A stretch of 64,000 nt of DNA from an uncultured Thermoprotei archaeon (GCA_965367815.1 CBDUKN010000010.1:1-64000), one strand, 5' to 3'; positions 1 through 64,000 are shown, counted from the stretch's first letter. Notes: a model not told the origin generated them from the letters alone. Made by a program: numbers and translations.

Positions 1-131
1 GCGCCGTTGGGACCTGTAATAATGTTGAGGCCTGCTGATAAAGGTATTCTAGCGTACTTATATGACATAAAGTTCTCGATAATAACTTCTTTAATTAAAG
101 GCCTTCTGTGCTCCCCCACAGCTTGTACCAT
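1..131 (-). CDS. SMC-superfamily ATPase, N-terminal fragment (runs off window)
   Basis: Manual translation from ATG at 131: MVQAVGEHRRPLIKEVIIENFMSYKYARIPLSAGLNIITGPNG(A), i.e. the IxxENFxSY...GLNxIxGPNG Walker A start of SMC/Rad50 heads. Confidence 0.85.
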   Translation of the reverse strand, partial: MVQAVGEHRRPLIKEVIIENFMSYKYARIPLSAGLNIITGPNG

Positions 132-226
132 TGACTTATAGTATCTCTAATAAATATAGGTAGTGATACTTATTTCGGAGATAATAGCCGGGGTATTGTT
201 AAATTAACATATGTTTATAAAACTAG

Positions 227-595
227 TTATTTTTCATTAAATATTTTAGAATCAAGTTTAAAGTCAGTAAGTTTATATTTTGCGGTACCCTGTTTTTTCG
301 CACAATTCGTGTATTTGTTTTTAGTAAGAAGGTATATTTTGAGAACGCTTTCTGATGCTTTTTTGAGTGTTTCAGACTGAAAGCCGAAATATGATGCTAG
401 TATTGAGGCATATATTTTCTTTCCTGTAATTTTTTCTGCTATTGCCGTACTTTTTTCTAATTGTTCTATTTTAGTAGGGGGGCATTGTTCTCCGAAGTAG
501 GCTTCAAGTACTAGTACTCTGTTGTCGATGGTTTCTATTATAGCGTTTACTTCTCCTAAGGCACCTTCATATCTATAGACTTTGTTGTCTATACA
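227..595 (-). pseudogene. 5'-truncated remnant of a PD-(D/E)xK nuclease-like C-terminal domain
   Basis: Start-less open frame ...YEGALGEVNAIIETIDNRVLVLEAYFG...ILASYFGFQSETLKKA...IYLL, resembling the C-terminal domain of archaeal ATPases. Confidence 0.5.
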
Positions 596-847
596 GAAGA
601 AGAAGAGAAAAAGCTGAGAGAAATTATAAGAAAGTATGCCGATATTTTAAAAGAAACTGCTAGAGTAGTTTTTGAGAAAGCATTAGATGAATTAGCACCA
701 TGGTTTGAGAATACTTTAGTAGCAAAACATGGATTTACGTTAGAAAGTGGTGAAGTAAAGCATTTAGTATGGGTTACTCTGAACGGCTTAATAGAACTAT
801 ACTTATCAGAGAGAGGAGTACTAGTAGATCCATTAAAGGACTCCTAA
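596..847 (+). pseudogene. 5'-truncated remnant, paralogous to the C-terminus of 1780..2943
   Basis: Start-less frame EEEEKKLREII...KHGFTLE...VW...LSERGVLVDPLKDS aligns by eye with LEEDNE...KEGFS...VW...LATKGYIYDPLK of the 1780 protein. Confidence 0.55.
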
Positions 848-971
848 GAGACATTTCTTGTACATGAAAATTAAGTCGAATTAAATATTTAATTGTTATT
901 TTTTCAAAAATATGCTTATTTAAAACATATCTTACTTTAGCGCTTTCCGACCTAAAGTAAGTCAAATATAT

Positions 972-1691
972 GTGTACGCTTATTTTCCATATATGCCTTT
1001 AGTCTGTAAGATATTCGAGCTTATTGAGTCTCTTGAGCTAGAGTTTATTGCCATGAAGCTCAAGGACTTCAAGCAAGTTTATACCGAGGAAATAGAGGGC
1101 AGAGAAATAGAGCTAGGTTCTCTTGTAAAAGACTTATCTCTTCAAGAGAATATTTTGAGCGGCGTTTACGAGGACAGTTTTCTTGTAGAGCTTCCTTATA
1201 GAGGAGAGTATAGGAAAGTACCTGTCTCGAAAGAAACAAAATTCTTTTTTATGAGCCATGATGACAAAGTATTCCTGATTATAGGCGATAGAAAGCTTAG
1301 AGCTAATTTCCTGGCGAATAAGTTTTCTAAAATACTTTTTGCTAAGCGCGGAGGAATACTAGAGGCTACTATTAAGCCTCAAGTACTTAAAAGTCTCTAT
1401 GAGTCTAAGAAAAGCGCTGTTAAAGTAATGTTTTTCGACGACGTAAAAATACCTAATGTAAATAAGCTTTCTCTGTACGGCGACAATGTCGTAGACACGA
1501 GTCTTTACGCAGAGTATCTGAAGTACGGTAAGGTCTGGTACATTGTATTCGAGTACAGAGAAGGACTAGTACTGGGCTTAACTAGGAACTGTGTTGTTAC
1601 AGCTTTCTCTAAGATGAGTGAAGAAGAATTTTATCGCCTTGTCTTTGATGAAATAATTCCGTTAATTTCTACTACAGTAGAAGAAGAATAG
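972..1691 (+). CDS. Conserved archaeal hypothetical protein (likely start ATG ~993, MPLVCKIFEL)
   Basis: Long ORF with globular alpha/beta pattern and a conserved-looking FFDDVKIPNVNKLSLYG segment; no function recognised. Confidence 0.75.
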   Translation: MYAYFPYMPLVCKIFELIESLELEFIAMKLKDFKQVYTEEIEGREIELGSLVKDLSLQENILSGVYEDSFLVELPYRGEYRKVPVSKETKFFFMSHDDKVFLIIGDRKLRANFLANKFSKILFAKRGGILEATIKPQVLKSLYESKKSAVKVMFFDDVKIPNVNKLSLYGDNVVDTSLYAEYLKYGKVWYIVFEYREGLVLGLTRNCVVTAFSKMSEEEFYRLVFDEIIPLISTTVEEE

Positions 1692-1779
1692 CTTAATCTA
1701 ACTACAAATTATTGGCAGTACTAAAAATAGTCACTTACTGTGACTTACCTTTTAATATTCGATAATATAGTACTATTAC

Positions 1780-2943
1780 ATGGGTAAAAGACTTCACATA
1801 TATATTTGTGGGTCAGCTGGATCTTGGGATGAGTACAATCCTTTCTACGTGGCTAGTAAGAAGTATGCTAAAGAAGTAATGTACCTTATAGCAAAGAAGC
1901 CTATGTCTATTGAAGAATTATCTGCAGCACTTAATGTTGATGCCGGCCCCTTGAAGGAAATTGTTGATGCTTTAGTTAAAATAGATGCTGCCGTAATAGA
2001 GAACAATAAAGTGAAAGCTAATTTTGTTGTCTTCTTTAAAGAAGACATATATAAAATAAGTAATTTTGCAGAAAAATATAGTAGAAAGCTTTCCGAAAAA
2101 ATTATTGAGAAGTGGAGTACTATTGAAAGAAAACTGAGTGAAGTGCGCTGTGTTGAACAAGTAGGCTTAAAGAAAGTAGCTTTTGCGGTAATTGGAGCCT
2201 ATGCTTTAGACTTAGATGCTCTCTCTACATTAAGAGAAAAGGGTTTAGCAATATTTAAGGAACCTAAGCCAGGCAATAGAGAATACATACTGTATGGAAG
2301 AGAATACTTTGAGGAACACATTAAGCTAATAAGTGGTCTTTACTGGGGCTGCCATAGTACTATAGTCAATGGAGTAGGCTTCTATACATTCGGGGATCAT
2401 GCTGGTAGACGCTATGCTATACCTGATGTCAATTTTTCTGAAAAAATATTAGGTGAGTTTAAGTCTGAAGATGAGAGGAAATTTAGGCTTAGGGCTTCTG
2501 AACTATTAATTAAAGTGTTTAAGGAAAAGAAATGTTCTAAGGAAACTTTAGTAGAAACGAGTACTGATTCAAAAATCTTAGACTTGCTTTTAGACATGTC
2601 TTACTTAAAGGAAGAGAATACTGCACTTTTCTTAAACTATCCCGTCATACTTGAGGAAGATAACGAAAATATTGTAGCTTCAGTTGATTCAGTTGAACCT
2701 ACCGTAGAGGAAGTTGCTGTAGAAAGTTATCAAGCTTTAGAAAGAAAACTACGTGACATTACTCCGCTTAAAGAAGGCTTTAGCCCTAAGCTAATATTCA
2801 CAGAAGTGTGGCACTGGATATTCGGTAAAGCTAACAAGATTCTAGCAACAAAAGGCTACATATACGATCCTCTGAAAAGAAAACCTAGTGAAGGAAAATA
2901 TATTGCCTGGATCCACGTAAATCCGCCGCCTAGGTTTATGTAA
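1780..2943 (+). CDS. Hypothetical protein with N-terminal winged helix-turn-helix
   Basis: KPMSIEELSAALNV...IVDALVKID wHTH pattern; 387 aa ORF. Confidence 0.7.
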   Translation: MGKRLHIYICGSAGSWDEYNPFYVASKKYAKEVMYLIAKKPMSIEELSAALNVDAGPLKEIVDALVKIDAAVIENNKVKANFVVFFKEDIYKISNFAEKYSRKLSEKIIEKWSTIERKLSEVRCVEQVGLKKVAFAVIGAYALDLDALSTLREKGLAIFKEPKPGNREYILYGREYFEEHIKLISGLYWGCHSTIVNGVGFYTFGDHAGRRYAIPDVNFSEKILGEFKSEDERKFRLRASELLIKVFKEKKCSKETLVETSTDSKILDLLLDMSYLKEENTALFLNYPVILEEDNENIVASVDSVEPTVEEVAVESYQALERKLRDITPLKEGFSPKLIFTEVWHWIFGKANKILATKGYIYDPLKRKPSEGKYIAWIHVNPPPRFM

Positions 2944-3029
2944 ATTCTCAAGAATAATTTAAGCGAGCTACCAAGTACTAAGTTGCAGGTAAGTTTTAAT
3001 GCTAGAGGGCAGGTGTTCAATTTGAGAAA

Positions 3030-3989
3030 ATGGTATTAAAGTATGTTTTCGGACCAGTTCCTTCCCGCCGTCTCGGACGTTCTCTTGGAATAAATAATCT
3101 TCCTTCAAAAATATGCACTTACTCCTGTATATACTGTCAGGCTGGACGCACACTTCTCCTCACTAGTGAAAGAAGGCCTTACTCTGAGCCGGAGAAAGTG
3201 GCAGAGGAAGTCGTGACTGTAGTAGAGAGACTCGGCGGTCAAATAGACTATGTCACATTTGTGCCTAATGGTGAACCTACACTAGACTCTAATTTAGGCG
3301 AGTCTGCTAGCATGATTAAGCGGAAGGTAGAGGTGCCGTTAGCTATTTTAACGAATTCTTCTCTTCTTTCAGACAAAAGTGTTAGAGAGGATTTAATGAT
3401 ATTTGATTTAGTTTCGCTTAAAGTTGATAGTGTTGTAGAAAGTACTTGGAGGAAAATAAATAGGCCTCATAAAAACTTAGTTCTTCAAAAAATACTAAGC
3501 GGATTACTAGAATTTTCCGATAACTACACCGGAATTCTTCTTACTGAAACTATGCTTATCGAAGGAATAAATAGCTGCGAAGAAGAGTACTTTAAAGTAG
3601 CGGATTTTCTACAAAAACTTAATCCTGATAAAGTGTATATAGCTGTACCTACAAGGCCTCCGGCAGAATTGTGGGTAAAGCCTGCTTCAGAAGAAGAATT
3701 GACCAAAGCATACATTATTTTCCAAAGCAAATTGAAGTGTTCAATAGAGCTACTTACTGGAAAAGAGAAAGGAGAATTTATTTCACTAGAAGATCCGGTA
3801 AAGTCTCTTTTATCAATTACGTCTGTTCATCCAATGAGGCTGAAGGATGCTTATCGTCTTCTTAGCAGGAAAGGTGATCCCTATGCAATATTAAGTGAGC
3901 TTAAGTTAAAAGGTGATGTAAAAATAGTGGAGTATAGAGGAGAAAAATTCGTTATTAGGTCTTTTAGACAGTTTAAAAAGATTTCTTAG
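3030..3989 (+). CDS. Radical SAM Fe-S oxidoreductase (COG0731-like)
   Basis: FGPVPSRRLGRSLGIN, CTYSCIYC (CxxxCxxC), GEPTL, LTNSSLL. Confidence 0.9.
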   Translation: MVLKYVFGPVPSRRLGRSLGINNLPSKICTYSCIYCQAGRTLLLTSERRPYSEPEKVAEEVVTVVERLGGQIDYVTFVPNGEPTLDSNLGESASMIKRKVEVPLAILTNSSLLSDKSVREDLMIFDLVSLKVDSVVESTWRKINRPHKNLVLQKILSGLLEFSDNYTGILLTETMLIEGINSCEEEYFKVADFLQKLNPDKVYIAVPTRPPAELWVKPASEEELTKAYIIFQSKLKCSIELLTGKEKGEFISLEDPVKSLLSITSVHPMRLKDAYRLLSRKGDPYAILSELKLKGDVKIVEYRGEKFVIRSFRQFKKIS

Positions 3990-4124
3990 AGACTTAAGGG
4001 AAGTTCTTCAAGAGAGTACTTCTGCTTAGTTCTTAAAGCCTTACTTATATTTCCTAATATTATGTATTTATGTCTCCGGCAAAGCTCTAGAATTTAATTT
4101 AGTTTAATAGAGACAGTGGTCTAA

Positions 4125-4898
4125 ATGAAAGTTAAGCTTATTGCATGGAATAAGCTAGGGGAAGATAATTCGCGAAAAATAGTTATACTAGCTGTTAAAG
4201 TTTCCTGCGGCAAAGTGAGAGAAAAGGGTATTGACTACTATATTGAGCGGAACTATAGCGACGAAGATTATAGAAAATGGCTTATTGATGCTTTAAAGTA
4301 TCCTTCAGTGCTAGAACATCTTGTATTTACGTTTTATATAGAGGGTATTAGTAGAGTATGTTCACATCAGCTAGTTCGCCATAGATTAGCTTCCTATACT
4401 CAAGAATCTCAGCGGTATAGTGAGTCCTATATGAAAAAAGCTGTAGAAAAAGTAGCGCACATATGTTCAAAGAAACTTGAAGAAAACTACGATTATTATT
4501 CAAGACTAATAGAGGAATTTTTAAAAATTGCTGAAGAAAAACAGGGTGAATACAGGAACTTAGTTATTGCGGCGGCGCAGGAAGCTTTTGTTATTCCCTG
4601 GAGTCTTTCGCTTAAAGAAAAGTATTGTTTAGCTAGAAGCTACTTAGAGAGTTTAGCTGAATACTATAGACTTTTAGCTAAAGGTGTTAGAAAAGAAGAT
4701 GCTAGGTTTATTATACCTCAGGCTATTAAAACTGCTTTAATAATGACCGTGAACTTAAGAGAATTGCTTCATATAGCTAAATTGAGACTGAGTAATACGG
4801 CTCAATGGGAAATAAGAGAACTTGTGAAAAGAATGGTTGAAGAGGCCAGTAAGATTGTTCCAGAGATAACTAACTTAATTAAGAGTTATAGAGAGTAA
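4125..4898 (+). CDS. thyX: FAD-dependent thymidylate synthase
   Basis: SVLEH, SRVCSHQLVRHRLASYTQESQRY (RHR-x7-S motif), EDARF, NLREL, AQWEIRE. Confidence 0.95.
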   Translation: MKVKLIAWNKLGEDNSRKIVILAVKVSCGKVREKGIDYYIERNYSDEDYRKWLIDALKYPSVLEHLVFTFYIEGISRVCSHQLVRHRLASYTQESQRYSESYMKKAVEKVAHICSKKLEENYDYYSRLIEEFLKIAEEKQGEYRNLVIAAAQEAFVIPWSLSLKEKYCLARSYLESLAEYYRLLAKGVRKEDARFIIPQAIKTALIMTVNLRELLHIAKLRLSNTAQWEIRELVKRMVEEASKIVPEITNLIKSYRE

Positions 4899-4901
4899 TA
4901 A

Positions 4902-5783
4902 TTATCTTATAATTTGAGTTGCTTTTATGTAGTTTTCGAGCTTTTCTACAATTTCTTTAATACTTCTTTCGCCCAGTATCATAGGTCTATTTGATATGAA
5001 TGCGGGGAGTTCTTCTGCTTTAAGTATTCTAACGCTTCTATGTTCATATACCTCTGATCTACAGTCTACTAGAGCTACTACCGCGTCGACCCATGTACCT
5101 AGAATAAATTTATGTAGAAATGTAGCTGCTCTCTTGACTTGGTTTACTGGGTCTGTCGTTAAGGGTCTTACTCCGTGGCTTGTTTTAACATACCACTGGT
5201 CATCTTTGACGAAAAGCGTTCCTCCAGCTATTCTCTTTACTTCAATAGCAAAAACTCCTGTAGGTCCCACTACTACTGCATCTATATCTCCTGCGTCCTT
5301 AATGTAAACATTAAAGAATACATGGTATCTATCTGGAAGTCTAGTTAGTTCTTCAGCTACTTTCTTCTCACCTATTATGCCACTTGTATAGCTCTGAATT
5401 ACTTTTAGTCCTACTATTATCGGTATTATACCGACTATTACGGCCAATAGCAGTTTAAGTGGCTCTAGTTCCTGAAAGGGAACAGGTATAAACAATACGA
5501 CTATTGCGAAGCTACCTATAGATGTTATTGCTAGGACAAAGAGTAGCTGAACCAGCTTATCGACTGGTATTTCTGCAGGCTTGTTGTATACTATTACCAC
5601 GTATAAATAGTAACTCGGAGGAAATAAAAACTCTTCAGTAAGCTTTTTCAGTCTTTCGCTTGTAAATTGATTTTTAGGGCAGGTCGGCGTCGCTCTGTGG
5701 ACAGCGGAGCTAAGTAATTTAAATAGATAGTGCGTTAAGTGAAGGAAGTAATATGAGCAGCTACGAGGCAGTTTTGCCCGCAT
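4902..5783 (-). CDS. NERD-domain nuclease-related membrane protein (true start probably ~5600)
   Basis: Two TM helices then GIIGEKKV...DIDAVVVGPTGVFAIEVK...DPVNQVKR NERD motifs. Confidence 0.85.
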   Translation of the reverse strand: MRAKLPRSCSYYFLHLTHYLFKLLSSAVHRATPTCPKNQFTSERLKKLTEEFLFPPSYYLYVVIVYNKPAEIPVDKLVQLLFVLAITSIGSFAIVVLFIPVPFQELEPLKLLLAVIVGIIPIIVGLKVIQSYTSGIIGEKKVAEELTRLPDRYHVFFNVYIKDAGDIDAVVVGPTGVFAIEVKRIAGGTLFVKDDQWYVKTSHGVRPLTTDPVNQVKRAATFLHKFILGTWVDAVVALVDCRSEVYEHRSVRILKAEELPAFISNRPMILGERSIKEIVEKLENYIKATQIIR

Positions 5784-6610
5784 TGTCTTCGGCTGTAGCT
5801 AGCGGAGCTGCAGCAATACTTCTTAAGCACAGTACTAGAGGAATTAAGCCTATTTTAGTGAACTACATTAAGGCGGCTGCAGGTAGTCTGACGCTGGGAT
5901 TAATTGTATTGGTTTTTGCTTGGAGCGAGCTTGTCTCAATAAGTTTGAATGACCTTATTTTAGTGGCTTTCATAGGCTTAACAGGACCCTTTATTGCATG
6001 GTTTCTTTACATAAAGGCTCTCTCGATAGGAGACATTAGTTTAGTACACCCTATAGTAAACACTTACTCGCTTTCAGCAATGTTATTTAACTTTATTTTA
6101 CTTAAGTCTCCTATTAAAATAGAGCACGTAGCTGGAGCACTGTTTGTCGTAATTGGAATAAGGCTTCTCGCTGAAAAAGGTAAGAGGGGTAAATTTCTCG
6201 CCCCAATGTTGCTTGCTTTAGCTGTTTCGCTTATTTGGGGGCTTAATACTGTTTTGTTTAAAATAGCTTTGGCTAGAAGTGGGCCTCTAGTACTTTCTTT
6301 TCTTCGAGTATTCTTTGCTTTTATTTTCATGACTCCCGCAGCTTTAGGACAGTTGAGTGGAGTTAGCATTAAGTTAAAGTATGTGGGTTCGGCTTCTTTA
6401 GCTGGTCTTGTTTCAGACTTTATTGGAGTTTTTCTGTGGCTTCTTTCACTTAAATTAGGTGAAGTTTCTGTTGCTGCTACTATATCGGCTTCATCGCCTA
6501 TATTCTCGGCTATGTTCTCTTGGAGTATTTTCGGCGAGAAAATAAGTAGGAGGAGGGTTCTTGGAATAATTTTGACTGTAGCTGGTATTTGTGTAGTATC
6601 TGCTACCTGA
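5753..6610 (+). CDS. EamA/DMT family transporter
   Basis: ~10 TM helices in two repeats, ending IFGEKISRRRVLGIIL. Confidence 0.9.
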   Translation: MSSYEAVLPALSSAVASGAAAILLKHSTRGIKPILVNYIKAAAGSLTLGLIVLVFAWSELVSISLNDLILVAFIGLTGPFIAWFLYIKALSIGDISLVHPIVNTYSLSAMLFNFILLKSPIKIEHVAGALFVVIGIRLLAEKGKRGKFLAPMLLALAVSLIWGLNTVLFKIALARSGPLVLSFLRVFFAFIFMTPAALGQLSGVSIKLKYVGSASLAGLVSDFIGVFLWLLSLKLGEVSVAATISASSPIFSAMFSWSIFGEKISRRRVLGIILTVAGICVVSAT

Positions 6611-7668
6611 AGTCAAGTATTTTGATTTGATTATTTTCAATTATTTTATTTAGAACCCTATTATACCATTTTAAAGCCTTTTTAATGACTTTAGGATATT
6701 TTTCTAAATTAATGTTTGACTGCGGATAGGCTAATACTTCTGCTGACTGACTGTCTTTTTCGCGTAGAGTAGTTCTTTTCAGGTATTTTGAGAAGAGGTA
6801 AAAGCTACAGCAGTCTGGTGTATTGTCTATTAAAATAGGTTCTTTACAGGTAGCTATTTTGATTCCTATTTCACGTGCTATACTCTTTATTTCAAGAAGC
6901 TTTTCTTTTCTGTAGCTTAAAGGAGGTTTTATTATTTTCGAGTATGCGCTGTAGGCGTTCCAGTGGAGAGTGTAAGGTGTTTTGTCTAGTGCGTGTTTTT
7001 TTGAAGAGGTTTAGCAGATCTATGTTTGTTCTTAAATACTCTACAATAACATGTTTTATATTAGCGTTTTTTAGTTCCCGGAAAGCATCTTCTATTACTT
7101 CAGGTATATCGCTTAATCCGGGGATAAGTGGCTGATATCTAAATACTACGGGTACTTTTTCACGAGAGAGGTTTTTAGCTAAGTCTAATAGTTCAGTAAA
7201 TGAAGGGGCTTTAGGTTCAAGTTCTTCTATCTTGAAGGGGGAAGCCGAGCTAAATTGAACTACTAGTAGATTTCTTGTCGATAGTTCTTTGAGAACTGTT
7301 ATCCAAGGATCTTCTGCTATTAGTGTGCTTTTAGTATTCACTATAATCGGGTACTCGTGTCTAAGAGCTACGCTTAGCACTAAGTAGCTTACTTTATGTG
7401 TTTTCTCTATTTCTTGAAAGGGATCGACTAGAGTGGAGAGTCTAAAGGGGTAAGGGTGTAAGTTATATTTCTTTATTCTCCTGGCTACTTTATTGAATAG
7501 TTTAATGTGCTCTTTTATAGGTCTTGGCGCTGTTTCACTTAAATACCATTTTCCATAGCAGTAGACGCACCCGAAGCTGCAGCTAGTGTAAGGCTCTATT
7601 CTGAATATAGAGTAGCACAACGAGGCTATGATTGGAGAAGGCTTAATTACTAAGTCGGGGTGTTTCAT
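6603..7668 (-). pseudogene. Radical SAM protein (SPL-like) with a frameshift in an A7 run
   Basis: EPYTSCSFGCVYCYG; removing one base from the run at 6996-7002 continues the frame (HALDKTPY...IATCKEP...PDCCSF) to TAG at 6603. Confidence 0.75.
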
Positions 7669-7754
7669 TTCTAGTTTTCTAGAGGAGTAAGTTGATATAT
7701 TGTTTGCTTTCGGAAAACTAGATTTAAATATTCTTGTTCAGTGATAGTGAACAG

Positions 7755-9130
7755 ATGTTTATAAATTCTGTAAACCCCTGGTAGACTGGAAGTATAGAAG
7801 AAGACCCGGATTACTCTAAGTGGCTTAAGAGGAAAGTAAAGTGGGTGCCTTCGGAAGTAAATACTATAGTAAGCTCTATTAGAGATGAAGGGACTCATTT
7901 AAATTTCATAATAGGTCCACGGCAAGTAGGTAAAACTACTGGAATTAAAATAGCTGTAAGCAAATTATTGAATAAAATAGATGCTAGAAGAATATTCTAT
8001 TATAGATGTGATCTTATAAGTGACTACAAAGAATTACTTGAAGTTATTCAAAGCTACTTAAGGCTCGCTCAAGCCTGGGGTATTAAGGAATCAAAAGTAA
8101 TGTTTCTAGATGAAGTAAACATGGTTAAAGAATGGTGGAGAACAATAAAGTATCTAATTGACACAGGGGCTCTCAAAAATGTCAACATATTTTTAACAGG
8201 ATCATCTAGCATGAAGTTACTCAAAGAAACTGAAAGATTTCCTGGCAGAAGAAGATTAGGCAAGGACATATTCTTTCTTCCTCTATCTTTTAAAGAATAT
8301 CTACAGGTAGCTAATAGAAAGCTTTACAGCGAAATTAAGCATACTTTGATTAAAGTAAAGGCAAGAAATTTAAATGAAGTACTAGAAGCATGTTTATTCA
8401 TAGAGCCTTACTTACATGAACTAAACAGGGTTTTCTTAGAGTATATCGAGTGCGGAGGATATCCTCTCTCCATACTAGAGCGCTTTGGAGAAGAAAAAGG
8501 GGCTTCGGAAAGCTTACTTGCTTCAATTAGATACGATGTAGAGAGAGCGGGAAGAAATATGGGAGTATTTAAAGATATTTCAACATATCTTCTTCAAGCA
8601 GCACCGTCTCCTATTTCATTAGTAAAATTGCGAGAGAGGCGGGAGTAAGTAAAGCAACGTGCCAAGAATATATTCAGCTTGCAGTAGATCTATTTCTCTT
8701 AATCGCCTTAAGATACATAGACCCATACAGGCTACAGCCAGTTCCTAGGAAAGAGAGAAAATACTGTTTCATAGATCCGTTTATTTACACTGTTTTCTCG
8801 GAGTGGTGCGACGTCACTATTAAAAAGGAGCATGTAGTTGAGGCAGCGGCCATAGCCCACATACTGAGGCTAATTGACTGGAGGAAAGTATACGAGAATA
8901 CAGTCTACTACTGGAGAAATAGAGCTGAAGTAGACTTAATGGTGAAGGTCGATGGAAAGCCGCTGGGATTCGAAATAACATGGAGTCCTTTCAAAGAAAC
9001 AGTATCAGCTGTAGGCAAGATAAAGGAAATAGTCCTCTTGGATAGAGAAGAACTAGACTTAAATAAGAGAAGAATTCCTCTTGTGCTTTTTCTTCTAGTA
9101 GCAGAGCTAAAGAACATTAAGTTCAAATAG
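7755..9130 (+). pseudogene. AAA+ ATPase with DUF4143 C-terminus, disrupted
   Basis: NPW-TAG at 7782 in place of NPWW; GPRQVGKTT, FLDEV, LTGSS; frameshift ~8618 then SKIAREAGVSKAT...YYWRNRAEVDL...GFEITW. Confidence 0.85.
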
Positions 9131-10217
9131 TTTTAAATACTCCGTATTTGTGGGCAGCCCTATATAAGGCAATAATATTTTCTACAGGAACTTCTGGCTG
9201 AAGAGAGTGACCAGGGCCTAGAATAAGACCTGTCGGTCCAAGTTTCTCTATTCTCTCTTTAACTTCTCTCACCACATCTTCTACAGTACCAAAAGGCATT
9301 GTTCTCTGAATAGATATTGTTCCGTCGAAACACAGCTTGTCTCCATAAAGTTCTTTAAGCTTATAGACATCCATGCACTCGGGCTGAACAGGGTTCAGTA
9401 TATCTACACCTATTTCAACTAAATCAGGTATAATAGGCTCTATCCAGCCATCGCTGTGAAAAACAAAGTATGCTCCTCTCTTGTGAGCCAAATTTGCTAG
9501 TTTAACGTATATCGGCTTAAGATACTTTTTCCACATAGCTGGAGAAATAATCATTCCTTTCTGCATACCCACGTCATCTCCATTAACTATAGCGTCTACA
9601 CCAGCATCAAGAAGAATCTTAGCCTGCTCTTCGGCTATCTTATATAGTTTGCTAAGAATATACTCTACTTTACTCGGCTCAATGATCATTAACTTCAAGA
9701 ACTCATTAAAGCCTGTAAGCTTCCAAGCAGTCTCAAAACACTGTAAAACACCGCCGTAAACAAAGTAGTCTTCATACTTATTCTTGAACTCTACTACTCT
9801 ATCGTAGTCTTCTTCTCTAACTTCGGGCCAAGGATATTCTTCGAGAGACATGTGCTGAAGAGGATACTTGCAGTAAGTATATGTGTGAGTTTTCCCAGGA
9901 ACCCATATTGTCTCATAGCCGAAAATACTTCTCCTAATTTCTTTATCGCCCATACGTTTAACGACATAGCCTTCTTCCTTCCACTCAACTTTGCCTTCAG
10001 GCTCAAAACCTCCTTTAAGCCCTATACCAGTGCCTACAATATCTACTCCAAGCACCTTTACTAAGTGATCATAATCTTTAACACCTAGAGCTTCCTTAAG
10101 CTTCTCTAAAGGCTCGGGCCTAATTCTCAAAACTAGAGGAACTCTATCAGGTACTTCGTGTTCTACAGCCCTAATGCATCTTTCTCTAGGCTTAAGCACA
10201 TTTCTATAAATAAACAA
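9123..10217 (-). CDS. Uroporphyrinogen decarboxylase/methylcobamide methyltransferase family protein
   Basis: PRER...PDRVP, GDDVGMQKGMIISP, FHSDG, LNPVQP, GHSLQPEVPVENI. Confidence 0.85.
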   Translation of the reverse strand: MFIYRNVLKPRERCIRAVEHEVPDRVPLVLRIRPEPLEKLKEALGVKDYDHLVKVLGVDIVGTGIGLKGGFEPEGKVEWKEEGYVVKRMGDKEIRRSIFGYETIWVPGKTHTYTYCKYPLQHMSLEEYPWPEVREEDYDRVVEFKNKYEDYFVYGGVLQCFETAWKLTGFNEFLKLMIIEPSKVEYILSKLYKIAEEQAKILLDAGVDAIVNGDDVGMQKGMIISPAMWKKYLKPIYVKLANLAHKRGAYFVFHSDGWIEPIIPDLVEIGVDILNPVQPECMDVYKLKELYGDKLCFDGTISIQRTMPFGTVEDVVREVKERIEKLGPTGLILGPGHSLQPEVPVENIIALYRAAHKYGVFKTI

Positions 10218-10229
10218 GCATTTATAGAA

Positions 10230-11615
10230 CTACTCGGCTATTTCTTCAAGTATCTTGCCTTTAGTTTCTTCACCCAGCAGTATTACAGCGAAACCAGCTA
10301 TCCAGTGAACTAGTGCAAATACAGCAAAAGCCCACACTAATTCTTCTCCAGCAATAACCATTAAGTACCCGGTTACAGCTGGAGCCAGTATACCAGCTAT
10401 TCTACCAACACTACTTGCTGCTCCAGCTCCAGTACCTCGGACTCTTGTAGGATAGAGTTCGGGAGTGTATGCGTAGAGAATAGACCAAGCACCCAAATTA
10501 AAGAAGGATATAACAATACTACAGAGCAGAATCGAGTTTATGTCATGTGCAGTACTCATTACCAAGCACGCTAAACCAGCTATAATCAAGTAAGTCGATA
10601 AAAGAGGTTTACGGCCAATTTTATCAAGTAAAAGTACTGCGCTATAGTAGCCTGGAATTTGCGCCAACGTAACTATGAGAGTCCATTCAAGAGTTTTTAT
10701 TATCTTGAAGCCGAGTTTGCTGTAGTATATCGATGGAAGCCATAGAAAAATTCCATAGTAAGTATATATGAGCGAAGACCAGAGAATCCACAGTAAAAGA
10801 GTCCTATGCCAGTATTTTACGCTGAATAGTTCTTGAAGAGCCTTAATAAAAGTCAATTTAACATACTTTATTTCAATATATTTTAAATTGTTTACAGGAA
10901 GACCTAAGTTTTTTAAAACTTTTTTAAGCTCGGGAATATTTTTCTTTTCAAGCAAATATCTTATAGACTCTGGAAGGTGCTTCACAATAAAGGGGAGCAG
11001 AGCTAGAGGCGCGAGAGCTATGCAGAAAGTAAGTCTCCAACCGTAGGCTGGAATAATAAAGTATCCTGCTAAAATATCTGCAAGAACTCCCCAAACCCAG
11101 GCTGTTTCAGTTAATCCAACAAATCTTCCTCTATATTCACTAGGAATATACTCCGCCAAATATACTCCTGGTAAAATCAGTGTACCTCCTAATCCTACTC
11201 CAGCTAAAATTCTCAGTAAAGAAAGTGTAGCAGGATCTAGCGCTAAAGCATTCATAGCAGTAAAAAGCGAAGAAATAGTGACCATAATAATTAAAGTCTT
11301 TTTTCTACCTATAACATCAGATAAATAACCTGACATTACTGCACCAATAAACATTCCCAAAAAACCTGAAGCTAAAATTATTCCAGTTACAAGCGGATCT
11401 AGTTTCCAATCGGATTTAATTACAGGTAACGCTACTGAAATAAGCATAATGTTCATTGCTGCAAGCCCATAGACAGTAAAGCATATTACTAGAAGCTTTA
11501 TGTGAAAAAGTCTAACACCTGTTTTCTCGAGATATTCTAGTAGAGCCATACTACGTAAATAGTGTACACAAACTATATTAAATCCTATTTTAACGATTTT
11601 TCTCTGACTAGACAA
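10230..11615 (-). CDS. MFS transporter (sugar/aromatic acid type)
   Basis: 12 TM, GYLSDVIGRK, LPESIRYL, YTPELYPTRVRGTG, ETKGKILEEI. Confidence 0.92.
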   Translation of the reverse strand: MSSQRKIVKIGFNIVCVHYLRSMALLEYLEKTGVRLFHIKLLVICFTVYGLAAMNIMLISVALPVIKSDWKLDPLVTGIILASGFLGMFIGAVMSGYLSDVIGRKKTLIIMVTISSLFTAMNALALDPATLSLLRILAGVGLGGTLILPGVYLAEYIPSEYRGRFVGLTETAWVWGVLADILAGYFIIPAYGWRLTFCIALAPLALLPFIVKHLPESIRYLLEKKNIPELKKVLKNLGLPVNNLKYIEIKYVKLTFIKALQELFSVKYWHRTLLLWILWSSLIYTYYGIFLWLPSIYYSKLGFKIIKTLEWTLIVTLAQIPGYYSAVLLLDKIGRKPLLSTYLIIAGLACLVMSTAHDINSILLCSIVISFFNLGAWSILYAYTPELYPTRVRGTGAGAASSVGRIAGILAPAVTGYLMVIAGEELVWAFAVFALVHWIAGFAVILLGEETKGKILEEIAE

Positions 11616-11943
11616 TAGTTAAGAACTATTAGTAGAGTTTTCTCCACAGCTTCACTTGAACGATTTCTTCTTTAAATGATTTACTTAAAGTAGTTTTAGA
11701 GCAGTTTAAAATTAAGCTGCTTTAGTGAAGAATTTAGGTAAGTCCTTAACATCTACTTTGCTTTCAACACTTTTTGTACTAAATAAAGGAGCTATAGGCA
11801 AGTATATTAGGAGAGTAAATAAAGTTAAGAGCATTATGTATGCTGTTTTCTATCAAAAGCCGCGAAACAATATTTCTCGTGCATTTAAATACCTGTTAAA
11901 TTTAACGAATAGCTAAAATACTTCTAGTTAGAAAATAGAACTT

Positions 11944-12159
11944 GTGAAGTCTGTTAAGGAGTATGTAGAAAAGGCTCGTGAAATTAGGCGTAAGCGTGCT
12001 GACTGGAATTTTATTAATAGTCAACCAGAACCCATTAAAAGCGCCCTAATATACTATATTGAGACAGGAGACTTCAGAACAGCTTCTAAACTAGCTGGGC
12101 TACAAGTAAACGATTTCTTGGACTTAGCCTATAGGGCTAAAATACCAACAGTTACTTGA
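11944..12159 (+). CDS. Small UPF0175-like putative antitoxin/HTH protein (no adjacent toxin)
   Basis: GDFRTASKLAGLQVNDFLDLAYRAKIP pattern typical of this small archaeal family. Confidence 0.55.
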   Translation: MKSVKEYVEKAREIRRKRADWNFINSQPEPIKSALIYYIETGDFRTASKLAGLQVNDFLDLAYRAKIPTVT

Positions 12160-12161
12160 TA

Positions 12162-12752
12162 CTATTTAGCTAAAAGAGACAGTATTTTCTCACATATCTG
12201 CGATGGAATAGTATTTCTGTTACTTAAATTAAGAACGTACAGCTCTACATCACTTCTCCTCTTAATAGATCTCGCGAAAGGATCTCTATCAGCTTTAATA
12301 TGGATAGTAGCTACTACTGGTTTCCCGGAGTCAAATGCCATGAGAACAGCGTCTTTAAATTTTCTCAAATAAAGCTCCATAGGCCCTATTTCGTCAATAC
12401 ATATTACGTCAGCTTTCTCGACAGCCTTGAGTATAGCCTGAACACCTACATTATTCAAGTCATTTAAGTTAACAGTATATTTGCCTACGCGAGGACCAGA
12501 CTTAAACTCTACGTGAGCTAACCATCCCTCACGGTTTTCGAGAAGATCTCTTATCTTGAATCCAACTCTTCTGCCTCTTTCTCTTACTTCGAATGTAACC
12601 ATGCCTCCTACAACATAGCCTCTTTTACTAAGCATATCAGCTATCTTGTAGATAGCTGTAGTTTTACCGATACCTGGTCTACCTGTAATAAGGAAACACT
12701 TCTTGTTCACACCAAAGAATACGCGGCAGAAATATAATAGCTTACAGTTCAC
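12162..12752 (-). CDS. Nucleoside triphosphatase (THEP1/NTPase_1)
   Basis: ITGRPGIGKTT, RVGF, RVGKY, IDEIGPMEL. Confidence 0.92.
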   Translation of the reverse strand: MNCKLLYFCRVFFGVNKKCFLITGRPGIGKTTAIYKIADMLSKRGYVVGGMVTFEVRERGRRVGFKIRDLLENREGWLAHVEFKSGPRVGKYTVNLNDLNNVGVQAILKAVEKADVICIDEIGPMELYLRKFKDAVLMAFDSGKPVVATIHIKADRDPFARSIKRRSDVELYVLNLSNRNTIPSQICEKILSLLAK

Positions 12753-12787
12753 TCCACAACACTTTTGAAGAAAGTTTCAAGAATATA

Positions 12788-13111
12788 GTGATGAATGGAG
12801 TAAACATAGTAGTATTTGTTACTACTTCTAGTGAAAAAGAGGCTTCCGAAATAGCTCGTTATCTTGTAGAAAAGGGTCTAGCTGCATGTGTTAACATAAT
12901 AAAAGATATATCCTCAGTCTATGTTTGGAAAGGAAAAGTAGAGGAGAGCAGAGAGTGTCTTCTAGTAATAAAGTCTAGAATAGACTACTTCGAGGAACTA
13001 ATTAACGCTATAAAAGAAAAGCACAGCTACGAGGTTCCCGAAATAATAGCTTTACCCATTATAGCAGGAAATAAAGAATATATCGACTGGCTGAATAGCT
13101 CATTATGTTAA
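12788..13111 (+). CDS. cutA: Divalent-cation tolerance protein CutA
   Basis: LAACVN, SVYVWKG, HSYEVPEIIALPI...YIDWL. Confidence 0.95.
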   Translation: MMNGVNIVVFVTTSSEKEASEIARYLVEKGLAACVNIIKDISSVYVWKGKVEESRECLLVIKSRIDYFEELINAIKEKHSYEVPEIIALPIIAGNKEYIDWLNSSLC

Positions 13112-13143
13112 CACTTAACTATTTTAGTTCTTTTTATAGTTAT

Positions 13144-13638
13144 TTAAAACATTCTAATTACAGTATTCCATGATATTATTTTCTTAGGTCTAGGTAAATC
13201 TTTATGATTTATTTCCAAGAGTTCTTTATCTTCAGTTAACAGTATAGCGTGATAGTAGGTTGCTGTAGCGTAAATTACTCTATCAAAGTAGTCTTTAATC
13301 TCCGCTTTCAGTAAGAGATCGTCAGCTATTTTCTCTATAGTAGAGTTAGTTAAAATTGTTTGATTTATATTACTATTTAGGAGAGCCTTAAGACCTTCTC
13401 TAAATGCTTCTAAAAGTATTATTTTCTTTGAAGGATTTTTCTTGCATAATTTAAGTATAATCCACTTAGCTTCAATTACCGATACAGGGTTATATAAAAC
13501 TGTATAGTTTTTGAGTAGTAATGGAAATAGTTTATCGTAGTCTTTAAGCTTTATTTTTATTCCGAAGAGTGGAAGAAGATACATAGTGTCTAGAACCAGC
13601 TTATCCATAAATTTCTTCCTCTTTCTGAATTTCTTCAC
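13144..13638 (-). CDS. vapC: PIN-domain toxin VapC
   Basis: LVLDTMYL...IEA...DYFDRVIYATA...LLTEDKEL. Confidence 0.85.
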   Translation of the reverse strand: MKKFRKRKKFMDKLVLDTMYLLPLFGIKIKLKDYDKLFPLLLKNYTVLYNPVSVIEAKWIILKLCKKNPSKKIILLEAFREGLKALLNSNINQTILTNSTIEKIADDLLLKAEIKDYFDRVIYATATYYHAILLTEDKELLEINHKDLPRPKKIISWNTVIRMF

Positions 13639-13864
13639 TTAATTTTTCTGCTTCTTCGGGACTTAGTTCAATAACATGTTTTTTAATAACTTCTTCTATT
13701 GTTGGAATAGGCTCTATTATGAGTCTTCCTTTCTCAACTATTGCTTTGACTTTGCCGCCTTCTTTAATACCTACCTTTCTTCTAACTTCTTTGCTCGTAT
13801 AAATTTCCCCCTTCTTTCCGACTTTCAATATTACTTCGGACTGCAAAGTATTCACCGAGAGCAC
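13601..13864 (-). CDS. vapB: AbrB/MazE-type antitoxin
   Basis: KVGKKGEIYTSKEVRRKVGIKEG...LIIEP; directly upstream of vapC. Confidence 0.85.
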   Translation of the reverse strand: MLSVNTLQSEVILKVGKKGEIYTSKEVRRKVGIKEGGKVKAIVEKGRLIIEPIPTIEEVIKKHVIELSPEEAEKLSEEIQKEEEIYG

Positions 13865-14022
13865 TAGTTGTCTCGGAGATATAAATATTCTGAAGCTATC
13901 AAAGTGTTAATGCTGTTTTGTTTTAAGTTTGACTAAATATTTGAAAGTAAGTAATTTCCATATATTTCTTGTAAATATAAAATTTATGTTGTGTATCTAT
14001 GAGTAGTATTTGCTAGGCTTTA

Positions 14023-15207
14023 TTACTTATTATTTTTGATAATAGAGTATTTTAATGTTTTGTTTCGAGCATAATAGCTTACCCAAGTTTTTCTGCAGAA
14101 ACATGTCCACGTATCATAGGGCTCTGTGTCTGCTTTAATGCCTTGGCCTAGTACGTAGAAGGATGTAGAAGACTCTATTTTTGTTTCATCTATAGCTAAG
14201 TATTCTTCTTTGCCTGGAGTACACATAAGTATAATGTTTATGGGTTTTCCCTCAAGTTTTTCTACTATTCGTATTGGAACTAGTGTTTTTTCTTTAAAGG
14301 GCTTTACTTTATCTACTTTAATAGTGTACTCTTTATCAGTTTTCTTTACTATACTTACTTCGCCTACTGCTACGGAAGAACATGTGCCGTCTTTGTAGCA
14401 TAGAGTTAGGCTAGCGTAAGGTTCTTTAGAGTCGGGGCCTGCTGAACCGTTTATTAAGACATCTATGTTTTGTAGATTATTGTAGAGAACTTTATGCGTG
14501 TGTCCTGTAAGTGTACAGACTATATTAGTGTTTTTAAACACCATTACCGCGTGAGGATACCACTGGTCGAGTGGGTGGTGAGCCACAATTATTTTTGCTG
14601 AAGGATCTTCAGTTAGTCTTCTTTTAAGCCACAGTAAGTCGTTTAGTGATAGAAAATAGTGGCTTGTACCTGGTATTACTTCTTCTTCGCTGAAAGTATC
14701 GAAGGCTATTATCTTGAAGGCTCCTGCCTTAAAGCACCATAGTCTTTCGCACCACTCGTAATAGTACTGGCAGCCCGGGTCCACATCGTGGTTTCCTTTA
14801 ACCCAGAGCATATTAGGGAGCTTATCTTTCATATAGTTCCAGGCACAGCTAAACCAGTTTTCCTGGACTGAAGGTGATCTATATTCGCCAGAGCCGTTTA
14901 CGATATCTCCTATAAGTATTGAGAGAGAAGGATTACATTTAGACAAGATATCTACTATTTTAGCTGGATTAGGTGGAACAGAGTCTGTGAAATGAGGATC
15001 TGCAAACCATCCTAACATTATTGGGTGTAATTGAACGAAAGATGCTGTTAGCTTTGATAAAGAGTCGATAAACATTTTTCCTTTGCTGTAGTCTCCGTGA
15101 ATACACCAAAGCGATGAATCTACATATACTCTAGCTTTTTCTTCAACTGCAATAAGGTCTTCTATTATTCTATATTCGCCTGTAGGTACCTTAAATAATC
15201 CTCTCAC
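14023..15207 (-). CDS. Calcineurin-like metallophosphoesterase (CpdA/Icc-like motifs)
   Basis: FADPH, IGDIVN, KGNHD, AHHP, TGHTH. Confidence 0.85.
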   Translation of the reverse strand: MRGLFKVPTGEYRIIEDLIAVEEKARVYVDSSLWCIHGDYSKGKMFIDSLSKLTASFVQLHPIMLGWFADPHFTDSVPPNPAKIVDILSKCNPSLSILIGDIVNGSGEYRSPSVQENWFSCAWNYMKDKLPNMLWVKGNHDVDPGCQYYYEWCERLWCFKAGAFKIIAFDTFSEEEVIPGTSHYFLSLNDLLWLKRRLTEDPSAKIIVAHHPLDQWYPHAVMVFKNTNIVCTLTGHTHKVLYNNLQNIDVLINGSAGPDSKEPYASLTLCYKDGTCSSVAVGEVSIVKKTDKEYTIKVDKVKPFKEKTLVPIRIVEKLEGKPINIILMCTPGKEEYLAIDETKIESSTSFYVLGQGIKADTEPYDTWTCFCRKTWVSYYARNKTLKYSIIKNNK

Positions 15208-15394
15208 AGAGTGCTTAGCTAGCTATTATTTATATAACTTCGGATAGAGCACGTTATACATCTTTGTGTAAACTGAACTAGATAGTGTTCGAAGAAGAGC
15301 ATACTATTTTCTGCTTTCAGAACTTTGCGAGAAGCGGCGTAGATATCTCTTAAAGCATATGGTGTCTTTAGTAGAGCTAGTTTCGTGGAAGAAA

Positions 15395-16225
15395 CTAGAT
15401 CCGTGGAGAATATTTTCTGACAAGAGGTATAGGCTTAATTTGTTTTGCTTTCTGCGAAATCTTATATAGTGCCTTGGCGTATATTCTGCCGAACTCTGTT
15501 AAACATACTTGTTTTTCTCTGCCTGCGTGAAGCTTGTATACTAGTCCTTTTCTAACTAAGTCGTCTATCATGCGGCTGTATCTATTTTTCACGACATTGT
15601 CTCGCGGATTTTCTCCACACCACTCTATAAGGTCTTTGATGGCGTTCGCTTTTCCTCCTTTCTCGTAGAGAGTAATTAGTATTTTCTCGGCGAGCCACTT
15701 CTCGTTTTCGTCGAGAAGCTCTAATCTTTCTTCAGGAAGCATTAGCTGCAGTGGCTCTAAGCCGCGTTTATTGTCTTTTTCCTCAACCCATTCTTCGAAC
15801 TTAGGTGTACCGGGCTCAGGTATGAATTCTCCTCGCTCTATTGTAGGCACTACGTATAGGTATACTTTAGGGTGCATGAGCGCGATAGTAGTGACGCAGG
15901 CAACCATTTCTGGAGGCATCGATGTTATATCTATATATACTTCTCTGCCTTCACTTACTTCGCTGTGTACTAGCGGATATAGCTTAGAGAAAACGTTTTC
16001 GAAGCTGACGGGATTTACTTTCACTGGCTGTGGTCTGAAAAACGAAAGTATTTTGTACAGTTTTTTAGCATTTCTGCGTGATACTGCGCCATATCTGTCT
16101 TTCTTCATGTCGTAAAGAATGTATACTTTCTCTATCGGTTTTAAGCGTCTCAAGTACTCAAAGCCATCTAAGGCCAGTGTGGGATTGAAACAGACGTATA
16201 GCACTACTACGACCATGGGGAGCAC
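15395..16225 (-). CDS. CARF-like (Csa3/DUF6293-type) Rossmann domain plus C-terminal wHTH regulator
   Basis: N-terminal beta-alpha unit, IEKVYIL, VYIDITSMP (cf. CARF xNxTGG loop), then wHTH ending DLVRKGLV...VCLTEFGRIY. Confidence 0.7.
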   Translation of the reverse strand: MLPMVVVVLYVCFNPTLALDGFEYLRRLKPIEKVYILYDMKKDRYGAVSRRNAKKLYKILSFFRPQPVKVNPVSFENVFSKLYPLVHSEVSEGREVYIDITSMPPEMVACVTTIALMHPKVYLYVVPTIERGEFIPEPGTPKFEEWVEEKDNKRGLEPLQLMLPEERLELLDENEKWLAEKILITLYEKGGKANAIKDLIEWCGENPRDNVVKNRYSRMIDDLVRKGLVYKLHAGREKQVCLTEFGRIYAKALYKISQKAKQIKPIPLVRKYSPRI

Positions 16226-16285
16226 TCAGTTAAAGATATATTCTTACGGTAACATTCTCGCATTATACTAATATATATTTTTCTG

Positions 16286-16376
16286 ACAGTAACTAAAGTC
16301 TCCATAACAGTAACTATTTTGTGTGACTATCACCTTGGGTTCCTACATGGGATAGTATCAGAAAAATGTGACTATC
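16286..16376. promoter_or_regulatory. Four GT(A/G)ACTA-core repeats in the divergent promoter region
   Basis: ACAGTAACTA at 16286 and 16307; TGTGACTATC at 16322 and 16367. Confidence 0.5.
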
Positions 16377-16470
16377 TATGGTGGAGCTGTTTCTATCACA
16401 GGTATGCGACGGCATCACTTTTTTATGATTTTCATTAGAATTATATTATACTTTCAGTATACTCTCTCTC

Positions 16471-17487
16471 GTGAGGCTTCAAGGGGCTTTCAGAGAAGAT
16501 GTAGTGAAAACTGATATCAACATGGTTTTAGATAAACTCAGGCTAGTTTACTTGAGGCGTAAAGCTAAAGCCTTAATCAATGAAGAGGAAGTATACCCTG
16601 TCCTTAAAGTTAAAAACAGGAGGATTACTGGTCTTCCTATTAGGCCTAGCAGGCTTAAAGTACTTGAAGTTATTCCTCACTCGAAGAGAGTTCTTTCAGT
16701 TGATGCTGGACTGAAAATTCTCTTTGACTGCGGTACTTTCAAAATTATTTTAGCTAAAGTAGCCGCCGGAATGTGGGTTGGTAGAGAAAAAGTGCTGGAG
16801 CCAGAGCCTATTAAGAGAATAACTCTTGTATGGGATAAGTTTGAGGCAGCTGAGTGGCTTCTCCGCGTAGAAATAGAGGCTTTGCTGAGCATAGTTCACT
16901 TGCTTAAAGCGGGAGACTACTGTATACTCGATAGATGCTTAATGGCTGTACCTGCGTTCCGTAAAAGCACTAAAGAGTTTTTCGAAAAACTAGACGACAC
17001 TCTGAGCAGTAGAGGAGCTATACTCGTAGGAGTATCTAAAGCCAGCCAGCTGAAGCTAAATACTGGAGAAAGCCTCATAGGGTATCTTCTACACCTCGCC
17101 GACAGGAGGCTTAGAGGAGTACCTTGGTACTACTACCCTATTTTCAGGGAGTCAGAGCTCCCTCCATGGTACTTAGGTAGCATATGTGTAGCTAAGCTTG
17201 ATCCAGACGTAGAGCATGCTTTCAGAATAGATATTTCTAGAAAAGCTCTAGCTTCAAGAGACATAGGAGATATTCTCGGCGAACTAGCGTATCTGCAGGA
17301 TCCTGCTACACCCGGCTATCCTTACCCAGCTAAAGGAGTGCACGATATGACGAAAATCGGTGAAGAAGAGCTAGAAATGGAGAGAATGCGTTTTCTCGAG
17401 CTCCTCGACGAGGAAGGTTTACTGAAGAACTTTATTGCCGATGTCCGTAGCGTGACTTTCAAGGAGCGCTACTTGTGGAGGAGGTAG
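16471..17487 (+). CDS. nurA: NurA-family 5'-3' nuclease
   Basis: LSVDAG, ILDRCL, VGVSKAS, GYPYPAKGVHDMTKI; upstream of herA. Confidence 0.85.
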   Translation: MRLQGAFREDVVKTDINMVLDKLRLVYLRRKAKALINEEEVYPVLKVKNRRITGLPIRPSRLKVLEVIPHSKRVLSVDAGLKILFDCGTFKIILAKVAAGMWVGREKVLEPEPIKRITLVWDKFEAAEWLLRVEIEALLSIVHLLKAGDYCILDRCLMAVPAFRKSTKEFFEKLDDTLSSRGAILVGVSKASQLKLNTGESLIGYLLHLADRRLRGVPWYYYPIFRESELPPWYLGSICVAKLDPDVEHAFRIDISRKALASRDIGDILGELAYLQDPATPGYPYPAKGVHDMTKIGEEELEMERMRFLELLDEEGLLKNFIADVRSVTFKERYLWRR

Positions 17488-17489
17488 CT

Positions 17490-19148
17490 ATGAAAGTAGG
17501 TGTTGTAGTCTGGGCTGAAGGCACTACAGTAAAGTTCAGGATAAAAGAAAAGGCTCTAGTAGAGAGAGGACAGTTGCTAAAAGTAGACACTAAGTACGCT
17601 AAATTCATTTTAAGAGTCTACGACTTTAAGCCCGAGAGCCTGCTTACTCAAGCCGAAATAGCTAGGCTCAGCAAGAAGAAAGAGGATGGCGAAAACATCG
17701 AGATATACGACAAGGGCTTAAGGCTCTATGATACAGCGCTAGCAACTATTATTTGCCAAATAGACTCTGAGGGACACGTCCACGGACCCACGACAGTTCC
17801 CCCTCTTTTTAGTGAAGTAGAAACTCTTAATAAACACGACTTAGAGCAGCTCCGCTTAGATACAGGAGACCTTCCGATAGGGTACATTAGAGTAGGCCAT
17901 AAGACGTCAGAAGCTATCGTCGCGTTAGACGGAGCGAAAACTATACCTCACCATATACTAGTCTGCGGAGTCACTGGCGCAGGTAAAAGCAATCTAGGTA
18001 AAGTTCTAGCTTACTCAATTATGAGAACTAAAGGAAAATATAGCCTCGTGCTCTTCGACTGTGAAAGCGAGTACTTTCAGGGTGCTAGTCCAGCTCAGCT
18101 AGGACTTGTCCACGCGCCTGAAGCAGAAGACTACTTGCTCTACGTAACTCCCCGCGTACAGGAGCCGTGTAAACTGAAAGTAACCATAATGTATAAGGGA
18201 GCTGAAATTGAGCGCAGAGTAGAAGCTTATCCCCTAGCAATAGGCTATGATCAGCTTAAGCCAGATGACTTTACTCTAACAGGAGAGTTTACTCACCCAC
18301 AGGAAGAACTGCTCTGGCTAATATACAGGCTCAGGAAAAGAGACTGGCTTAGCTTCCTCCTAGAAGCGCCTCCAGACATGATTTACCGCTTTGTAAAGAA
18401 GCTTGCCGCTAAAAACACTATAAATACTCTTAAAAGAAAGCTAAAACACTTGCTAGGCTCGGGAGATATATTTGTAGAAGATGCTCCGCCATTCAATACT
18501 CTTGACGCCATAATAGGGGCTGCTATGAGAGGCTGCGTTGTGCTAATCGATATACCTTATGCTACTGAAGGCGAAGAAAAGCTTTTGGCGACAGCAACAG
18601 CTAGAAGAATATTCGATACATATGAGAAGCTGAGAAAACATGCTCCCGAAGACTGGGAGAAACTCCCCTACGTACTTATAGCAGTAGAGGAAGCTCACAG
18701 ATACTTGTCTAAAACAAGTCTTACTTCAACAGGCGAGCTTAGAGAAAACATTTTCTCAATAATAAGTAAGAGAGGAAGAAAATACAAAGTAGGCGCGCTC
18801 TACATAACGCAGATGCCCGGAGAACTCATAGAGCCCGTGATAAGACAGAGCCTCACTAAAATAATACTCCCGCTGCCCACTAAGCCAGACTACACACGCA
18901 TAATAGAGTATTCGCCTTATTTAGATGAGGCTTCACAGGAAATAAAAACGCTGGATAAAGGAGAAGCACTACTAGTATCGCCTCCCTCTGGTATAAGGTT
19001 CGCTGTACCGATTAAGGTGTTCTCGTATGAGGAGCTAGTAGGAAAGAGGTTAAGTGAAGAAATAGCATCTAGGTATACTCCTGCGCGGAAAATAAGGCGA
19101 TTTAAACCTCTCAAGAAAATAAACGAGGAGGCAGTAGTCTTAAGCTAA
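17490..19148 (+). CDS. herA: HerA-family ATPase/helicase
   Basis: N-terminal HAS barrel, HILVCGVTGAGKSN, AVEEAHRY, KRGRKY, ITQMP; ATG 17490 follows GGAGG. Confidence 0.92.
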   Translation: MKVGVVVWAEGTTVKFRIKEKALVERGQLLKVDTKYAKFILRVYDFKPESLLTQAEIARLSKKKEDGENIEIYDKGLRLYDTALATIICQIDSEGHVHGPTTVPPLFSEVETLNKHDLEQLRLDTGDLPIGYIRVGHKTSEAIVALDGAKTIPHHILVCGVTGAGKSNLGKVLAYSIMRTKGKYSLVLFDCESEYFQGASPAQLGLVHAPEAEDYLLYVTPRVQEPCKLKVTIMYKGAEIERRVEAYPLAIGYDQLKPDDFTLTGEFTHPQEELLWLIYRLRKRDWLSFLLEAPPDMIYRFVKKLAAKNTINTLKRKLKHLLGSGDIFVEDAPPFNTLDAIIGAAMRGCVVLIDIPYATEGEEKLLATATARRIFDTYEKLRKHAPEDWEKLPYVLIAVEEAHRYLSKTSLTSTGELRENIFSIISKRGRKYKVGALYITQMPGELIEPVIRQSLTKIILPLPTKPDYTRIIEYSPYLDEASQEIKTLDKGEALLVSPPSGIRFAVPIKVFSYEELVGKRLSEEIASRYTPARKIRRFKPLKKINEEAVVLS

Positions 19149-19247
19149 TACCTCAAACTTCTTGAGAACTACAAACCCGGCTTTTGGAAATAGGCTGTAG
19201 AACATTTCGTAAGCCTCATTAATGTCTATTTGTAGTTACTAATAGGT

Positions 19248-20060
19248 TTGAGTATTAAGAGGGAACTTAAGTTAAAGGAGTGGAAGGAGGCTATAAAAGA
19301 ATTTGACAGAATAGTTAGCTTAATTGAAGATATATTAAGAAAGCGTGTAGACCCCTTTACGGTCGATATCTCTGAGCTTTTAGAGAAAATGCGTTTGCTT
19401 TTAGAAAAGTACGGCGATGAAGTTCTCCTAGTGGATATTGAGGCTTTATGCAAAATAGTTGACTTGATTAAGGAGCAGGAAGAATGGCTTCAAAATGAGT
19501 CTCTTGTTTTAAGTCTCGGTCCATTCTTTGCTTTAGCGAGAATAAAGCAGATGAGTGTTGAGGAAATAGCAGAGAAATTCTGCGCGTCCTGGACTCCTAT
19601 TGCTTATAGAGACCAAGCATCTATTTCTACCTTAATGAAGGCTTTAAATTACTTAGATGCACTCAAGAAATTTCCTAAAACAGTAGATTTCTCGCTTAGC
19701 AGTGAATACGAGCTCGATAGAAGTTCCTTGAATTTAGAGTTTTTAAGCGACGAAGACTTTAGAGAGAAGCTTGAGACTTTAGAGAAAAAGATTAAAGAAG
19801 TTCTTGAAGAGAAAGAAGAAGTTGACTACTGGGATTTAGTTATCGACAGGAGTTTTGAGCGGTCTTTAGAGAACATGATTATTTTATCTCATTTATGTAG
19901 CAGAGGAGTTGTTTCAATTAAAATAAATCCTCTTTCAGGAGAAATAAAAATAATGAAGCCTCGCAGAAAAAGTGAAAATTATTCTGTGGCACTTGTATTT
20001 AATTACGAGACGTGGGTGAAGAAAATTGCCGAGAAAAAGAAAACTAGAGAAAAAAGTTAA
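19248..20060 (+). CDS. Kleisin (ScpA-like) SMC partner
   Basis: N-terminal RVDPFTVDISELL (cf. ScpA IDPWDIDI); C-terminal wHD DYWDLV...ILSHLCSRGVVSI...PLSGEIKI (cf. LLFL...G.I...PFGEIYI). Confidence 0.7.
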   Translation: MSIKRELKLKEWKEAIKEFDRIVSLIEDILRKRVDPFTVDISELLEKMRLLLEKYGDEVLLVDIEALCKIVDLIKEQEEWLQNESLVLSLGPFFALARIKQMSVEEIAEKFCASWTPIAYRDQASISTLMKALNYLDALKKFPKTVDFSLSSEYELDRSSLNLEFLSDEDFREKLETLEKKIKEVLEEKEEVDYWDLVIDRSFERSLENMIILSHLCSRGVVSIKINPLSGEIKIMKPRRKSENYSVALVFNYETWVKKIAEKKKTREKS

Positions 20061-20580
20061 GCGCTTAATAGCGGTTCTCTTCTTGAGAAGCAGAAGCAGA
20101 CCAGGCGTCAGAGGATACGAGTTAAGGAAGCTTCTAGGAGAAAACTACATGGAAGTAGTGAGAGCAGCTCAAAGAAAGCTAGAAGACTTAGGACTCGAGA
20201 TAAAAGCAGTTACCGACGACGGGAAAATACTAGATATAAGTAGCGAGGAAGATTTTAGTGAAGCTCGCTTCGTGTTAGTTGTTAGAGAAGAGCTTAAGCC
20301 CGAGGAACTTAAGAGCTGTGGCTGGAGAATAGACGATATTGCTGTGCTAGCTACAGCCATAATCTATATTCTCTCGCTCAGAGGAAAAGCTCCTAGAGAA
20401 AATATAGTGAACTTGCTTAAAGATAAAATTCCTGAATGGAGAGTGAATACAGCGTTAGATAGGTTCATTAAGGCAGGCTATCTTGAAGAAGAAAATGATT
20501 TACTCAAGCTAGGGTGGAGAACTTACGCTGAAGTCAACTTAGAGAAATTGATGACGTTATTTCGAGCTCCGAGTGAGTAG
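20026..20580 (+). CDS. Kite-type tandem winged-helix protein (Nse1/Nse3-like)
   Basis: Two WH units; ends LDRFIKAGYL...LKLGWRTYAEV; overlaps the kleisin gene. Confidence 0.6.
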   Translation: MPRKRKLEKKVKRLIAVLFLRSRSRPGVRGYELRKLLGENYMEVVRAAQRKLEDLGLEIKAVTDDGKILDISSEEDFSEARFVLVVREELKPEELKSCGWRIDDIAVLATAIIYILSLRGKAPRENIVNLLKDKIPEWRVNTALDRFIKAGYLEEENDLLKLGWRTYAEVNLEKLMTLFRAPSE

Positions 20581-21873
20581 TTTGAGGTCTATTAGCCATC
20601 TCCAGAGAGGCTTAACTTCTATTTCTCTATTATCTTCTAGTATTTTGTCTTCTTGACTCCAAGTAACTATTACCAGTTTTTTGCATTTAAGTTCTTTTGA
20701 AGCTTTAACAAGGGTTTTTACTTCTCTTTTCCATTGTTCTCTATCATCGTATCTCAAGTAGTATGTAACTTGTATAAGTTGTTTAACTTCACCTTTATCT
20801 ACTATAATAAAGTCTACTTCATTATCGTTAATTTTATAATAAAATATGTTTTCGTTTTCAATAAATCCTCTTTTTCTAAGCTCCATGAAAACTAAGTTTT
20901 CTAATAATTGACCTTGCATTTCGGGAGTAATTACATTGTATACTCTAGCGAGGCCATTATCTACGACATAGATTTTTGGAATACTTTGCTCAACTATTCT
21001 TAGCGAGTAGGAGAAGCGTCTTAAAGGGAAGGCTATGTACGCGTCGTTCATATAGTCTAAGTAGCTATAGAGAGAGTTTTTGCTTATTCTAAGTCCTAGA
21101 GATTTCATGTAGTTAGCTACCTTATTAATTGAAAAGTATCGTGCAAAACTAGTGAAAACTATTTTGAAGAATAGTTTAACAGTATCTATTCTTCTGATCT
21201 TATATCTTTCTACAATATCTCTATAGAACATTACTTCCGCGTATTCTCTTAATATTTTTTCTTTTTCTTCTCTGAGAATTACTTCAGGAAATCCTCCATA
21301 TTCTAAGTATTTTTCTGCTTCTCTTTTTATAGCTGCTTCTTCTCTTGATGAAAAATACTTGCCTAAGGGCAAATTTCTCGCTTTAAGTACTTCAGTAAAA
21401 GTAAACGGGAAAATTTCATAAACTACTGTTCTCCCCCTTAAAAGAGACGCTATTTCTTTAGATAAAAGCCTTGAAGAAGATCCAGTTATGTAAACCAGTA
21501 TTCCTTCTCGTTCAACAGCTCTCTTGACAAAACGCTCCCATGAATCTACTTCTTGAATTTCATCTAGGAATAAGTATACTGGTTTTTTACCTAGAATTTC
21601 GCGAGAGACTTTAAGTAGGAGATCTAAGTCTTTTAGACTAGGAGGATATATTCTATCGTCGTCTAGAGGAAAGAAGATCGAGGGACTATCTTTCCTAATT
21701 TTTTGATATAGGTAAAGTAGGTAGAAAGTTTTGCCAGCTCTTCTAGGACCGACTATAGATATGGCTTTCCTAAAGGTGTAGTCTAGAGGCACTTTGAGTT
21801 CTCTTTCTATAATTTCTTCTTCTTTTTCCTGAAATTCCTTTATTATTTGACCTATAGCGTATTCTTTGCTCAT
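20557..21873 (-). CDS. AAA_14 ATPase with DUF4143 domain
   Basis: GPRRAGKT, FLDEIQ, ITGSSS, GGFPE, KIYVVDNGL, ENLV, EVDF, IQV. Confidence 0.92.
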   Translation of the reverse strand: MSKEYAIGQIIKEFQEKEEEIIERELKVPLDYTFRKAISIVGPRRAGKTFYLLYLYQKIRKDSPSIFFPLDDDRIYPPSLKDLDLLLKVSREILGKKPVYLFLDEIQEVDSWERFVKRAVEREGILVYITGSSSRLLSKEIASLLRGRTVVYEIFPFTFTEVLKARNLPLGKYFSSREEAAIKREAEKYLEYGGFPEVILREEKEKILREYAEVMFYRDIVERYKIRRIDTVKLFFKIVFTSFARYFSINKVANYMKSLGLRISKNSLYSYLDYMNDAYIAFPLRRFSYSLRIVEQSIPKIYVVDNGLARVYNVITPEMQGQLLENLVFMELRKRGFIENENIFYYKINDNEVDFIIVDKGEVKQLIQVTYYLRYDDREQWKREVKTLVKASKELKCKKLVIVTWSQEDKILEDNREIEVKPLWRWLIDLKLLTRSSK

Positions 21874-21897
21874 TTGTTAAGTATAAAGGGAAACTTT

Positions 21898-22599
21898 CTA
21901 TAAAATATTTCCCTCTATACTGGAAACCTCAAGTTCTCTCAGCTCACCATTTTCTAAGATAAATGTTTTTTCTGCTATTGAAAATATGCGTTTTCTATGA
22001 GAAGCTATAATTATTTTTGTTTTACTAGAGATTTCTTTAAGTAAGTTAAGCACAAGAGACTCTTTTTTAGAGTCGAGGTTCGCTAAAGGCTCATCGAGTA
22101 GCAGGTATTTAGGCTCTACTACAATAGCCCTAGCTAAAGCTACTAGCCGCGTTTCTCCAGCTGACAGTTCACGCGACTTTCTTTCTAGTAAATGCTTTAT
22201 GCCAAGTGATTCTGCAACACTCAGCACTCTTCTTTCTCTCTCGCCTGCAGAAATACCTCTAATTTTAAGCGGATACTCTATATTTCTGTACACCGTGCCT
22301 CTGAACAAAAAGGGTTTTTCGTGAACATAGATTATCTGCCTGCGAAGCTCAAGTCTCTCTTTTTCATCTACACTCCACAAGTCTTTACCTAATATAATGA
22401 TTTTTCCTCTAGTTGGCTTAAGTAAGCCTCCCATACATTTAAGGAGAGTAGTTTTCCCGGAGCCATTAGGTCCTACAATAACTAATATCCTTTTATTAAA
22501 TGTAAATGATATTCCCTTGAGAACATATTCTCTACTGTACTTGAACCAGAGGTTTTCGACGATAACTGCTTCTTTGCTGGCAGCTTCAGTTAACTGCAT
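21898..22599 (-). CDS. tupC: Tungstate ABC transporter ATPase
   Basis: GPNGSGKTT, LSAGE, LLLDEP; operon with tupAB. Confidence 0.8.
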   Translation of the reverse strand: MQLTEAASKEAVIVENLWFKYSREYVLKGISFTFNKRILVIVGPNGSGKTTLLKCMGGLLKPTRGKIIILGKDLWSVDEKERLELRRQIIYVHEKPFLFRGTVYRNIEYPLKIRGISAGERERRVLSVAESLGIKHLLERKSRELSAGETRLVALARAIVVEPKYLLLDEPLANLDSKKESLVLNLLKEISSKTKIIIASHRKRIFSIAEKTFILENGELRELEVSSIEGNIL

Positions 22600-23232
22600 T
22601 TATTTTTCACCTATTGCTCTTATCATGATAGTTAGCAAGACTATTACTACTATGAAGACGGCTCCTAGATTTAATGCTTGCTCAAAGTTTCCTTTAACTA
22701 CTTCAAGTGCAATAGCTGTGGTCATTACTCTAGTGTAGCCCCTAATATTGCCTCCGAGCATTAGTGCTACGCCGAGCTCTCCTATAGCTCTATTAAATCC
22801 TATTAGAATAGATCTTACTAAGAGAGGAAGTCCTTCATGTAGTAAAGCAAAGTAGGCTTGACTAGAAGTTGCTCCTAAAGCAAAAGCTGTTTCAAGTACA
22901 TTTTCCTTTATTCTACTCAAGCTATTTGACAAAACAGACACTATTAGCGGAGTAATTAACAGTGCTTGACCAATTGAAATAGCTAGAGGTGTGTAGAGGA
23001 GTTCTAGGAAGCCGAGAGGCCCTGATCTAGATAAAATCATGTACAGGCAAAGCCCTAGGACTACGGTAGGTATTGAGACAAGAGAATTGAAGATATCTAG
23101 CAGTACTCGAGATAAACGGGTCTTAAAAACTGTTAGTACTAGTGCCAGCGGTATACTCCAAAGTGATGCTAGCAGTGTTGCTAGTCCAGAAACAGTTATT
23201 GAGCGTAAAACAATAGAAACTAGTTCATTCAT
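22600..23232 (-). CDS. tupB: Tungstate ABC transporter permease
   Basis: SRSGPLG, GELGVALMLGGNIRGYTRVMTTAIALE. Confidence 0.9.
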   Translation of the reverse strand: MNELVSIVLRSITVSGLATLLASLWSIPLALVLTVFKTRLSRVLLDIFNSLVSIPTVVLGLCLYMILSRSGPLGFLELLYTPLAISIGQALLITPLIVSVLSNSLSRIKENVLETAFALGATSSQAYFALLHEGLPLLVRSILIGFNRAIGELGVALMLGGNIRGYTRVMTTAIALEVVKGNFEQALNLGAVFIVVIVLLTIMIRAIGEK

Positions 23233-24133
23233 AGCTCCCTTCCGCTAATAGCTCCCAGGCTTTCTCTAAATAGCTTAGCGGCTTCGATGAAATAGGGTAG
23301 AAAAGCGGTATCCCGTAGTCTTTTACACCGTAGTTAGCTATCAGCTTCTGTGCTTTGCTCGATTTAAGGAATTCTATGAAAAGAGAAGCTTCCTTCAGCT
23401 TGCTAGATCCTTTAACTAGGTATGCGCTGTAAATATTGAAGAGTATAGTGTCTCCTGAAGCAAGTATTTTAAGTTCTTTTAGCTGCTTTTGAAACTTAAG
23501 GAAAGTACCTATATCCGATAAAGTATAAGCTTTCTTTTCATTAGCTATCATTAGTGTCTCACTCATACCAGTACCCGACTCAATGTACCATTTTCTTCCA
23601 TGGGGGTCTAGGCCCGCTTTTTTCCATATTATGAGTTCTCTGACATGAGTTCCCGAGAGATCTCCTCTAGAAACAAATAGTGCTTTGCCTTTTTCGCCGG
23701 CTTCAAAAATTCTCTTAAAGGCTTCCACTGGATCTAGTCCAGCTATGTGGGCTGGATCGTCTTTAGGCCCTACTATTACGAAAAAGTTGTAGGCGAAAAT
23801 TGTTCTGTTGAATATAACTCCTTTCTCAATGTACTTTTTCTCCAAGTTTGGAGCGTGGACTAGAACTAAGTCAGCGTCACCTTTCTCGGCTCTCTTCAAG
23901 GCTTCTCCACTGCCCACTGCGACAAAATTCAGCACTATATTTGAGTGTTTTTCCTGAAACTTCTCTGCCAGAGCGTCTAATAGTCCGGTAGCGTAGAGAC
24001 TTGTTGTGGTTGAGACTATTACAACTGTTTTTCTCGATAAGTAGAAGTACTTGTAGAACATGTATGTGGCTAAAATGGCTACAATTACTACTGCTGCTAA
24101 GACCAGTATTTTTCTCGACATATCGTTATCCAA
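23225..24133 (-). CDS. tupA: Tungstate-binding protein (likely start ATG 24121)
   Basis: STTTSLYATGLL, VGSGEAL, VHAP, FVSRGDLSGTH, AYTLSDIGT. Confidence 0.92.
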   Translation of the reverse strand: MDNDMSRKILVLAAVVIVAILATYMFYKYFYLSRKTVVIVSTTTSLYATGLLDALAEKFQEKHSNIVLNFVAVGSGEALKRAEKGDADLVLVHAPNLEKKYIEKGVIFNRTIFAYNFFVIVGPKDDPAHIAGLDPVEAFKRIFEAGEKGKALFVSRGDLSGTHVRELIIWKKAGLDPHGRKWYIESGTGMSETLMIANEKKAYTLSDIGTFLKFQKQLKELKILASGDTILFNIYSAYLVKGSSKLKEASLFIEFLKSSKAQKLIANYGVKDYGIPLFYPISSKPLSYLEKAWELLAEGSYE

Positions 24134-24149
24134 TATCAGACAACGATAT
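24120..24149. promoter_or_regulatory. ModE-box-like palindrome at the tupA start
   Basis: ATATCGTT-N14-AACGATAT between tupA and the divergent ModE-like regulator. Confidence 0.6.
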
Positions 24150-24200
24150 ATATTATTTATTAATCCAATATGATATAAGGCTGAAACACTATTTATAACT

Positions 24201-25280
24201 GTGGAAGTATTAAATGAGCTTCAGTTTGAAGTAGACTTAGTAGTAAAGCTTAGAGATAAAATTATAATGAATAAAAGTACTGCACTACTTTTAAAAGCTA
24301 TACAAGAGAAAGGGTCTATTTTAGCGGCTTGTAGAGCGCTAAAAATACCCTATTCACGAGGGTGGGAAACAATAGCTAGACTTGAAAGAATGCTAGGACT
24401 AAAAGTAATTGAAGCTAGCAGAGGAGGAGCTAAAAGAGGAGGAGCTAGTTTAACTGAAGTAGGAGAAAAACTTCTTGAAAAGTATTTTGAAAAGTATAGA
24501 AAACTTGTAGAAAAAGAAGAAGCTATTGGCGAGGCGAAAGCACCAGACTTAGTTTTAGCAGGAAGCCATGATCCGATACTCGAAGAAATAATAGAAAGCT
24601 TCAAGGAAAAATGCCCTGAATTAGATATTGAAGTTTCATGGATAGGTTCAGCTGGAGGACTTGCCTCACTAATGCTCGGTGAAGCAGATATTGCTGGAAC
24701 ACACCTCTACGATGAAGAAACAAAAACATACAACATACCCTTCCTCAAAAGATACTGGCTTGAAGACAAAGTAATAGTAATAAAAGGATTTGAAAGAAAC
24801 CTCGGCTTCGTGTACCATCCTTCAGTTAAGTTCACTGGAGTAGACGACATACTAGAAGGCAAAGTTAAAGTAGTGAACAGAATACTTGGCTCGGGTACTA
24901 GAACATTCTTTGATCTACTATTAAAAAAGAAAGCATTAGAAAAAAATATAGATCCTTACTCAATACCAAAAATAGTTAAAGGCTACAATCTAGAAGTAAA
25001 AACACACTATGATGTAGCAAAAGCCATACTAGACGGAAAAGCCGAAGTAGGATTAACTCTCGAATACATCGCCGATAAATATGGTCTCAAATATATACCA
25101 ATTCAGTGGGAGAACTATGACTTTGCAGTACACTTAAACTCGCTAAAAAAGAAATATGTTAAAAAGCTGCTAGACTATCTAAAATCATCTAAAGTGATAA
25201 ATACTATCAAGGCGGCGAAAGGCTACCGACTACCATTTAATTACAGCAAAATAATCTATAAGCCCAACTTGACTGAGTGA
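24201..25280 (+). CDS. ModE-type HTH fused to a PBP-like molybdate/tungstate-binding domain
   Basis: LLKAIQEKGSILAAC...YSRGW...RGGAKRGGASLT; AGSHD, GSAGGL, AGTHL, NRILGSGTR. Confidence 0.88.
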   Translation: MEVLNELQFEVDLVVKLRDKIIMNKSTALLLKAIQEKGSILAACRALKIPYSRGWETIARLERMLGLKVIEASRGGAKRGGASLTEVGEKLLEKYFEKYRKLVEKEEAIGEAKAPDLVLAGSHDPILEEIIESFKEKCPELDIEVSWIGSAGGLASLMLGEADIAGTHLYDEETKTYNIPFLKRYWLEDKVIVIKGFERNLGFVYHPSVKFTGVDDILEGKVKVVNRILGSGTRTFFDLLLKKKALEKNIDPYSIPKIVKGYNLEVKTHYDVAKAILDGKAEVGLTLEYIADKYGLKYIPIQWENYDFAVHLNSLKKKYVKKLLDYLKSSKVINTIKAAKGYRLPFNYSKIIYKPNLTE

Positions 25281-25351
25281 ACTAACTAAATACTCAGCAT
25301 TTAGAAACATGATGCATAGACTTATAAAAATTTATGAAGATATAAGAGTGC

Positions 25352-25667
25352 ATGGATGAGCGTTCTTTTCGTGACAAATTTAAGAGAACATTTAATATAG
25401 TATTTACATCGCATGCAATAGAAAGTTTATTAAAAAGATCGATAAAAGAAGAAACAGTGTTAAATGCGTTAGATTCGCCTGATAAAATCTTATTGGATGT
25501 CGAAACCAAGTACTTAATATTTATAAAAGAAACTGGACTCACAGTCAATAATTGTAGTTTGTGACATAGAAGAAGAAACTTATAAAGTAGTGACAGCATA
25601 TAAATCCTCTAGAGTAGAGAAAATAGTATCAAGAAAAATTAAGAAAAAGCGGTGGGTGGAATTATGA
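25352..25667 (+). pseudogene. DUF4258 (RelE-like) toxin, frameshifted
   Basis: FTSHAIE..LKRSI; extra A in the run at 25525-25528, then KKLDSQSIIVVC...KVVTAY...RWVEL*, overlapping the next gene by ATGA. Confidence 0.7.
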
Positions 25668-25894
25668 AAGTACGTTATGACAAAAAATATGATATTCTCT
25701 ACATAGATCTCTATCCAGAGAAAAAGGCTAGTGAAACAGTGCCGCTAAATGATGATATATATGCAGACGTAGATGAGAATGGAAACATAATTGGATTAGA
25801 AATTTGGAGAGCATCACAAACAATAGCAAAGCCAATCGCGGAAACAATAGTAAAAGAAATAAAGAAAGCACTTAAGCAAAGGCTCATAGAATAA
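25664..25894 (+). CDS. DUF2283 putative antitoxin
   Basis: MKVRYDKKYDILYI...DVDENGNIIGLEIWRAS. Confidence 0.88.
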   Translation: MKVRYDKKYDILYIDLYPEKKASETVPLNDDIYADVDENGNIIGLEIWRASQTIAKPIAETIVKEIKKALKQRLIE

Positions 25895-26128
25895 TAGCAA
25901 AGATCTTCTGTCAAGTTTAAATTTATTTCCTTTGATATTAATCAATAAAAGAATAGCTAGCTAATAAATTGAAGACTTATTAGATTACGAATTTTTAAGG
26001 GTCTTTAAAGGAAAGCACATAAATTGTAAGATGTTAGTGTTTTCTAAGGAGTTAGTGGTCGAAAATAGGCTATTACTTTGAGTACTTTAAGGTTAATGTT
26101 AAAGTGAGTCTAAGTGTATTAGTTAGTA

Positions 26129-28957
26129 GTGTCTAGTGTTTTAGACATGTTTACTCCTCTCGTAAGAAAACTTATTGAGGAACGAGGGTTTAGTGAGCTT
26201 ACTCCTCCACAGAAAGCAGCTATACCGCTTATATTGAAAGGACATAATGTGCTTATAGTTGCTCCCACTGGAACAGGTAAAACAGAAGCAGCAGTAATTC
26301 CTGTAGCTGACTTAATGTTGCGTGAAGAGCGGAGGCCTGGAGTAAAGCTAATTTATATTACTCCGCTGAGAGCTCTCAACCGCGATATTCTTGAGCGTAT
26401 TGAGTGGTGGTTTAGAAAGCTAGATTTCCGCGTAGCTGTCCGCCACGGCGATACAAGTGCTTCTGAGAGACGTTTCCAGGCAATTCACCCGCCAGATGTG
26501 CTCGTAACGACTCCAGAGACTTTTCAGCTTCTTTTCCTCGGCAAGCTTCTCAAAAAGAGTCTTCTTTCGGTTAAATGGGTTATAGTAGACGAAGTACATG
26601 AAATTGCTTCGAGTAAAAGAGGAGTTCAGCTAGCTGTGCTCTTAAGGAGGCTGACTAGGCTAACGGGAAGCGAGCCTCAGATAATAGGGCTTTCAGCTAC
26701 TGTAGGCAATCCCAGCGAAGTAGCGGAGTTCTTAGTGGGCTGCGGCAAAGAATGTAAAGTAGTTTACGTACCGGTAGCTAAGCAGATAGAAGTAAGTGTC
26801 GAGTACCCTAAGCCTTCTCGAGGAGACGAAGAAGAAGCAAGTAAACTTTACTTGAGGCCGGATGCTTTCGCCAGACTAAAGTTCATTAAGAAACTAGTCT
26901 TAGAAAACAGAGCTGTTCTCATCTTCACTAACACTAGACCTATGGCAGAACTACTTTCCAGTAGATTTAAGCTATGGGACCCTAATCTACCTATACATAT
27001 TCACCATGGAAGCCTATCTGTTCTAAGTAGGACGAAAGCAGAGAGAATGCTGAAAACAGGCAAAGCTAAGGGAATTATATGTACTTCTTCGCTTGAACTT
27101 GGAATAGACGTAGGGCACATAGATCTTGTCGTGCAGTATAATTCGCCGCGCCAAGTATCGAAGCTAGTACAGAGAGTCGGTAGAAGCGGGCATAGAATAG
27201 GTGAAGTTAGTAGGGGAGTAGTTGTTGTACAGAATACTGATGATGCTTTAGAAGCACTAGTCTTGAAGTATTTTCTAAGTAAAGAGAAAATAGAGCCTAT
27301 TCAAATACCTGATAAGCCGTTAGATGTGCTTGCACATGAGTTACTAGGCTTGATTATAGCTGAAAAGAAAGTAGATTTAGCTAAAGCTTACCAGTTGTTC
27401 AAGGAATCTTATCCCTACAGGAATTTAGAGCTGCCTGAGTTTATGGACCTAGTATCTTTTCTCGAAGAAATTAGGCTAATTAGAAACATTGGAGGAGTAC
27501 TCGTGCTAGGCGACAGAAAGTACGCATACAAGTATTTCTACTCGAATTTATCGATGATACCTGAAGTAAAGCAGTATATTGTAGTAGACGAAAAAGAAAA
27601 ACTACCTGTAGGAGTACTAGACGACTTCTTTGTAGCACACTACTGTGAACCTGGAGTAAAATTCATTATGGCAGGTGCTCCCTGGAAAGTAAAGCAAGTA
27701 TTCGAAGACACAGTGTACGTTGAGCCTGAAGAAGACTACACTGGAGCAATACCCAGCTGGATAGGAGAAGAAATTCCTGTTCCATTTGAAGTGGCACAGG
27801 AAGTAGGTAAAGTAAGGAAGCTTACGGAAACTCTTGCTCAAAAAGGATTGAGCTTAAGTGAAGTCGCCGAAGAAATCGCGAAGAAGTATGGGTGGTGTAG
27901 AGAAATCGTCCGTGAAGCTATTCGAGATGTCTACGAGATAGCTGCAAGGAAAATACCTGTACCTTCTCACGACACCATAGTAGTAGAGAAGTTCAAGGAC
28001 ATAATAGCAGTACACATGCACTTCGGAAATAGAGTAAACAGAACTATTGGACGCTACCTGGCCTATAAAATATCAGAGCTCTACGGAGTAAGCGTACATA
28101 TAGCAGAAAAACCCTACGCAGTCTACATTAGGTCTAAGTGGATTACAGCCGAAGACATAGCAGAAATATTCTCAAAAATAAGCAGAGAAGACTTCATTAA
28201 AACCCTTGAGAAAGGTCTGCCTGAAAGCAGGTTCTTTAAGTGGAGACTGACCCAAGTAGCCAGAAGAATAGGTGTCGTAGACCCCGAAGTTAGACTTACC
28301 CAAAGCATAATAGATAAACTAGCTTCAGCACTCAAAAATACTCCAGCTTACCGAGAAGCCCTCAAAGAAACTCTTCACAGAGACCTCGACTTAAATACAG
28401 CACTTAAAGTAGTAAACAAAATAGCTCGCAAAGAAATAACAATACACATTGTAAGCGGACCTACTCCGCTTGCTCAGCAATCGCTGCTCTACGCAATTGA
28501 GTCAATGGAGCCAACAGGACTAAAAGACAGAAGAATGCTAGGCTTCCTCATATTCAAAGCAAAAATACTCTCAGCTACGGTAACAGTAGCCTGTCTATCC
28601 TGCGAAGAATACATAGAGGAGAAAAAGGCGCTCGAAGCAGAATACAAGCCATGTCCAATATGCGGATCAGAAGACATAGTTTTTAGCCTCAAGTCTCCCG
28701 AAGAGCTTTCCAGAGACATAGAGTACTATCGAGAAAAACCAAAAGCAAAGAAAAGCAAAAAACTAAAAAAGATAGCTCAACTCTACAAAAAATACGGAAT
28801 AAAAGCAGTATATGGGATAGCAGCAGGCTTCACATTAAAAGAACTATCACAAATACTCAAACAACAATACACGAACACAGACGAATACCTAAAAACACTA
28901 TACATAAACCATAAAAGAAAACAACTAAAACAAGCTAATCTTTCACATAAGCTATGA
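26129..28957 (+). CDS. lhr: Lhr-family SF2 helicase with C-terminal Zn finger
   Basis: APTGTGKTEAA, PLRALNRD, RHGDT, DEVHE, GLSAT, HHGSLS, QRVGRSGH, IPSWIGE, CLSC/CPICG. Confidence 0.95.
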   Translation: MSSVLDMFTPLVRKLIEERGFSELTPPQKAAIPLILKGHNVLIVAPTGTGKTEAAVIPVADLMLREERRPGVKLIYITPLRALNRDILERIEWWFRKLDFRVAVRHGDTSASERRFQAIHPPDVLVTTPETFQLLFLGKLLKKSLLSVKWVIVDEVHEIASSKRGVQLAVLLRRLTRLTGSEPQIIGLSATVGNPSEVAEFLVGCGKECKVVYVPVAKQIEVSVEYPKPSRGDEEEASKLYLRPDAFARLKFIKKLVLENRAVLIFTNTRPMAELLSSRFKLWDPNLPIHIHHGSLSVLSRTKAERMLKTGKAKGIICTSSLELGIDVGHIDLVVQYNSPRQVSKLVQRVGRSGHRIGEVSRGVVVVQNTDDALEALVLKYFLSKEKIEPIQIPDKPLDVLAHELLGLIIAEKKVDLAKAYQLFKESYPYRNLELPEFMDLVSFLEEIRLIRNIGGVLVLGDRKYAYKYFYSNLSMIPEVKQYIVVDEKEKLPVGVLDDFFVAHYCEPGVKFIMAGAPWKVKQVFEDTVYVEPEEDYTGAIPSWIGEEIPVPFEVAQEVGKVRKLTETLAQKGLSLSEVAEEIAKKYGWCREIVREAIRDVYEIAARKIPVPSHDTIVVEKFKDIIAVHMHFGNRVNRTIGRYLAYKISELYGVSVHIAEKPYAVYIRSKWITAEDIAEIFSKISREDFIKTLEKGLPESRFFKWRLTQVARRIGVVDPEVRLTQSIIDKLASALKNTPAYREALKETLHRDLDLNTALKVVNKIARKEITIHIVSGPTPLAQQSLLYAIESMEPTGLKDRRMLGFLIFKAKILSATVTVACLSCEEYIEEKKALEAEYKPCPICGSEDIVFSLKSPEELSRDIEYYREKPKAKKSKKLKKIAQLYKKYGIKAVYGIAAGFTLKELSQILKQQYTNTDEYLKTLYINHKRKQLKQANLSHKL

Positions 28958-29293
28958 GCTTCTGCTACGTATCGCCCATAGCAGTAAAACGCTACAAGTG
29001 TTCCTATAAAGTAGCCTATACAGGCCATAAATATCTTCCATACCAAAGGATTTAATATCCCACCAGGACGGTAAAAATTCTGCAGAAATATAGCCTACAG
29101 CTGCTCCAATAATACTCAAGATAATACCTATGGCTCCACTACCTATACCGATGAGATAAACAATAAATTCGCCAATAATCATGCCAACTAATGCATTAAT
29201 AATAACACTTAAGTCTCTATTTATCCGGTAACCAATGATTCCGCCTATAGAAAAGCCGATAATTCCGCTTATTTTACGGCTAAATATACACAT
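28952..29293 (-). CDS. Small glycine-zipper membrane protein, possibly frameshifted near its 3' end
   Basis: Repeated GxxxG helices; an alternate frame continues with a similar TM (IGYFIGTLV). Confidence 0.5.
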   Translation of the reverse strand: MCIFSRKISGIIGFSIGGIIGYRINRDLSVIINALVGMIIGEFIVYLIGIGSGAIGIILSIIGAAVGYISAEFLPSWWDIKSFGMEDIYGLYRLLYRNTCSVLLLWAIRSRSS

Positions 29294-29555
29294 GAGACTC
29301 CTCTCTCATCAATGAGTCTCAGAATCTTATACTTCTAGTCTATTATTTACTCTCTTTGAATAAAACCGCAGCCGCCGCTTATTCTCAGTGTTTTAGCTGC
29401 GGTTTATTTAATGGTAGAAAATATTTAAGACTTGTTGTGTTTAAGATAATATTGATTTTGTTTGTTGCTAGTTTACTGTGATGCTTATGGTGTTCAGAAG
29501 GTACGTGAGTATTTAATGGCGGCTGTAGGGTAGGTTGTTGGATTTCAGTAAGTGG

Positions 29556-30035
29556 TTAAGGTTTACTTATTTTTGTTGCTATTTCTTTTACTAGTTTTTC
29601 TGCTTTCTTTAGTGCTGTGTCTACGTCGTCTTTAGTACACCAGTTTTCGTAGAAACATATATGCATTGAACAAGCGTATGCCCAGGTATCACGTACCCAG
29701 TCTCCTAGTTCGCTTGCTATGATAGATTTGTATATCCATAGCTCTCTGTGGCTTGTGAGACGTTTACCTTCTTTCCAGAAGGCATAGGCTTTAACGGCTA
29801 ATGCTACTGCACCCCATATTTTCTCAGCAGCTTGCCTAATATTGTTTCTTTTAAGCTCTTTTTTAGCCTCGTCTAGGAGCTCAAATGATGCTTCAATATA
29901 GTCTTTTGCTCTATTTCTGGGATCTAGCTTTTGTGTTGCTATTTCAAGTAGGTATTCTTCTAGACTTAAATTAAGTTTAGAGGCTTCTTCTTTAAGTCTT
30001 TTGGCAATAATACCCTTTACTACTATAGTACTCAT
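29556..30035 (-). CDS. PaREP1 (HEPN-fold) protein with N-terminal RHH-like segment
   Basis: QAAEKIWGAVALAVKA...SHRELW...WAYACSMHICFYE. Confidence 0.9.
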   Translation of the reverse strand: MSTIVVKGIIAKRLKEEASKLNLSLEEYLLEIATQKLDPRNRAKDYIEASFELLDEAKKELKRNNIRQAAEKIWGAVALAVKAYAFWKEGKRLTSHRELWIYKSIIASELGDWVRDTWAYACSMHICFYENWCTKDDVDTALKKAEKLVKEIATKISKP

Positions 30036-30100
30036 AATCTACTTACTTTATTCAAAAATCTACTTAAATTTTTCTTTAGATATTATTTAAGTAGATTATG
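30033..30100. repeat. Triple AATCTACTTA motif (two direct, one inverted) over the PaREP1 promoter/start
   Basis: 30057-30069 and 30085-30097 form a perfect 13-bp inverted repeat; 30033-30045 is the reverse complement of 30088-30100. Confidence 0.8.
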
Positions 30101-30170
30101 TGAAATACAATGTCAGGTATTTTGATTTATTCTCTGTTTGCTATGATGTGCTAAGGAAAAAATATTTGTG

Positions 30171-30315
30171 TAAAGTATATTTCTGGATATACTTGTGAGA
30201 AATATACTTATTAGGAATACTGATCTTGCTCGCTAGAGTAGGGGTTGAGAGGAGAGTGCTTGTGCATAGTAGGAGGAAGGTTTCAGAAATATAGAGGTGC
30301 TAAAGGTATGAGATT
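30171..30315 (+). pseudogene. Internally deleted degenerate copy of ATPase gene 35328..36581
   Basis: 30171-30280 matches 35304-35411; 30281-30302 matches 36435-36456; 30304-30315 matches 36514-36525. Confidence 0.8.
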
Positions 30316-31045
30316 CTAGTGGAGCTATTGTAGAAGAGTCAGTAGAGCTAGAGGGAGAAGTTTTAGCAAAAAGAGTCTCTTCTAATGAAGTTTCAGCATT
30401 TACTGGTAAAGGATCATATTCCTATTAAAGCATCTAAGTCTATTTTAAGTATCAAAAACATCGATAACATACACACTAGTATAGCTCGATTTAAAAATGT
30501 TTTAAGGGATATTAAAACATATTCTTTTATACCTAAGGAAATTAAAGAAGAGAGCAAGGTAGGATTTAGTTTAGAGCTGAGTCGTACTGAGAGAACCTCG
30601 CTACTGTTCTTCACAACTTACTCGTATACGATAGAAAACACTTCCTAACTATTGAGGAGATATTGAAGAGTCTAGTACCTGAAGTAGAGGAAATAGATGT
30701 TCCTTTAACTAAAGACGGCACTCATACCTATATTTGTGTACATGAAAGAGATCTAAGAGGATCTCTCAGTTTTGCTAATATTTCTGACAGCACTTTAAGG
30801 CTACTAGCATTTATTATCGCTCTCTACTCAGATAAAAGTATTATTTGTTTCGAGGAACCTGAAAATAATGTACACTCCTATCTTTTTGAGACTCTATTAG
30901 ATCTTATGTGAAAATCTCCTTCACAAATACTCATTATGACACATTCCCCTTACCTATTGGACAAAGCTAAGTTAGAAGAGCTTAAAATAATAGTTAAACA
31001 TAAAGGAAAAACTATTGTAAAAATGCTTACAGTCTCCCTTCATTA
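30316..31045 (+). pseudogene. AAA_21/AbiEii-type ABC ATPase remnant
   Basis: ISDSTLRLL signature, FEEPENNVH Walker B, in-frame TGA at 30909 then QILIMTHSPYLLD; N-terminus missing. Confidence 0.8.
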
Positions 31046-31077
31046 AATAAGATTAAAGCACTTTTAGAACAAGGAAG

Positions 31078-31616
31078 TTGAGTGAAATATTGATCTTTGT
31101 AGAAGAACCTATAGACAGAGGAGTAGTCTCAGCTATTTTAGAAAAATTAAATTTAAGAAAAACTATTAAAATAAGATTAATGAGAGGCAATAGATTAGAA
31201 CTTTTACCAAAATACGTTAATGCATACAAATGTAAAATAATAGTCTTAAAAGATCTTCATACACTTAATGAAAAATATCTTTTATCAAAATTTAATAGAA
31301 TTAAAAATATGATAGAGCAATCGTCGAGAAAACACGTATACTTAATTATAGTTAAGAAAGCAATTGAAGCATGGCTTTTAGCCGATATAGAGTCTATCAC
31401 TTCACACTATAAATGTAACATTAAAGTTCACATAGGAAATCCTGAAAAATAAGTGATCCTGCAGAAGAACTCGATAAAATACTCAGAAAATGCGGTAAAA
31501 GATACTTCAAAAACGAAAAATTAGCATATACTCTAGCCTTACAAATAGATATAGAAAAAGCATGTAAAAAATCAAATTCTCTATTAGAATTCATTAAACT
31601 AATATCCTCCATTTAA
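31078..31616 (+). pseudogene. DUF4276/TOPRIM-like partner of the ATPase, frameshifted
   Basis: IFVEEPID, VLKDL, AIEAWLLAD, NPE; extra A at 31445-31449 then ISDPAEEL...IDIEKACKKSNSL. Confidence 0.7.
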
Positions 31617-31724
31617 ACTTATCTAGAGTTAATAATAAAGCTTAGGGAGCTCGAAGTCCGGTAATAAATACTTAGTTTTTGAAGATATAGCGCTTAAATA
31701 TCGAACTATAAGCACTAGCTTTCA

Positions 31725-32618
31725 CTATGATTTTCTGTTGCGCCTTTTTCTTCTATACAAAGTAATGAACGCAGCTACAAGCGAAGCTATGAATATAATT
31801 AATGGAAGATTTCCTACAATAAAAGCAGTAATCTGAACACTTAGCTCCACAGGACCTAAATCCGCATTAGTATCATACAAAACATAGCTACTATAGGAAG
31901 AAAATTGATATACTCCAGTAAGCTCTATAGCCTTAAAGAAAGCTTCCCTCGCATGACAAAGATCTCCTCGCACTAATATGCCAGTATCATAATCGTATAG
32001 TAGATCAAAAAATAGTGAATAAACAGCATATATTCTTTGAGCACCCTGAGGAGTATTAGCATAATGTGGAGGATTTAGACCAGAGATTTCTACTTTAATT
32101 TTAGTAATATTTCCTTTTTCCGAAGGAATAAATTTAGCAAAGTGTTTAGTATACCACACTAATTTACCCGTACTTTCATAAAGAAAATCAACCTTACTCT
32201 TTCTAGGGTATCTTTCAAAAAACATATAAGTTACACCTATTCTTTCACCATTCATGAAAACTTCTCTCGTCAAAACATTTACTTTTACTACGCAGCTTTT
32301 ACTATAATTAAGTAAAGTTATCTTTATATAAGCAATATCGTCCTCAACCTTAATAATCTCCCATTTCAATAAATAAAATGGCTTAAGTGTATAACCATAA
32401 ACCTTGTATATGAAGTAAGTACCTTTTCTTAACCATGGATAGGGCTGAGAAAATGACTTATATAAACTAGCAACAATCATTAGGGAAAGGAATAGAAAAA
32501 TGAAAAGAGTACTTATTTTAAGGTTTCTTAACATTAATAGACCCCTTAAGTGCTTTAGAATACCCGTATGTTCTCTGAACTCCTGCATATGCCTGATAAT
32601 GTTCATAATATATTCCAT
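31725..32618 (-). CDS. Secreted/surface protein with C-terminal membrane anchor (start probably ~32534)
   Basis: Signal-like hydrophobic N-terminus, beta-rich body (YDYDTGILV), C-terminal TM followed by RRKRR. Confidence 0.7.
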   Translation of the reverse strand: MEYIMNIIRHMQEFREHTGILKHLRGLLMLRNLKISTLFIFLFLSLMIVASLYKSFSQPYPWLRKGTYFIYKVYGYTLKPFYLLKWEIIKVEDDIAYIKITLLNYSKSCVVKVNVLTREVFMNGERIGVTYMFFERYPRKSKVDFLYESTGKLVWYTKHFAKFIPSEKGNITKIKVEISGLNPPHYANTPQGAQRIYAVYSLFFDLLYDYDTGILVRGDLCHAREAFFKAIELTGVYQFSSYSSYVLYDTNADLGPVELSVQITAFIVGNLPLIIFIASLVAAFITLYRRKRRNRKS

Positions 32619-33018
32619 TTCTAGTTATTATTTCAAAAGTTCTCTCACATATACATACCGCTGTAATAGATTCCTGAGACGCGGATAATCTGAGAGAATT
32701 ACCTGTAGTATATCCCTCAGCAGCAACGCCTGAATCCGTTCTAAGCACTACATGTAATGGACCATAGTAAAGAACTCCCAGCACGTTAATGTAGCTAGAG
32801 CCTTTAGCTTCTTCATAACCGTAGTAAGGAATATCGTCAGTATAGTAGCCCCAAACTTCAGCTTTAACATAGTAGTTTGGATAGGGGCCAGCTATATCCG
32901 AGTCATAGTCACGATATTCTTGCGCAAATACTTTAATTGCAGTAATTGAAAACATAGTTATTATTGCCGCTAACAGTATTGATTTGAAGAGAATTTTTAA
33001 TATGTCTTTCCTATTCAT
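32518..33018 (-). CDS. Small secreted protein
   Basis: Signal peptide ending VFA-Q; Tyr/Gly-rich mature part. Confidence 0.65.
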   Translation of the reverse strand: MNRKDILKILFKSILLAAIITMFSITAIKVFAQEYRDYDSDIAGPYPNYYVKAEVWGYYTDDIPYYGYEEAKGSSYINVLGVLYYGPLHVVLRTDSGVAAEGYTTGNSLRLSASQESITAVCICERTFEIITRNGIYYEHYQAYAGVQRTYGYSKALKGSINVKKP

Positions 33019-33069
33019 TCTGTCACCAAAAGTATTATATTTTTCGAGTATATATATTACGGTGTAGTA

Positions 33070-33996
33070 ATGGTCAAAAATATTGTCGAGGCTAAAGATT
33101 TGTGTAAAAACTTTGGTAAGATTAGGGCATTAGATCATTTGAATGCCATCTTTCCTAAGGGTATTTGCGGACTTATAGGACCTAATGGATCTGGAAAAAC
33201 TACTTTTATCCATATCTTAGTAGGATTAGTGAAACCTGATAGCGGTAAAGCATATGTTCTTGGACATGATTCTCAGAAAGATTCGCTGAAAATTAGGAGA
33301 AGAATTGGAGTACTGCTCGAAGACGAGAGTTTTCCCCAGAATTTATCTGTTTACGAGTACTTGAGATATGTGAGTAAAATTAAGGGATACAGTATTAGAA
33401 AAACTATTAGAATTTGTAAAGAAGTAGGTCTTTATGAGTACTTAGATAGGAAGATTAAGACTTTGTCTGCAGGAATGTTTAAAATGCTTGGTTTAGTGCA
33501 AGCATTAATTGGTGACCCCGAATTAGTAATACTCGATGAGCCTACAGCGAATTTAGATCCCTTAAAAAGAAAAAGACTTCTCAACTACATTCAAAGAGTA
33601 CACAGAGAGAAAAAAGTAAATTTCCTAATTTCTTCTCATGTTCTGCCTGAATTAGAGGAAATATGTAACTGGGCAGTTTTCATATACAAAGGAAAGGCAA
33701 TAGATCAAGGGTATCTTAAAGATCTCTATGTTAAGTACAGTACTGGAATTTATGAAATTATATCTGACAAGCCTAAAGTACTGGCAGAGTATTTGAAAAG
33801 TTTTAAGAGTATAGATATTGTTGAAGAAAAAGACGATGTTTTGAGAATTAAAGTAAAAAACTATAGTGAATTGAAAAATGCATTATCTAAAGCACTTGCC
33901 GAAAAATCTATTCAAATAATTTCTTTTAGGCCTTTAGGAGGATTAAGAGAGGTGTTTAGCCGTGCTGTCGAAAAATATTCTGAGGTTATTAATTAA
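33070..33996 (+). CDS. ABC-2 type exporter ATPase
   Basis: GPNGSGKTT, LSAGM, ILDEPTANLDP, ISSH. Confidence 0.92.
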   Translation: MVKNIVEAKDLCKNFGKIRALDHLNAIFPKGICGLIGPNGSGKTTFIHILVGLVKPDSGKAYVLGHDSQKDSLKIRRRIGVLLEDESFPQNLSVYEYLRYVSKIKGYSIRKTIRICKEVGLYEYLDRKIKTLSAGMFKMLGLVQALIGDPELVILDEPTANLDPLKRKRLLNYIQRVHREKKVNFLISSHVLPELEEICNWAVFIYKGKAIDQGYLKDLYVKYSTGIYEIISDKPKVLAEYLKSFKSIDIVEEKDDVLRIKVKNYSELKNALSKALAEKSIQIISFRPLGGLREVFSRAVEKYSEVIN

Positions 33997-34717
33997 TATA
34001 ATGTCTCTTCAAATGAGCGTTACATGGTCTAGGCTAGTATTGTGGATAACTATTATACTGTTAATAACAATTACTCTACTCTATTATCAGTCAGCTCCAT
34101 ATACAGTAGATCCATATTCTGTGGAAATGAGTAAAATGGAAAGTTTGTCTGCTATGAGAGATGCCTTAGTATTATCTTCAATGATATATACGATGATTTT
34201 GATTATTATAGGTGTAATGGCGTGGACTATGCCTTTAAAAAGATGCCTTGTTAAGACATTTTTGTCTCTGCCTATCGGTAGGAGTGTGTTTTTTATAGGT
34301 AATGTTTTTAATATTTTCTTGCCACCATTTATTGTTTTCTTGGTTGCTCATGTTTTTGCAGGACTATATATTTTGAGCTATGTATCAGTTTTTGATTTAT
34401 TGTTACTATTTCCGCTCATTCTACTAAATACTTTATTTATTGTGTCTATTGTGACACTAATTTCTCTTATAGTAAAGGATAGTATAGTGTCGCTTTTCTT
34501 GGCTTCGTCTATTTTTCTTTTACCTTATCAATTTCCCATGCAACTTAAATACATTAATTCATGCTACTTTTACACGGTAACTGTTGCTTACATATGGCAC
34601 TGCGTAAAACATGTATCTTACTCTGAAGCTATAAACCTTATTGCAGTTACTTCTCTAGTGACTTCTATAGCACTGATTTTATCTTTTATTTATTTTCTTA
34701 AAATGGATGTTGATTAG
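33962..34717 (+). CDS. ABC-2 type permease
   Basis: 6 TM, TFLSLPIGRS, C-terminal YFLKMDVD. Confidence 0.82.
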   Translation: MLSKNILRLLINIMSLQMSVTWSRLVLWITIILLITITLLYYQSAPYTVDPYSVEMSKMESLSAMRDALVLSSMIYTMILIIIGVMAWTMPLKRCLVKTFLSLPIGRSVFFIGNVFNIFLPPFIVFLVAHVFAGLYILSYVSVFDLLLLFPLILLNTLFIVSIVTLISLIVKDSIVSLFLASSIFLLPYQFPMQLKYINSCYFYTVTVAYIWHCVKHVSYSEAINLIAVTSLVTSIALILSFIYFLKMDVD

Positions 34718-34725
34718 GTGAGAAT

Positions 34726-35214
34726 ATGAAAGTTCAGAAAATAGGCGAAATATTAGTCATGTTGGGTATCGCGATTTTACTGTCTAATTTAATAAGGTCA
34801 AGTAACTATAGTGAATGTTGCGGTTTCTTGTTAAAGCCTAGTAAAGAGGCTATTGAGGGATTTAGACTTCCTCCGAGAAATATTAGGTTTGAGGTAAACG
34901 TCAAAGGAGGGAGTATTGACCTATACTTTTTGAGCGAAAATGATTTTAAGAAGATGAAGGAAGGGAAAGTTGCTTATATTAAGTATTTTCATAATATAAC
35001 TAGTTTGCAATGGGAATTTACTGTTGAGCGTGGAAACTATTTTATTTTAATAAAACCTATTAAGTTTACTGATAATGAAGTGTTCGTCGAAGTATACTTG
35101 ACTCTTTATGGTATAGAAAGAGATATGACCTATATTGGGTTTAGTTTAATATCAGTGGGAATAGCGCTAGTGTGTCTTACTAAAGTATTCAAAAGAGCTA
35201 ATGAATTTAAATAA
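34726..35214 (+). CDS. Membrane protein with extracellular beta-sandwich (GOLD-like)
   Basis: N- and C-terminal TM; GGSIDLYFL...GNYFILI. Confidence 0.6.
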   Translation: MKVQKIGEILVMLGIAILLSNLIRSSNYSECCGFLLKPSKEAIEGFRLPPRNIRFEVNVKGGSIDLYFLSENDFKKMKEGKVAYIKYFHNITSLQWEFTVERGNYFILIKPIKFTDNEVFVEVYLTLYGIERDMTYIGFSLISVGIALVCLTKVFKRANEFK

Positions 35215-35327
35215 TATAATTTCAATTTGTTAGAAAGCTGTGTTGCACAGCTTAAGGAAAGAAGTTATTTCAAGAAGGAGCGGCTGGAAGTGTAACGTTT
35301 ATATAAAGTATATTTCTGAATATACTT

Positions 35328-36581
35328 GTGGAAAATATACTTGTCAGATATACTGACCTTGCTCGCTGGAGTAGAGTTGGGAGAAGGGTACTTGTGTATG
35401 GTAGGAGGAAAGTGGGTAAGAGTTTCTTTGTAAAGCGTTTTACTAAGTGGGATGCTTATTTTCACGTTAAGAGAAGTGGAGGAATTCTTGAGCTTGATTC
35501 TTTGCGTGAAATTGACTACAATTACTTGAAAGATTACATTCTTAAGGAAAAGGATAAGAGAATCGTTGTAGATGAGTTTCATCGATTGCCGGAAGATTTT
35601 CTTGATTTTCTTCAAGCATATGCTCATGACTTAAATTTAGTGCTAATTACATCTACTCTGTGGCTTTCGCGGAAAATTCTTGGAGAAGACTCGCCTATTT
35701 TAGGATTATTCGAGGAATTTCGCATGAATATTGTAGATGAAAGAGACGCGATAATGTTTCTTAAAGATAGAGTTAAAGGTAAAGAGCTAATAGATACGGC
35801 TGTCTATATTAGGGAGCCTTGGATTATACCTTTACTTAAAGAAAGTGTGTATAAGGATATTCCGAGGATTTTAGTGGAGCAAAAGAATACTGTAGAGAGG
35901 CTTATCGGCGAAATATTTAGGGAAGAAGAAAGAGAGCTCAAGAAAACATATTTGGCTATAATGGAGGCAGTGGCTAATGGGAAGAAAAAGTCTACTGAAA
36001 TATCTTCTTTTCTTTACTCGAGGAGGATCTTAGAAAAAGATGACGCGAGTTTAATTCAAAGCTATTTAACTACACTCTGCAACATAGGGGTACTTGAGAG
36101 AGTTAATGTAGTTAATAAGAAGTACTGGTATTATCAGCATGTATCTCCTATAATAGATCTTTACTTTTACTTGGATAGTAAGTATGGTTTTTCCGAGATA
36201 GATATACCTGTAGAGGAAGTAGAGAAAGTTTTCTTAATGAAGCTTCCTTTACATGTAGAGCAGTTTTTCCGAAATCTATTATCGAAGCTATTTGGGCTGA
36301 GGAAAGGTATGGCAGTTGAGAAAGAATATGATGTAGACATTGTTCTTCAGTCTTTCAGGAAAGTAAGCTTAGTGGCTGAAGTAAAGTGGAAGAAGAGTGT
36401 TTCTAGGCAAGAAGTGCGGCGCCTAGAAGAAAGATTTCAGAAATATAGAGGCGCTAGAAAAATACTAATAGTGCCTGAAGAAAATGTACTGGAGATTGAG
36501 CCCGAGGAGATAGAGGTATGGGATTGTGATAGAGTTGTAGGAGAAGTATCTAAGTGTATAGAGCGTTTAAAAAAGACTTGA
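35328..36581 (+). CDS. Archaeal ATPase with C-terminal DUF234-like PD-(D/E)xK domain
   Basis: YGRRKVGKS, VVDEFHRL, DVDIV...AEVKWK. Confidence 0.88.
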   Translation: MENILVRYTDLARWSRVGRRVLVYGRRKVGKSFFVKRFTKWDAYFHVKRSGGILELDSLREIDYNYLKDYILKEKDKRIVVDEFHRLPEDFLDFLQAYAHDLNLVLITSTLWLSRKILGEDSPILGLFEEFRMNIVDERDAIMFLKDRVKGKELIDTAVYIREPWIIPLLKESVYKDIPRILVEQKNTVERLIGEIFREEERELKKTYLAIMEAVANGKKKSTEISSFLYSRRILEKDDASLIQSYLTTLCNIGVLERVNVVNKKYWYYQHVSPIIDLYFYLDSKYGFSEIDIPVEEVEKVFLMKLPLHVEQFFRNLLSKLFGLRKGMAVEKEYDVDIVLQSFRKVSLVAEVKWKKSVSRQEVRRLEERFQKYRGARKILIVPEENVLEIEPEEIEVWDCDRVVGEVSKCIERLKKT

Positions 36582-36586
36582 GTATA

Positions 36587-37711
36587 TTATAGGCCTACAA
36601 TTATTTCAGGATAGTTTTCTACTCTTCTTCCTTCAGTGAACTTGTTGTCGAGCACTATTTTCTTTATGTGTAGTGTGTTCTTGATGTCTTCTAGACATAG
36701 CTCTGTTTCTCTGCGGTATTTTCCTGGATTTATTGTAGCTGAGTCTACTTCCTTGCTTAAAGGTATTCTTTTATCGTGTTTGAGTCTGCGTAACTCAGCT
36801 GTTACTGCTACAGCTATATCGCCTATACGAGCCTTTTCTTCACTATACTCGGGGGGTTTAGGCCAAGGAGCTACTGTAATGCTTATCCAAGGTTCTTTTC
36901 CTTCGTAGAGCCTGTAGTAGAGTTCTTCTGATATATGGGGAGCGAAAACTGATAGCATTTTAAGCAAGTCGAGTATAATGGTGTGGAGTGTGTATTTGGC
37001 TGCTTCACTTGAAGCTACTCTATATTTAATTAGCTCTAAGTAATGGTCGCAGAATTTATGCCAAGTGAAGTCAATTAACTTGACTATAGCTGACTGGAAG
37101 TCGAAGTCCTCTAGGCTTTCTTCTACTTCTCTTACTATTTGAGCAAATTCGCGTAGAATCCAGTTGTCTACCTCTTTGAGGTCTTCCGGAGACATTTTCT
37201 TCGATGGCTTGTAGTCTTTAATGAATAGGTAGGCTAGTCGCGTGGCGTTCCATATTTTAGTGAGAAATCTCTTAGCGTAGCTTAGTCCCTGCCAAGAGAA
37301 CTTTAAGTCAGAGCCAGTGGCGGCTGCTGAAGCAACCCATATACGGAAAGCATCTGCTCCATACTTTTCGATTACTTCAAGTAAGCTTACGTAGTTTCCA
37401 TAGCTCTTGTGCATCATTCTGCCATCGGTTCCTCTCATCATGCCGTTTATTAGCGCTGTTCTGTACTGTGTTTTCCCGAAAAGCGCTATTCCTCTAACTA
37501 AGAGATAGTAGTCCCATGTTCTAATAATATCGAAGCCGTTAGGCTGAAGATCTGCTGGAAATAGCCTATCGTCTAGTTTATCTGGCCAGCCAGCGTGAAC
37601 TGCCGCCGTGATACTGGAGTCCATCCAAGTATCCATTACGCCTTTCTCTTCCCAGAATTTTTGCCACTTAGGCTCTATTTCCCGGAAATTGTATCTCTTA
37701 GGAAAAACTAT
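36587..37711 (-). pseudogene. valS: Valyl-tRNA synthetase with large in-frame internal deletion
   Basis: IVFPKRYNFREIEPKWQKFWEEKG joined directly to VMDTWMDSS; DIIRTW, MHKSYGN, YGADAFR, KIWNA, FCDHYLE present; HIGH and editing domain absent. Confidence 0.85.
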
Positions 37712-37826
37712 TTCGATAGAAGCTCTTTTTGTACTAAAAGTTAGCTGACTTCCGGCAAGATGTCACCTGTTTTAAAGATTGAGAAAATTCCTAATATTCT
37801 TTTCGGAGCTGTGCTAAAACACTGAT

Positions 37827-39197
37827 TTATTCTGTTTCTTCTCTTCGCTTTCTTTTTCTAAGTCTCTTAAGTTTCCACTGAATATTTGACAGTGTCTCTA
37901 GTGAGAATACTCTCGCAGTCACGTAGAGCAGTACTAGTGAACAGAGAATAGATACTGCCAAGTATACTGGTGTTTCTGGCGGAAGACGACTTATCATAGC
38001 CTGCTTAACCATTATTATTGGCTGAGTAAGCGGAATACAGTAGAGAGCAACCTTAACTGCTGGAGAAAACATTTTGAGCGGAGCAAATGCTACGAGATAT
38101 CCTGGTATAAATACTGCCATTGAGAGCGGGCCTACGAGTGTTCCGGCTATACGGACGTCGCTGCTGAATGCTCCAATAATGAGGCCTAGTGTAGCGGTAA
38201 AGAATATTGTGGCTATCATGCTTATTGTTATGAAAGCTAGGTCCTGCGTAGATATCATAACGTTGCTGAAACTGAAGAATCCTGTTTCGAACTCAGATGT
38301 CTCTGGTACAGTGAACGCTGAGGCGAAGATGTACATATATGCTATGTAGCCGAGAATATTCAGGAGAGAGCCTATTACTGATACAATAAAGGATCCGAGA
38401 AGCTTGGATAAGAGTATTTCCATGGGGGAGATGGGAAATGTGAGTAGAGTCTCTAGAGTCTTTTCTTCGTTTTCTACGGCCATTGATGTAGCCGATAACT
38501 GTATTACTGTAACGGCGATAATCATGAGAATAAGCGGCATGAAGAATGATGCGAAGCCAAGCGAAGTAATTAACATGAACGGGCTACCAGCAATAAGAAT
38601 ATCTTTGCCTTCAAGGTAGCTTACAGACTGCTCTGTGACAGGATTCACTAACACGTCGTATGGTGCTTGAGCACCCGCAGCGTACTTTTCTCCAAGATAC
38701 CTTTCAATGAGAGGCTGTATTCTCCCTGTTTTAGCAGCTGAGCCCCCGAAAATTGTTATTTCTTTAACAATATTGAGGCAGTACAGCTTAACTCTCTCTT
38801 TTTTCACTACTTTTTCGCTGAAATCGGGTGGAATGACTAAGATCAACTCTAAGTCTAATTTCTGTTGCCTAATATGATCTACTATTTTCCTGAAAGTATT
38901 CGATGAAAGCTCTTCTGCACTAAAATCTATCTTGTAGATTATTAAACGGCTTTCATTCTTTTTAGACTCTAAATAAGACAGTAGTTTTGCTCCCTCAGAG
39001 CCCTTGTCTAAGCATATTACTCCGACTTTTAAATACCCTTTAACAGCTTCCTCAAATACAGATTTCATAGGAAACTGTATTACTAAAGCCATTATCGGCA
39101 TTATCAGCGCTCCAATAATAAAGGGAATCCATATTCTCGGGTCTCTAATTAAGTCTTTTATTTCTTTAACTACAAGAGGCTTCAACATAGTTCTCAC
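37827..39197 (-). CDS. ABC-2/NatB-like permease
   Basis: KEIKDLIRD, ENEEKTLETLLTFP, multiple TM. Confidence 0.88.
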   Translation of the reverse strand: MRTMLKPLVVKEIKDLIRDPRIWIPFIIGALIMPIMALVIQFPMKSVFEEAVKGYLKVGVICLDKGSEGAKLLSYLESKKNESRLIIYKIDFSAEELSSNTFRKIVDHIRQQKLDLELILVIPPDFSEKVVKKERVKLYCLNIVKEITIFGGSAAKTGRIQPLIERYLGEKYAAGAQAPYDVLVNPVTEQSVSYLEGKDILIAGSPFMLITSLGFASFFMPLILMIIAVTVIQLSATSMAVENEEKTLETLLTFPISPMEILLSKLLGSFIVSVIGSLLNILGYIAYMYIFASAFTVPETSEFETGFFSFSNVMISTQDLAFITISMIATIFFTATLGLIIGAFSSDVRIAGTLVGPLSMAVFIPGYLVAFAPLKMFSPAVKVALYCIPLTQPIIMVKQAMISRLPPETPVYLAVSILCSLVLLYVTARVFSLETLSNIQWKLKRLRKRKRREETE

Positions 39198-39922
39198 CTC
39201 TTAACTAGAAGCAGAAATAGCTCCTCAAGGTTTTTGACGCCGTGTTCTTGAAGCAGGTCTTTAACAAATCCTTTAGCTAGAACTTCACCTTTATTAATCA
39301 AAGCTACTTTCTCACAAACATACTCTACTTCAAGCATATTGTGGCTCGAAATAAGTACTGTTGTGCCGTAAGTTTGCGCAAAATCTTTAATCATGTTTCT
39401 CACCTTAGTAGCGTGTATAACGTCTAGTCCTGAAGTGGGCTCATCTAAAATGGCTACCTTGGGCTTCACCATGAATACTCTAGCGACCTGAATACGGCGC
39501 TTCATACCCTTACTGTAAGTCTTCATTTTATTGTGAATCTGGTCGCCGAGATTAGCTAGTCTTATTCCAAGCTCTAGTGCCTCTTCAGCTTCCTTTGACT
39601 TCCCATAGTAGATTTCAGCAACCATTTTCAAAAACTCGTAGCCTGTGATATTCTTATATGCTCCAGCGTCTTCAGGCAAATAAGAAACAATGCGTCTGAG
39701 TTCGCTTAAATTCTCGTAAATACTCTTACCCATTATTTTAACGTCGCCAGAGGTAGGAGGAATAAGTCCTGCAATAATTCTAAAAGTAGTTGTCTTACCC
39801 GCGCCGTTTGGTCCAATAAGCCCGAAAATTTCGCCTTCCTCTACTTCAAATGAGATTCCTTTAAGTGCCGGAAAATTTCCAAAAAATTTCTTTAAGTTAA
39901 TGACTTCAACAGCTTCCATCAC
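39194..39922 (-). CDS. ABC-2/NatA-like ATPase
   Basis: GPNGAGKTT, YSKGM, ILDEPTSGLD, SSHNM. Confidence 0.92.
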   Translation of the reverse strand: MMEAVEVINLKKFFGNFPALKGISFEVEEGEIFGLIGPNGAGKTTTFRIIAGLIPPTSGDVKIMGKSIYENLSELRRIVSYLPEDAGAYKNITGYEFLKMVAEIYYGKSKEAEEALELGIRLANLGDQIHNKMKTYSKGMKRRIQVARVFMVKPKVAILDEPTSGLDVIHATKVRNMIKDFAQTYGTTVLISSHNMLEVEYVCEKVALINKGEVLAKGFVKDLLQEHGVKNLEELFLLLVKR

Positions 39923-40006
39923 AAAGAAATGAAGAAGCTCGTATATAAGGTTTCACTTAAGTAATAAACGAATATTAAGCAGTATGTAAAAAAGAAAGTA
40001 AAGAGA

Positions 40007-41071
40007 TTAAACCGAGTTCTCATATAGCTCATCAATAGTTAGCACTTTGATTTTCAGGTGCGCGTAGTTCTCGTCAATAAAGTAATATGAGAAAATAATG
40101 AAGTTTTCCTTAAAAGTAATACTTGGATAGCAGTAAGTATGCTTTTCACTAGACTCTAAGTCCAGCACCTTTACCCACGTAGCCCCCTCATCCTTAGAAA
40201 TAGCGCATGAAAGAGGAGTCCTCCGCTGAAACTCTTCATCAACAATATCAACGCCTCTCCTCTTAACCTTACTTAAGTCAAATCCACTTTTATCATTCCA
40301 CACTAAAAGAAGATCACCTGTCTTCGGAATTCTCTTTATGCTAGATGGAGACAGAGGAGCCTTAACATTGCCCAGTGGTTCAGGTTTGCTCCAAGTTTCT
40401 CCTTCATCCTCAGAAAAGCTAGCATAGATGTAGCCCAGTGCTGTCCTCATATACATCATAAGCCTACCATCCTTCAGTTCAACAACACCGGGCTCCTGAA
40501 GCCCCGCCCAGCTATCAACATCCTTTAAAACAACTTCTCCTGAGCTCTTTTTCCAAGTCTCTCCGTTGTCGTCAGAGTAGTATATGAAACTTTTCCAGCG
40601 ACTATACTGAGTAGGATCTTGGTACACTGCTACAGGAGCAGTAATTCTTCCTGAAGATAATTGGACAACTCTATCATTATTTAAAACAAAGTACCTTTCT
40701 TCCCCTGTAACGAGAACAGGTTTGCTCCAAGTTTCTCCTTCATCAAAAGATTTCCTCATATAAACTCGGCAGTCATGATAAGAGTTCTTAACTAAGTAAA
40801 ACATAGCGAGTTCGCCGCTCTTAAGCCTAAGCAAACTAACACTCATAACATTACATCCACCAACATTTTCTTGAAGCAGCCGAAAATCTTCCCAAGTTCT
40901 TCCATTATCTCTCGAAATCGCCTTAATTATTCGGGCAGGAGAAAAATCGCTTCGATCACCGTAAAACTCAGTATAAGCTAGCAGCAAATCACCATTATTC
41001 AGTACAGCAATATCGCCCTCTCCTTTCCTCGGAAACCTAGCATTAGCTCGAAGTAAAGTTTCGTAAACCAT
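40007..41071 (-). CDS. BNR/Asp-box sialidase-like protein (GH33-like)
   Basis: Five Asp boxes (SRDNGRTW, SFDEGETW, SDDNGETW, SEDEGETW, SKDEGATW), QEP, R-TPL, YP. Confidence 0.88.
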   Translation of the reverse strand: MVYETLLRANARFPRKGEGDIAVLNNGDLLLAYTEFYGDRSDFSPARIIKAISRDNGRTWEDFRLLQENVGGCNVMSVSLLRLKSGELAMFYLVKNSYHDCRVYMRKSFDEGETWSKPVLVTGEERYFVLNNDRVVQLSSGRITAPVAVYQDPTQYSRWKSFIYYSDDNGETWKKSSGEVVLKDVDSWAGLQEPGVVELKDGRLMMYMRTALGYIYASFSEDEGETWSKPEPLGNVKAPLSPSSIKRIPKTGDLLLVWNDKSGFDLSKVKRRGVDIVDEEFQRRTPLSCAISKDEGATWVKVLDLESSEKHTYCYPSITFKENFIIFSYYFIDENYAHLKIKVLTIDELYENSV

Positions 41072-41175
41072 GTATAAAGCCCATTTATCCTCTATATAAT
41101 ACTTCTCCGAGAAATCTCTTCCTCAACATAAAGTCTTAAATATGTATTTATGTAGTGTATTCTTAGTGGTACATT

Positions 41176-41430
41176 TTGTATAAAGTTAAAGTTCTTTCAG
41201 GATATAGAGTAAGTATACCCAAAGAAGTTAGAGAAAGACTTGGATTGAAAATAGGCGATGAGCTTATATTGGAAATAGAAGGCTCGAAAATAATTTTAAG
41301 ACCAGCATTTCTGCCCGAAGACCCTGTTTTTACTATGCTAGGTATTACGGGAGATAAGAAGAAAGAGTTAAAAGAACCCGAATTATCTGTCATTAAAGAG
41401 CTTGAAGAAAAATTAAAGAGGAGTGATTAA
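41176..41430 (+). CDS. vapB: AbrB-type antitoxin
   Basis: YRVSIPKEVRERLGLKIGD...IILRP. Confidence 0.88.
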   Translation: MYKVKVLSGYRVSIPKEVRERLGLKIGDELILEIEGSKIILRPAFLPEDPVFTMLGITGDKKKELKEPELSVIKELEEKLKRSD

Positions 41431-41906
41431 TGTTTTACGTTGACTCAACTACTTTCATTAAATGGATTTCTGCTAAAAGAAAAGTTATAACACTAAACGA
41501 AGCAATCTCAGGCTATGTCCTATACAAAATCAGCAAAGGAACAAGAGCAGTAACTTCTACTCTCGTTAAAGACGAAGTACTTATATGGTGCTCAAGATAT
41601 AAAGCCAGCAGACTAGCAGATTTTCTTTTAGCGCTAAGAGCACTACTATCGCTTGAAATAGTTCAGCCAACTATTGAAGATGAGTGGAATGCTATTAAAG
41701 AGTACGGTAAGTATCCGCTAAGCATAAGTGATTTAATAAACTTAAATCTAATGAAAAGACTGGGCGTAAATACTATAGTTTCGGCAGACAAAGGTTTCGA
41801 CAAGTATCATGGAGTTAAAAGAATTTTCAGCGAACTCTCGGCAGAAAAAGAATTTAGAGTTTTCTTAAATGAGCTGCAAAAAAGAGGTATTACATTAAAG
41901 AAATAA
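41430..41906 (+). CDS. vapC: PIN-domain toxin VapC
   Basis: FYVDST, DEV, ISDLI, SADKGFD. Confidence 0.85.
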   Translation: MFYVDSTTFIKWISAKRKVITLNEAISGYVLYKISKGTRAVTSTLVKDEVLIWCSRYKASRLADFLLALRALLSLEIVQPTIEDEWNAIKEYGKYPLSISDLINLNLMKRLGVNTIVSADKGFDKYHGVKRIFSELSAEKEFRVFLNELQKRGITLKK

Positions 41907-42237
41907 GCTTTTAGTTACCAGTACTCTAATTTATTTCGATTTCCCTAAATGAGGAAAATATGGAAGTACTATAAACAGTTATGCTTTAAAATCAAAACTA
42001 AGATTAGTATATATTTCAATAAGAAGACTGTGTTTTCTCTCTATAGATAGAAAACCATGTGTATTTATTATAAAAATAGCAAAAACTTACCTATGATCTA
42101 TGCTTACTTGTAATACTGTTAAGCGACATTAAATACCTCAACGTAAATATACTCCCATAGACTATTGTGAACTCAATTACTCTCTACAGTTCAATTAAAG
42201 GAAAACCACAATAATAATGTCTAAAAATAAGCTAAGA

Positions 42238-42954
42238 CTATAGTTCTATACTGAACCCTTCTATTTCAATATTTTTGCCTGAAGACGAAGGCAAATACTT
42301 TCCGATAAGTCTTGCTAGCGGCGGGAGGATTCTTGTCTGAATGTAGACTGTTCCTGGGCCTTCGACTTCAAGTACTAGACCCTCGCCTCCAAGAAAGAAG
42401 CTCTTCCATCTACCGAATTTCTTTACTCTCCATTTAATATCTTCGTTCATTGCCACAAAGTGGAAATTGTCGACAATCACTTTCTCGCCCGGCTTCAAGT
42501 TTACTCTGCTTAATCCACCATAAGTATTAACCCACATACCACCAACACCTTTAAGCTTAAGCCAGATAAGTTCTCCTTCAGCAAGAAGTCCTTTCAGCCC
42601 TCTCCAAGCAACACCTACATCTACGTCACCGTGGTGCGCTAAATAAGACATATCTTGGACAATGTATCCCTCGCCGCTCAATGGAACATAAGCTATGTCT
42701 CCGGGAACACTTGGAGCAAACCATACCTCAGCAAACGATTTCGCCTCATAAGTATTCAAGAAAACACTTTCAGTCCCGAAAATACCTCTAAGCAACGCCT
42801 TAGCAATACCACCAGTATGAGTCTTTATCTCGACATTTCCTTTCATTAAAACCATTGCGCCAGCTTCAGCAGTAACACTTTCACCTGGATTTAACTTTAC
42901 TCTAAGCAAAGAGTATGCAGGACGGTACTCTACAGTCCACTCCATAATTTTCAC
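42238..42954 (-). CDS. TIGR00266/AIM24 family protein
   Basis: AEAGAMV, ESVFLN, PGDI, GGEGLV...GPGTVYIQTR. Confidence 0.92.
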   Translation of the reverse strand: MKIMEWTVEYRPAYSLLRVKLNPGESVTAEAGAMVLMKGNVEIKTHTGGIAKALLRGIFGTESVFLNTYEAKSFAEVWFAPSVPGDIAYVPLSGEGYIVQDMSYLAHHGDVDVGVAWRGLKGLLAEGELIWLKLKGVGGMWVNTYGGLSRVNLKPGEKVIVDNFHFVAMNEDIKWRVKKFGRWKSFFLGGEGLVLEVEGPGTVYIQTRILPPLARLIGKYLPSSSGKNIEIEGFSIEL

Positions 42955-43010
42955 CTCTTATTAAACTAAATACAGTAGAATTAATTAATTTTATTCAACA
43001 GGTATCAAAG

Positions 43011-43241
43011 TTATTTTTCTTCAATAGGTAGTATTTCCTGTTCCAGCTCTTTCTTAACTTGTCTTCTAATATCCCATACTACTAAAATAAAGAAAATAAA
43101 CGAAAAGACTATAGCTAAAACATCTATAACGAATGAAGCATAGTGCTCTCTTTTTCCAATTAAGTAAGGCAGTGGAAGAAAAGATAATAGTAGAAAGAGC
43201 ACAGCCATAGTTAAAGCTACTCTTGCTACTAAAGGATTCAT
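43011..43241 (-). CDS. Small two-TM membrane protein
   Basis: Two hydrophobic helices and a charged tail; divergent from the ABC ATPase gene. Confidence 0.65.
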   Translation of the reverse strand: MNPLVARVALTMAVLFLLLSFLPLPYLIGKREHYASFVIDVLAIVFSFIFFILVVWDIRRQVKKELEQEILPIEEK

Positions 43242-43282
43242 ATTCTATAGTAGTATTCAGGTTTTAATAAGACTACTGCCCG

Positions 43283-43302
43283 GTACTTAATCCATTAAGT
43301 AC
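43283..43302. promoter_or_regulatory. Perfect palindrome, candidate operator
   Basis: GTACTTAAT-CC-ATTAAGTAC in a divergent intergenic region. Confidence 0.5.
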
Positions 43303-43423
43303 TCTTAAGTAAATAGAATGTTGAAATCTTGATGGTCGGTAGAAAAGTAACTAAACTATGCTTAAAGAGCTAAAGTTTTAATAATTCATTGTAGTATAAT
43401 TAGCCGGAAAACGAGGTGACTAA

Positions 43424-44413
43424 ATGAGCTTAGGTACGCGTGAAGTACTGCTTAGCATAAGGGGACTTACTGTAGAATTCAAAATACCTAGAGGAATACT
43501 TAGAGCAGTAGACAATGTCTACTTAGATGTATACAAGGGAGAAGTACTGGGTTTAGCTGGTGAGAGCGGCTGCGGTAAATCTGTTTTAGCTCACGCTATA
43601 CTAAATATAGTTGATCCTAACGGGTATATCAAAAGCGGAAAAATAATATTTAGAGATAATGGTAAGGAAATAGATATATTGTCTCTTCCAAAAGGACGCT
43701 TAAGAAGATTTAGATGGGAAAAAATATCAATTGTCTTTCAGGGAGCTCAAAACTCATTCAATCCTGTTATAAAAATAAAAGATCACTTTATAGACACTGT
43801 AGTAGATCATAAAGGAAAGATATCTACTAAAAAAGTATTTGAAGAAGCAGAAAAACTACTTAAGCAAGTACGTCTCGACGCTAGCCGAGTACTAGGAATG
43901 TACCAGCATGAAATGAGCGGAGGTATGAAGCAGAGAGCACTTATTGCTTTAAGCTTTATACTTAAGCCAAAGCTAATTATTCTAGATGAACCTACTTCAG
44001 CACTCGATGTTCTTACACAGAAGTATATTGTGTCTCTACTTAAAGAAATTCATGAAAAAACAGGAGTAACAATGATTTTTATTACACACGACCTACCTGT
44101 TCTAGCTGAAATAGCCAACAGAATAGCCATAATGTATCTAGGAAATATAGTGGAAGTAGCAGATGTTCGAAAAATATTTTACGAGCCAAAACATCCCTAT
44201 ACTCAAGCACTACTTAAATCAATACCTTCAATAGTAGGTCCTATAGAAGAACTTCGCCCATTACCGGGTCCAAGACCCGATCCCGTTAATCCTCCTTCTG
44301 GCTGTAAATTCCACCCAAGATGTCCTCATAGAATGAAAATATGTGAAGAAAAAGCCCCCAAGCTAATAGATATAGGAGGAGAACACTATGTAGCCTGTCA
44401 CCTATATCAATAA
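43424..44413 (+). CDS. Opp/Dpp-family ABC ATPase (OppD-like)
   Basis: GESGCGKS, MSGGMKQR, DEPTSALDV, HPYT, GCKFHPRCP. Confidence 0.93.
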   Translation: MSLGTREVLLSIRGLTVEFKIPRGILRAVDNVYLDVYKGEVLGLAGESGCGKSVLAHAILNIVDPNGYIKSGKIIFRDNGKEIDILSLPKGRLRRFRWEKISIVFQGAQNSFNPVIKIKDHFIDTVVDHKGKISTKKVFEEAEKLLKQVRLDASRVLGMYQHEMSGGMKQRALIALSFILKPKLIILDEPTSALDVLTQKYIVSLLKEIHEKTGVTMIFITHDLPVLAEIANRIAIMYLGNIVEVADVRKIFYEPKHPYTQALLKSIPSIVGPIEELRPLPGPRPDPVNPPSGCKFHPRCPHRMKICEEKAPKLIDIGGEHYVACHLYQ

Positions 44414-44440
44414 AAGAAAGTGAGTAAAATAGCGAGTAAG

Positions 44441-45421
44441 CTAGTATAGATGACAAGCTACTAAACGGCCTTTAATCTCTCTTAATTCCGGCACTTTTTC
44501 TTCACATATTTTTTCGGCGTAAGGGCACCTTGTATGGAATTTACAGCCAGAAGGAGGATTAATTAAGCTAGGTATTTCAAGGCTTTTTAACTTAGGTAAT
44601 CCTCTTTTAGCAGCTAAATCAGGGTCGGGTACTGGAACTGCTTGAATCAGTACTTGAGTATATGGGTGTAATGGGTTTTTAATGACATCTTCTGTTCTAC
44701 CTATTTCTACGATATTTCCTAAGTACATAATAGCTACTCTTCCTTCTTTAGCAAAGTATCTAGCTATAGCTAAGTCGTGTGTAATGAAAAGATACGCTGT
44801 CTTGAATTTTTTCTGAAGATTCAAGAGGATATCAAGTATTTCTATTCTAAGGGAAGCATCAAGCATAGAAACAGCTTCATCAGCCACAATAAACTTTGGC
44901 TGAACACTAATAGCTCTAGCTATAGAAATTCTCTGCAACTGTCCTCCACTCAGCCTACACGTATATCTCTTAAAGAAGTCTTCGGGAGGAACCAAGCCAA
45001 CTAGTTCAAGTAGCTCTGCAGCTTTTTTTAGAGCTTCTTTCTTATTTTTAACAATCTTATACTTTAATAGTGGGGGAATTAACTGTGAAACAATATTTCT
45101 CATAGGGTTCAGTGCCGAGTAAGGGTCTTGAGGTATAAGCTGAGCATTTCTCCTAAATTCTTCGTATTCTTTTCCTTTAAGAGACCAGATATCTTTACCC
45201 ATGTATAGTATTTTTCCTTCAGTAGGCTTAATTAAACCCAGCATAAGTCTGCCTAAAGTACTTTTACCGCAACCCGATTCTCCTACAAGTGCCACTATTT
45301 CGTTTTCCCTTATCTCTAAGCTAACTCTGTCTACTGCTTTAATGAAATGTCTCTTAGAAAACATTCCCCCAGCTATAGGAAATATTTTCGTTACTTCTCG
45401 AGCCTCAATTACAGTATCCAT
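44441..45421 (-). CDS. Opp/Dpp-family ABC ATPase (OppF-like)
   Basis: GESGCGKS, LSGGQLQR, DEAVSMLD, HPYT, GCKFHTRCP. Confidence 0.93.
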   Translation of the reverse strand: MDTVIEAREVTKIFPIAGGMFSKRHFIKAVDRVSLEIRENEIVALVGESGCGKSTLGRLMLGLIKPTEGKILYMGKDIWSLKGKEYEEFRRNAQLIPQDPYSALNPMRNIVSQLIPPLLKYKIVKNKKEALKKAAELLELVGLVPPEDFFKRYTCRLSGGQLQRISIARAISVQPKFIVADEAVSMLDASLRIEILDILLNLQKKFKTAYLFITHDLAIARYFAKEGRVAIMYLGNIVEIGRTEDVIKNPLHPYTQVLIQAVPVPDPDLAAKRGLPKLKSLEIPSLINPPSGCKFHTRCPYAEKICEEKVPELREIKGRLVACHLY

Positions 45422-45425
45422 AGTT

Positions 45426-46310
45426 TCACTCCTCTCTCAACCTAGGATTAAATATCTTATCGACGCCATTACTTAGAAACACGAGCCCTATTTGTAAAAT
45501 AATTATAGCCATAGAAGGTGCTAAAACATACCACCACCCTGTTCCAATAGTACCTGTATATGCTTGAGCCATATGAATCATAGCTCCCCAGTTTCCCGGA
45601 GAATATGGAAGCAGTCCTAATGCAAGCAGTCCTGTATAGGCGTAGATGGCACCGACTGAGTTCAGCATAAAGTTTATGGCTATATAAGGCATCATGTTCG
45701 GAAGTATTTCTTTAAAGATTATGTAAAATCTGCTTAATCCTAGGCACTTAGCTACCTCTATGTATGGCTCCTTTTTAATAGACAGCACCTGAGATCTTAC
45801 AGCTCTCGCTAATCCAGGCCAAGCTGTTATACTCAGCAGCACAGCTACATGTAGCTCCGTTACATCCATTCCTGACTGCATAAGCCATACAGCAATTATC
45901 ATTAGCAGAGGAAAGCCAGGTATTGTTAGGAAAATATCTATGACTGATGTTATAATTAAGTCTAGTATACCGCCCGCATAGCCTGCTATAAGACCCACTA
46001 TTGTTCCTATAGCAACTGTAACTAGAGCTGCGAGGAAAGCTACTCTCAGTACAGGAGGCCCTCCATGTACGATTTGGGCGAAAATATCTCTTCCAGCAAA
46101 GTCTGTTCCCAGAGGATGTTTAAGAGAGGGAGGAAGATATTTTTCTTCTAAGCGTGGAGTAAGGTCTAGCGGAACTAATAGTGGGCCAACTATAGCCATT
46201 ACCATGTACGCTGAGACTATGATAAGTCCTGCTAATCCTGTTTTATCTTTGCATAAGATTCTTAGTGGAGTGTAAATATGCTCGTAGATAAAGTCTTTAA
46301 TTTTACTCAT
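45426..46310 (-). CDS. Opp/Dpp permease (OppC-like)
   Basis: HPLGTDFAGRD, EAA-like loop, FNPRLR. Confidence 0.92.
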   Translation of the reverse strand: MSKIKDFIYEHIYTPLRILCKDKTGLAGLIIVSAYMVMAIVGPLLVPLDLTPRLEEKYLPPSLKHPLGTDFAGRDIFAQIVHGGPPVLRVAFLAALVTVAIGTIVGLIAGYAGGILDLIITSVIDIFLTIPGFPLLMIIAVWLMQSGMDVTELHVAVLLSITAWPGLARAVRSQVLSIKKEPYIEVAKCLGLSRFYIIFKEILPNMMPYIAINFMLNSVGAIYAYTGLLALGLLPYSPGNWGAMIHMAQAYTGTIGTGWWYVLAPSMAIIILQIGLVFLSNGVDKIFNPRLREE

Positions 46311-47310
46311 ATCCTCCCCCTCTTCTTACTCTAGGATCAAGCACACCATATAGAAGATCAGCTATAAAGTTAGAAATTACTACAGCTATAATTATTAACA
46401 GGAATCCTCCTTGAATAAGCGGATAATCTCTATAGGAAAGCGCTAGGCCTATTACTTGACCAATGCCTGTATATGCAAAATAGGATTCAATAAACACTGA
46501 CCCTGCGAACATATATCCTAGGCTTATAGCAAAGCTTGTGAAAAGAGGAAGTATTGCGTTTCTTCCTACGTAAGTCCATGTAATACGTTTAGGTTTTAAT
46601 CCTCTTGCTTCAGCTGCCATAACATAGTCTTCCCCAAGAACTCTGACAGTACTTCCTCTCATAGCTAGTGCCCATCCACCGAAGCTCGTCAAAACATATG
46701 CTAGCATAGGAAGGAATGAATGGTATAGTACGCTCGATATAAATTCTAAAGTAAAGCCTGGTTTAATTCTTATATCATAGCTACCTCTCGCAGGAAATAT
46801 TGGATATTGTATAGCTAAAAAGTAGAGTAAAAGAAGACCTAAAATAAAGTTGGGTATAGCTGAAGAAATACTTGAAAGAAGCGAGCCTACGTTATCAAAA
46901 AGACTTCCTCTTCTATACGCCATTAGCATGCCTAGTCCTATGCCTATCAAGAACGATATAGTCATGGATATTGATAACAGGAAAATAGTCCAAGGTAACG
47001 CGTAAAGCAGACAATCGAGAACAGGAGCTCTTCCACAGTATGTTACTCCCCAGTCTCCTTGTAGTATTCCAGTAATGAATTCAAGATACTGTTTCCACAA
47101 AGGTTCATCCAAGTTAACATTATATAACGCGTAAACTTCCTGCTTGGCTTCTTCCTCAGAGTAACCAAAGGTATTCATGTAGTAAAGTATCATCATTTCA
47201 ATGAAGTTTCCCGGCATAAGCCTTATTAATACAAAAGTTATGGTCATAGCTATCCATATTGTAAGAATCGCTATTAGAGCTCTTCTAATAATCCACCTCA
47301 TGTACTTCAC
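46303..47310 (-). CDS. Opp/Dpp permease (OppB-like)
   Basis: RLMPG, EDYVMAAEARGL, RDYPLIQG, LDPRVR. Confidence 0.92.
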   Translation of the reverse strand: MKYMRWIIRRALIAILTIWIAMTITFVLIRLMPGNFIEMMILYYMNTFGYSEEEAKQEVYALYNVNLDEPLWKQYLEFITGILQGDWGVTYCGRAPVLDCLLYALPWTIFLLSISMTISFLIGIGLGMLMAYRRGSLFDNVGSLLSSISSAIPNFILGLLLLYFLAIQYPIFPARGSYDIRIKPGFTLEFISSVLYHSFLPMLAYVLTSFGGWALAMRGSTVRVLGEDYVMAAEARGLKPKRITWTYVGRNAILPLFTSFAISLGYMFAGSVFIESYFAYTGIGQVIGLALSYRDYPLIQGGFLLIIIAVVISNFIADLLYGVLDPRVRRGGGYE

Positions 47311-47403
47311 CCCCTTACTTCACGTAATAAGTATGTCCAAGGAATAAATATTTTATTATCTGTTTAGGAGAAAAATAAAAAACATTTATATGAATATTAG
47401 GAT

Positions 47404-49482
47404 TTATGTTTCTGGTGCTTTTTTCCTGGAAACCATTACAACTGCTACTGCTAGTATTATGATAATAATGCCTTCTATTGCTGCAACAGCAGTAAGTGTT
47501 CCTACCTGTCCAGCGAGAGCTGATAACTGATCTTTAATAGTCTTTAACTCACTTGAAATAGTTGTTACAGTCTTGTATGTAGCATTAACAGTTTCATACA
47601 GTCCAGCTGGAACTGCTGGTTTAGGTGTAGGAGCTCTCCATAGTCCTGAGCACATTAGGAAGCCGTAGACAAAACCTGGGTTATTTCCTTGCTCAATCTG
47701 TATAGGCTTGTAGTCCATGTATACAGCCCATCCTACAGCACAGTCAATATGCTTAATATTTACGTTATTGTAGAACTTTTTCTCATGTAGCTGTAGTGCT
47801 GGTAAGTAGTGGTTAGTTATGTAAGCTAGTGCCTTAACAATTTCTTTTGCTTCATCCATATCGTAAGTTATTTCAAGTTTTTCTACAAGTTCAGTTGCAT
47901 TGACCTTACCATGATACTTTGATACTCCTTCAGGCACATACTGTATTGGATTAAAGCCTAGACCCTCTACTCCGACAGTATAGCTTACATAGAATCTGTT
48001 GTAGCTGTCCCACGGATGATACTTGCCGTATGTCCAGAAGTCTATTGCTAGCCAAAAGTCTCCTCTCTCTCTAATAGTTTTGCCCCACATACCCCAGTCT
48101 AACTCTATTACCTTAGTCTCGATACCGAACTTAGTTAACTGGACGGCAATATTTTCTGCTCCAGGAACCCATCCACACCAGCCTGCAGGAACATGTACAG
48201 TTAACTTGAATTGCTCGCCTGTAGGTAAGTACCACTTGCCGTCTTTCTTAGTGAAGCCCAGGCTCTTTAAGAGTTCTTCAGCTTTACTTGGATTATACTC
48301 ATATTTACTGCACCATTGCTCTAGCCAGTCTTTAGACAGCCAATTATATACATCTGATGGCGAAATACACACAGGCCACTCTGCTGGAACAACGCTCTCG
48401 GGACCCCACTCTACAGCTACTTCACAGTACTCATCTAAGTTAATAGCGTAAGCTATAGCCCATCTGACTTCAGTTATATTAAGTGGGTACCTCTTACAGT
48501 TGAAGTAGAGGCAGTGTCCGTGTAGCCATGGGCCTGTGCATGTCCAGTAGCCGGGGTTTCTCTTCATTGTCTCATATACGTCTTCACTCATTCCTGTCCA
48601 AGTATAGTCGAACATTCCTGCTTTTACTAGTGGCCAGCTGGCGGGGTCGCTTATTCTTCTATGCCAAATAATCTTATCCCATAGCCTATAGTCTTTTGTT
48701 CCACCAAAAACGAATTTGCCTTTAGGAGTCTCAAGAGTCCATGTAACACCCAAGTCTTTAACCCAGTAATGTGGCCTAAGCTTATAGATCCACTCAGTGT
48801 CAGTAGATCTCTCGTATTCATAAGGACCTGTACCAATTAACTTGTCGGGTTTATAGTCTAGTAGCTTCTTTTTAAGCTCATCCATATCTACGCCTTTAAG
48901 AGGTATACTACCCGGTATCTTAAGGCCTGGAGCAAACTGACCATACTGAGCATAAGACACCACGAAGAAGTTAAGGAACCATTCTTTGTAGAAGAGTGGG
49001 GCTGGTTTCTTAATGTAGATTATTACAGTGTATTTATCTGGCGCTTCTACTTTCTCGAGATATTTTGCTGGACCCCAGCCTGTTAGCCATCTGCACCAGA
49101 ATGTTGTGAGAACATCTAGTGCAGTAAATTCTTTGCCGTCGCTCCACTTAATTCCCTTACGTAACTTAATAGTGAGTATTATTTTGTCTTCAGTAATTTT
49201 CTCCGTATAACTTTCAGCTAGCCATGGATAGAACTTCCGTTCACCTCGGCTATACCAGAATAAGGGCTCAATAATCATGTAGGTGGGTCTGCAATTGTAA
49301 AAGACGTTCCATGTCCTCATTGGTGGCGGAGGCTCACATGGCTGCAGAATATGCAGAACCAGCTCCTCTTTTTCTTGAGGAGCAGCTACAAGGGGTTTAA
49401 CAGCAATAGCGGTTGTCGCCAACAGTAGTGTCAACATCATTAAATATGTTAAGACTCTGTTTCCTTTACTAGAATAGCCCAT
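47404..49482 (-). CDS. Family 5 solute-binding protein with C-terminal membrane anchor
   Basis: Signal peptide, KLRKGIKWSDGKEFTA, IGTGPY, VRWAIAYAIN, coiled linker and C-terminal TM. Confidence 0.9.
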   Translation of the reverse strand: MGYSSKGNRVLTYLMMLTLLLATTAIAVKPLVAAPQEKEELVLHILQPCEPPPPMRTWNVFYNCRPTYMIIEPLFWYSRGERKFYPWLAESYTEKITEDKIILTIKLRKGIKWSDGKEFTALDVLTTFWCRWLTGWGPAKYLEKVEAPDKYTVIIYIKKPAPLFYKEWFLNFFVVSYAQYGQFAPGLKIPGSIPLKGVDMDELKKKLLDYKPDKLIGTGPYEYERSTDTEWIYKLRPHYWVKDLGVTWTLETPKGKFVFGGTKDYRLWDKIIWHRRISDPASWPLVKAGMFDYTWTGMSEDVYETMKRNPGYWTCTGPWLHGHCLYFNCKRYPLNITEVRWAIAYAINLDEYCEVAVEWGPESVVPAEWPVCISPSDVYNWLSKDWLEQWCSKYEYNPSKAEELLKSLGFTKKDGKWYLPTGEQFKLTVHVPAGWCGWVPGAENIAVQLTKFGIETKVIELDWGMWGKTIRERGDFWLAIDFWTYGKYHPWDSYNRFYVSYTVGVEGLGFNPIQYVPEGVSKYHGKVNATELVEKLEITYDMDEAKEIVKALAYITNHYLPALQLHEKKFYNNVNIKHIDCAVGWAVYMDYKPIQIEQGNNPGFVYGFLMCSGLWRAPTPKPAVPAGLYETVNATYKTVTTISSELKTIKDQLSALAGQVGTLTAVAAIEGIIIIILAVAVVMVSRKKAPET

Positions 49483-50160
49483 GTTTAGTAACTCTACCTA
49501 TAGATATTTAAGCTTTTACACGTGAATACCGCCTTAGAATCCAAAACTTTATATAGTTTTATCATTAAAGGGAAAATTTTTATATTTATAGTAAAATTAC
49601 CTTGTAAGCAGAAAAAGTCTGAGGAAAAGTCAGGTATGCTGACTTATATTTTTTGTTAGCATATTCACTAATACTAGCTAATTATTCGCTTTTATGCTCG
49701 GCAATGTGAAAAGATTTTTCTCGACCTAACTAGATATTTTCTGGAAACAAGCGAGACTACGGGATTAATTGCAGAAAATAATCTAGTTTCACTTAATACT
49801 AATTTAATTCGATAAAAACTATAGTTGTAATACCTGTGTTTATTTAAGAATATTTTTAGTTAATTTTCTCTTGTAAAATATTCTTGCAAAGTTTTTGTTG
49901 ATGTATTATGGCTGTTTGCTTTGCATATATCTTTTTTAGGGCGAGATTTATGAAAATTCAGGGGATATTTTTACAACGCTGTATGCTAATTTATATGTGT
50001 ATTTTGTAAAATGTCAGTATACTAGGTATAGCGTTGTTTATTCTTAGTGAAAATTATTGTTGAGTGCTTTTAGATTGTTATGAAATTTATGTGGAGTTCA
50101 CTAGGCTATGGTTTTAGTATAGGAGATAAGTTTATGCTGAAGAATATTCAAATAGTTTCT

Positions 50161-50215
50161 GCTGTGATGACACTACGGGGGTCTGATCGGTGAAGAGCAT
50201 CCTGACGGCTGACTT
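50161..50215 (+). ncRNA. Box C/D methylation-guide sRNA
   Basis: C GTGATGA 50164, 12-nt guide CACTACGGGGGT, D' CTGA 50183, C' GTGAAGA 50190, 12-nt guide GCATCCTGACGG, D CTGA 50209. Confidence 0.88.
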
Positions 50216-50263
50216 CTACATTTGTTTAAAGGGGTTTTAAGGAATTACAGTGTTGTTTAGAAA

Positions 50264-52186
50264 CTAGACTTCGGCTGTGTAGAAGGTTATTAGTGACTCT
50301 AGTGCCGCTATCATATTGTCTGCAATATACCTTACTGTTGGGCATTCTTTGTTACATATTTTACACTTACTGCATTTTTCGCTTAGTACTCTGAAGCCGT
50401 TTATTTTAGGATCGTACACTATTGCATTGCTGGGGCACCAGTTTACGCAGGAGTAACATTTGCTACACAGAACTGCTCTCGAGACAATGTATACTATGTT
50501 AGCGAAGTCTTTAATGAAGTCTTCTTGGCTTTCCAGCTCTACTTCAATAGAGTTTTTGCATATTGTCACTTTATTTCCTTGAGGTAAAGTAAACTCAATT
50601 CTATTTTCTCTTAAAGTGTATTTGTCTACGTATATTGGTAGAAGTGCTTCTACTTTCTTCAAGTCTATTGGTATACTAAAGTACGCTACTATGCTATTAT
50701 CTTCTTTTTTGAGCTCCCTGATATACTCTATTTTTTGGTTCTTTTCCTCTATTTCAGAGGGCTCGAAGCCCAGTTGCTCTATGAATCTTTTCTGGTCTCC
50801 CGGAAGTCTTTTCCATCTCCACCAGCCATACTTAATCCATTCTTGGGGAAATCCTTTCTTTTCAGCGTACTTTACTAGGAAATTGTTCCATTTGTTCCAG
50901 AGCTCTGGGTGTAGTTGCTCGACTAAATGGAATTCTGCTAGTTCGCAGGCTGGGCAGAGCCAGCAGCCGATGCGGTCTAGTCCCTTGCTGTACAATGTGT
51001 TGTAGGGTAGTTTTTCTTTGAATATGTAGAGCCATACTTCTAGTGCACTCCAGTCGAGTATAGGTGACAGTAAGTAGACTTTGGGGAGCCATCTGCTTTT
51101 CTCGAAGTATCTCTGTCTAAATCTCTGAATTGACTCGTATTTTCTTTGGCCGACAATGCTGATTATTTCTCCTGAAGTTATTTGCTTATAGGTTCTAGCT
51201 ATTGGTGTTAGCTTACATACTTTGCAGCACCACCTGTAGTCTCTTGCGGGAGGACCATATATCCAGAGTGACTCAAAGAACCTGTTTTCTGCTGAAGCTA
51301 CGTGTAGTTTAAGTCCATAGAGCTCAGTTACTTTGTCTACGTTTTCTACTGTCTCGGGGAGCTCTAGTCCTGTGTCATTGAATATTGCTTCGCCGACTCC
51401 GCAGTAGTTTAAGGCTATGTGGAGTGTTACTAGACTGTCTTTTCCTCCCGAGTAAGATACTATCGGGCGCTTGGCTGAGTGTCTGGCGAGAGTCTTTTCG
51501 AGTATTCTTCTAGATTTCGAGACTAGCGTCTCTAAGCGAGCTTCATTTGCCTCAAGAAGGTCTTTAAGTGCAGTCGGCTTATTTAAGTACAGTGGTTTCT
51601 TTGAGGACCAGTATTTTGCTACTCTAATGCGTTTTCCTTGGAGCTTTACTCCTACTCCCTGTGTTTCTCCGTCTGCTGTGACTAAAGCTATGTACATGTT
51701 CTTTTTCTCGGGGAGATTAGCCTCTACTATGCGGTCTCCGTGTATTTCGTAGCCTTTAGTTAAACGCGGGAGATCTACTACAGCGTAGTAGCCTATCTTG
51801 TTTTCGAGCATTTTAGCTACTCCCTGGTACATTGGCTTGAAACGCCATTTTCTCGACTCCGGGTCATAGTACCTGTGGCCTATTATTTGGCCCTGAACAA
51901 CTACTTCGTCTGCTGCGTCGATATAAGGTATTTTATTGAAGAATACTAGCTGGTTTCTAGGCAGCAAAATATCTGCTTCTTTTTCAGATAAACCAAGCTC
52001 CGCTTTAACTAGTTCTCTCAGTTCTCTTACTTCTGTGTCAAATGCGGGTCTTATGTCAGAGGGAGGAGTAAGCTTTACTTTAAAACACACGCTGTTGCAC
52101 TTACCGCAGTGGCTCTGCTCTAATACAGGTACATTGCAATCAAGACACCAGTAAACCCGTACTCCTTTAACAAATCTCGGTAACAT
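50264..52186 (-). CDS. PAPS-reductase-family (PP-loop) protein with N-terminal Zn ribbon/PUA-like region and C-terminal 4Fe-4S dicluster
   Basis: WCLDCNVP..CGKC, SYSGGKDS, DTGLE, RWCCKVCK, RIGCWLCP, two CxxCxxCxxxCP. Confidence 0.9.
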   Translation of the reverse strand: MLPRFVKGVRVYWCLDCNVPVLEQSHCGKCNSVCFKVKLTPPSDIRPAFDTEVRELRELVKAELGLSEKEADILLPRNQLVFFNKIPYIDAADEVVVQGQIIGHRYYDPESRKWRFKPMYQGVAKMLENKIGYYAVVDLPRLTKGYEIHGDRIVEANLPEKKNMYIALVTADGETQGVGVKLQGKRIRVAKYWSSKKPLYLNKPTALKDLLEANEARLETLVSKSRRILEKTLARHSAKRPIVSYSGGKDSLVTLHIALNYCGVGEAIFNDTGLELPETVENVDKVTELYGLKLHVASAENRFFESLWIYGPPARDYRWCCKVCKLTPIARTYKQITSGEIISIVGQRKYESIQRFRQRYFEKSRWLPKVYLLSPILDWSALEVWLYIFKEKLPYNTLYSKGLDRIGCWLCPACELAEFHLVEQLHPELWNKWNNFLVKYAEKKGFPQEWIKYGWWRWKRLPGDQKRFIEQLGFEPSEIEEKNQKIEYIRELKKEDNSIVAYFSIPIDLKKVEALLPIYVDKYTLRENRIEFTLPQGNKVTICKNSIEVELESQEDFIKDFANIVYIVSRAVLCSKCYSCVNWCPSNAIVYDPKINGFRVLSEKCSKCKICNKECPTVRYIADNMIAALESLITFYTAEV

Positions 52187-52266
52187 GACCTTGTGCTTTT
52201 TAAGCGAAACAGTCTTTAAAAAGATACCTCAGCAAAATTTTTCTAGCCTGAAGCACGAAGTAACAT

Positions 52267-52322
52267 GGGATGAAGAAGGACGCCCTTGACCGAGCAGTGA
52301 TGTATTTCGGCGGAACTGACCG
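52267..52322 (+). ncRNA. Box C/D methylation-guide sRNA
   Basis: C ATGAAGA 52270, guide AGGACGCCCTTGA, D' CCGA 52290, C' GTGATGT 52297, guide ATTTCGGCGGAA, D CTGA 52316; GC-rich island in an AT-rich spacer. Confidence 0.75.
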
Positions 52323-52362
52323 CCAAAACTAAATAGCTTTAAAGAACATTTTATGCGAGAAA

Positions 52363-52746
52363 ATGAGCCTCTACATTACCCACGTAGACAAAGTAGAGAA
52401 GAAGCCTGTAGACTTTAAGGGAGCTAAAGACGCTTATATTCAGTGGCTTATAGATCCTTCTGCTGGAGCAAAAAACTTCGCTATGAGAATGTTCACTATT
52501 AAGCCTGGCGGAGAAATACCTAAACACAGCCACTGGTACGAGCACGAAATATTTGTTTTAAAGGGGAAAGGAGTTATCGGCGCAGGTGATAAAGAGTATG
52601 AAGTTTCTGAAGGAAATGTTATCTACGTGCCCTCCAATATCCCGCACTGGTATAGAAATACTGGCAGCGAAGACTGGGTTTTCATATGTGTAATTCCTTT
52701 AAGAAAGCCTACGGGAGCTCAAATCAAGCCTCAGCATAAGTGTTAA
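52363..52746 (+). CDS. Cupin-2 domain protein
   Basis: FAMR, PGG..PKHSHWYEHEIFVLKG, PSNIPHWY.N. Confidence 0.92.
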   Translation: MSLYITHVDKVEKKPVDFKGAKDAYIQWLIDPSAGAKNFAMRMFTIKPGGEIPKHSHWYEHEIFVLKGKGVIGAGDKEYEVSEGNVIYVPSNIPHWYRNTGSEDWVFICVIPLRKPTGAQIKPQHKC

Positions 52747-52781
52747 ATTAAGCTTATTTACTTTAGTGAAGGAGAAAAGCC

Positions 52782-53954
52782 ATGAGTTCCTCTAGTAAAA
52801 GGATAGTGTTTCTTTTCTCTTCTTACTATTTAGCTTTCTATTTATGTCGCTATAGTCTGCTACCTGTTTTGCCGCTATTGGTAGAGAAGAGAGTTCTCGA
52901 GGCTAGCCAAATAGGCTTGATTATATCGGCGCTATATACAGGATATGCGGCTATGCTTGTTCCAGCAGGCTTTTTCTCTCGAAGATATGGGGCTAAAAGA
53001 ACAGTTATTGTAGGCGCCTTAGGCTCGATTTTATCAAACTTTTTACTAGCGTTCGCTAAAGACTTCGGAGCCATGTTTGTGTTAATGTTAACTAACGGTG
53101 TTTTCCAGGGACTTGTATGGCCTTCGCTCATGTACTTAACTTCGGTTAAGTGCTCTGGCGACGAAGTAGACTATGCTGTAGGATCTATGCTGACTGCAGC
53201 TATTTTCGGGCCTTCAGCTGTATTTTTCTCAGCGGGGCTGATAATGATGTTTTTCGACCCAAGAACAATTTTCTATGCGTACAGCTTTGTTTTGTGTATA
53301 CTTACTTTTATTTTCTATAGAAGTATCGAAGAGACTTCAATAGAGAAAAAAGTGTTTGACAAAAGTGTTTTTATCAATATAAATGTGTGGCTTCTAGCAG
53401 TAAGTTATCTATGTTTTTATGCCATTATTAAAGGTACTCTAGGGTGGCTTCCAGTAATCGTTACTAGTGAAGCAAAATTATCTCCGGCTATAGCCTCTAT
53501 TGTAAGCGGTATTTTTCCTATTGTAAGCAGTTTAGGCGCGCTCTTAGGAACTATTTTATCTAAGAAAACTGTAGGAAAAGAGTCTATCCTTTTGGCTTCG
53601 TTTACCTTATCTGCATTAGTGCTTCTTATGCTCAGTAAGAAGAATATAGTCCTGTGGCTTGTGGCACTTTTCTTTACTATAAGTCTTTCAGAGTGGTTTT
53701 TCTTCACTATTCCACCTACTTTTCTTTCTCCTGAAGCAGTAGCGCTTGCTTCAGGCATAATAGACTCTATGGGCTATGTAGGTAGCTCTTTGGGCGCTAC
53801 TGTCGTAGGGTTTATGGGGAGTGTATACGGAGACTATTGTACTGCGTTAAAAGCTTTAACTATTTTTTGTCTCGCCGGAGTAATATCTTCAACTATTTTA
53901 GTTAAATTGAGGAAAACTTCTAAGGAACGTAATTTCAGAGCAAAAACCAGTTGA
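52782..53954 (+). CDS. MFS transporter
   Basis: 12 TM, FYLCR, ASGIIDSMGYVG (OPA/GlpT-like). Confidence 0.88.
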   Translation: MSSSSKRIVFLFSSYYLAFYLCRYSLLPVLPLLVEKRVLEASQIGLIISALYTGYAAMLVPAGFFSRRYGAKRTVIVGALGSILSNFLLAFAKDFGAMFVLMLTNGVFQGLVWPSLMYLTSVKCSGDEVDYAVGSMLTAAIFGPSAVFFSAGLIMMFFDPRTIFYAYSFVLCILTFIFYRSIEETSIEKKVFDKSVFININVWLLAVSYLCFYAIIKGTLGWLPVIVTSEAKLSPAIASIVSGIFPIVSSLGALLGTILSKKTVGKESILLASFTLSALVLLMLSKKNIVLWLVALFFTISLSEWFFFTIPPTFLSPEAVALASGIIDSMGYVGSSLGATVVGFMGSVYGDYCTALKALTIFCLAGVISSTILVKLRKTSKERNFRAKTS

Positions 53955-54261
53955 CTCGATAGTTTGTGTATTAAAAGAAGATTTATTGGGAAAATCAAAA
54001 AGAGTAAGAAAATTGTTTAAGTTATTTTTTAGCTAAGAGAGATTGATAGGTAGTATTAGTATTAAACAGTAAACAAATGCATAGAATATAAATACTAAGC
54101 CTGCTTTTCCTTAGAGCGAGAGATACAGTAATGTATCCTCCTAGAAGACCTCCTATTAGTAGAGCAAGAGAAGAGATCTTGGATGAAATAAGAGAGAAAT
54201 TAAAGCCGAAATAAGATTTGGGCTAGCTAGGCTCTATAGATAGCTGAGAAGAGACATTAGA

Positions 54262-54564
54262 ATGGTTATTCTAGAGGCAAAATGTCTTTCGGGAGCAGAA
54301 GCCGAAGAAGCGACTGAGACAAAAGAAAAGGAAGATTATCAAAGTATTGTTGAAAAGTTATTCGGCGGGCTCGGTATAGACACAGGAGATTTGATTAAAT
54401 ATAGTGGAGCTGCATTAGCGGATGCTCTTGCAGTATTGTCGACAACGCATATTGGTGATATCTACAACTTTATTAATGAGAGGAAGTCTAGCGGAGCTTC
54501 AGTAGAGGAAATAAAGGAGGCTTTAGCGCAGTTTATTCAAGAGAAACTTTCAGGGAGCCAGTAA
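54262..54564 (+). CDS. Hypothetical helical protein, probably an eroded gene extending to ~54131
   Basis: Upstream MYPPRRPPISRAREEILDEIREKLK joins via a frameshift and a TAG. Confidence 0.45.
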   Translation: MVILEAKCLSGAEAEEATETKEKEDYQSIVEKLFGGLGIDTGDLIKYSGAALADALAVLSTTHIGDIYNFINERKSSGASVEEIKEALAQFIQEKLSGSQ

Positions 54565-54714
54565 AACGTAGTTAACTTAAATAAATATTTTTGTTTTGTA
54601 TCTATGTTGAATTATTTTTAGTCTTCATAATTAGAACTATAGTATTCTAATGTAAGCTGCTGTACTTTACGGGACTCTATCAAAGTAAATATATGGACTT
54701 CATGTAGTATTACT

Positions 54715-57081
54715 GTGGATGAGAAGGAGAGATTTTACTTAGTGTATCTCCATAAACGCGATGTTGAGCCTATTTTCGATATACTTAAATACAAGTACTT
54801 TAGGGCGAAGAAAGTTTCTCGCTGGAGTATTACTAGGTCGAAAGTAGTTCTTCAGGTTAAAACAGAGCCTGAGGGAGAAGACATAGTTGTAGAAATTGTT
54901 CCGCTTGGCAGAAAAGCTATACTGACTAGAGCTGGAGTCGGGAAGCTGCCTCCTTTTAAGCCAGAGCCTCTTCTTGTGAAAAGTCGGCTTGAGAGAACTT
55001 TAGTTGATGTAAATAGCAGGGAAGGAGAGCTAGTAGTTTCTACAGGTGAAATAGGCTGCCACATAAGACTTGACGAATGGAAACTCTATATCACGGATAA
55101 AAATGGGAGAGTTTTCTTCAAAGAGTACTGGAACGGTATCCGCAGAGGAGGTTTTCCCGTGTATCCTCTATGCTACAAGGTCGTTGGAGAAGAGAAGCAT
55201 TTTATCGAGAGTATTGCTCTCGAGCCCGACGAAGCAGTATATGGTTTTGGCGAGCGCTTCGGCAGACTGAATAAGAGGGGACAGAGACTTCTTATGTGGA
55301 ACAGCGACACAACAATGACTTCAAGCGATAGAAGCTACAAAAGTATACCGTTCTACATGTCGACTAAAGGCTACGGTCTTTTCGTAAAAACTGGAGCCAA
55401 AATGGTTTTTGAAGTAGGCTCAGAGTACTGCTACAATGCTGTATCCTTTGAGGTTTGGCAGAACTACTTAGAGTACATAGTGTTCTACGGACCGTCTTTC
55501 AAAGAAATTCTCCGCATGTACACTGAGCTCACAGGCAGACCTCCCTTGCCGCCTCTATGGAGCTTTGGCCTCTGGATGTCTAGGTGCGCCTACAGGAACA
55601 GGAAGGAAGTAGAAGAAGTAGCCGAGAAGCTGAGAGAATACCAGATTCCATGTGATATAATTAATATCGACCCGCTGTGGCTGAAACACTACTGTGACTT
55701 GGAGTGGAATACAGAAAACTTCCCTAACCCTGAGGAAATGCTCCGGAAGCTTGCTAGAAAAGGATTCAAAGTGTGTTTGTGGATTCAGCCCTACGTACCT
55801 AAAGGAACTGCGATGTATGAAGAAGGTGCAGAAAAAGGCTACTTCGTTAAAAACAAGAAAGGCGAAGTCTACAACATAATAGATTTCGCTAGAAAAGAAG
55901 TAGGAATAGTTGATTTCACGAACCCTGAGGCAAGAGAATGGTACAAAAAGAAGCTTAAGAAGCTTTTCAAAATGGGCGTAGATGTATTTAAATGCGATAT
56001 GGGCGAAGCAGTTCCCGAAGACGCAGTATTCTACGACGACTCAACAGGAATCGAGACCCACAATATTTACCCGCTCTACTACCAGGGAACAGTATTCGAG
56101 GCTTCACGCGAGTACTTTGGAGAAGGACTGGTCTGGGGTCGATCCGGGTGCCCAGGTATTCAACGATACCCTGTTCAGTGGAGCGGAGACTGTCACACAA
56201 CTTTCGAAGACATGGCGTGCGTACTTAGAGGAGGACTCAGCTACTCTATGTCAGGCGTACCGTTCTGGAGCCACGATATCGGCGGATTTCAAGGACCAAA
56301 GCCTAGTCCCAAGCTGTACATTAGGTGGAGCCAGTGGGGTCTCTTGTCATCGCACTCAAGGTGCCACGGCACTACTCCGCGAGAACCATGGGAGTACGGT
56401 GAAGAAGCACTCAGAATATTCAAGAAGTTTGCTGAACTAAGATACAGTCTGCTACCCTACCTCTACTCGTGTGCACGTGAAGCCTCTGAAGAAGGCCTAC
56501 CTGTAGTAAGACCACTTGTACTTGAATTCCAAGAAGATCCTGCCGTAAGAGAAGTAGACTTAGAGTATATGCTAGGACCCTTTATTCTAGTAGTACCAGT
56601 ATTCAGTGAAAACGATGAAGTCGAGTACTATCTGCCTAAACGCCTCTGGCTAGACTGGTGGACACGAAAACCTGTCGAGGGCGGCAGCTGGGTAAAAGAA
56701 AAAGTCCCGTTAGACAGAATACCCTTATTCATTAGAGAAGACTCTATTATTCCGTTGACTACGCCCATGAATTATGTTTACGAGAAACCCTACGATGAAA
56801 TAAAGCTGGAGATTTTCCTCAGAAAAAGTGCTGAACTAAAGTACTGTTTTGACCGCGAAAAATTCGACATTAAGGCAGCTAAAGACGATAAGCATGCAGT
56901 AATTTCTCTAGGAGAATCGAAGAAAAAGTGGACTATAGCAATGTTCGAAGAAAAGTCTCCTAGAGAAGTGCTTGCTCATCAATGTAGACTAATAAACTGG
57001 AGTTACTCAAGGGAAAAGAAGAAAATTGTTATCGAGGTCAATGAACTAGCTCAAGGCGCTACAGTAAGAATAGTTTACTGA
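54715..57081 (+). CDS. GH31 alpha-xylosidase (YicI-like)
   Basis: YGFGERF, YKSIPF, PPLWSFGLWMS, FKCDMGE, WSGD, WSHDIGGF, SRCHG..PREPW. Confidence 0.93.
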   Translation: MDEKERFYLVYLHKRDVEPIFDILKYKYFRAKKVSRWSITRSKVVLQVKTEPEGEDIVVEIVPLGRKAILTRAGVGKLPPFKPEPLLVKSRLERTLVDVNSREGELVVSTGEIGCHIRLDEWKLYITDKNGRVFFKEYWNGIRRGGFPVYPLCYKVVGEEKHFIESIALEPDEAVYGFGERFGRLNKRGQRLLMWNSDTTMTSSDRSYKSIPFYMSTKGYGLFVKTGAKMVFEVGSEYCYNAVSFEVWQNYLEYIVFYGPSFKEILRMYTELTGRPPLPPLWSFGLWMSRCAYRNRKEVEEVAEKLREYQIPCDIINIDPLWLKHYCDLEWNTENFPNPEEMLRKLARKGFKVCLWIQPYVPKGTAMYEEGAEKGYFVKNKKGEVYNIIDFARKEVGIVDFTNPEAREWYKKKLKKLFKMGVDVFKCDMGEAVPEDAVFYDDSTGIETHNIYPLYYQGTVFEASREYFGEGLVWGRSGCPGIQRYPVQWSGDCHTTFEDMACVLRGGLSYSMSGVPFWSHDIGGFQGPKPSPKLYIRWSQWGLLSSHSRCHGTTPREPWEYGEEALRIFKKFAELRYSLLPYLYSCAREASEEGLPVVRPLVLEFQEDPAVREVDLEYMLGPFILVVPVFSENDEVEYYLPKRLWLDWWTRKPVEGGSWVKEKVPLDRIPLFIREDSIIPLTTPMNYVYEKPYDEIKLEIFLRKSAELKYCFDREKFDIKAAKDDKHAVISLGESKKKWTIAMFEEKSPREVLAHQCRLINWSYSREKKKIVIEVNELAQGATVRIVY

Positions 57082-57083
57082 AT

Positions 57084-57488
57084 TTAAGGTAGCTTTACGA
57101 AGCCTGCTTCCTCAAAATTTTTATCAAAAGTAAACGTGTACTTTATATCGAGCAGCTTCATTATTGCAAAACTTGTGCAGTCAGTAAAACTCCATTCAAG
57201 CTTTTTATTTCTCTTAAAGTACTCGCAAGCCATATTAAATACTGTCTCGTCAACCCACACTATTTTAATGCTTTTACTTTTACGTACTTTATCAAGAAAT
57301 TTCAAAGCAGGTATTACTCCATGTTTTATTCTCAGCAAAGTGAGAGTCTCGTCTATCACGTAGTCTGATGTTACTAAGGCACCGTAAGTGCCTTTCTTAA
57401 TAGTTTGCAGAAAACTGCTTGCTTTTTCATGATTTTTGTCGTCCTCGACTTCAAGTGCATAAAAAGCGCTTGTATCAATAAATATCAT
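57084..57488 (-). CDS. vapC: PIN-domain toxin VapC
   Basis: IFIDTSAF, VIDET, SFTDCTSF, FTFDKNF. Confidence 0.93.
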   Translation of the reverse strand: MIFIDTSAFYALEVEDDKNHEKASSFLQTIKKGTYGALVTSDYVIDETLTLLRIKHGVIPALKFLDKVRKSKSIKIVWVDETVFNMACEYFKRNKKLEWSFTDCTSFAIMKLLDIKYTFTFDKNFEEAGFVKLP

Positions 57489-57730
57489 TTGCTTTCATCG
57501 TAAAGAATTTTATTATGTTCGAGAGAAGTCTTTTCCACAGCTCCCTTTCTTTTAACAACAGGTCCTTCAGTAAAGAAAGGGTCACTTTCATATACTCTAT
57601 CGTCTATTACATGCTTTCTAATAATTTCTCTTAAAGCCTCTGCAATAGTCAATCCTCTAGACTCTGCATATTCTCGCAACAGTCTGTACTCAAGCTGAGT
57701 CAACTTAGTTTGAACTACTTTAAGTTTCAT
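57485..57730 (-). CDS. vapB: RHH-type antitoxin
   Basis: VVQTKL...YRLLREYA...TIAEALREII; overlaps vapC start. Confidence 0.8.
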   Translation of the reverse strand: MKLKVVQTKLTQLEYRLLREYAESRGLTIAEALREIIRKHVIDDRVYESDPFFTEGPVVKRKGAVEKTSLEHNKILYDESK

Positions 57731-57837
57731 TGATTGTAAGTGTCAGCAATCATATTTAATGTTTACTGATTCATTAAACATGAAAGATGAAATATCTGGA
57801 ATAATAAGCTTTATTAGTGTAGTGAAATTACTACTAC

Positions 57838-58368
57838 ATGTTCACCGAAATACCTGAAGATATTAGAGCTATTTTAGAGAAAGATGAAAAGATCTTGTGG
57901 ATAGGTAGGCCGCGAGGGGCTCCATTTATTCTTAAAGGTCTTGTAGTAGTGCCGTTAATGGTTTTCTTCGGGGCTCTCCCTATACTTGTAGTACCTCTTT
58001 ACGAAGTAATTACTGAGCCGCCAGTACTACTTTTTCTAGCATTCTGGGAGTTTTTCCCAACGCTAACTATATTTGGTGTTACAGTATACCCTGTTCTTCT
58101 CCTAAGAAATATTCTCTATGTAATAACAGATAAACACGTTATTGTACGTAAAGGCGTTATTGGAATAGACTTTGATATACTTAATCTAGAGCTCGTGCAG
58201 CAAGTAAACATAGATGTAGGGATATGGGATAAAATCTACAGTACAGGAACATTAGTAGTACAGGCAATTGGAGTATCTCCAATAAAATTTTACTCTATAC
58301 CAGAGCCACTTAAAGTACACTCAATACTCACTAGAGCAGTAAAAGAAGCTATATCAGCAAAGCTCTGA
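57838..58368 (+). CDS. Membrane protein with bacterial PH (bPH_2) domain
   Basis: EKILWIGRP, two TM, YVITDKHVIVRKG, GTLVV. Confidence 0.85.
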   Translation: MFTEIPEDIRAILEKDEKILWIGRPRGAPFILKGLVVVPLMVFFGALPILVVPLYEVITEPPVLLFLAFWEFFPTLTIFGVTVYPVLLLRNILYVITDKHVIVRKGVIGIDFDILNLELVQQVNIDVGIWDKIYSTGTLVVQAIGVSPIKFYSIPEPLKVHSILTRAVKEAISAKL

Positions 58369-58792
58369 GTTAGTTTGTAAATGCCGTGCACATCATACTT
58401 ATGAAGGTCGCTCCGCTCAATGAAACGGCTCATACTGTGAAGTTCAGTAATCGGTAATCTCTATCTCTACTCCAATATATGATAGTATCTGCAGTAAACT
58501 CCCTCAAGAATTTATCAGTCTTATAACCACATATATGTTGCTGCTACTAACTTAAGCTTAGATTTATAAGTACTCCTTAGCTTTGTGAAAAGATTAAAGC
58601 AGAAATCCTCAACTTAATAGCACCTTATATTAAAATTCAGGTACAGCTGAGTAGACCCTAACTACTCTTTCAGTTCCAGAATTTCAGGCTTTTAAAGAGA
58701 TCTAGACTCAAAGTCTACAGGGACAGGAGTACTAAGTCGTATAGTTCGAGAAAAAGTATTAAATGATTTAAAAAGCATATTTACAGTAGTGA

Positions 58793-59530
58793 GTGGTCGT
58801 AATGAAGTTTAATAGCTATTTTATGGCATGCATTATAATGATTCTAGGAGCTTTTACTGGAGCTGTGGTCTTACCAATGTTAGTGTCTTTGAGACAGGGA
58901 ACTTGTAAACTCTCTACTGCACGGGAGCCACGTAGGCTTAGTGGCGATATATGCATAAGTTTACCCTTTGTTTATAAGTCACTCAAGGAGGCTTATAAGA
59001 AATGTGATATAGCTATAATTGGTAGAGTAGTACGTCAATGGTACTATGTCCAAAGGAATAGGGACATAGTTGTTACAGTGCGTTACAAGGGAGTTCCCTT
59101 AGGGGATGTTGCTCCGTCAACGCCTTTCACTATATCAGAAGTCGAGGTTGAAGTAGTAATTAAAGGAAGAGTCGAAAGTGAGAAGATCTTAGTAAGGCAA
59201 CTAGGGGGTAAGTGGCCATTAATAGTGCGCTCTCATGCCTCATGGTTTAAACCTATAGTGATCCAAGTTAAGGAGGACCCCCTGTTCAAGATTGGTGAAA
59301 GAGTAGTATTATTCTTGAAACCCACTAACCACCCCATTAACGAATGCTACGCTTACTACTTCTTCTTCGGGAGATTTAGGGTCATAAACGGTAAAGTATA
59401 CTCAGCCCTTTATTACTTATCCGAAGATACTCCGATATTAGGTACGTTAAGAGGAACAGATTACGAGCAAATTAACGGAATTTCAGTAGAAGAATTCATA
59501 AAAATATTGAATTCTTCTAAAAATAAATAA
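58793..59530 (+). CDS. Secreted/membrane-anchored hypothetical protein
   Basis: N-terminal TM; DIAIIGRV...VRQLGG...FKIGERVVLFL pattern. Confidence 0.7.
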   Translation: MVVMKFNSYFMACIIMILGAFTGAVVLPMLVSLRQGTCKLSTAREPRRLSGDICISLPFVYKSLKEAYKKCDIAIIGRVVRQWYYVQRNRDIVVTVRYKGVPLGDVAPSTPFTISEVEVEVVIKGRVESEKILVRQLGGKWPLIVRSHASWFKPIVIQVKEDPLFKIGERVVLFLKPTNHPINECYAYYFFFGRFRVINGKVYSALYYLSEDTPILGTLRGTDYEQINGISVEEFIKILNSSKNK

Positions 59531-59806
59531 AATATTAATTTCCTATAGACACATACCTTAGGACTAATGATGTTGATGAAAGACAGGGAAACCTTACATA
59601 TTTCATTTAATCCCACTACGATACATTTATGAGCTCACTTGGAGTCCTGGGAGTGTTTACGCTCTCTTGTCGTCGTAAGAGCTAATCAATACATATGACA
59701 CACCTGTTAATAGCTAGGTGTTAAAAACGTTTTCAGTACACCTTACTCTATGCTTCAAGCAGTAATACAAAGCTTATAAGAGTTCTGTAGAAGTAGTAAC
59801 ATTAAA

Positions 59807-62800
59807 ATGAGAGGTGTGCGTATTGAAGCAATAAAGCAGACGTGTTTCTTTATACGTGAAAAGGTTTTAAAGAATGTTGTCGAGCTGACTATATCTAATG
59901 AGGGGGAGGCTTTCAAGGCAACCCTAATGGTCTCGACTCCCTCAACTACACACAAGATCCCTCTAGGCTACATAAACGCTGGCAGGCGAATATACCGTGT
60001 TCACATACCAGATATAAGAGAAGAAGTTAGCGTAAAGTTCTCCATACACGATGAGTCTGGAAATACTGTGGCTGAGAAGACTGTGAAATGGAGACCTAGA
60101 AGACACTGGATCATTTACTTAGTTCAGTATTCTCACCATGACCTAGGGTATACTGATATTCCTCAAAACGTCTTAAGGGAGTATATTGACTTCTATGACT
60201 CAATTATGCAGTTCTGTGAAGAAACCGAGGATTGGCCCGAGGAGACTAAGTTTAGATATCAAGTTGAGCAGTTCTGGTCTATTAACTATTACCTGAAAAC
60301 TCAGCCTAAACACAAGGTTGATAGGCTCCTTAAGCTTCTGAAAGAAGGTAGAATCGAGATCTCAGCACTTTTTGGCAATGAAGTCTCCGGTCTATGCGGA
60401 CATGAGGAGATCATAAGGCTAGTATATCCGTCGTTTAAGTTAAAGAACACTCACGGAATATTGGTGAGTGTTGCAGAACTTAACGATGTGCCTGGACTTT
60501 CCTGGGGACTGGCTACAGTGCTCGCTGGGTGTGGCGTAAAAGTAATAGCTCCGCTTCTTCCAAGGTGGTACTATCGACCTGACCAGATACCTTTCTGGGA
60601 CGAGAGCGTAGTTACGCCCAGTGGCGCACCCGCGGCGTTTTGGTGGGAGAGCTTAGATGGTAGTAGAATTCTCTTCTGGTACCAGGATATAGGTTTTGGA
60701 GAAAACTTGGGCTTCGCTGAGAGCTACGAAAAACTTCTTAAAGAATTACCCAAGTTTTTGGATAAGCTTGAAGAAAAGGGATATCCTTTCAATGTAATTC
60801 TAGTACGAGTGCGAGGAGCTGCTCGGGACAACTCTCCGCCATCAATTAGGCCTTGTCTGATAGCAAAAGAGTGGAACGAGAAGTGGGCATATCCTAGAAT
60901 CATAATATCTACGCTATCAAGCTTCTTTAAGTACTTAGAGGAGAATTATAGTAAGTCCTTAGAGAAGCTCCCCGTATTCAGAGGAGAGATCCCTGATAGC
61001 GACTATCCAGTAGGAGCAACTTCAACTATGCAGGCAACTATTTTAAATAGAAATGCTCACGACTTAATACCATCAGCTGAGAAGTTTGCAACTATTGCTG
61101 ATTATCTCCTAGGCCTGCCCTACCCATATAAAGAGTACTTGAAGGAGGCTTATGAACACAACCTCTTATATGATGAGCACACATGGGGGCTCTGCTGCCC
61201 ATTTGGGCCGGCTCAAGAAGCTTCTCGTATCGAGAAGATTCTTCACGCATATAAGGCGTACACCTTAGCGCACGATGTTCTCGTTAAGAGCCTTAATAGG
61301 ATAGTGGACGCCATAGACCTTCCAGAAAAAGGCTACTACTTAGTCGTATTTAATCCACTTTCGTGGAAAAGGACTGATATAGTAAGAGCATGGTTAAGGG
61401 ACCCTGATCCCTGCGGCCATCCTGTCTATGAAGTATTGCAGAATGGAAAACCAACAGGTATTCTTGTACATGGAAGTGTTGTGGAAAGAGATGCGTTTTA
61501 CCCGCCTCTAGAGCTTTTTGAGAAGCCTTTCAGCATAGTAGATTTAGAGACGGGGGAGGAGGTGAAATACCAGATAGTATCTGTTAGGGAACCTGAATCG
61601 ACTCTAGACTTCGCTGCTGATAGAGTGGGACTAGCTCCAGTAGAGGGTAGATATGCTAAACAAATAGTGTTCGTGGCGGAAAATGTTCCCCCACTAGGAT
61701 ACAAAGTCTACAAAATAGTTCCGAAAACCAGAAGCCCTCTTAGTAACTCTGTCAAAAAACACGATACTAATGGTTACATAATCGAAAACGAGTACTACAG
61801 AATAGTCATCGACCCCAATACTGGAGCTGTTATAAGTCTATTCGACAAGGAGTTGGGAAGGGAGCTAGTGGACTCTGAGGCGCCTCACGGTTTTAGCCAG
61901 CTTATAGTGCGGGAGTCTGCTACTGGCAAAGAACATTACGTAGAGAGAATACAAGTTAAAGAGGGCTTAAATGGCCCAGTTGTAAAAAGTATAGTGGTGA
62001 GAGGTAAGGCCTACGGATGCCCGCTTGTGCTCAAAGAAATATTTCTCTACAGCAAGATTAAGAAAGTCGACTTCTACTATAGAATCTTAAAGGACTCTAC
62101 ACCCATGCTAGAGATTTACATAGCCTTTCCTTTTAAGATGCATAACCCAAGCTTCAAATATGAGGGCCCAAACATAGTCGTAACACCTATTAAAGACCAG
62201 TTTCCGGGCTCTCACACATGCTATTACCCCGTACAGCACTGGGTCAACATATGCGATGATAAAGGGTTTAGAGTTACGTGGTCTTCTCCAGATGCACACT
62301 TAATTGAATTAGGTGGTCTATGGCCTCTAGGAGTCTCCTGGGCTCACCATGGCGTAACACCACCAAAATACCCTCATAAAAACTTAAGAGTCTCGAAGTT
62401 TGAGAAAGCTTACATATATTCCTTTATCCTGTGTAATAACTTCAAGACTAATTTTTACACGACTCAAGTAGGAGATCTAGTGCTTAGATATTCCATAACA
62501 TCGCATATGGGAGACTGGAGAACAAATATTTCCAGAAATCACGGATGGAGTGCAGCAAATCCACTAATCCCAGTCTTTGCAGAAGGTGGAAGACGAGGCA
62601 AACTCCCCACTAAATCATATAGCTTCTGTGAAATAGATAAGCCTAACGTAATGATCACTACAATAAAGCCCTCCGAGGACGGTGAGGGACTAGTCTTGCG
62701 GCTACTAGAGACCTCGGGAAGAAACACAACAGTGACTATTAAGCTTCCCTTCCTCAGTATAAAAAAGGCCTACATAACAGATCTAGTAGAGAAGGAATTA

Positions 62801-62902
62801 GAGCCAGTAGAGGTTCAAGGGAATCAAGTCACTACAACTATTAAGATGTTTGGAATAACCACTTTGAAGCTCATAGCAAAGGCCTTACTACCCTCTGAGT
62901 AA
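59807..62902 (+). CDS. GH38 alpha-mannosidase-like glycoside hydrolase
   Basis: SHHDLGYT, NDVPG, FWW...DGS, DNSPP, YDEHTWG, VFNPLSW.R, VPPLGY, IENEYY. Confidence 0.9.
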   Translation: MRGVRIEAIKQTCFFIREKVLKNVVELTISNEGEAFKATLMVSTPSTTHKIPLGYINAGRRIYRVHIPDIREEVSVKFSIHDESGNTVAEKTVKWRPRRHWIIYLVQYSHHDLGYTDIPQNVLREYIDFYDSIMQFCEETEDWPEETKFRYQVEQFWSINYYLKTQPKHKVDRLLKLLKEGRIEISALFGNEVSGLCGHEEIIRLVYPSFKLKNTHGILVSVAELNDVPGLSWGLATVLAGCGVKVIAPLLPRWYYRPDQIPFWDESVVTPSGAPAAFWWESLDGSRILFWYQDIGFGENLGFAESYEKLLKELPKFLDKLEEKGYPFNVILVRVRGAARDNSPPSIRPCLIAKEWNEKWAYPRIIISTLSSFFKYLEENYSKSLEKLPVFRGEIPDSDYPVGATSTMQATILNRNAHDLIPSAEKFATIADYLLGLPYPYKEYLKEAYEHNLLYDEHTWGLCCPFGPAQEASRIEKILHAYKAYTLAHDVLVKSLNRIVDAIDLPEKGYYLVVFNPLSWKRTDIVRAWLRDPDPCGHPVYEVLQNGKPTGILVHGSVVERDAFYPPLELFEKPFSIVDLETGEEVKYQIVSVREPESTLDFAADRVGLAPVEGRYAKQIVFVAENVPPLGYKVYKIVPKTRSPLSNSVKKHDTNGYIIENEYYRIVIDPNTGAVISLFDKELGRELVDSEAPHGFSQLIVRESATGKEHYVERIQVKEGLNGPVVKSIVVRGKAYGCPLVLKEIFLYSKIKKVDFYYRILKDSTPMLEIYIAFPFKMHNPSFKYEGPNIVVTPIKDQFPGSHTCYYPVQHWVNICDDKGFRVTWSSPDAHLIELGGLWPLGVSWAHHGVTPPKYPHKNLRVSKFEKAYIYSFILCNNFKTNFYTTQVGDLVLRYSITSHMGDWRTNISRNHGWSAANPLIPVFAEGGRRGKLPTKSYSFCEIDKPNVMITTIKPSEDGEGLVLRLLETSGRNTTVTIKLPFLSIKKAYITDLVEKELEPVEVQGNQVTTTIKMFGITTLKLIAKALLPSE

Positions 62903-63147
62903 TGAAGTCTTAAAAGGGAAAATTAATAGCTATTATGGATTAAATTCGGAAATCCTATTCATTAAATTTATTTTCATCGACATAAGTGTTATGACAGAGC
63001 ATAGTAAGTCTTTAGCCACTATTAAGAGTTCTTGGAATATTCTCAGCTTTACTATTAGACGTCCGATGGTTTAACTGCAGTAGGTTTTGTGGAGCATATA
63101 ATTTAAGATCGTTAAGTTAACTTATTGATTAAAGAGAGACATGAAAT

Positions 63148-63615
63148 TTAATGCTTAACAATTACAATATTACTCATGCCTCTCCTTCTTCTTTCAACCA
63201 ATCCTTTGGCTTCAAGCTTATCAAGTATTATGCTTACTGTACTCCTAGAAAGATTTAAAGTTTCAACTATTTCACTCTGAAATGCTACTCCTCCTTTACT
63301 AAGTAAAAAGTCATAAACTTTCTTCTCGCTTTTGCTTAATGATCTTACTGTACTCGATTGCTTAGCCTTTATCTCTGATTTTAGTATGCTTAGTAGAATC
63401 AATGATACTGCACATGAACTCATTACTATAGAGGAAACTGTTATAATCAACATATCTGAAAAAGTGTACACTCTGGGTATTTCCTTTACGTATACCTCTC
63501 TTTCACCATGAACTATTATCTGAATATTTAGCGGAGATGCCATTTTAAAAACTAAAATTACCATGGATATCATATACGCTATTGCCAAAGAAACTTTCAG
63601 CTTATCTATTTTCAT
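63148..63615 (-). CDS. Membrane-anchored wHTH (MarR-like) regulator
   Basis: Two TM then LSKSEKKVY...QSEIV..LNLSRSTVS.ILDKLEAKGLVERRRRG. Confidence 0.85.
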   Translation of the reverse strand: MKIDKLKVSLAIAYMISMVILVFKMASPLNIQIIVHGEREVYVKEIPRVYTFSDMLIITVSSIVMSSCAVSLILLSILKSEIKAKQSSTVRSLSKSEKKVYDFLLSKGGVAFQSEIVETLNLSRSTVSIILDKLEAKGLVERRRRGMSNIVIVKH

Positions 63616-63741
63616 AGATTATCCCTTAATAAAGTATTCCCTAGAAGTTAATTAGGGATTAGTTTTGAATCAATTTAAAACTATTTTCAAATAAAGAGCT
63701 TTATGCTGTTTAAGACAGTATTCTAACAGGGGGTGGAATAA

Positions 63742-64000
63742 ATGATTACACGAAAGCTTAATGCTATACTGATAATCGCTGGAGTCCTCATAATAGGACT
63801 ACCCATACTCTTAGGAGCAATAATAAAAGAACCTCTACAAGTTTACAGAGGATTTCCTATTGGAGAAACTAAGCAAAGACTACTTAGTTTACTAATTAAT
63901 GAAAGCTCAAGTCCTCCTCTTGGCTCAGAATTCTACTCACCAACTTCTTTCAACCTTGCTAGGACAGAGGGATTAATTATCAAGGTAGTTATCCACCCAG
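63742..64000 (+). CDS. Membrane-anchored/secreted hypothetical protein, partial
   Basis: MITRKLNAILIIAGVLIIGLPILLGA... open to the window end; GGGGTG RBS upstream. Confidence 0.6.
   Translation, partial: MITRKLNAILIIAGVLIIGLPILLGAIIKEPLQVYRGFPIGETKQRLLSLLINESSSPPLGSEFYSPTSFNLARTEGLIIKVVIHP

Follow-up and report, generated by a model that had tools for sequence, protein, structure and literature searches.

In S. islandicus, the CARF-domain transcription factor Csa3a is described as binding the promoters of nurA-herA and also those of two SMC-like genes (Liu et al., 2017, PMC5587795). Operons that encode an SMC5/6-related SMC protein together with a kleisin and a kite have been published for TACK and Asgard archaea (Yoshinaga and Inagaki, 2021, PMC8665677; van Hooff et al., bioRxiv 10.1101/2024.01.07.573240). 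Here we analyse a locus in which genes of both kinds lie side by side, within a stretch of 64,000 nucleotides (hereafter 'the window') on contig C10 of genome G000 (2.45 Mb, 99.4% complete). A preliminary description of the locus had read six consecutive genes as one candidate system; all six ORFs are present as described (Table 1), and the folds ascribed to their products (CARF-wHTH, NurA-like, HerA-like, kleisin, kite and metallophosphoesterase) are all supported. Order-wide counts below refer to 41 genomes, and the relatives compared are mostly draft genomes with short contigs.

We consider it very probable that the interval consists of three independent units, juxtaposed by local rearrangement in one genus of Thermofilales-type archaea: a regulator with a NurA-like/HerA-like pair, a kleisin with a kite, and a metallophosphoesterase.

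Table 1. Features of the locus and its surroundings, in window coordinates.
Feature	Position	Strand	Basis or remark
SMC5/6-related ATPase 'c5', N-terminal ~37 codons	3-113	-	tblastn with relatives' c5
'c7', ~225-aa protein	999-1667	+	adjoins c5 gene in many archaea
Metallophosphoesterase gene	14023-15207	-	Pfam Metallophos, intact motifs
CARF + winged-helix regulator gene (Csa3-like, DUF6293 type)	15395-16225	-	PADLOC, Pfam, AlphaFold/Foldseek
Divergent intergenic region, 245 nt, repeat-bearing	16226-16470		between regulator and NurA-like genes
Two palindromic operator-like sites	16310-16327 and 16355-16372		pattern GTAWC-N8-GWKAC
NurA-like nuclease gene, divergent paralogue	16471-17487	+	22-sequence profile
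HerA-like hexameric ATPase/translocase gene, paralogue	17475-19148	+	DUF87/HerA
herA-like/kleisin gap, 99 nt	19149-19247	+
Nse4-type kleisin gene	19248-20060	+	Nse4_C
Nse1/Nse3-type kite gene, tandem winged helix	20026-20580	+	structure model, Foldseek
Lhr-type helicase gene	26129-28957	+	Pfam DEAD, DEAD_assoc, WH_Lhr

The CARF regulator and the NurA-like/HerA-like pair

The regulator is matched by PADLOC CARF3 models (E = 2.2e-10), its C-terminal winged helix by Pfam DUF6293_C (E = 5.4e-5; 24 bits, slightly below the cut-off of 27), and its profile finds MarR-type chains (E = 5.7e-4). The AlphaFold model (pLDDT 90.0) has Csa3 as its best Foldseek match (2wte_A, E = 9.2e-8); Csm6, Csx1 and ring nucleases come next, such that CARF proteins fill the listing. 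The gene is thus the CARF-like/wHTH gene that had been claimed, with both a Rossmann-like CARF fold and a C-terminal winged-helix domain. The CARF signature, which follows strand 4, has the form [DN]x[ST]xxx[RK]; across 22 sequences of this regulator D99 and T101 are invariant, and the final basic residue is a lysine in 11 of the 22 and a proline in the window protein (DITSMPP).

The repeats reported in the divergent promoter are indeed found in the intergenic region. Sites of the pattern GTAWC-N8-GWKAC, which was defined by eye and post hoc from the same sequences in which it was then counted, occur 18 times in 11 of the 22 orthologous intergenic regions, the expected number being 0.11 (at most two in 500 shuffles). 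The two sites in the window, spaced 45 nt apart, are the sole pair 20–70 nt apart within the 2.45-Mb genome, suggesting a regulator dedicated to this cassette and not a global one. We suggest that the Csa3-like protein, presumably as a dimer, would bind both of the palindromic operators that lie between the divergent promoters, and that it controls its own gene together with the translationally coupled NurA-like and HerA-like genes, probably under the influence of a ligand.

On its own the NurA-like protein has no Pfam match, Pfam NurA included; a profile of 22 sequences finds S. solfataricus NurA (2ygk, E = 3.8e-5), for which the catalytic D-E-D and a conserved lysine and tyrosine are given as D58, E116, D133, K202 and Y298 (PMC3326311). 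All 22 sequences share D78, E134, D154, K190 and H291, and nearly all share Y283. The profile alignment pairs E134, D154 and Y283 with E116, D133 and Y298 (numbering of PMC3326311), while D78 and K190 can be read as D58 and K202 by position alone; the D-E-D site is accordingly predicted, from sequence, to be intact. The HerA-like protein matches DUF87/HerA (E = 6e-17), carries a Walker A motif (GVTGAGKS, residue 165) and a Walker B-like motif (IAVEEAH, residue 404), and is 51–66% identical to its orthologues in other cassettes; its gene and the NurA-like gene share 13 nt. Orthology to the canonical repair HerA was considered and rejected, as it scores far below the cut-offs of both NCBIfam equivalogs (HerA_Thermprot, 67.5 bits against 800; helicase_HerA, 60.5 against 970).

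Nor is this the only herA-nurA of the genome, a point that the preliminary description had asked about: herA-mre11-rad50 is found on contig C2, nurA-herA on C5, and a locus with HerA and CARF7 on C17. The statement that mre11 and rad50 are missing from the window also holds, there being no Rad50-like match in it and the Mre11 query matching only C2. The window pair is thus a paralogue, and it most likely acts in the manner of NurA-HerA, with an ATP-driven hexamer that would feed DNA ends into a dimeric nuclease.

Conservation of the cassette extends well beyond the genus. In each of 20 loci fetched from among the 28 strongest matches in other genomes, which represent several families and classes across the phylum, the regulator is divergent from the NurA-like/HerA-like genes; the shared control region noted earlier therefore belongs to a conserved unit. 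Phosphoesterase, kleisin and kite genes were found at none of the 20. By profile search the NurA-like gene is single-copy in 34 of the 41 order genomes. The window's NurA-like protein had no match in 35 genomes sampled from two families of its class, f9 and f10. For this cassette the gene arrangement, the folds, the catalytic residues and the conservation of the operators are established.

The similarity to Csa3 raises the question of whether the cassette is an ancillary effector of type III CRISPR, in which cyclic oligoadenylate (cOA) made by Cas10 would activate NurA-HerA, so that invader DNA is broken down or precursors of spacers are provided. Structurally, the regulator best matches Csa3, which binds cA4, and other cOA sensors; the accessory genes listed as 'type III co-evolved' include HerA/NurA pairs (Shah et al., 2018, PMC6546367); the PADLOC model 'HerA, type III coevolved' matches here (E = 1.3e-17); and 16 of the 34 cassette genomes have a Cas10-like match. 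However, the other 18 match neither of the two Cas10 models used, which a divergent Cas10 could escape; 11 of the 18 reach 90% completeness or more, among them G000, which matches neither TIGR02577 nor TIGR02578. None of the 20 loci has cas genes adjoining the cassette, and G000 has a true Csa3 elsewhere, next to cas1. We therefore regard this role as quite unlikely: by these two models, a type III oligoadenylate signal is not required for the cassette family. The window itself has no match to Cas1 or Cas10, consistent with the absence of cas genes first reported, and neither a CRISPR array nor any Rfam match was found in it. Near-universal in the order, equipped with a clear operator-like pair and often found where no Cas10 is detectable, the cassette offers a tractable case for CARF sensing outside CRISPR signalling.

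Kleisin, kite and a displaced SMC5/6-related ATPase

The kleisin matches Pfam Nse4_C (E = 1e-6; 29.3 bits against a cut-off of 26), for which a relative's kleisin (locus L025) scores 36.5 bits, and its profile finds Nse4 chains (E = 1.1e-3). The kite has no Pfam match; its structure model (pLDDT 87.3) has as top Foldseek matches Nse1 and Nse3 of 7dg2 (E = 1.1e-6 to 7.3e-6; TMq 0.63–0.72), followed by JetB (E = 2.3e-4), ScpB and MukE. Kite adjoins kleisin in 18 of 20 order loci, and in 18 of the 19 loci outside the genus the two directly follow the gene for an SMC5/6-like ATPase, c5, the c5-kleisin-kite run of the nineteenth being cut by a contig end. The same operon is intact in all six sufficiently long loci of Bathyarchaeia and Methanomethylicia, and elsewhere the kleisin gene is translationally coupled to the SMC gene. 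A profile of c5 from 18 relatives finds Smc6 (E = 7e-56) and Smc5 (E = 1.6e-53) ahead of prokaryotic Smc (E = 8e-43). On this evidence, kleisin and kite belong to the published archaeal SMC5/6-related complex. The c5 SMC is only ~580 aa long.

In G000 the ATPase is not in the same operon as kleisin and kite. With relatives' c5 as query, tblastn places residues 4–37 at the very start of the window (79–91% identity) and residues 13–578 on contig C16, where the rest of the gene lies (C16:64634-66322); C16 overlaps the window start by an exact 77 nt, and c5 spans the C16/C10 join, 19 kb from kleisin and kite and on the opposite strand. This displacement indicates that a local rearrangement split the operon, probably an inversion-like event that separated the SMC gene from its partners. 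In G001, the one other genome of the genus, c5 is on another contig than the kleisin. Two neighbours have stayed nearby in G000: c7, which belongs to no Pfam family and adjoins c5 in 11 of 20 order loci and six of eight loci of other classes, and the Lhr helicase, found beside the SMC5/6-related operon in 13 of 20 order loci. In another genome (G004), 0.85 kb separates the SMC5/6-like operon from the canonical nurA-herA-mre11-rad50 operon, which, together with the Lhr neighbour, hints at a loose tie of the complex with repair genes. With its SMC5/6-type operon split from its own SMC gene, the genus is a natural experiment.

The kleisin gene does begin about 100 bp past herA on the same strand, as described, and contigs from four public runs of four studies, one possibly the source sample, span this junction. 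No terminator-like hairpin was found in the gap, so in this genus transcription might read through it, and co-regulation might follow. Kleisin and kite might then be co-transcribed with the NurA-like and HerA-like genes and have their level set by the CARF regulator, no physical coupling being needed. The loss from this operon of the SMC gene to which the kleisin is elsewhere coupled would fit such an arrangement, as would the reported binding of S. islandicus Csa3a to promoters of both nurA-herA and SMC-like genes (PMC5587795). Even so we think it unlikely, for two reasons. The ~45 nt that immediately precede the kleisin start, with an AT-rich CATTAAT ~29 nt upstream of it, are conserved in G001 as well as in G000, despite the 288-aa gene that G001 carries between herA-like and kleisin; this conservation fits a promoter of the kleisin's own. 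Second, a pattern search of the genome found no operator-like site near kleisin or c5. There is also a slim chance that kleisin and kite have been captured behind the CARF-regulated NurA-HerA operon such that one signal co-induces a resection motor and SMC5/6-type subunits. Were capture true, it would be a natural archaeal link between an SMC5/6-type complex and recombinational repair, foreshadowing the role of SMC5/6 in eukaryotes.

Gene order across genomes favours independent units. Adjacency of NurA-HerA and kleisin recurs at one of 20 order kleisin loci, namely that of G001, and at none of the 19 order kleisin loci outside the genus, the eight further loci in other classes or the 20 NurA-like loci. 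Modules of two known kinds have thus come to lie side by side in this genus alone, and the gene order proposed as a conserved system proves to be confined to it. The suggested coupling of NurA-HerA to kleisin and kite is not supported; these belong with the displaced SMC5/6-like ATPase, which they would still serve in place of NurA-HerA. On the other hand, the adjacency has lasted in two genomes whose kleisins share just 65% identity.

The phosphoesterase and the proposed six-gene system

The phosphoesterase matches Pfam Metallophos (E = 7.6e-13) with a complete set of motifs (DPH70, GD100, GNHD138, HH210 and GHTH235). These are general Metallophos motifs, and the label 'CpdA-like' does not stand: the NCBIfam CpdA model gives 15.5 bits against a cut-off of 225. 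The gene is patchy, with full-length relatives in eight of the 41 order genomes, and near none of six other loci that carry it are CARF, NurA-like, HerA, kleisin or kite genes found. This argues against its proposed part as a signal eraser; it is probably a stand-alone metallophosphoesterase, elsewhere unlinked to the cassette or to SMC5/6 genes.

In the original proposal, an SMC5/6-like sensor would pass plasmid or viral DNA to NurA-HerA under second-messenger control, with the phosphoesterase erasing the signal. The clustering of the genes in two genomes of the genus, the CARF fold of the regulator, the intact active site of the phosphoesterase and the likeness of the kite to Wadjet JetB as well could all be accommodated by it. 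Yet the combination recurs at none of 20 NurA-like, 19 non-genus kleisin, eight further SMC5/6-like and six phosphoesterase loci, the gene for the SMC partner lies away from the cluster, the CpdA score is far below its cut-off, and Cas10 was not found in the genome by the models above. The analogy drawn with Wadjet fares no better, no PADLOC Wadjet model being matched among the seven proteins scanned. Moreover, almost all genomes of the order have one copy of the NurA-like gene, which is not the patchy distribution of a defence island. We judge the six-gene system highly improbable; it dissolves into known kinds of module and need not be pursued as such.

Comparison with known systems

Wadjet (JetABCD) resembles the locus in the JetB-like fold of the kite; the SMC profile, in contrast, scores best against Smc5/6, and the scan of the neighbours revealed nothing like JetD. 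The archaeal SMC5/6-related operons (PMC8665677; bioRxiv 10.1101/2024.01.07.573240), as described, share with the locus a Nse4-type kleisin, a Nse1/3-type kite and an SMC that scores as Smc6/Smc5, and differ in that the operon is split in this genus. With the canonical herA-mre11-rad50-nurA operon the window pair has in common NurA catalytic residues, HerA Walker motifs and translational coupling, but it lacks adjacent mre11/rad50, falls far short of the HerA_Thermprot cut-off and does not match Pfam NurA.

The nurA-CARF(csm6)-herA clusters described for type III systems of Thermoproteales (PMC6546367) likewise set a divergent NurA-like/HerA-like pair next to a CARF protein. There the CARF protein is presented as having no DNA-binding domain and as lying among type III cas genes, unlike in the window cassette, and a locus of that type is present separately in G000, on C17. 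The regulator differs from S. islandicus Csa3a in being of DUF6293 type without a match to PADLOC Csa3 models, in standing head-to-head with its target away from cas genes, and in having an operator pair unique in the genome. What it shares with the control of nurA-herA by Csa3a, as reported (PMC5587795), is a CARF-wHTH factor, NurA-HerA targets and imperfect palindromes, often two per promoter.

The six-gene neighbourhood

The six open reading frames between 14023 and 20580 lie where the preliminary description had placed them (table below), and contigs from four public sequencing runs, belonging to four studies (one run may be the source sample), span the herA–kleisin junction without indels; the adjacency is thus not an assembly artefact. 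This stretch is a genus-specific juxtaposition of a CARF-wHTH/NurA–HerA cassette, two subunits of a split SMC5/6-related operon and an unlinked phosphoesterase. The genes had been proposed to form one signal-controlled NurA–HerA–kleisin–kite defence or repair system, a proposal that did not survive comparison: of 20 kleisin loci fetched from other genomes (up to 18.5 kb around each), only L023, on contig C69 of the one other genome of the genus (G001), has the four genes from phosphoesterase to herA-like near kleisin. We consider a true physical six-gene system very improbable.

Features of the window, with the sequence and structure matches that characterize them
Feature	Position	Strand	Characteristics
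c7	999–1667	+	no Pfam family
Phosphoesterase	14023–15207	−	Pfam Metallophos E 7.6e-13; metal-binding motifs all kept
CARF-wHTH regulator	15395–16225	−	PADLOC CARF3 models E 2.2e-10; DUF6293 C-terminal winged helix just below Pfam cut-off
Putative operator sites	16310–16327 and 16355–16372		GTAWC-N8-GWKAC pattern
NurA-like	16471–17487	+	no Pfam match; profile of 22 orthologues matches S. solfataricus NurA (2ygk), E 3.8e-5
HerA-like	17475–19148	+	DUF87 E 6e-17; Walker motifs present
Kleisin	19248–20060	+	Pfam Nse4_C 29.3 (cut-off 26, passed)
Kite	20026–20580	+	model pLDDT 87.3; best match Nse1 and Nse3 of 7dg2
Lhr helicase	26129–28957	+	

The suggested CpdA-like identity of the phosphoesterase is not supported, its score against the CpdA equivalog being 15.5 bits (cut-off 225). 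Eight of the 41 order genomes have full-length relatives and there are two additional weak matches; none of the other five genes was found at six other phosphoesterase loci, four of which are on contigs of 5–10.5 kb. Directly downstream of it is a VapBC-like pair (13144–13864, minus strand), in which an 87-aa AbrB/MazE-type gene overlaps that of a 164-aa PIN protein; an AbrB/MazE-like gene also lies 3′ of the phosphoesterase in another genome (G011, L084). At the opposite end, kite shares its last 24 nt with the convergent gene of an AAA_14 + DUF4143 ATPase (20557–21873, minus strand), which has a weak Mrr_cat match and a match to PADLOC candidate family PDC-S01 (E 4.5e-97); a shorter AAA_14 paralogue is found at 7845–8648.

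A split SMC5/6-related operon

Kleisin is present in 21 of the 41 order genomes, and kite adjoins it in 18 of the 20 fetched loci (of the other two, one is cut by a contig end and one has no detected kite). Outside the genus, kleisin directly follows c5, an SMC5/6-like ATPase of ∼575–640 aa, in 18 of 19 loci; the nineteenth ends inside kleisin. c5 matches SMC_N at E 1.3e-32, and a profile of 18 c5 sequences matches eukaryotic Smc6 (7e-56) and Smc5 (1.6e-53) ahead of prokaryotic Smc (8e-43) and the cohesin/condensin SMCs. Searches of PDB sequences with single NurA-like, kleisin or kite sequences gave nothing usable, and profiles were required. The kite model matches Nse1 and Nse3 (E 1.1e-6, TMq 0.63–0.72), with JetB, ScpB and MukE next. 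An ScpAB-type identity for kleisin and kite was ruled out, since Pfam ScpA and ScpB searches of the genome returned nothing significant. c5–kleisin–kite corresponds to the archaeal complex that Yoshinaga and Inagaki (PMC8665677) and van Hooff et al. (bioRxiv 10.1101/2024.01.07.573240) call ‘SMC5/6-related’; the latter describe TACK and Asgard operons in which the genes for all three subunits lie together. Pfam SMC_N, ScpA and ScpB searches detected no canonical SMC, ScpA or ScpB in this genome, and the SMC5/6-related complex may be the sole SMC–kleisin–kite complex of the organism.

The operon is often accompanied by the Lhr helicase (13 of 20 loci) and by c7, a protein of ∼225 aa (11 of 20 order loci). 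Among the matches listed, an SMC-alignment search yielded at least nine true loci, one a duplicate of L040, other matches reflecting a generic P-loop pattern. At least eight more loci, found in Bathyarchaeia, Methanomethylicia and an unclassified archaeon, carry c5–kleisin–kite wherever they are long enough (six of six), and no NurA-like, HerA-like, CARF or phosphoesterase gene was found within 10 kb of the eight listed. c7 accompanies c5 in six of eight loci of other classes (Bathyarchaeia, Methanomethylicia) and may be a fourth partner of the complex. In G004, another genome, a canonical nurA-herA-mre11-rad50 operon is convergent with c5–kleisin–kite, a single NTP-transferase gene lying between them (L027, contig C2, 6993–17484).

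The usual order is c7(−) c5(+) kleisin(+) kite(+) Lhr(−), while here it is c5(−) c7(+), then 17 kb, then herA-like(+) kleisin(+) kite(+) and, further on, Lhr(+). By tblastn, c5 residues 13–578 fall at the end of contig C16 and residues 4–37 at window positions 3–104, both on the minus strand. The window's contig begins with the same 77 nt in which C16 ends, so a single intact c5 crosses the join and ends at the left edge of the window. The gene order fits an inversion-like rearrangement, one of whose breakpoints would fall exactly at the c5–kleisin boundary; wider synteny around the operon is too scrambled between families for stepwise reconstruction. G001 too has the arrangement c5(−) c7(+), on a different contig from kleisin, and a 288-aa coiled-coil gene (L023, 5611–6477) lies between herA-like and kleisin.

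It is conceivable, if unlikely, that kleisin and kite have undergone regulatory capture and are transcribed by read-through from the NurA-like and HerA-like genes. This bolder reading draws on the shared strand of herA-like and kleisin and the 99-nt gap between them, which lacks a hairpin terminator; on the 0.85 kb that separates the canonical operon of G004 from the SMC5/6-like operon ahead of it; and on the contacts of Sulfolobus Csa3a with SMC-like promoters. A terminator and sigma-70 scan of the gap gave no match, with models that carry little weight for an archaeon. Between this genome and G001, the ∼45 nt 5′ of the kleisin start are conserved; they contain a CATTAAT box ∼29 nt upstream of that start and would fit a promoter of kleisin's own.

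The CARF-wHTH/NurA–HerA cassette

The regulator has a CARF fold, as proposed: in addition to its CARF3 matches, an AlphaFold model built from 22 orthologues (pLDDT 90.0, pTM 0.84) has Csa3 as its best Foldseek match (2wte_A, E 9.2e-8); Csm6, Csx1, ring nucleases and Can/Card proteins come next. Global TM-scores are at the low values (0.31–0.50) that are expected when two domains differ in mutual orientation. The divergent intergenic regions have in common a palindrome-like site, GTAWC-N8-GWKAC, found 18 times in 11 of 22 regions and paired in seven, usually 45–46 nt apart. Shuffled regions gave 0.11 expected and a maximum of two in 500 shuffles, an enrichment somewhat flattered in that the pattern was read off the sequences in which it was counted. 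A loose form of the pattern occurs at 61 positions genome-wide; the window pair is the sole pair 20–70 nt apart, and the scan placed no operator-like site upstream of kleisin, c5 or the phosphoesterase. Because the pair is unique, the regulator looks dedicated to its divergent promoter pair.

In the NurA-like protein D78, E134, D154, K190 and H291 are invariant across 22 orthologues and Y283 nearly so; in the profile alignment with 2ygk, E134, D154 and Y283 align onto NurA E116, D133 and Y298, residues named as catalytic or conserved in PMC3326311. The HerA-like frame, which overlaps the NurA-like one by 13 nt, scores far below the repair-HerA equivalog (67.5 bits, cut-off 800).

With the single NurA-like protein as query, 95 of 401 genomes sampled across the phylum gave matches; in 29, this genome included, they reach E < 1e-20, and weaker matches cover the C-terminal half only. 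The regulator is divergent from NurA-like/HerA-like in all 20 loci fetched (4–19 kb each) from the 28 strong ones in other genomes. None of these 20 contains the phosphoesterase, kleisin or kite, and ORF clustering found no conserved neighbour beyond the trio itself. The NurA-like gene is single-copy by profile in 34 of 41 order genomes (23 of the 27 high-quality ones), a distribution that looks more like that of a core gene than that of a patchy defence island.

The window's herA–nurA is not the only pair of the genome but one of several paralogues. Contig C2 carries herA-mre11-rad50, with rad50 cut by the contig end, C31 a lone nurA, and C5 (122301–125271; L063, 8301–11271) a third NurA–HerA-type locus, with stand-alone nurA (423 aa) and herA (564 aa) and no mre11/rad50. 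A second CARF-linked HerA locus is found on C17 (L065, 6371–9887; flanks L116, L117), where a 343-aa gene without Pfam match is divergent from a 540-aa HerA-like gene followed by a CARF7/Cas_APE2256 protein. C17 also carries CRISPR arrays, Csx1 (531 aa), Cas6, Cas4 and a 298-aa PIWI-only Argonaute piece, and on C8 a true Csa3 (PADLOC Csa3 E 2.4e-30) sits in a type I cas locus. Cas10 was sought with two models, TIGR02577 and TIGR02578, which may miss divergent forms: this 99.4%-complete genome has no match, 17 of 41 order genomes match one or other model at E ≤ 1e-3, though two matches are short and weak, and 18 of 34 cassette-bearing genomes, 11 of them at least 90% complete, have none. An 873-aa ORF on C17, considered as a divergent Cas10, was dropped as it has no Pfam or PADLOC match.

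In a limited search of titles and abstract openings on CARF, HerA, NurA and archaea, we did not find the head-to-head cassette described. PMC6546367 lists HerA/NurA pairs that adjoin CARF genes in type III loci. Among cases studied by experiment, Csa3a of S. islandicus comes closest to the cassette: its binding sites are imperfect palindromes, frequently two in one promoter, which precede nurA-herA operons, dpo2 and two SMC-like genes (PMC5587795).
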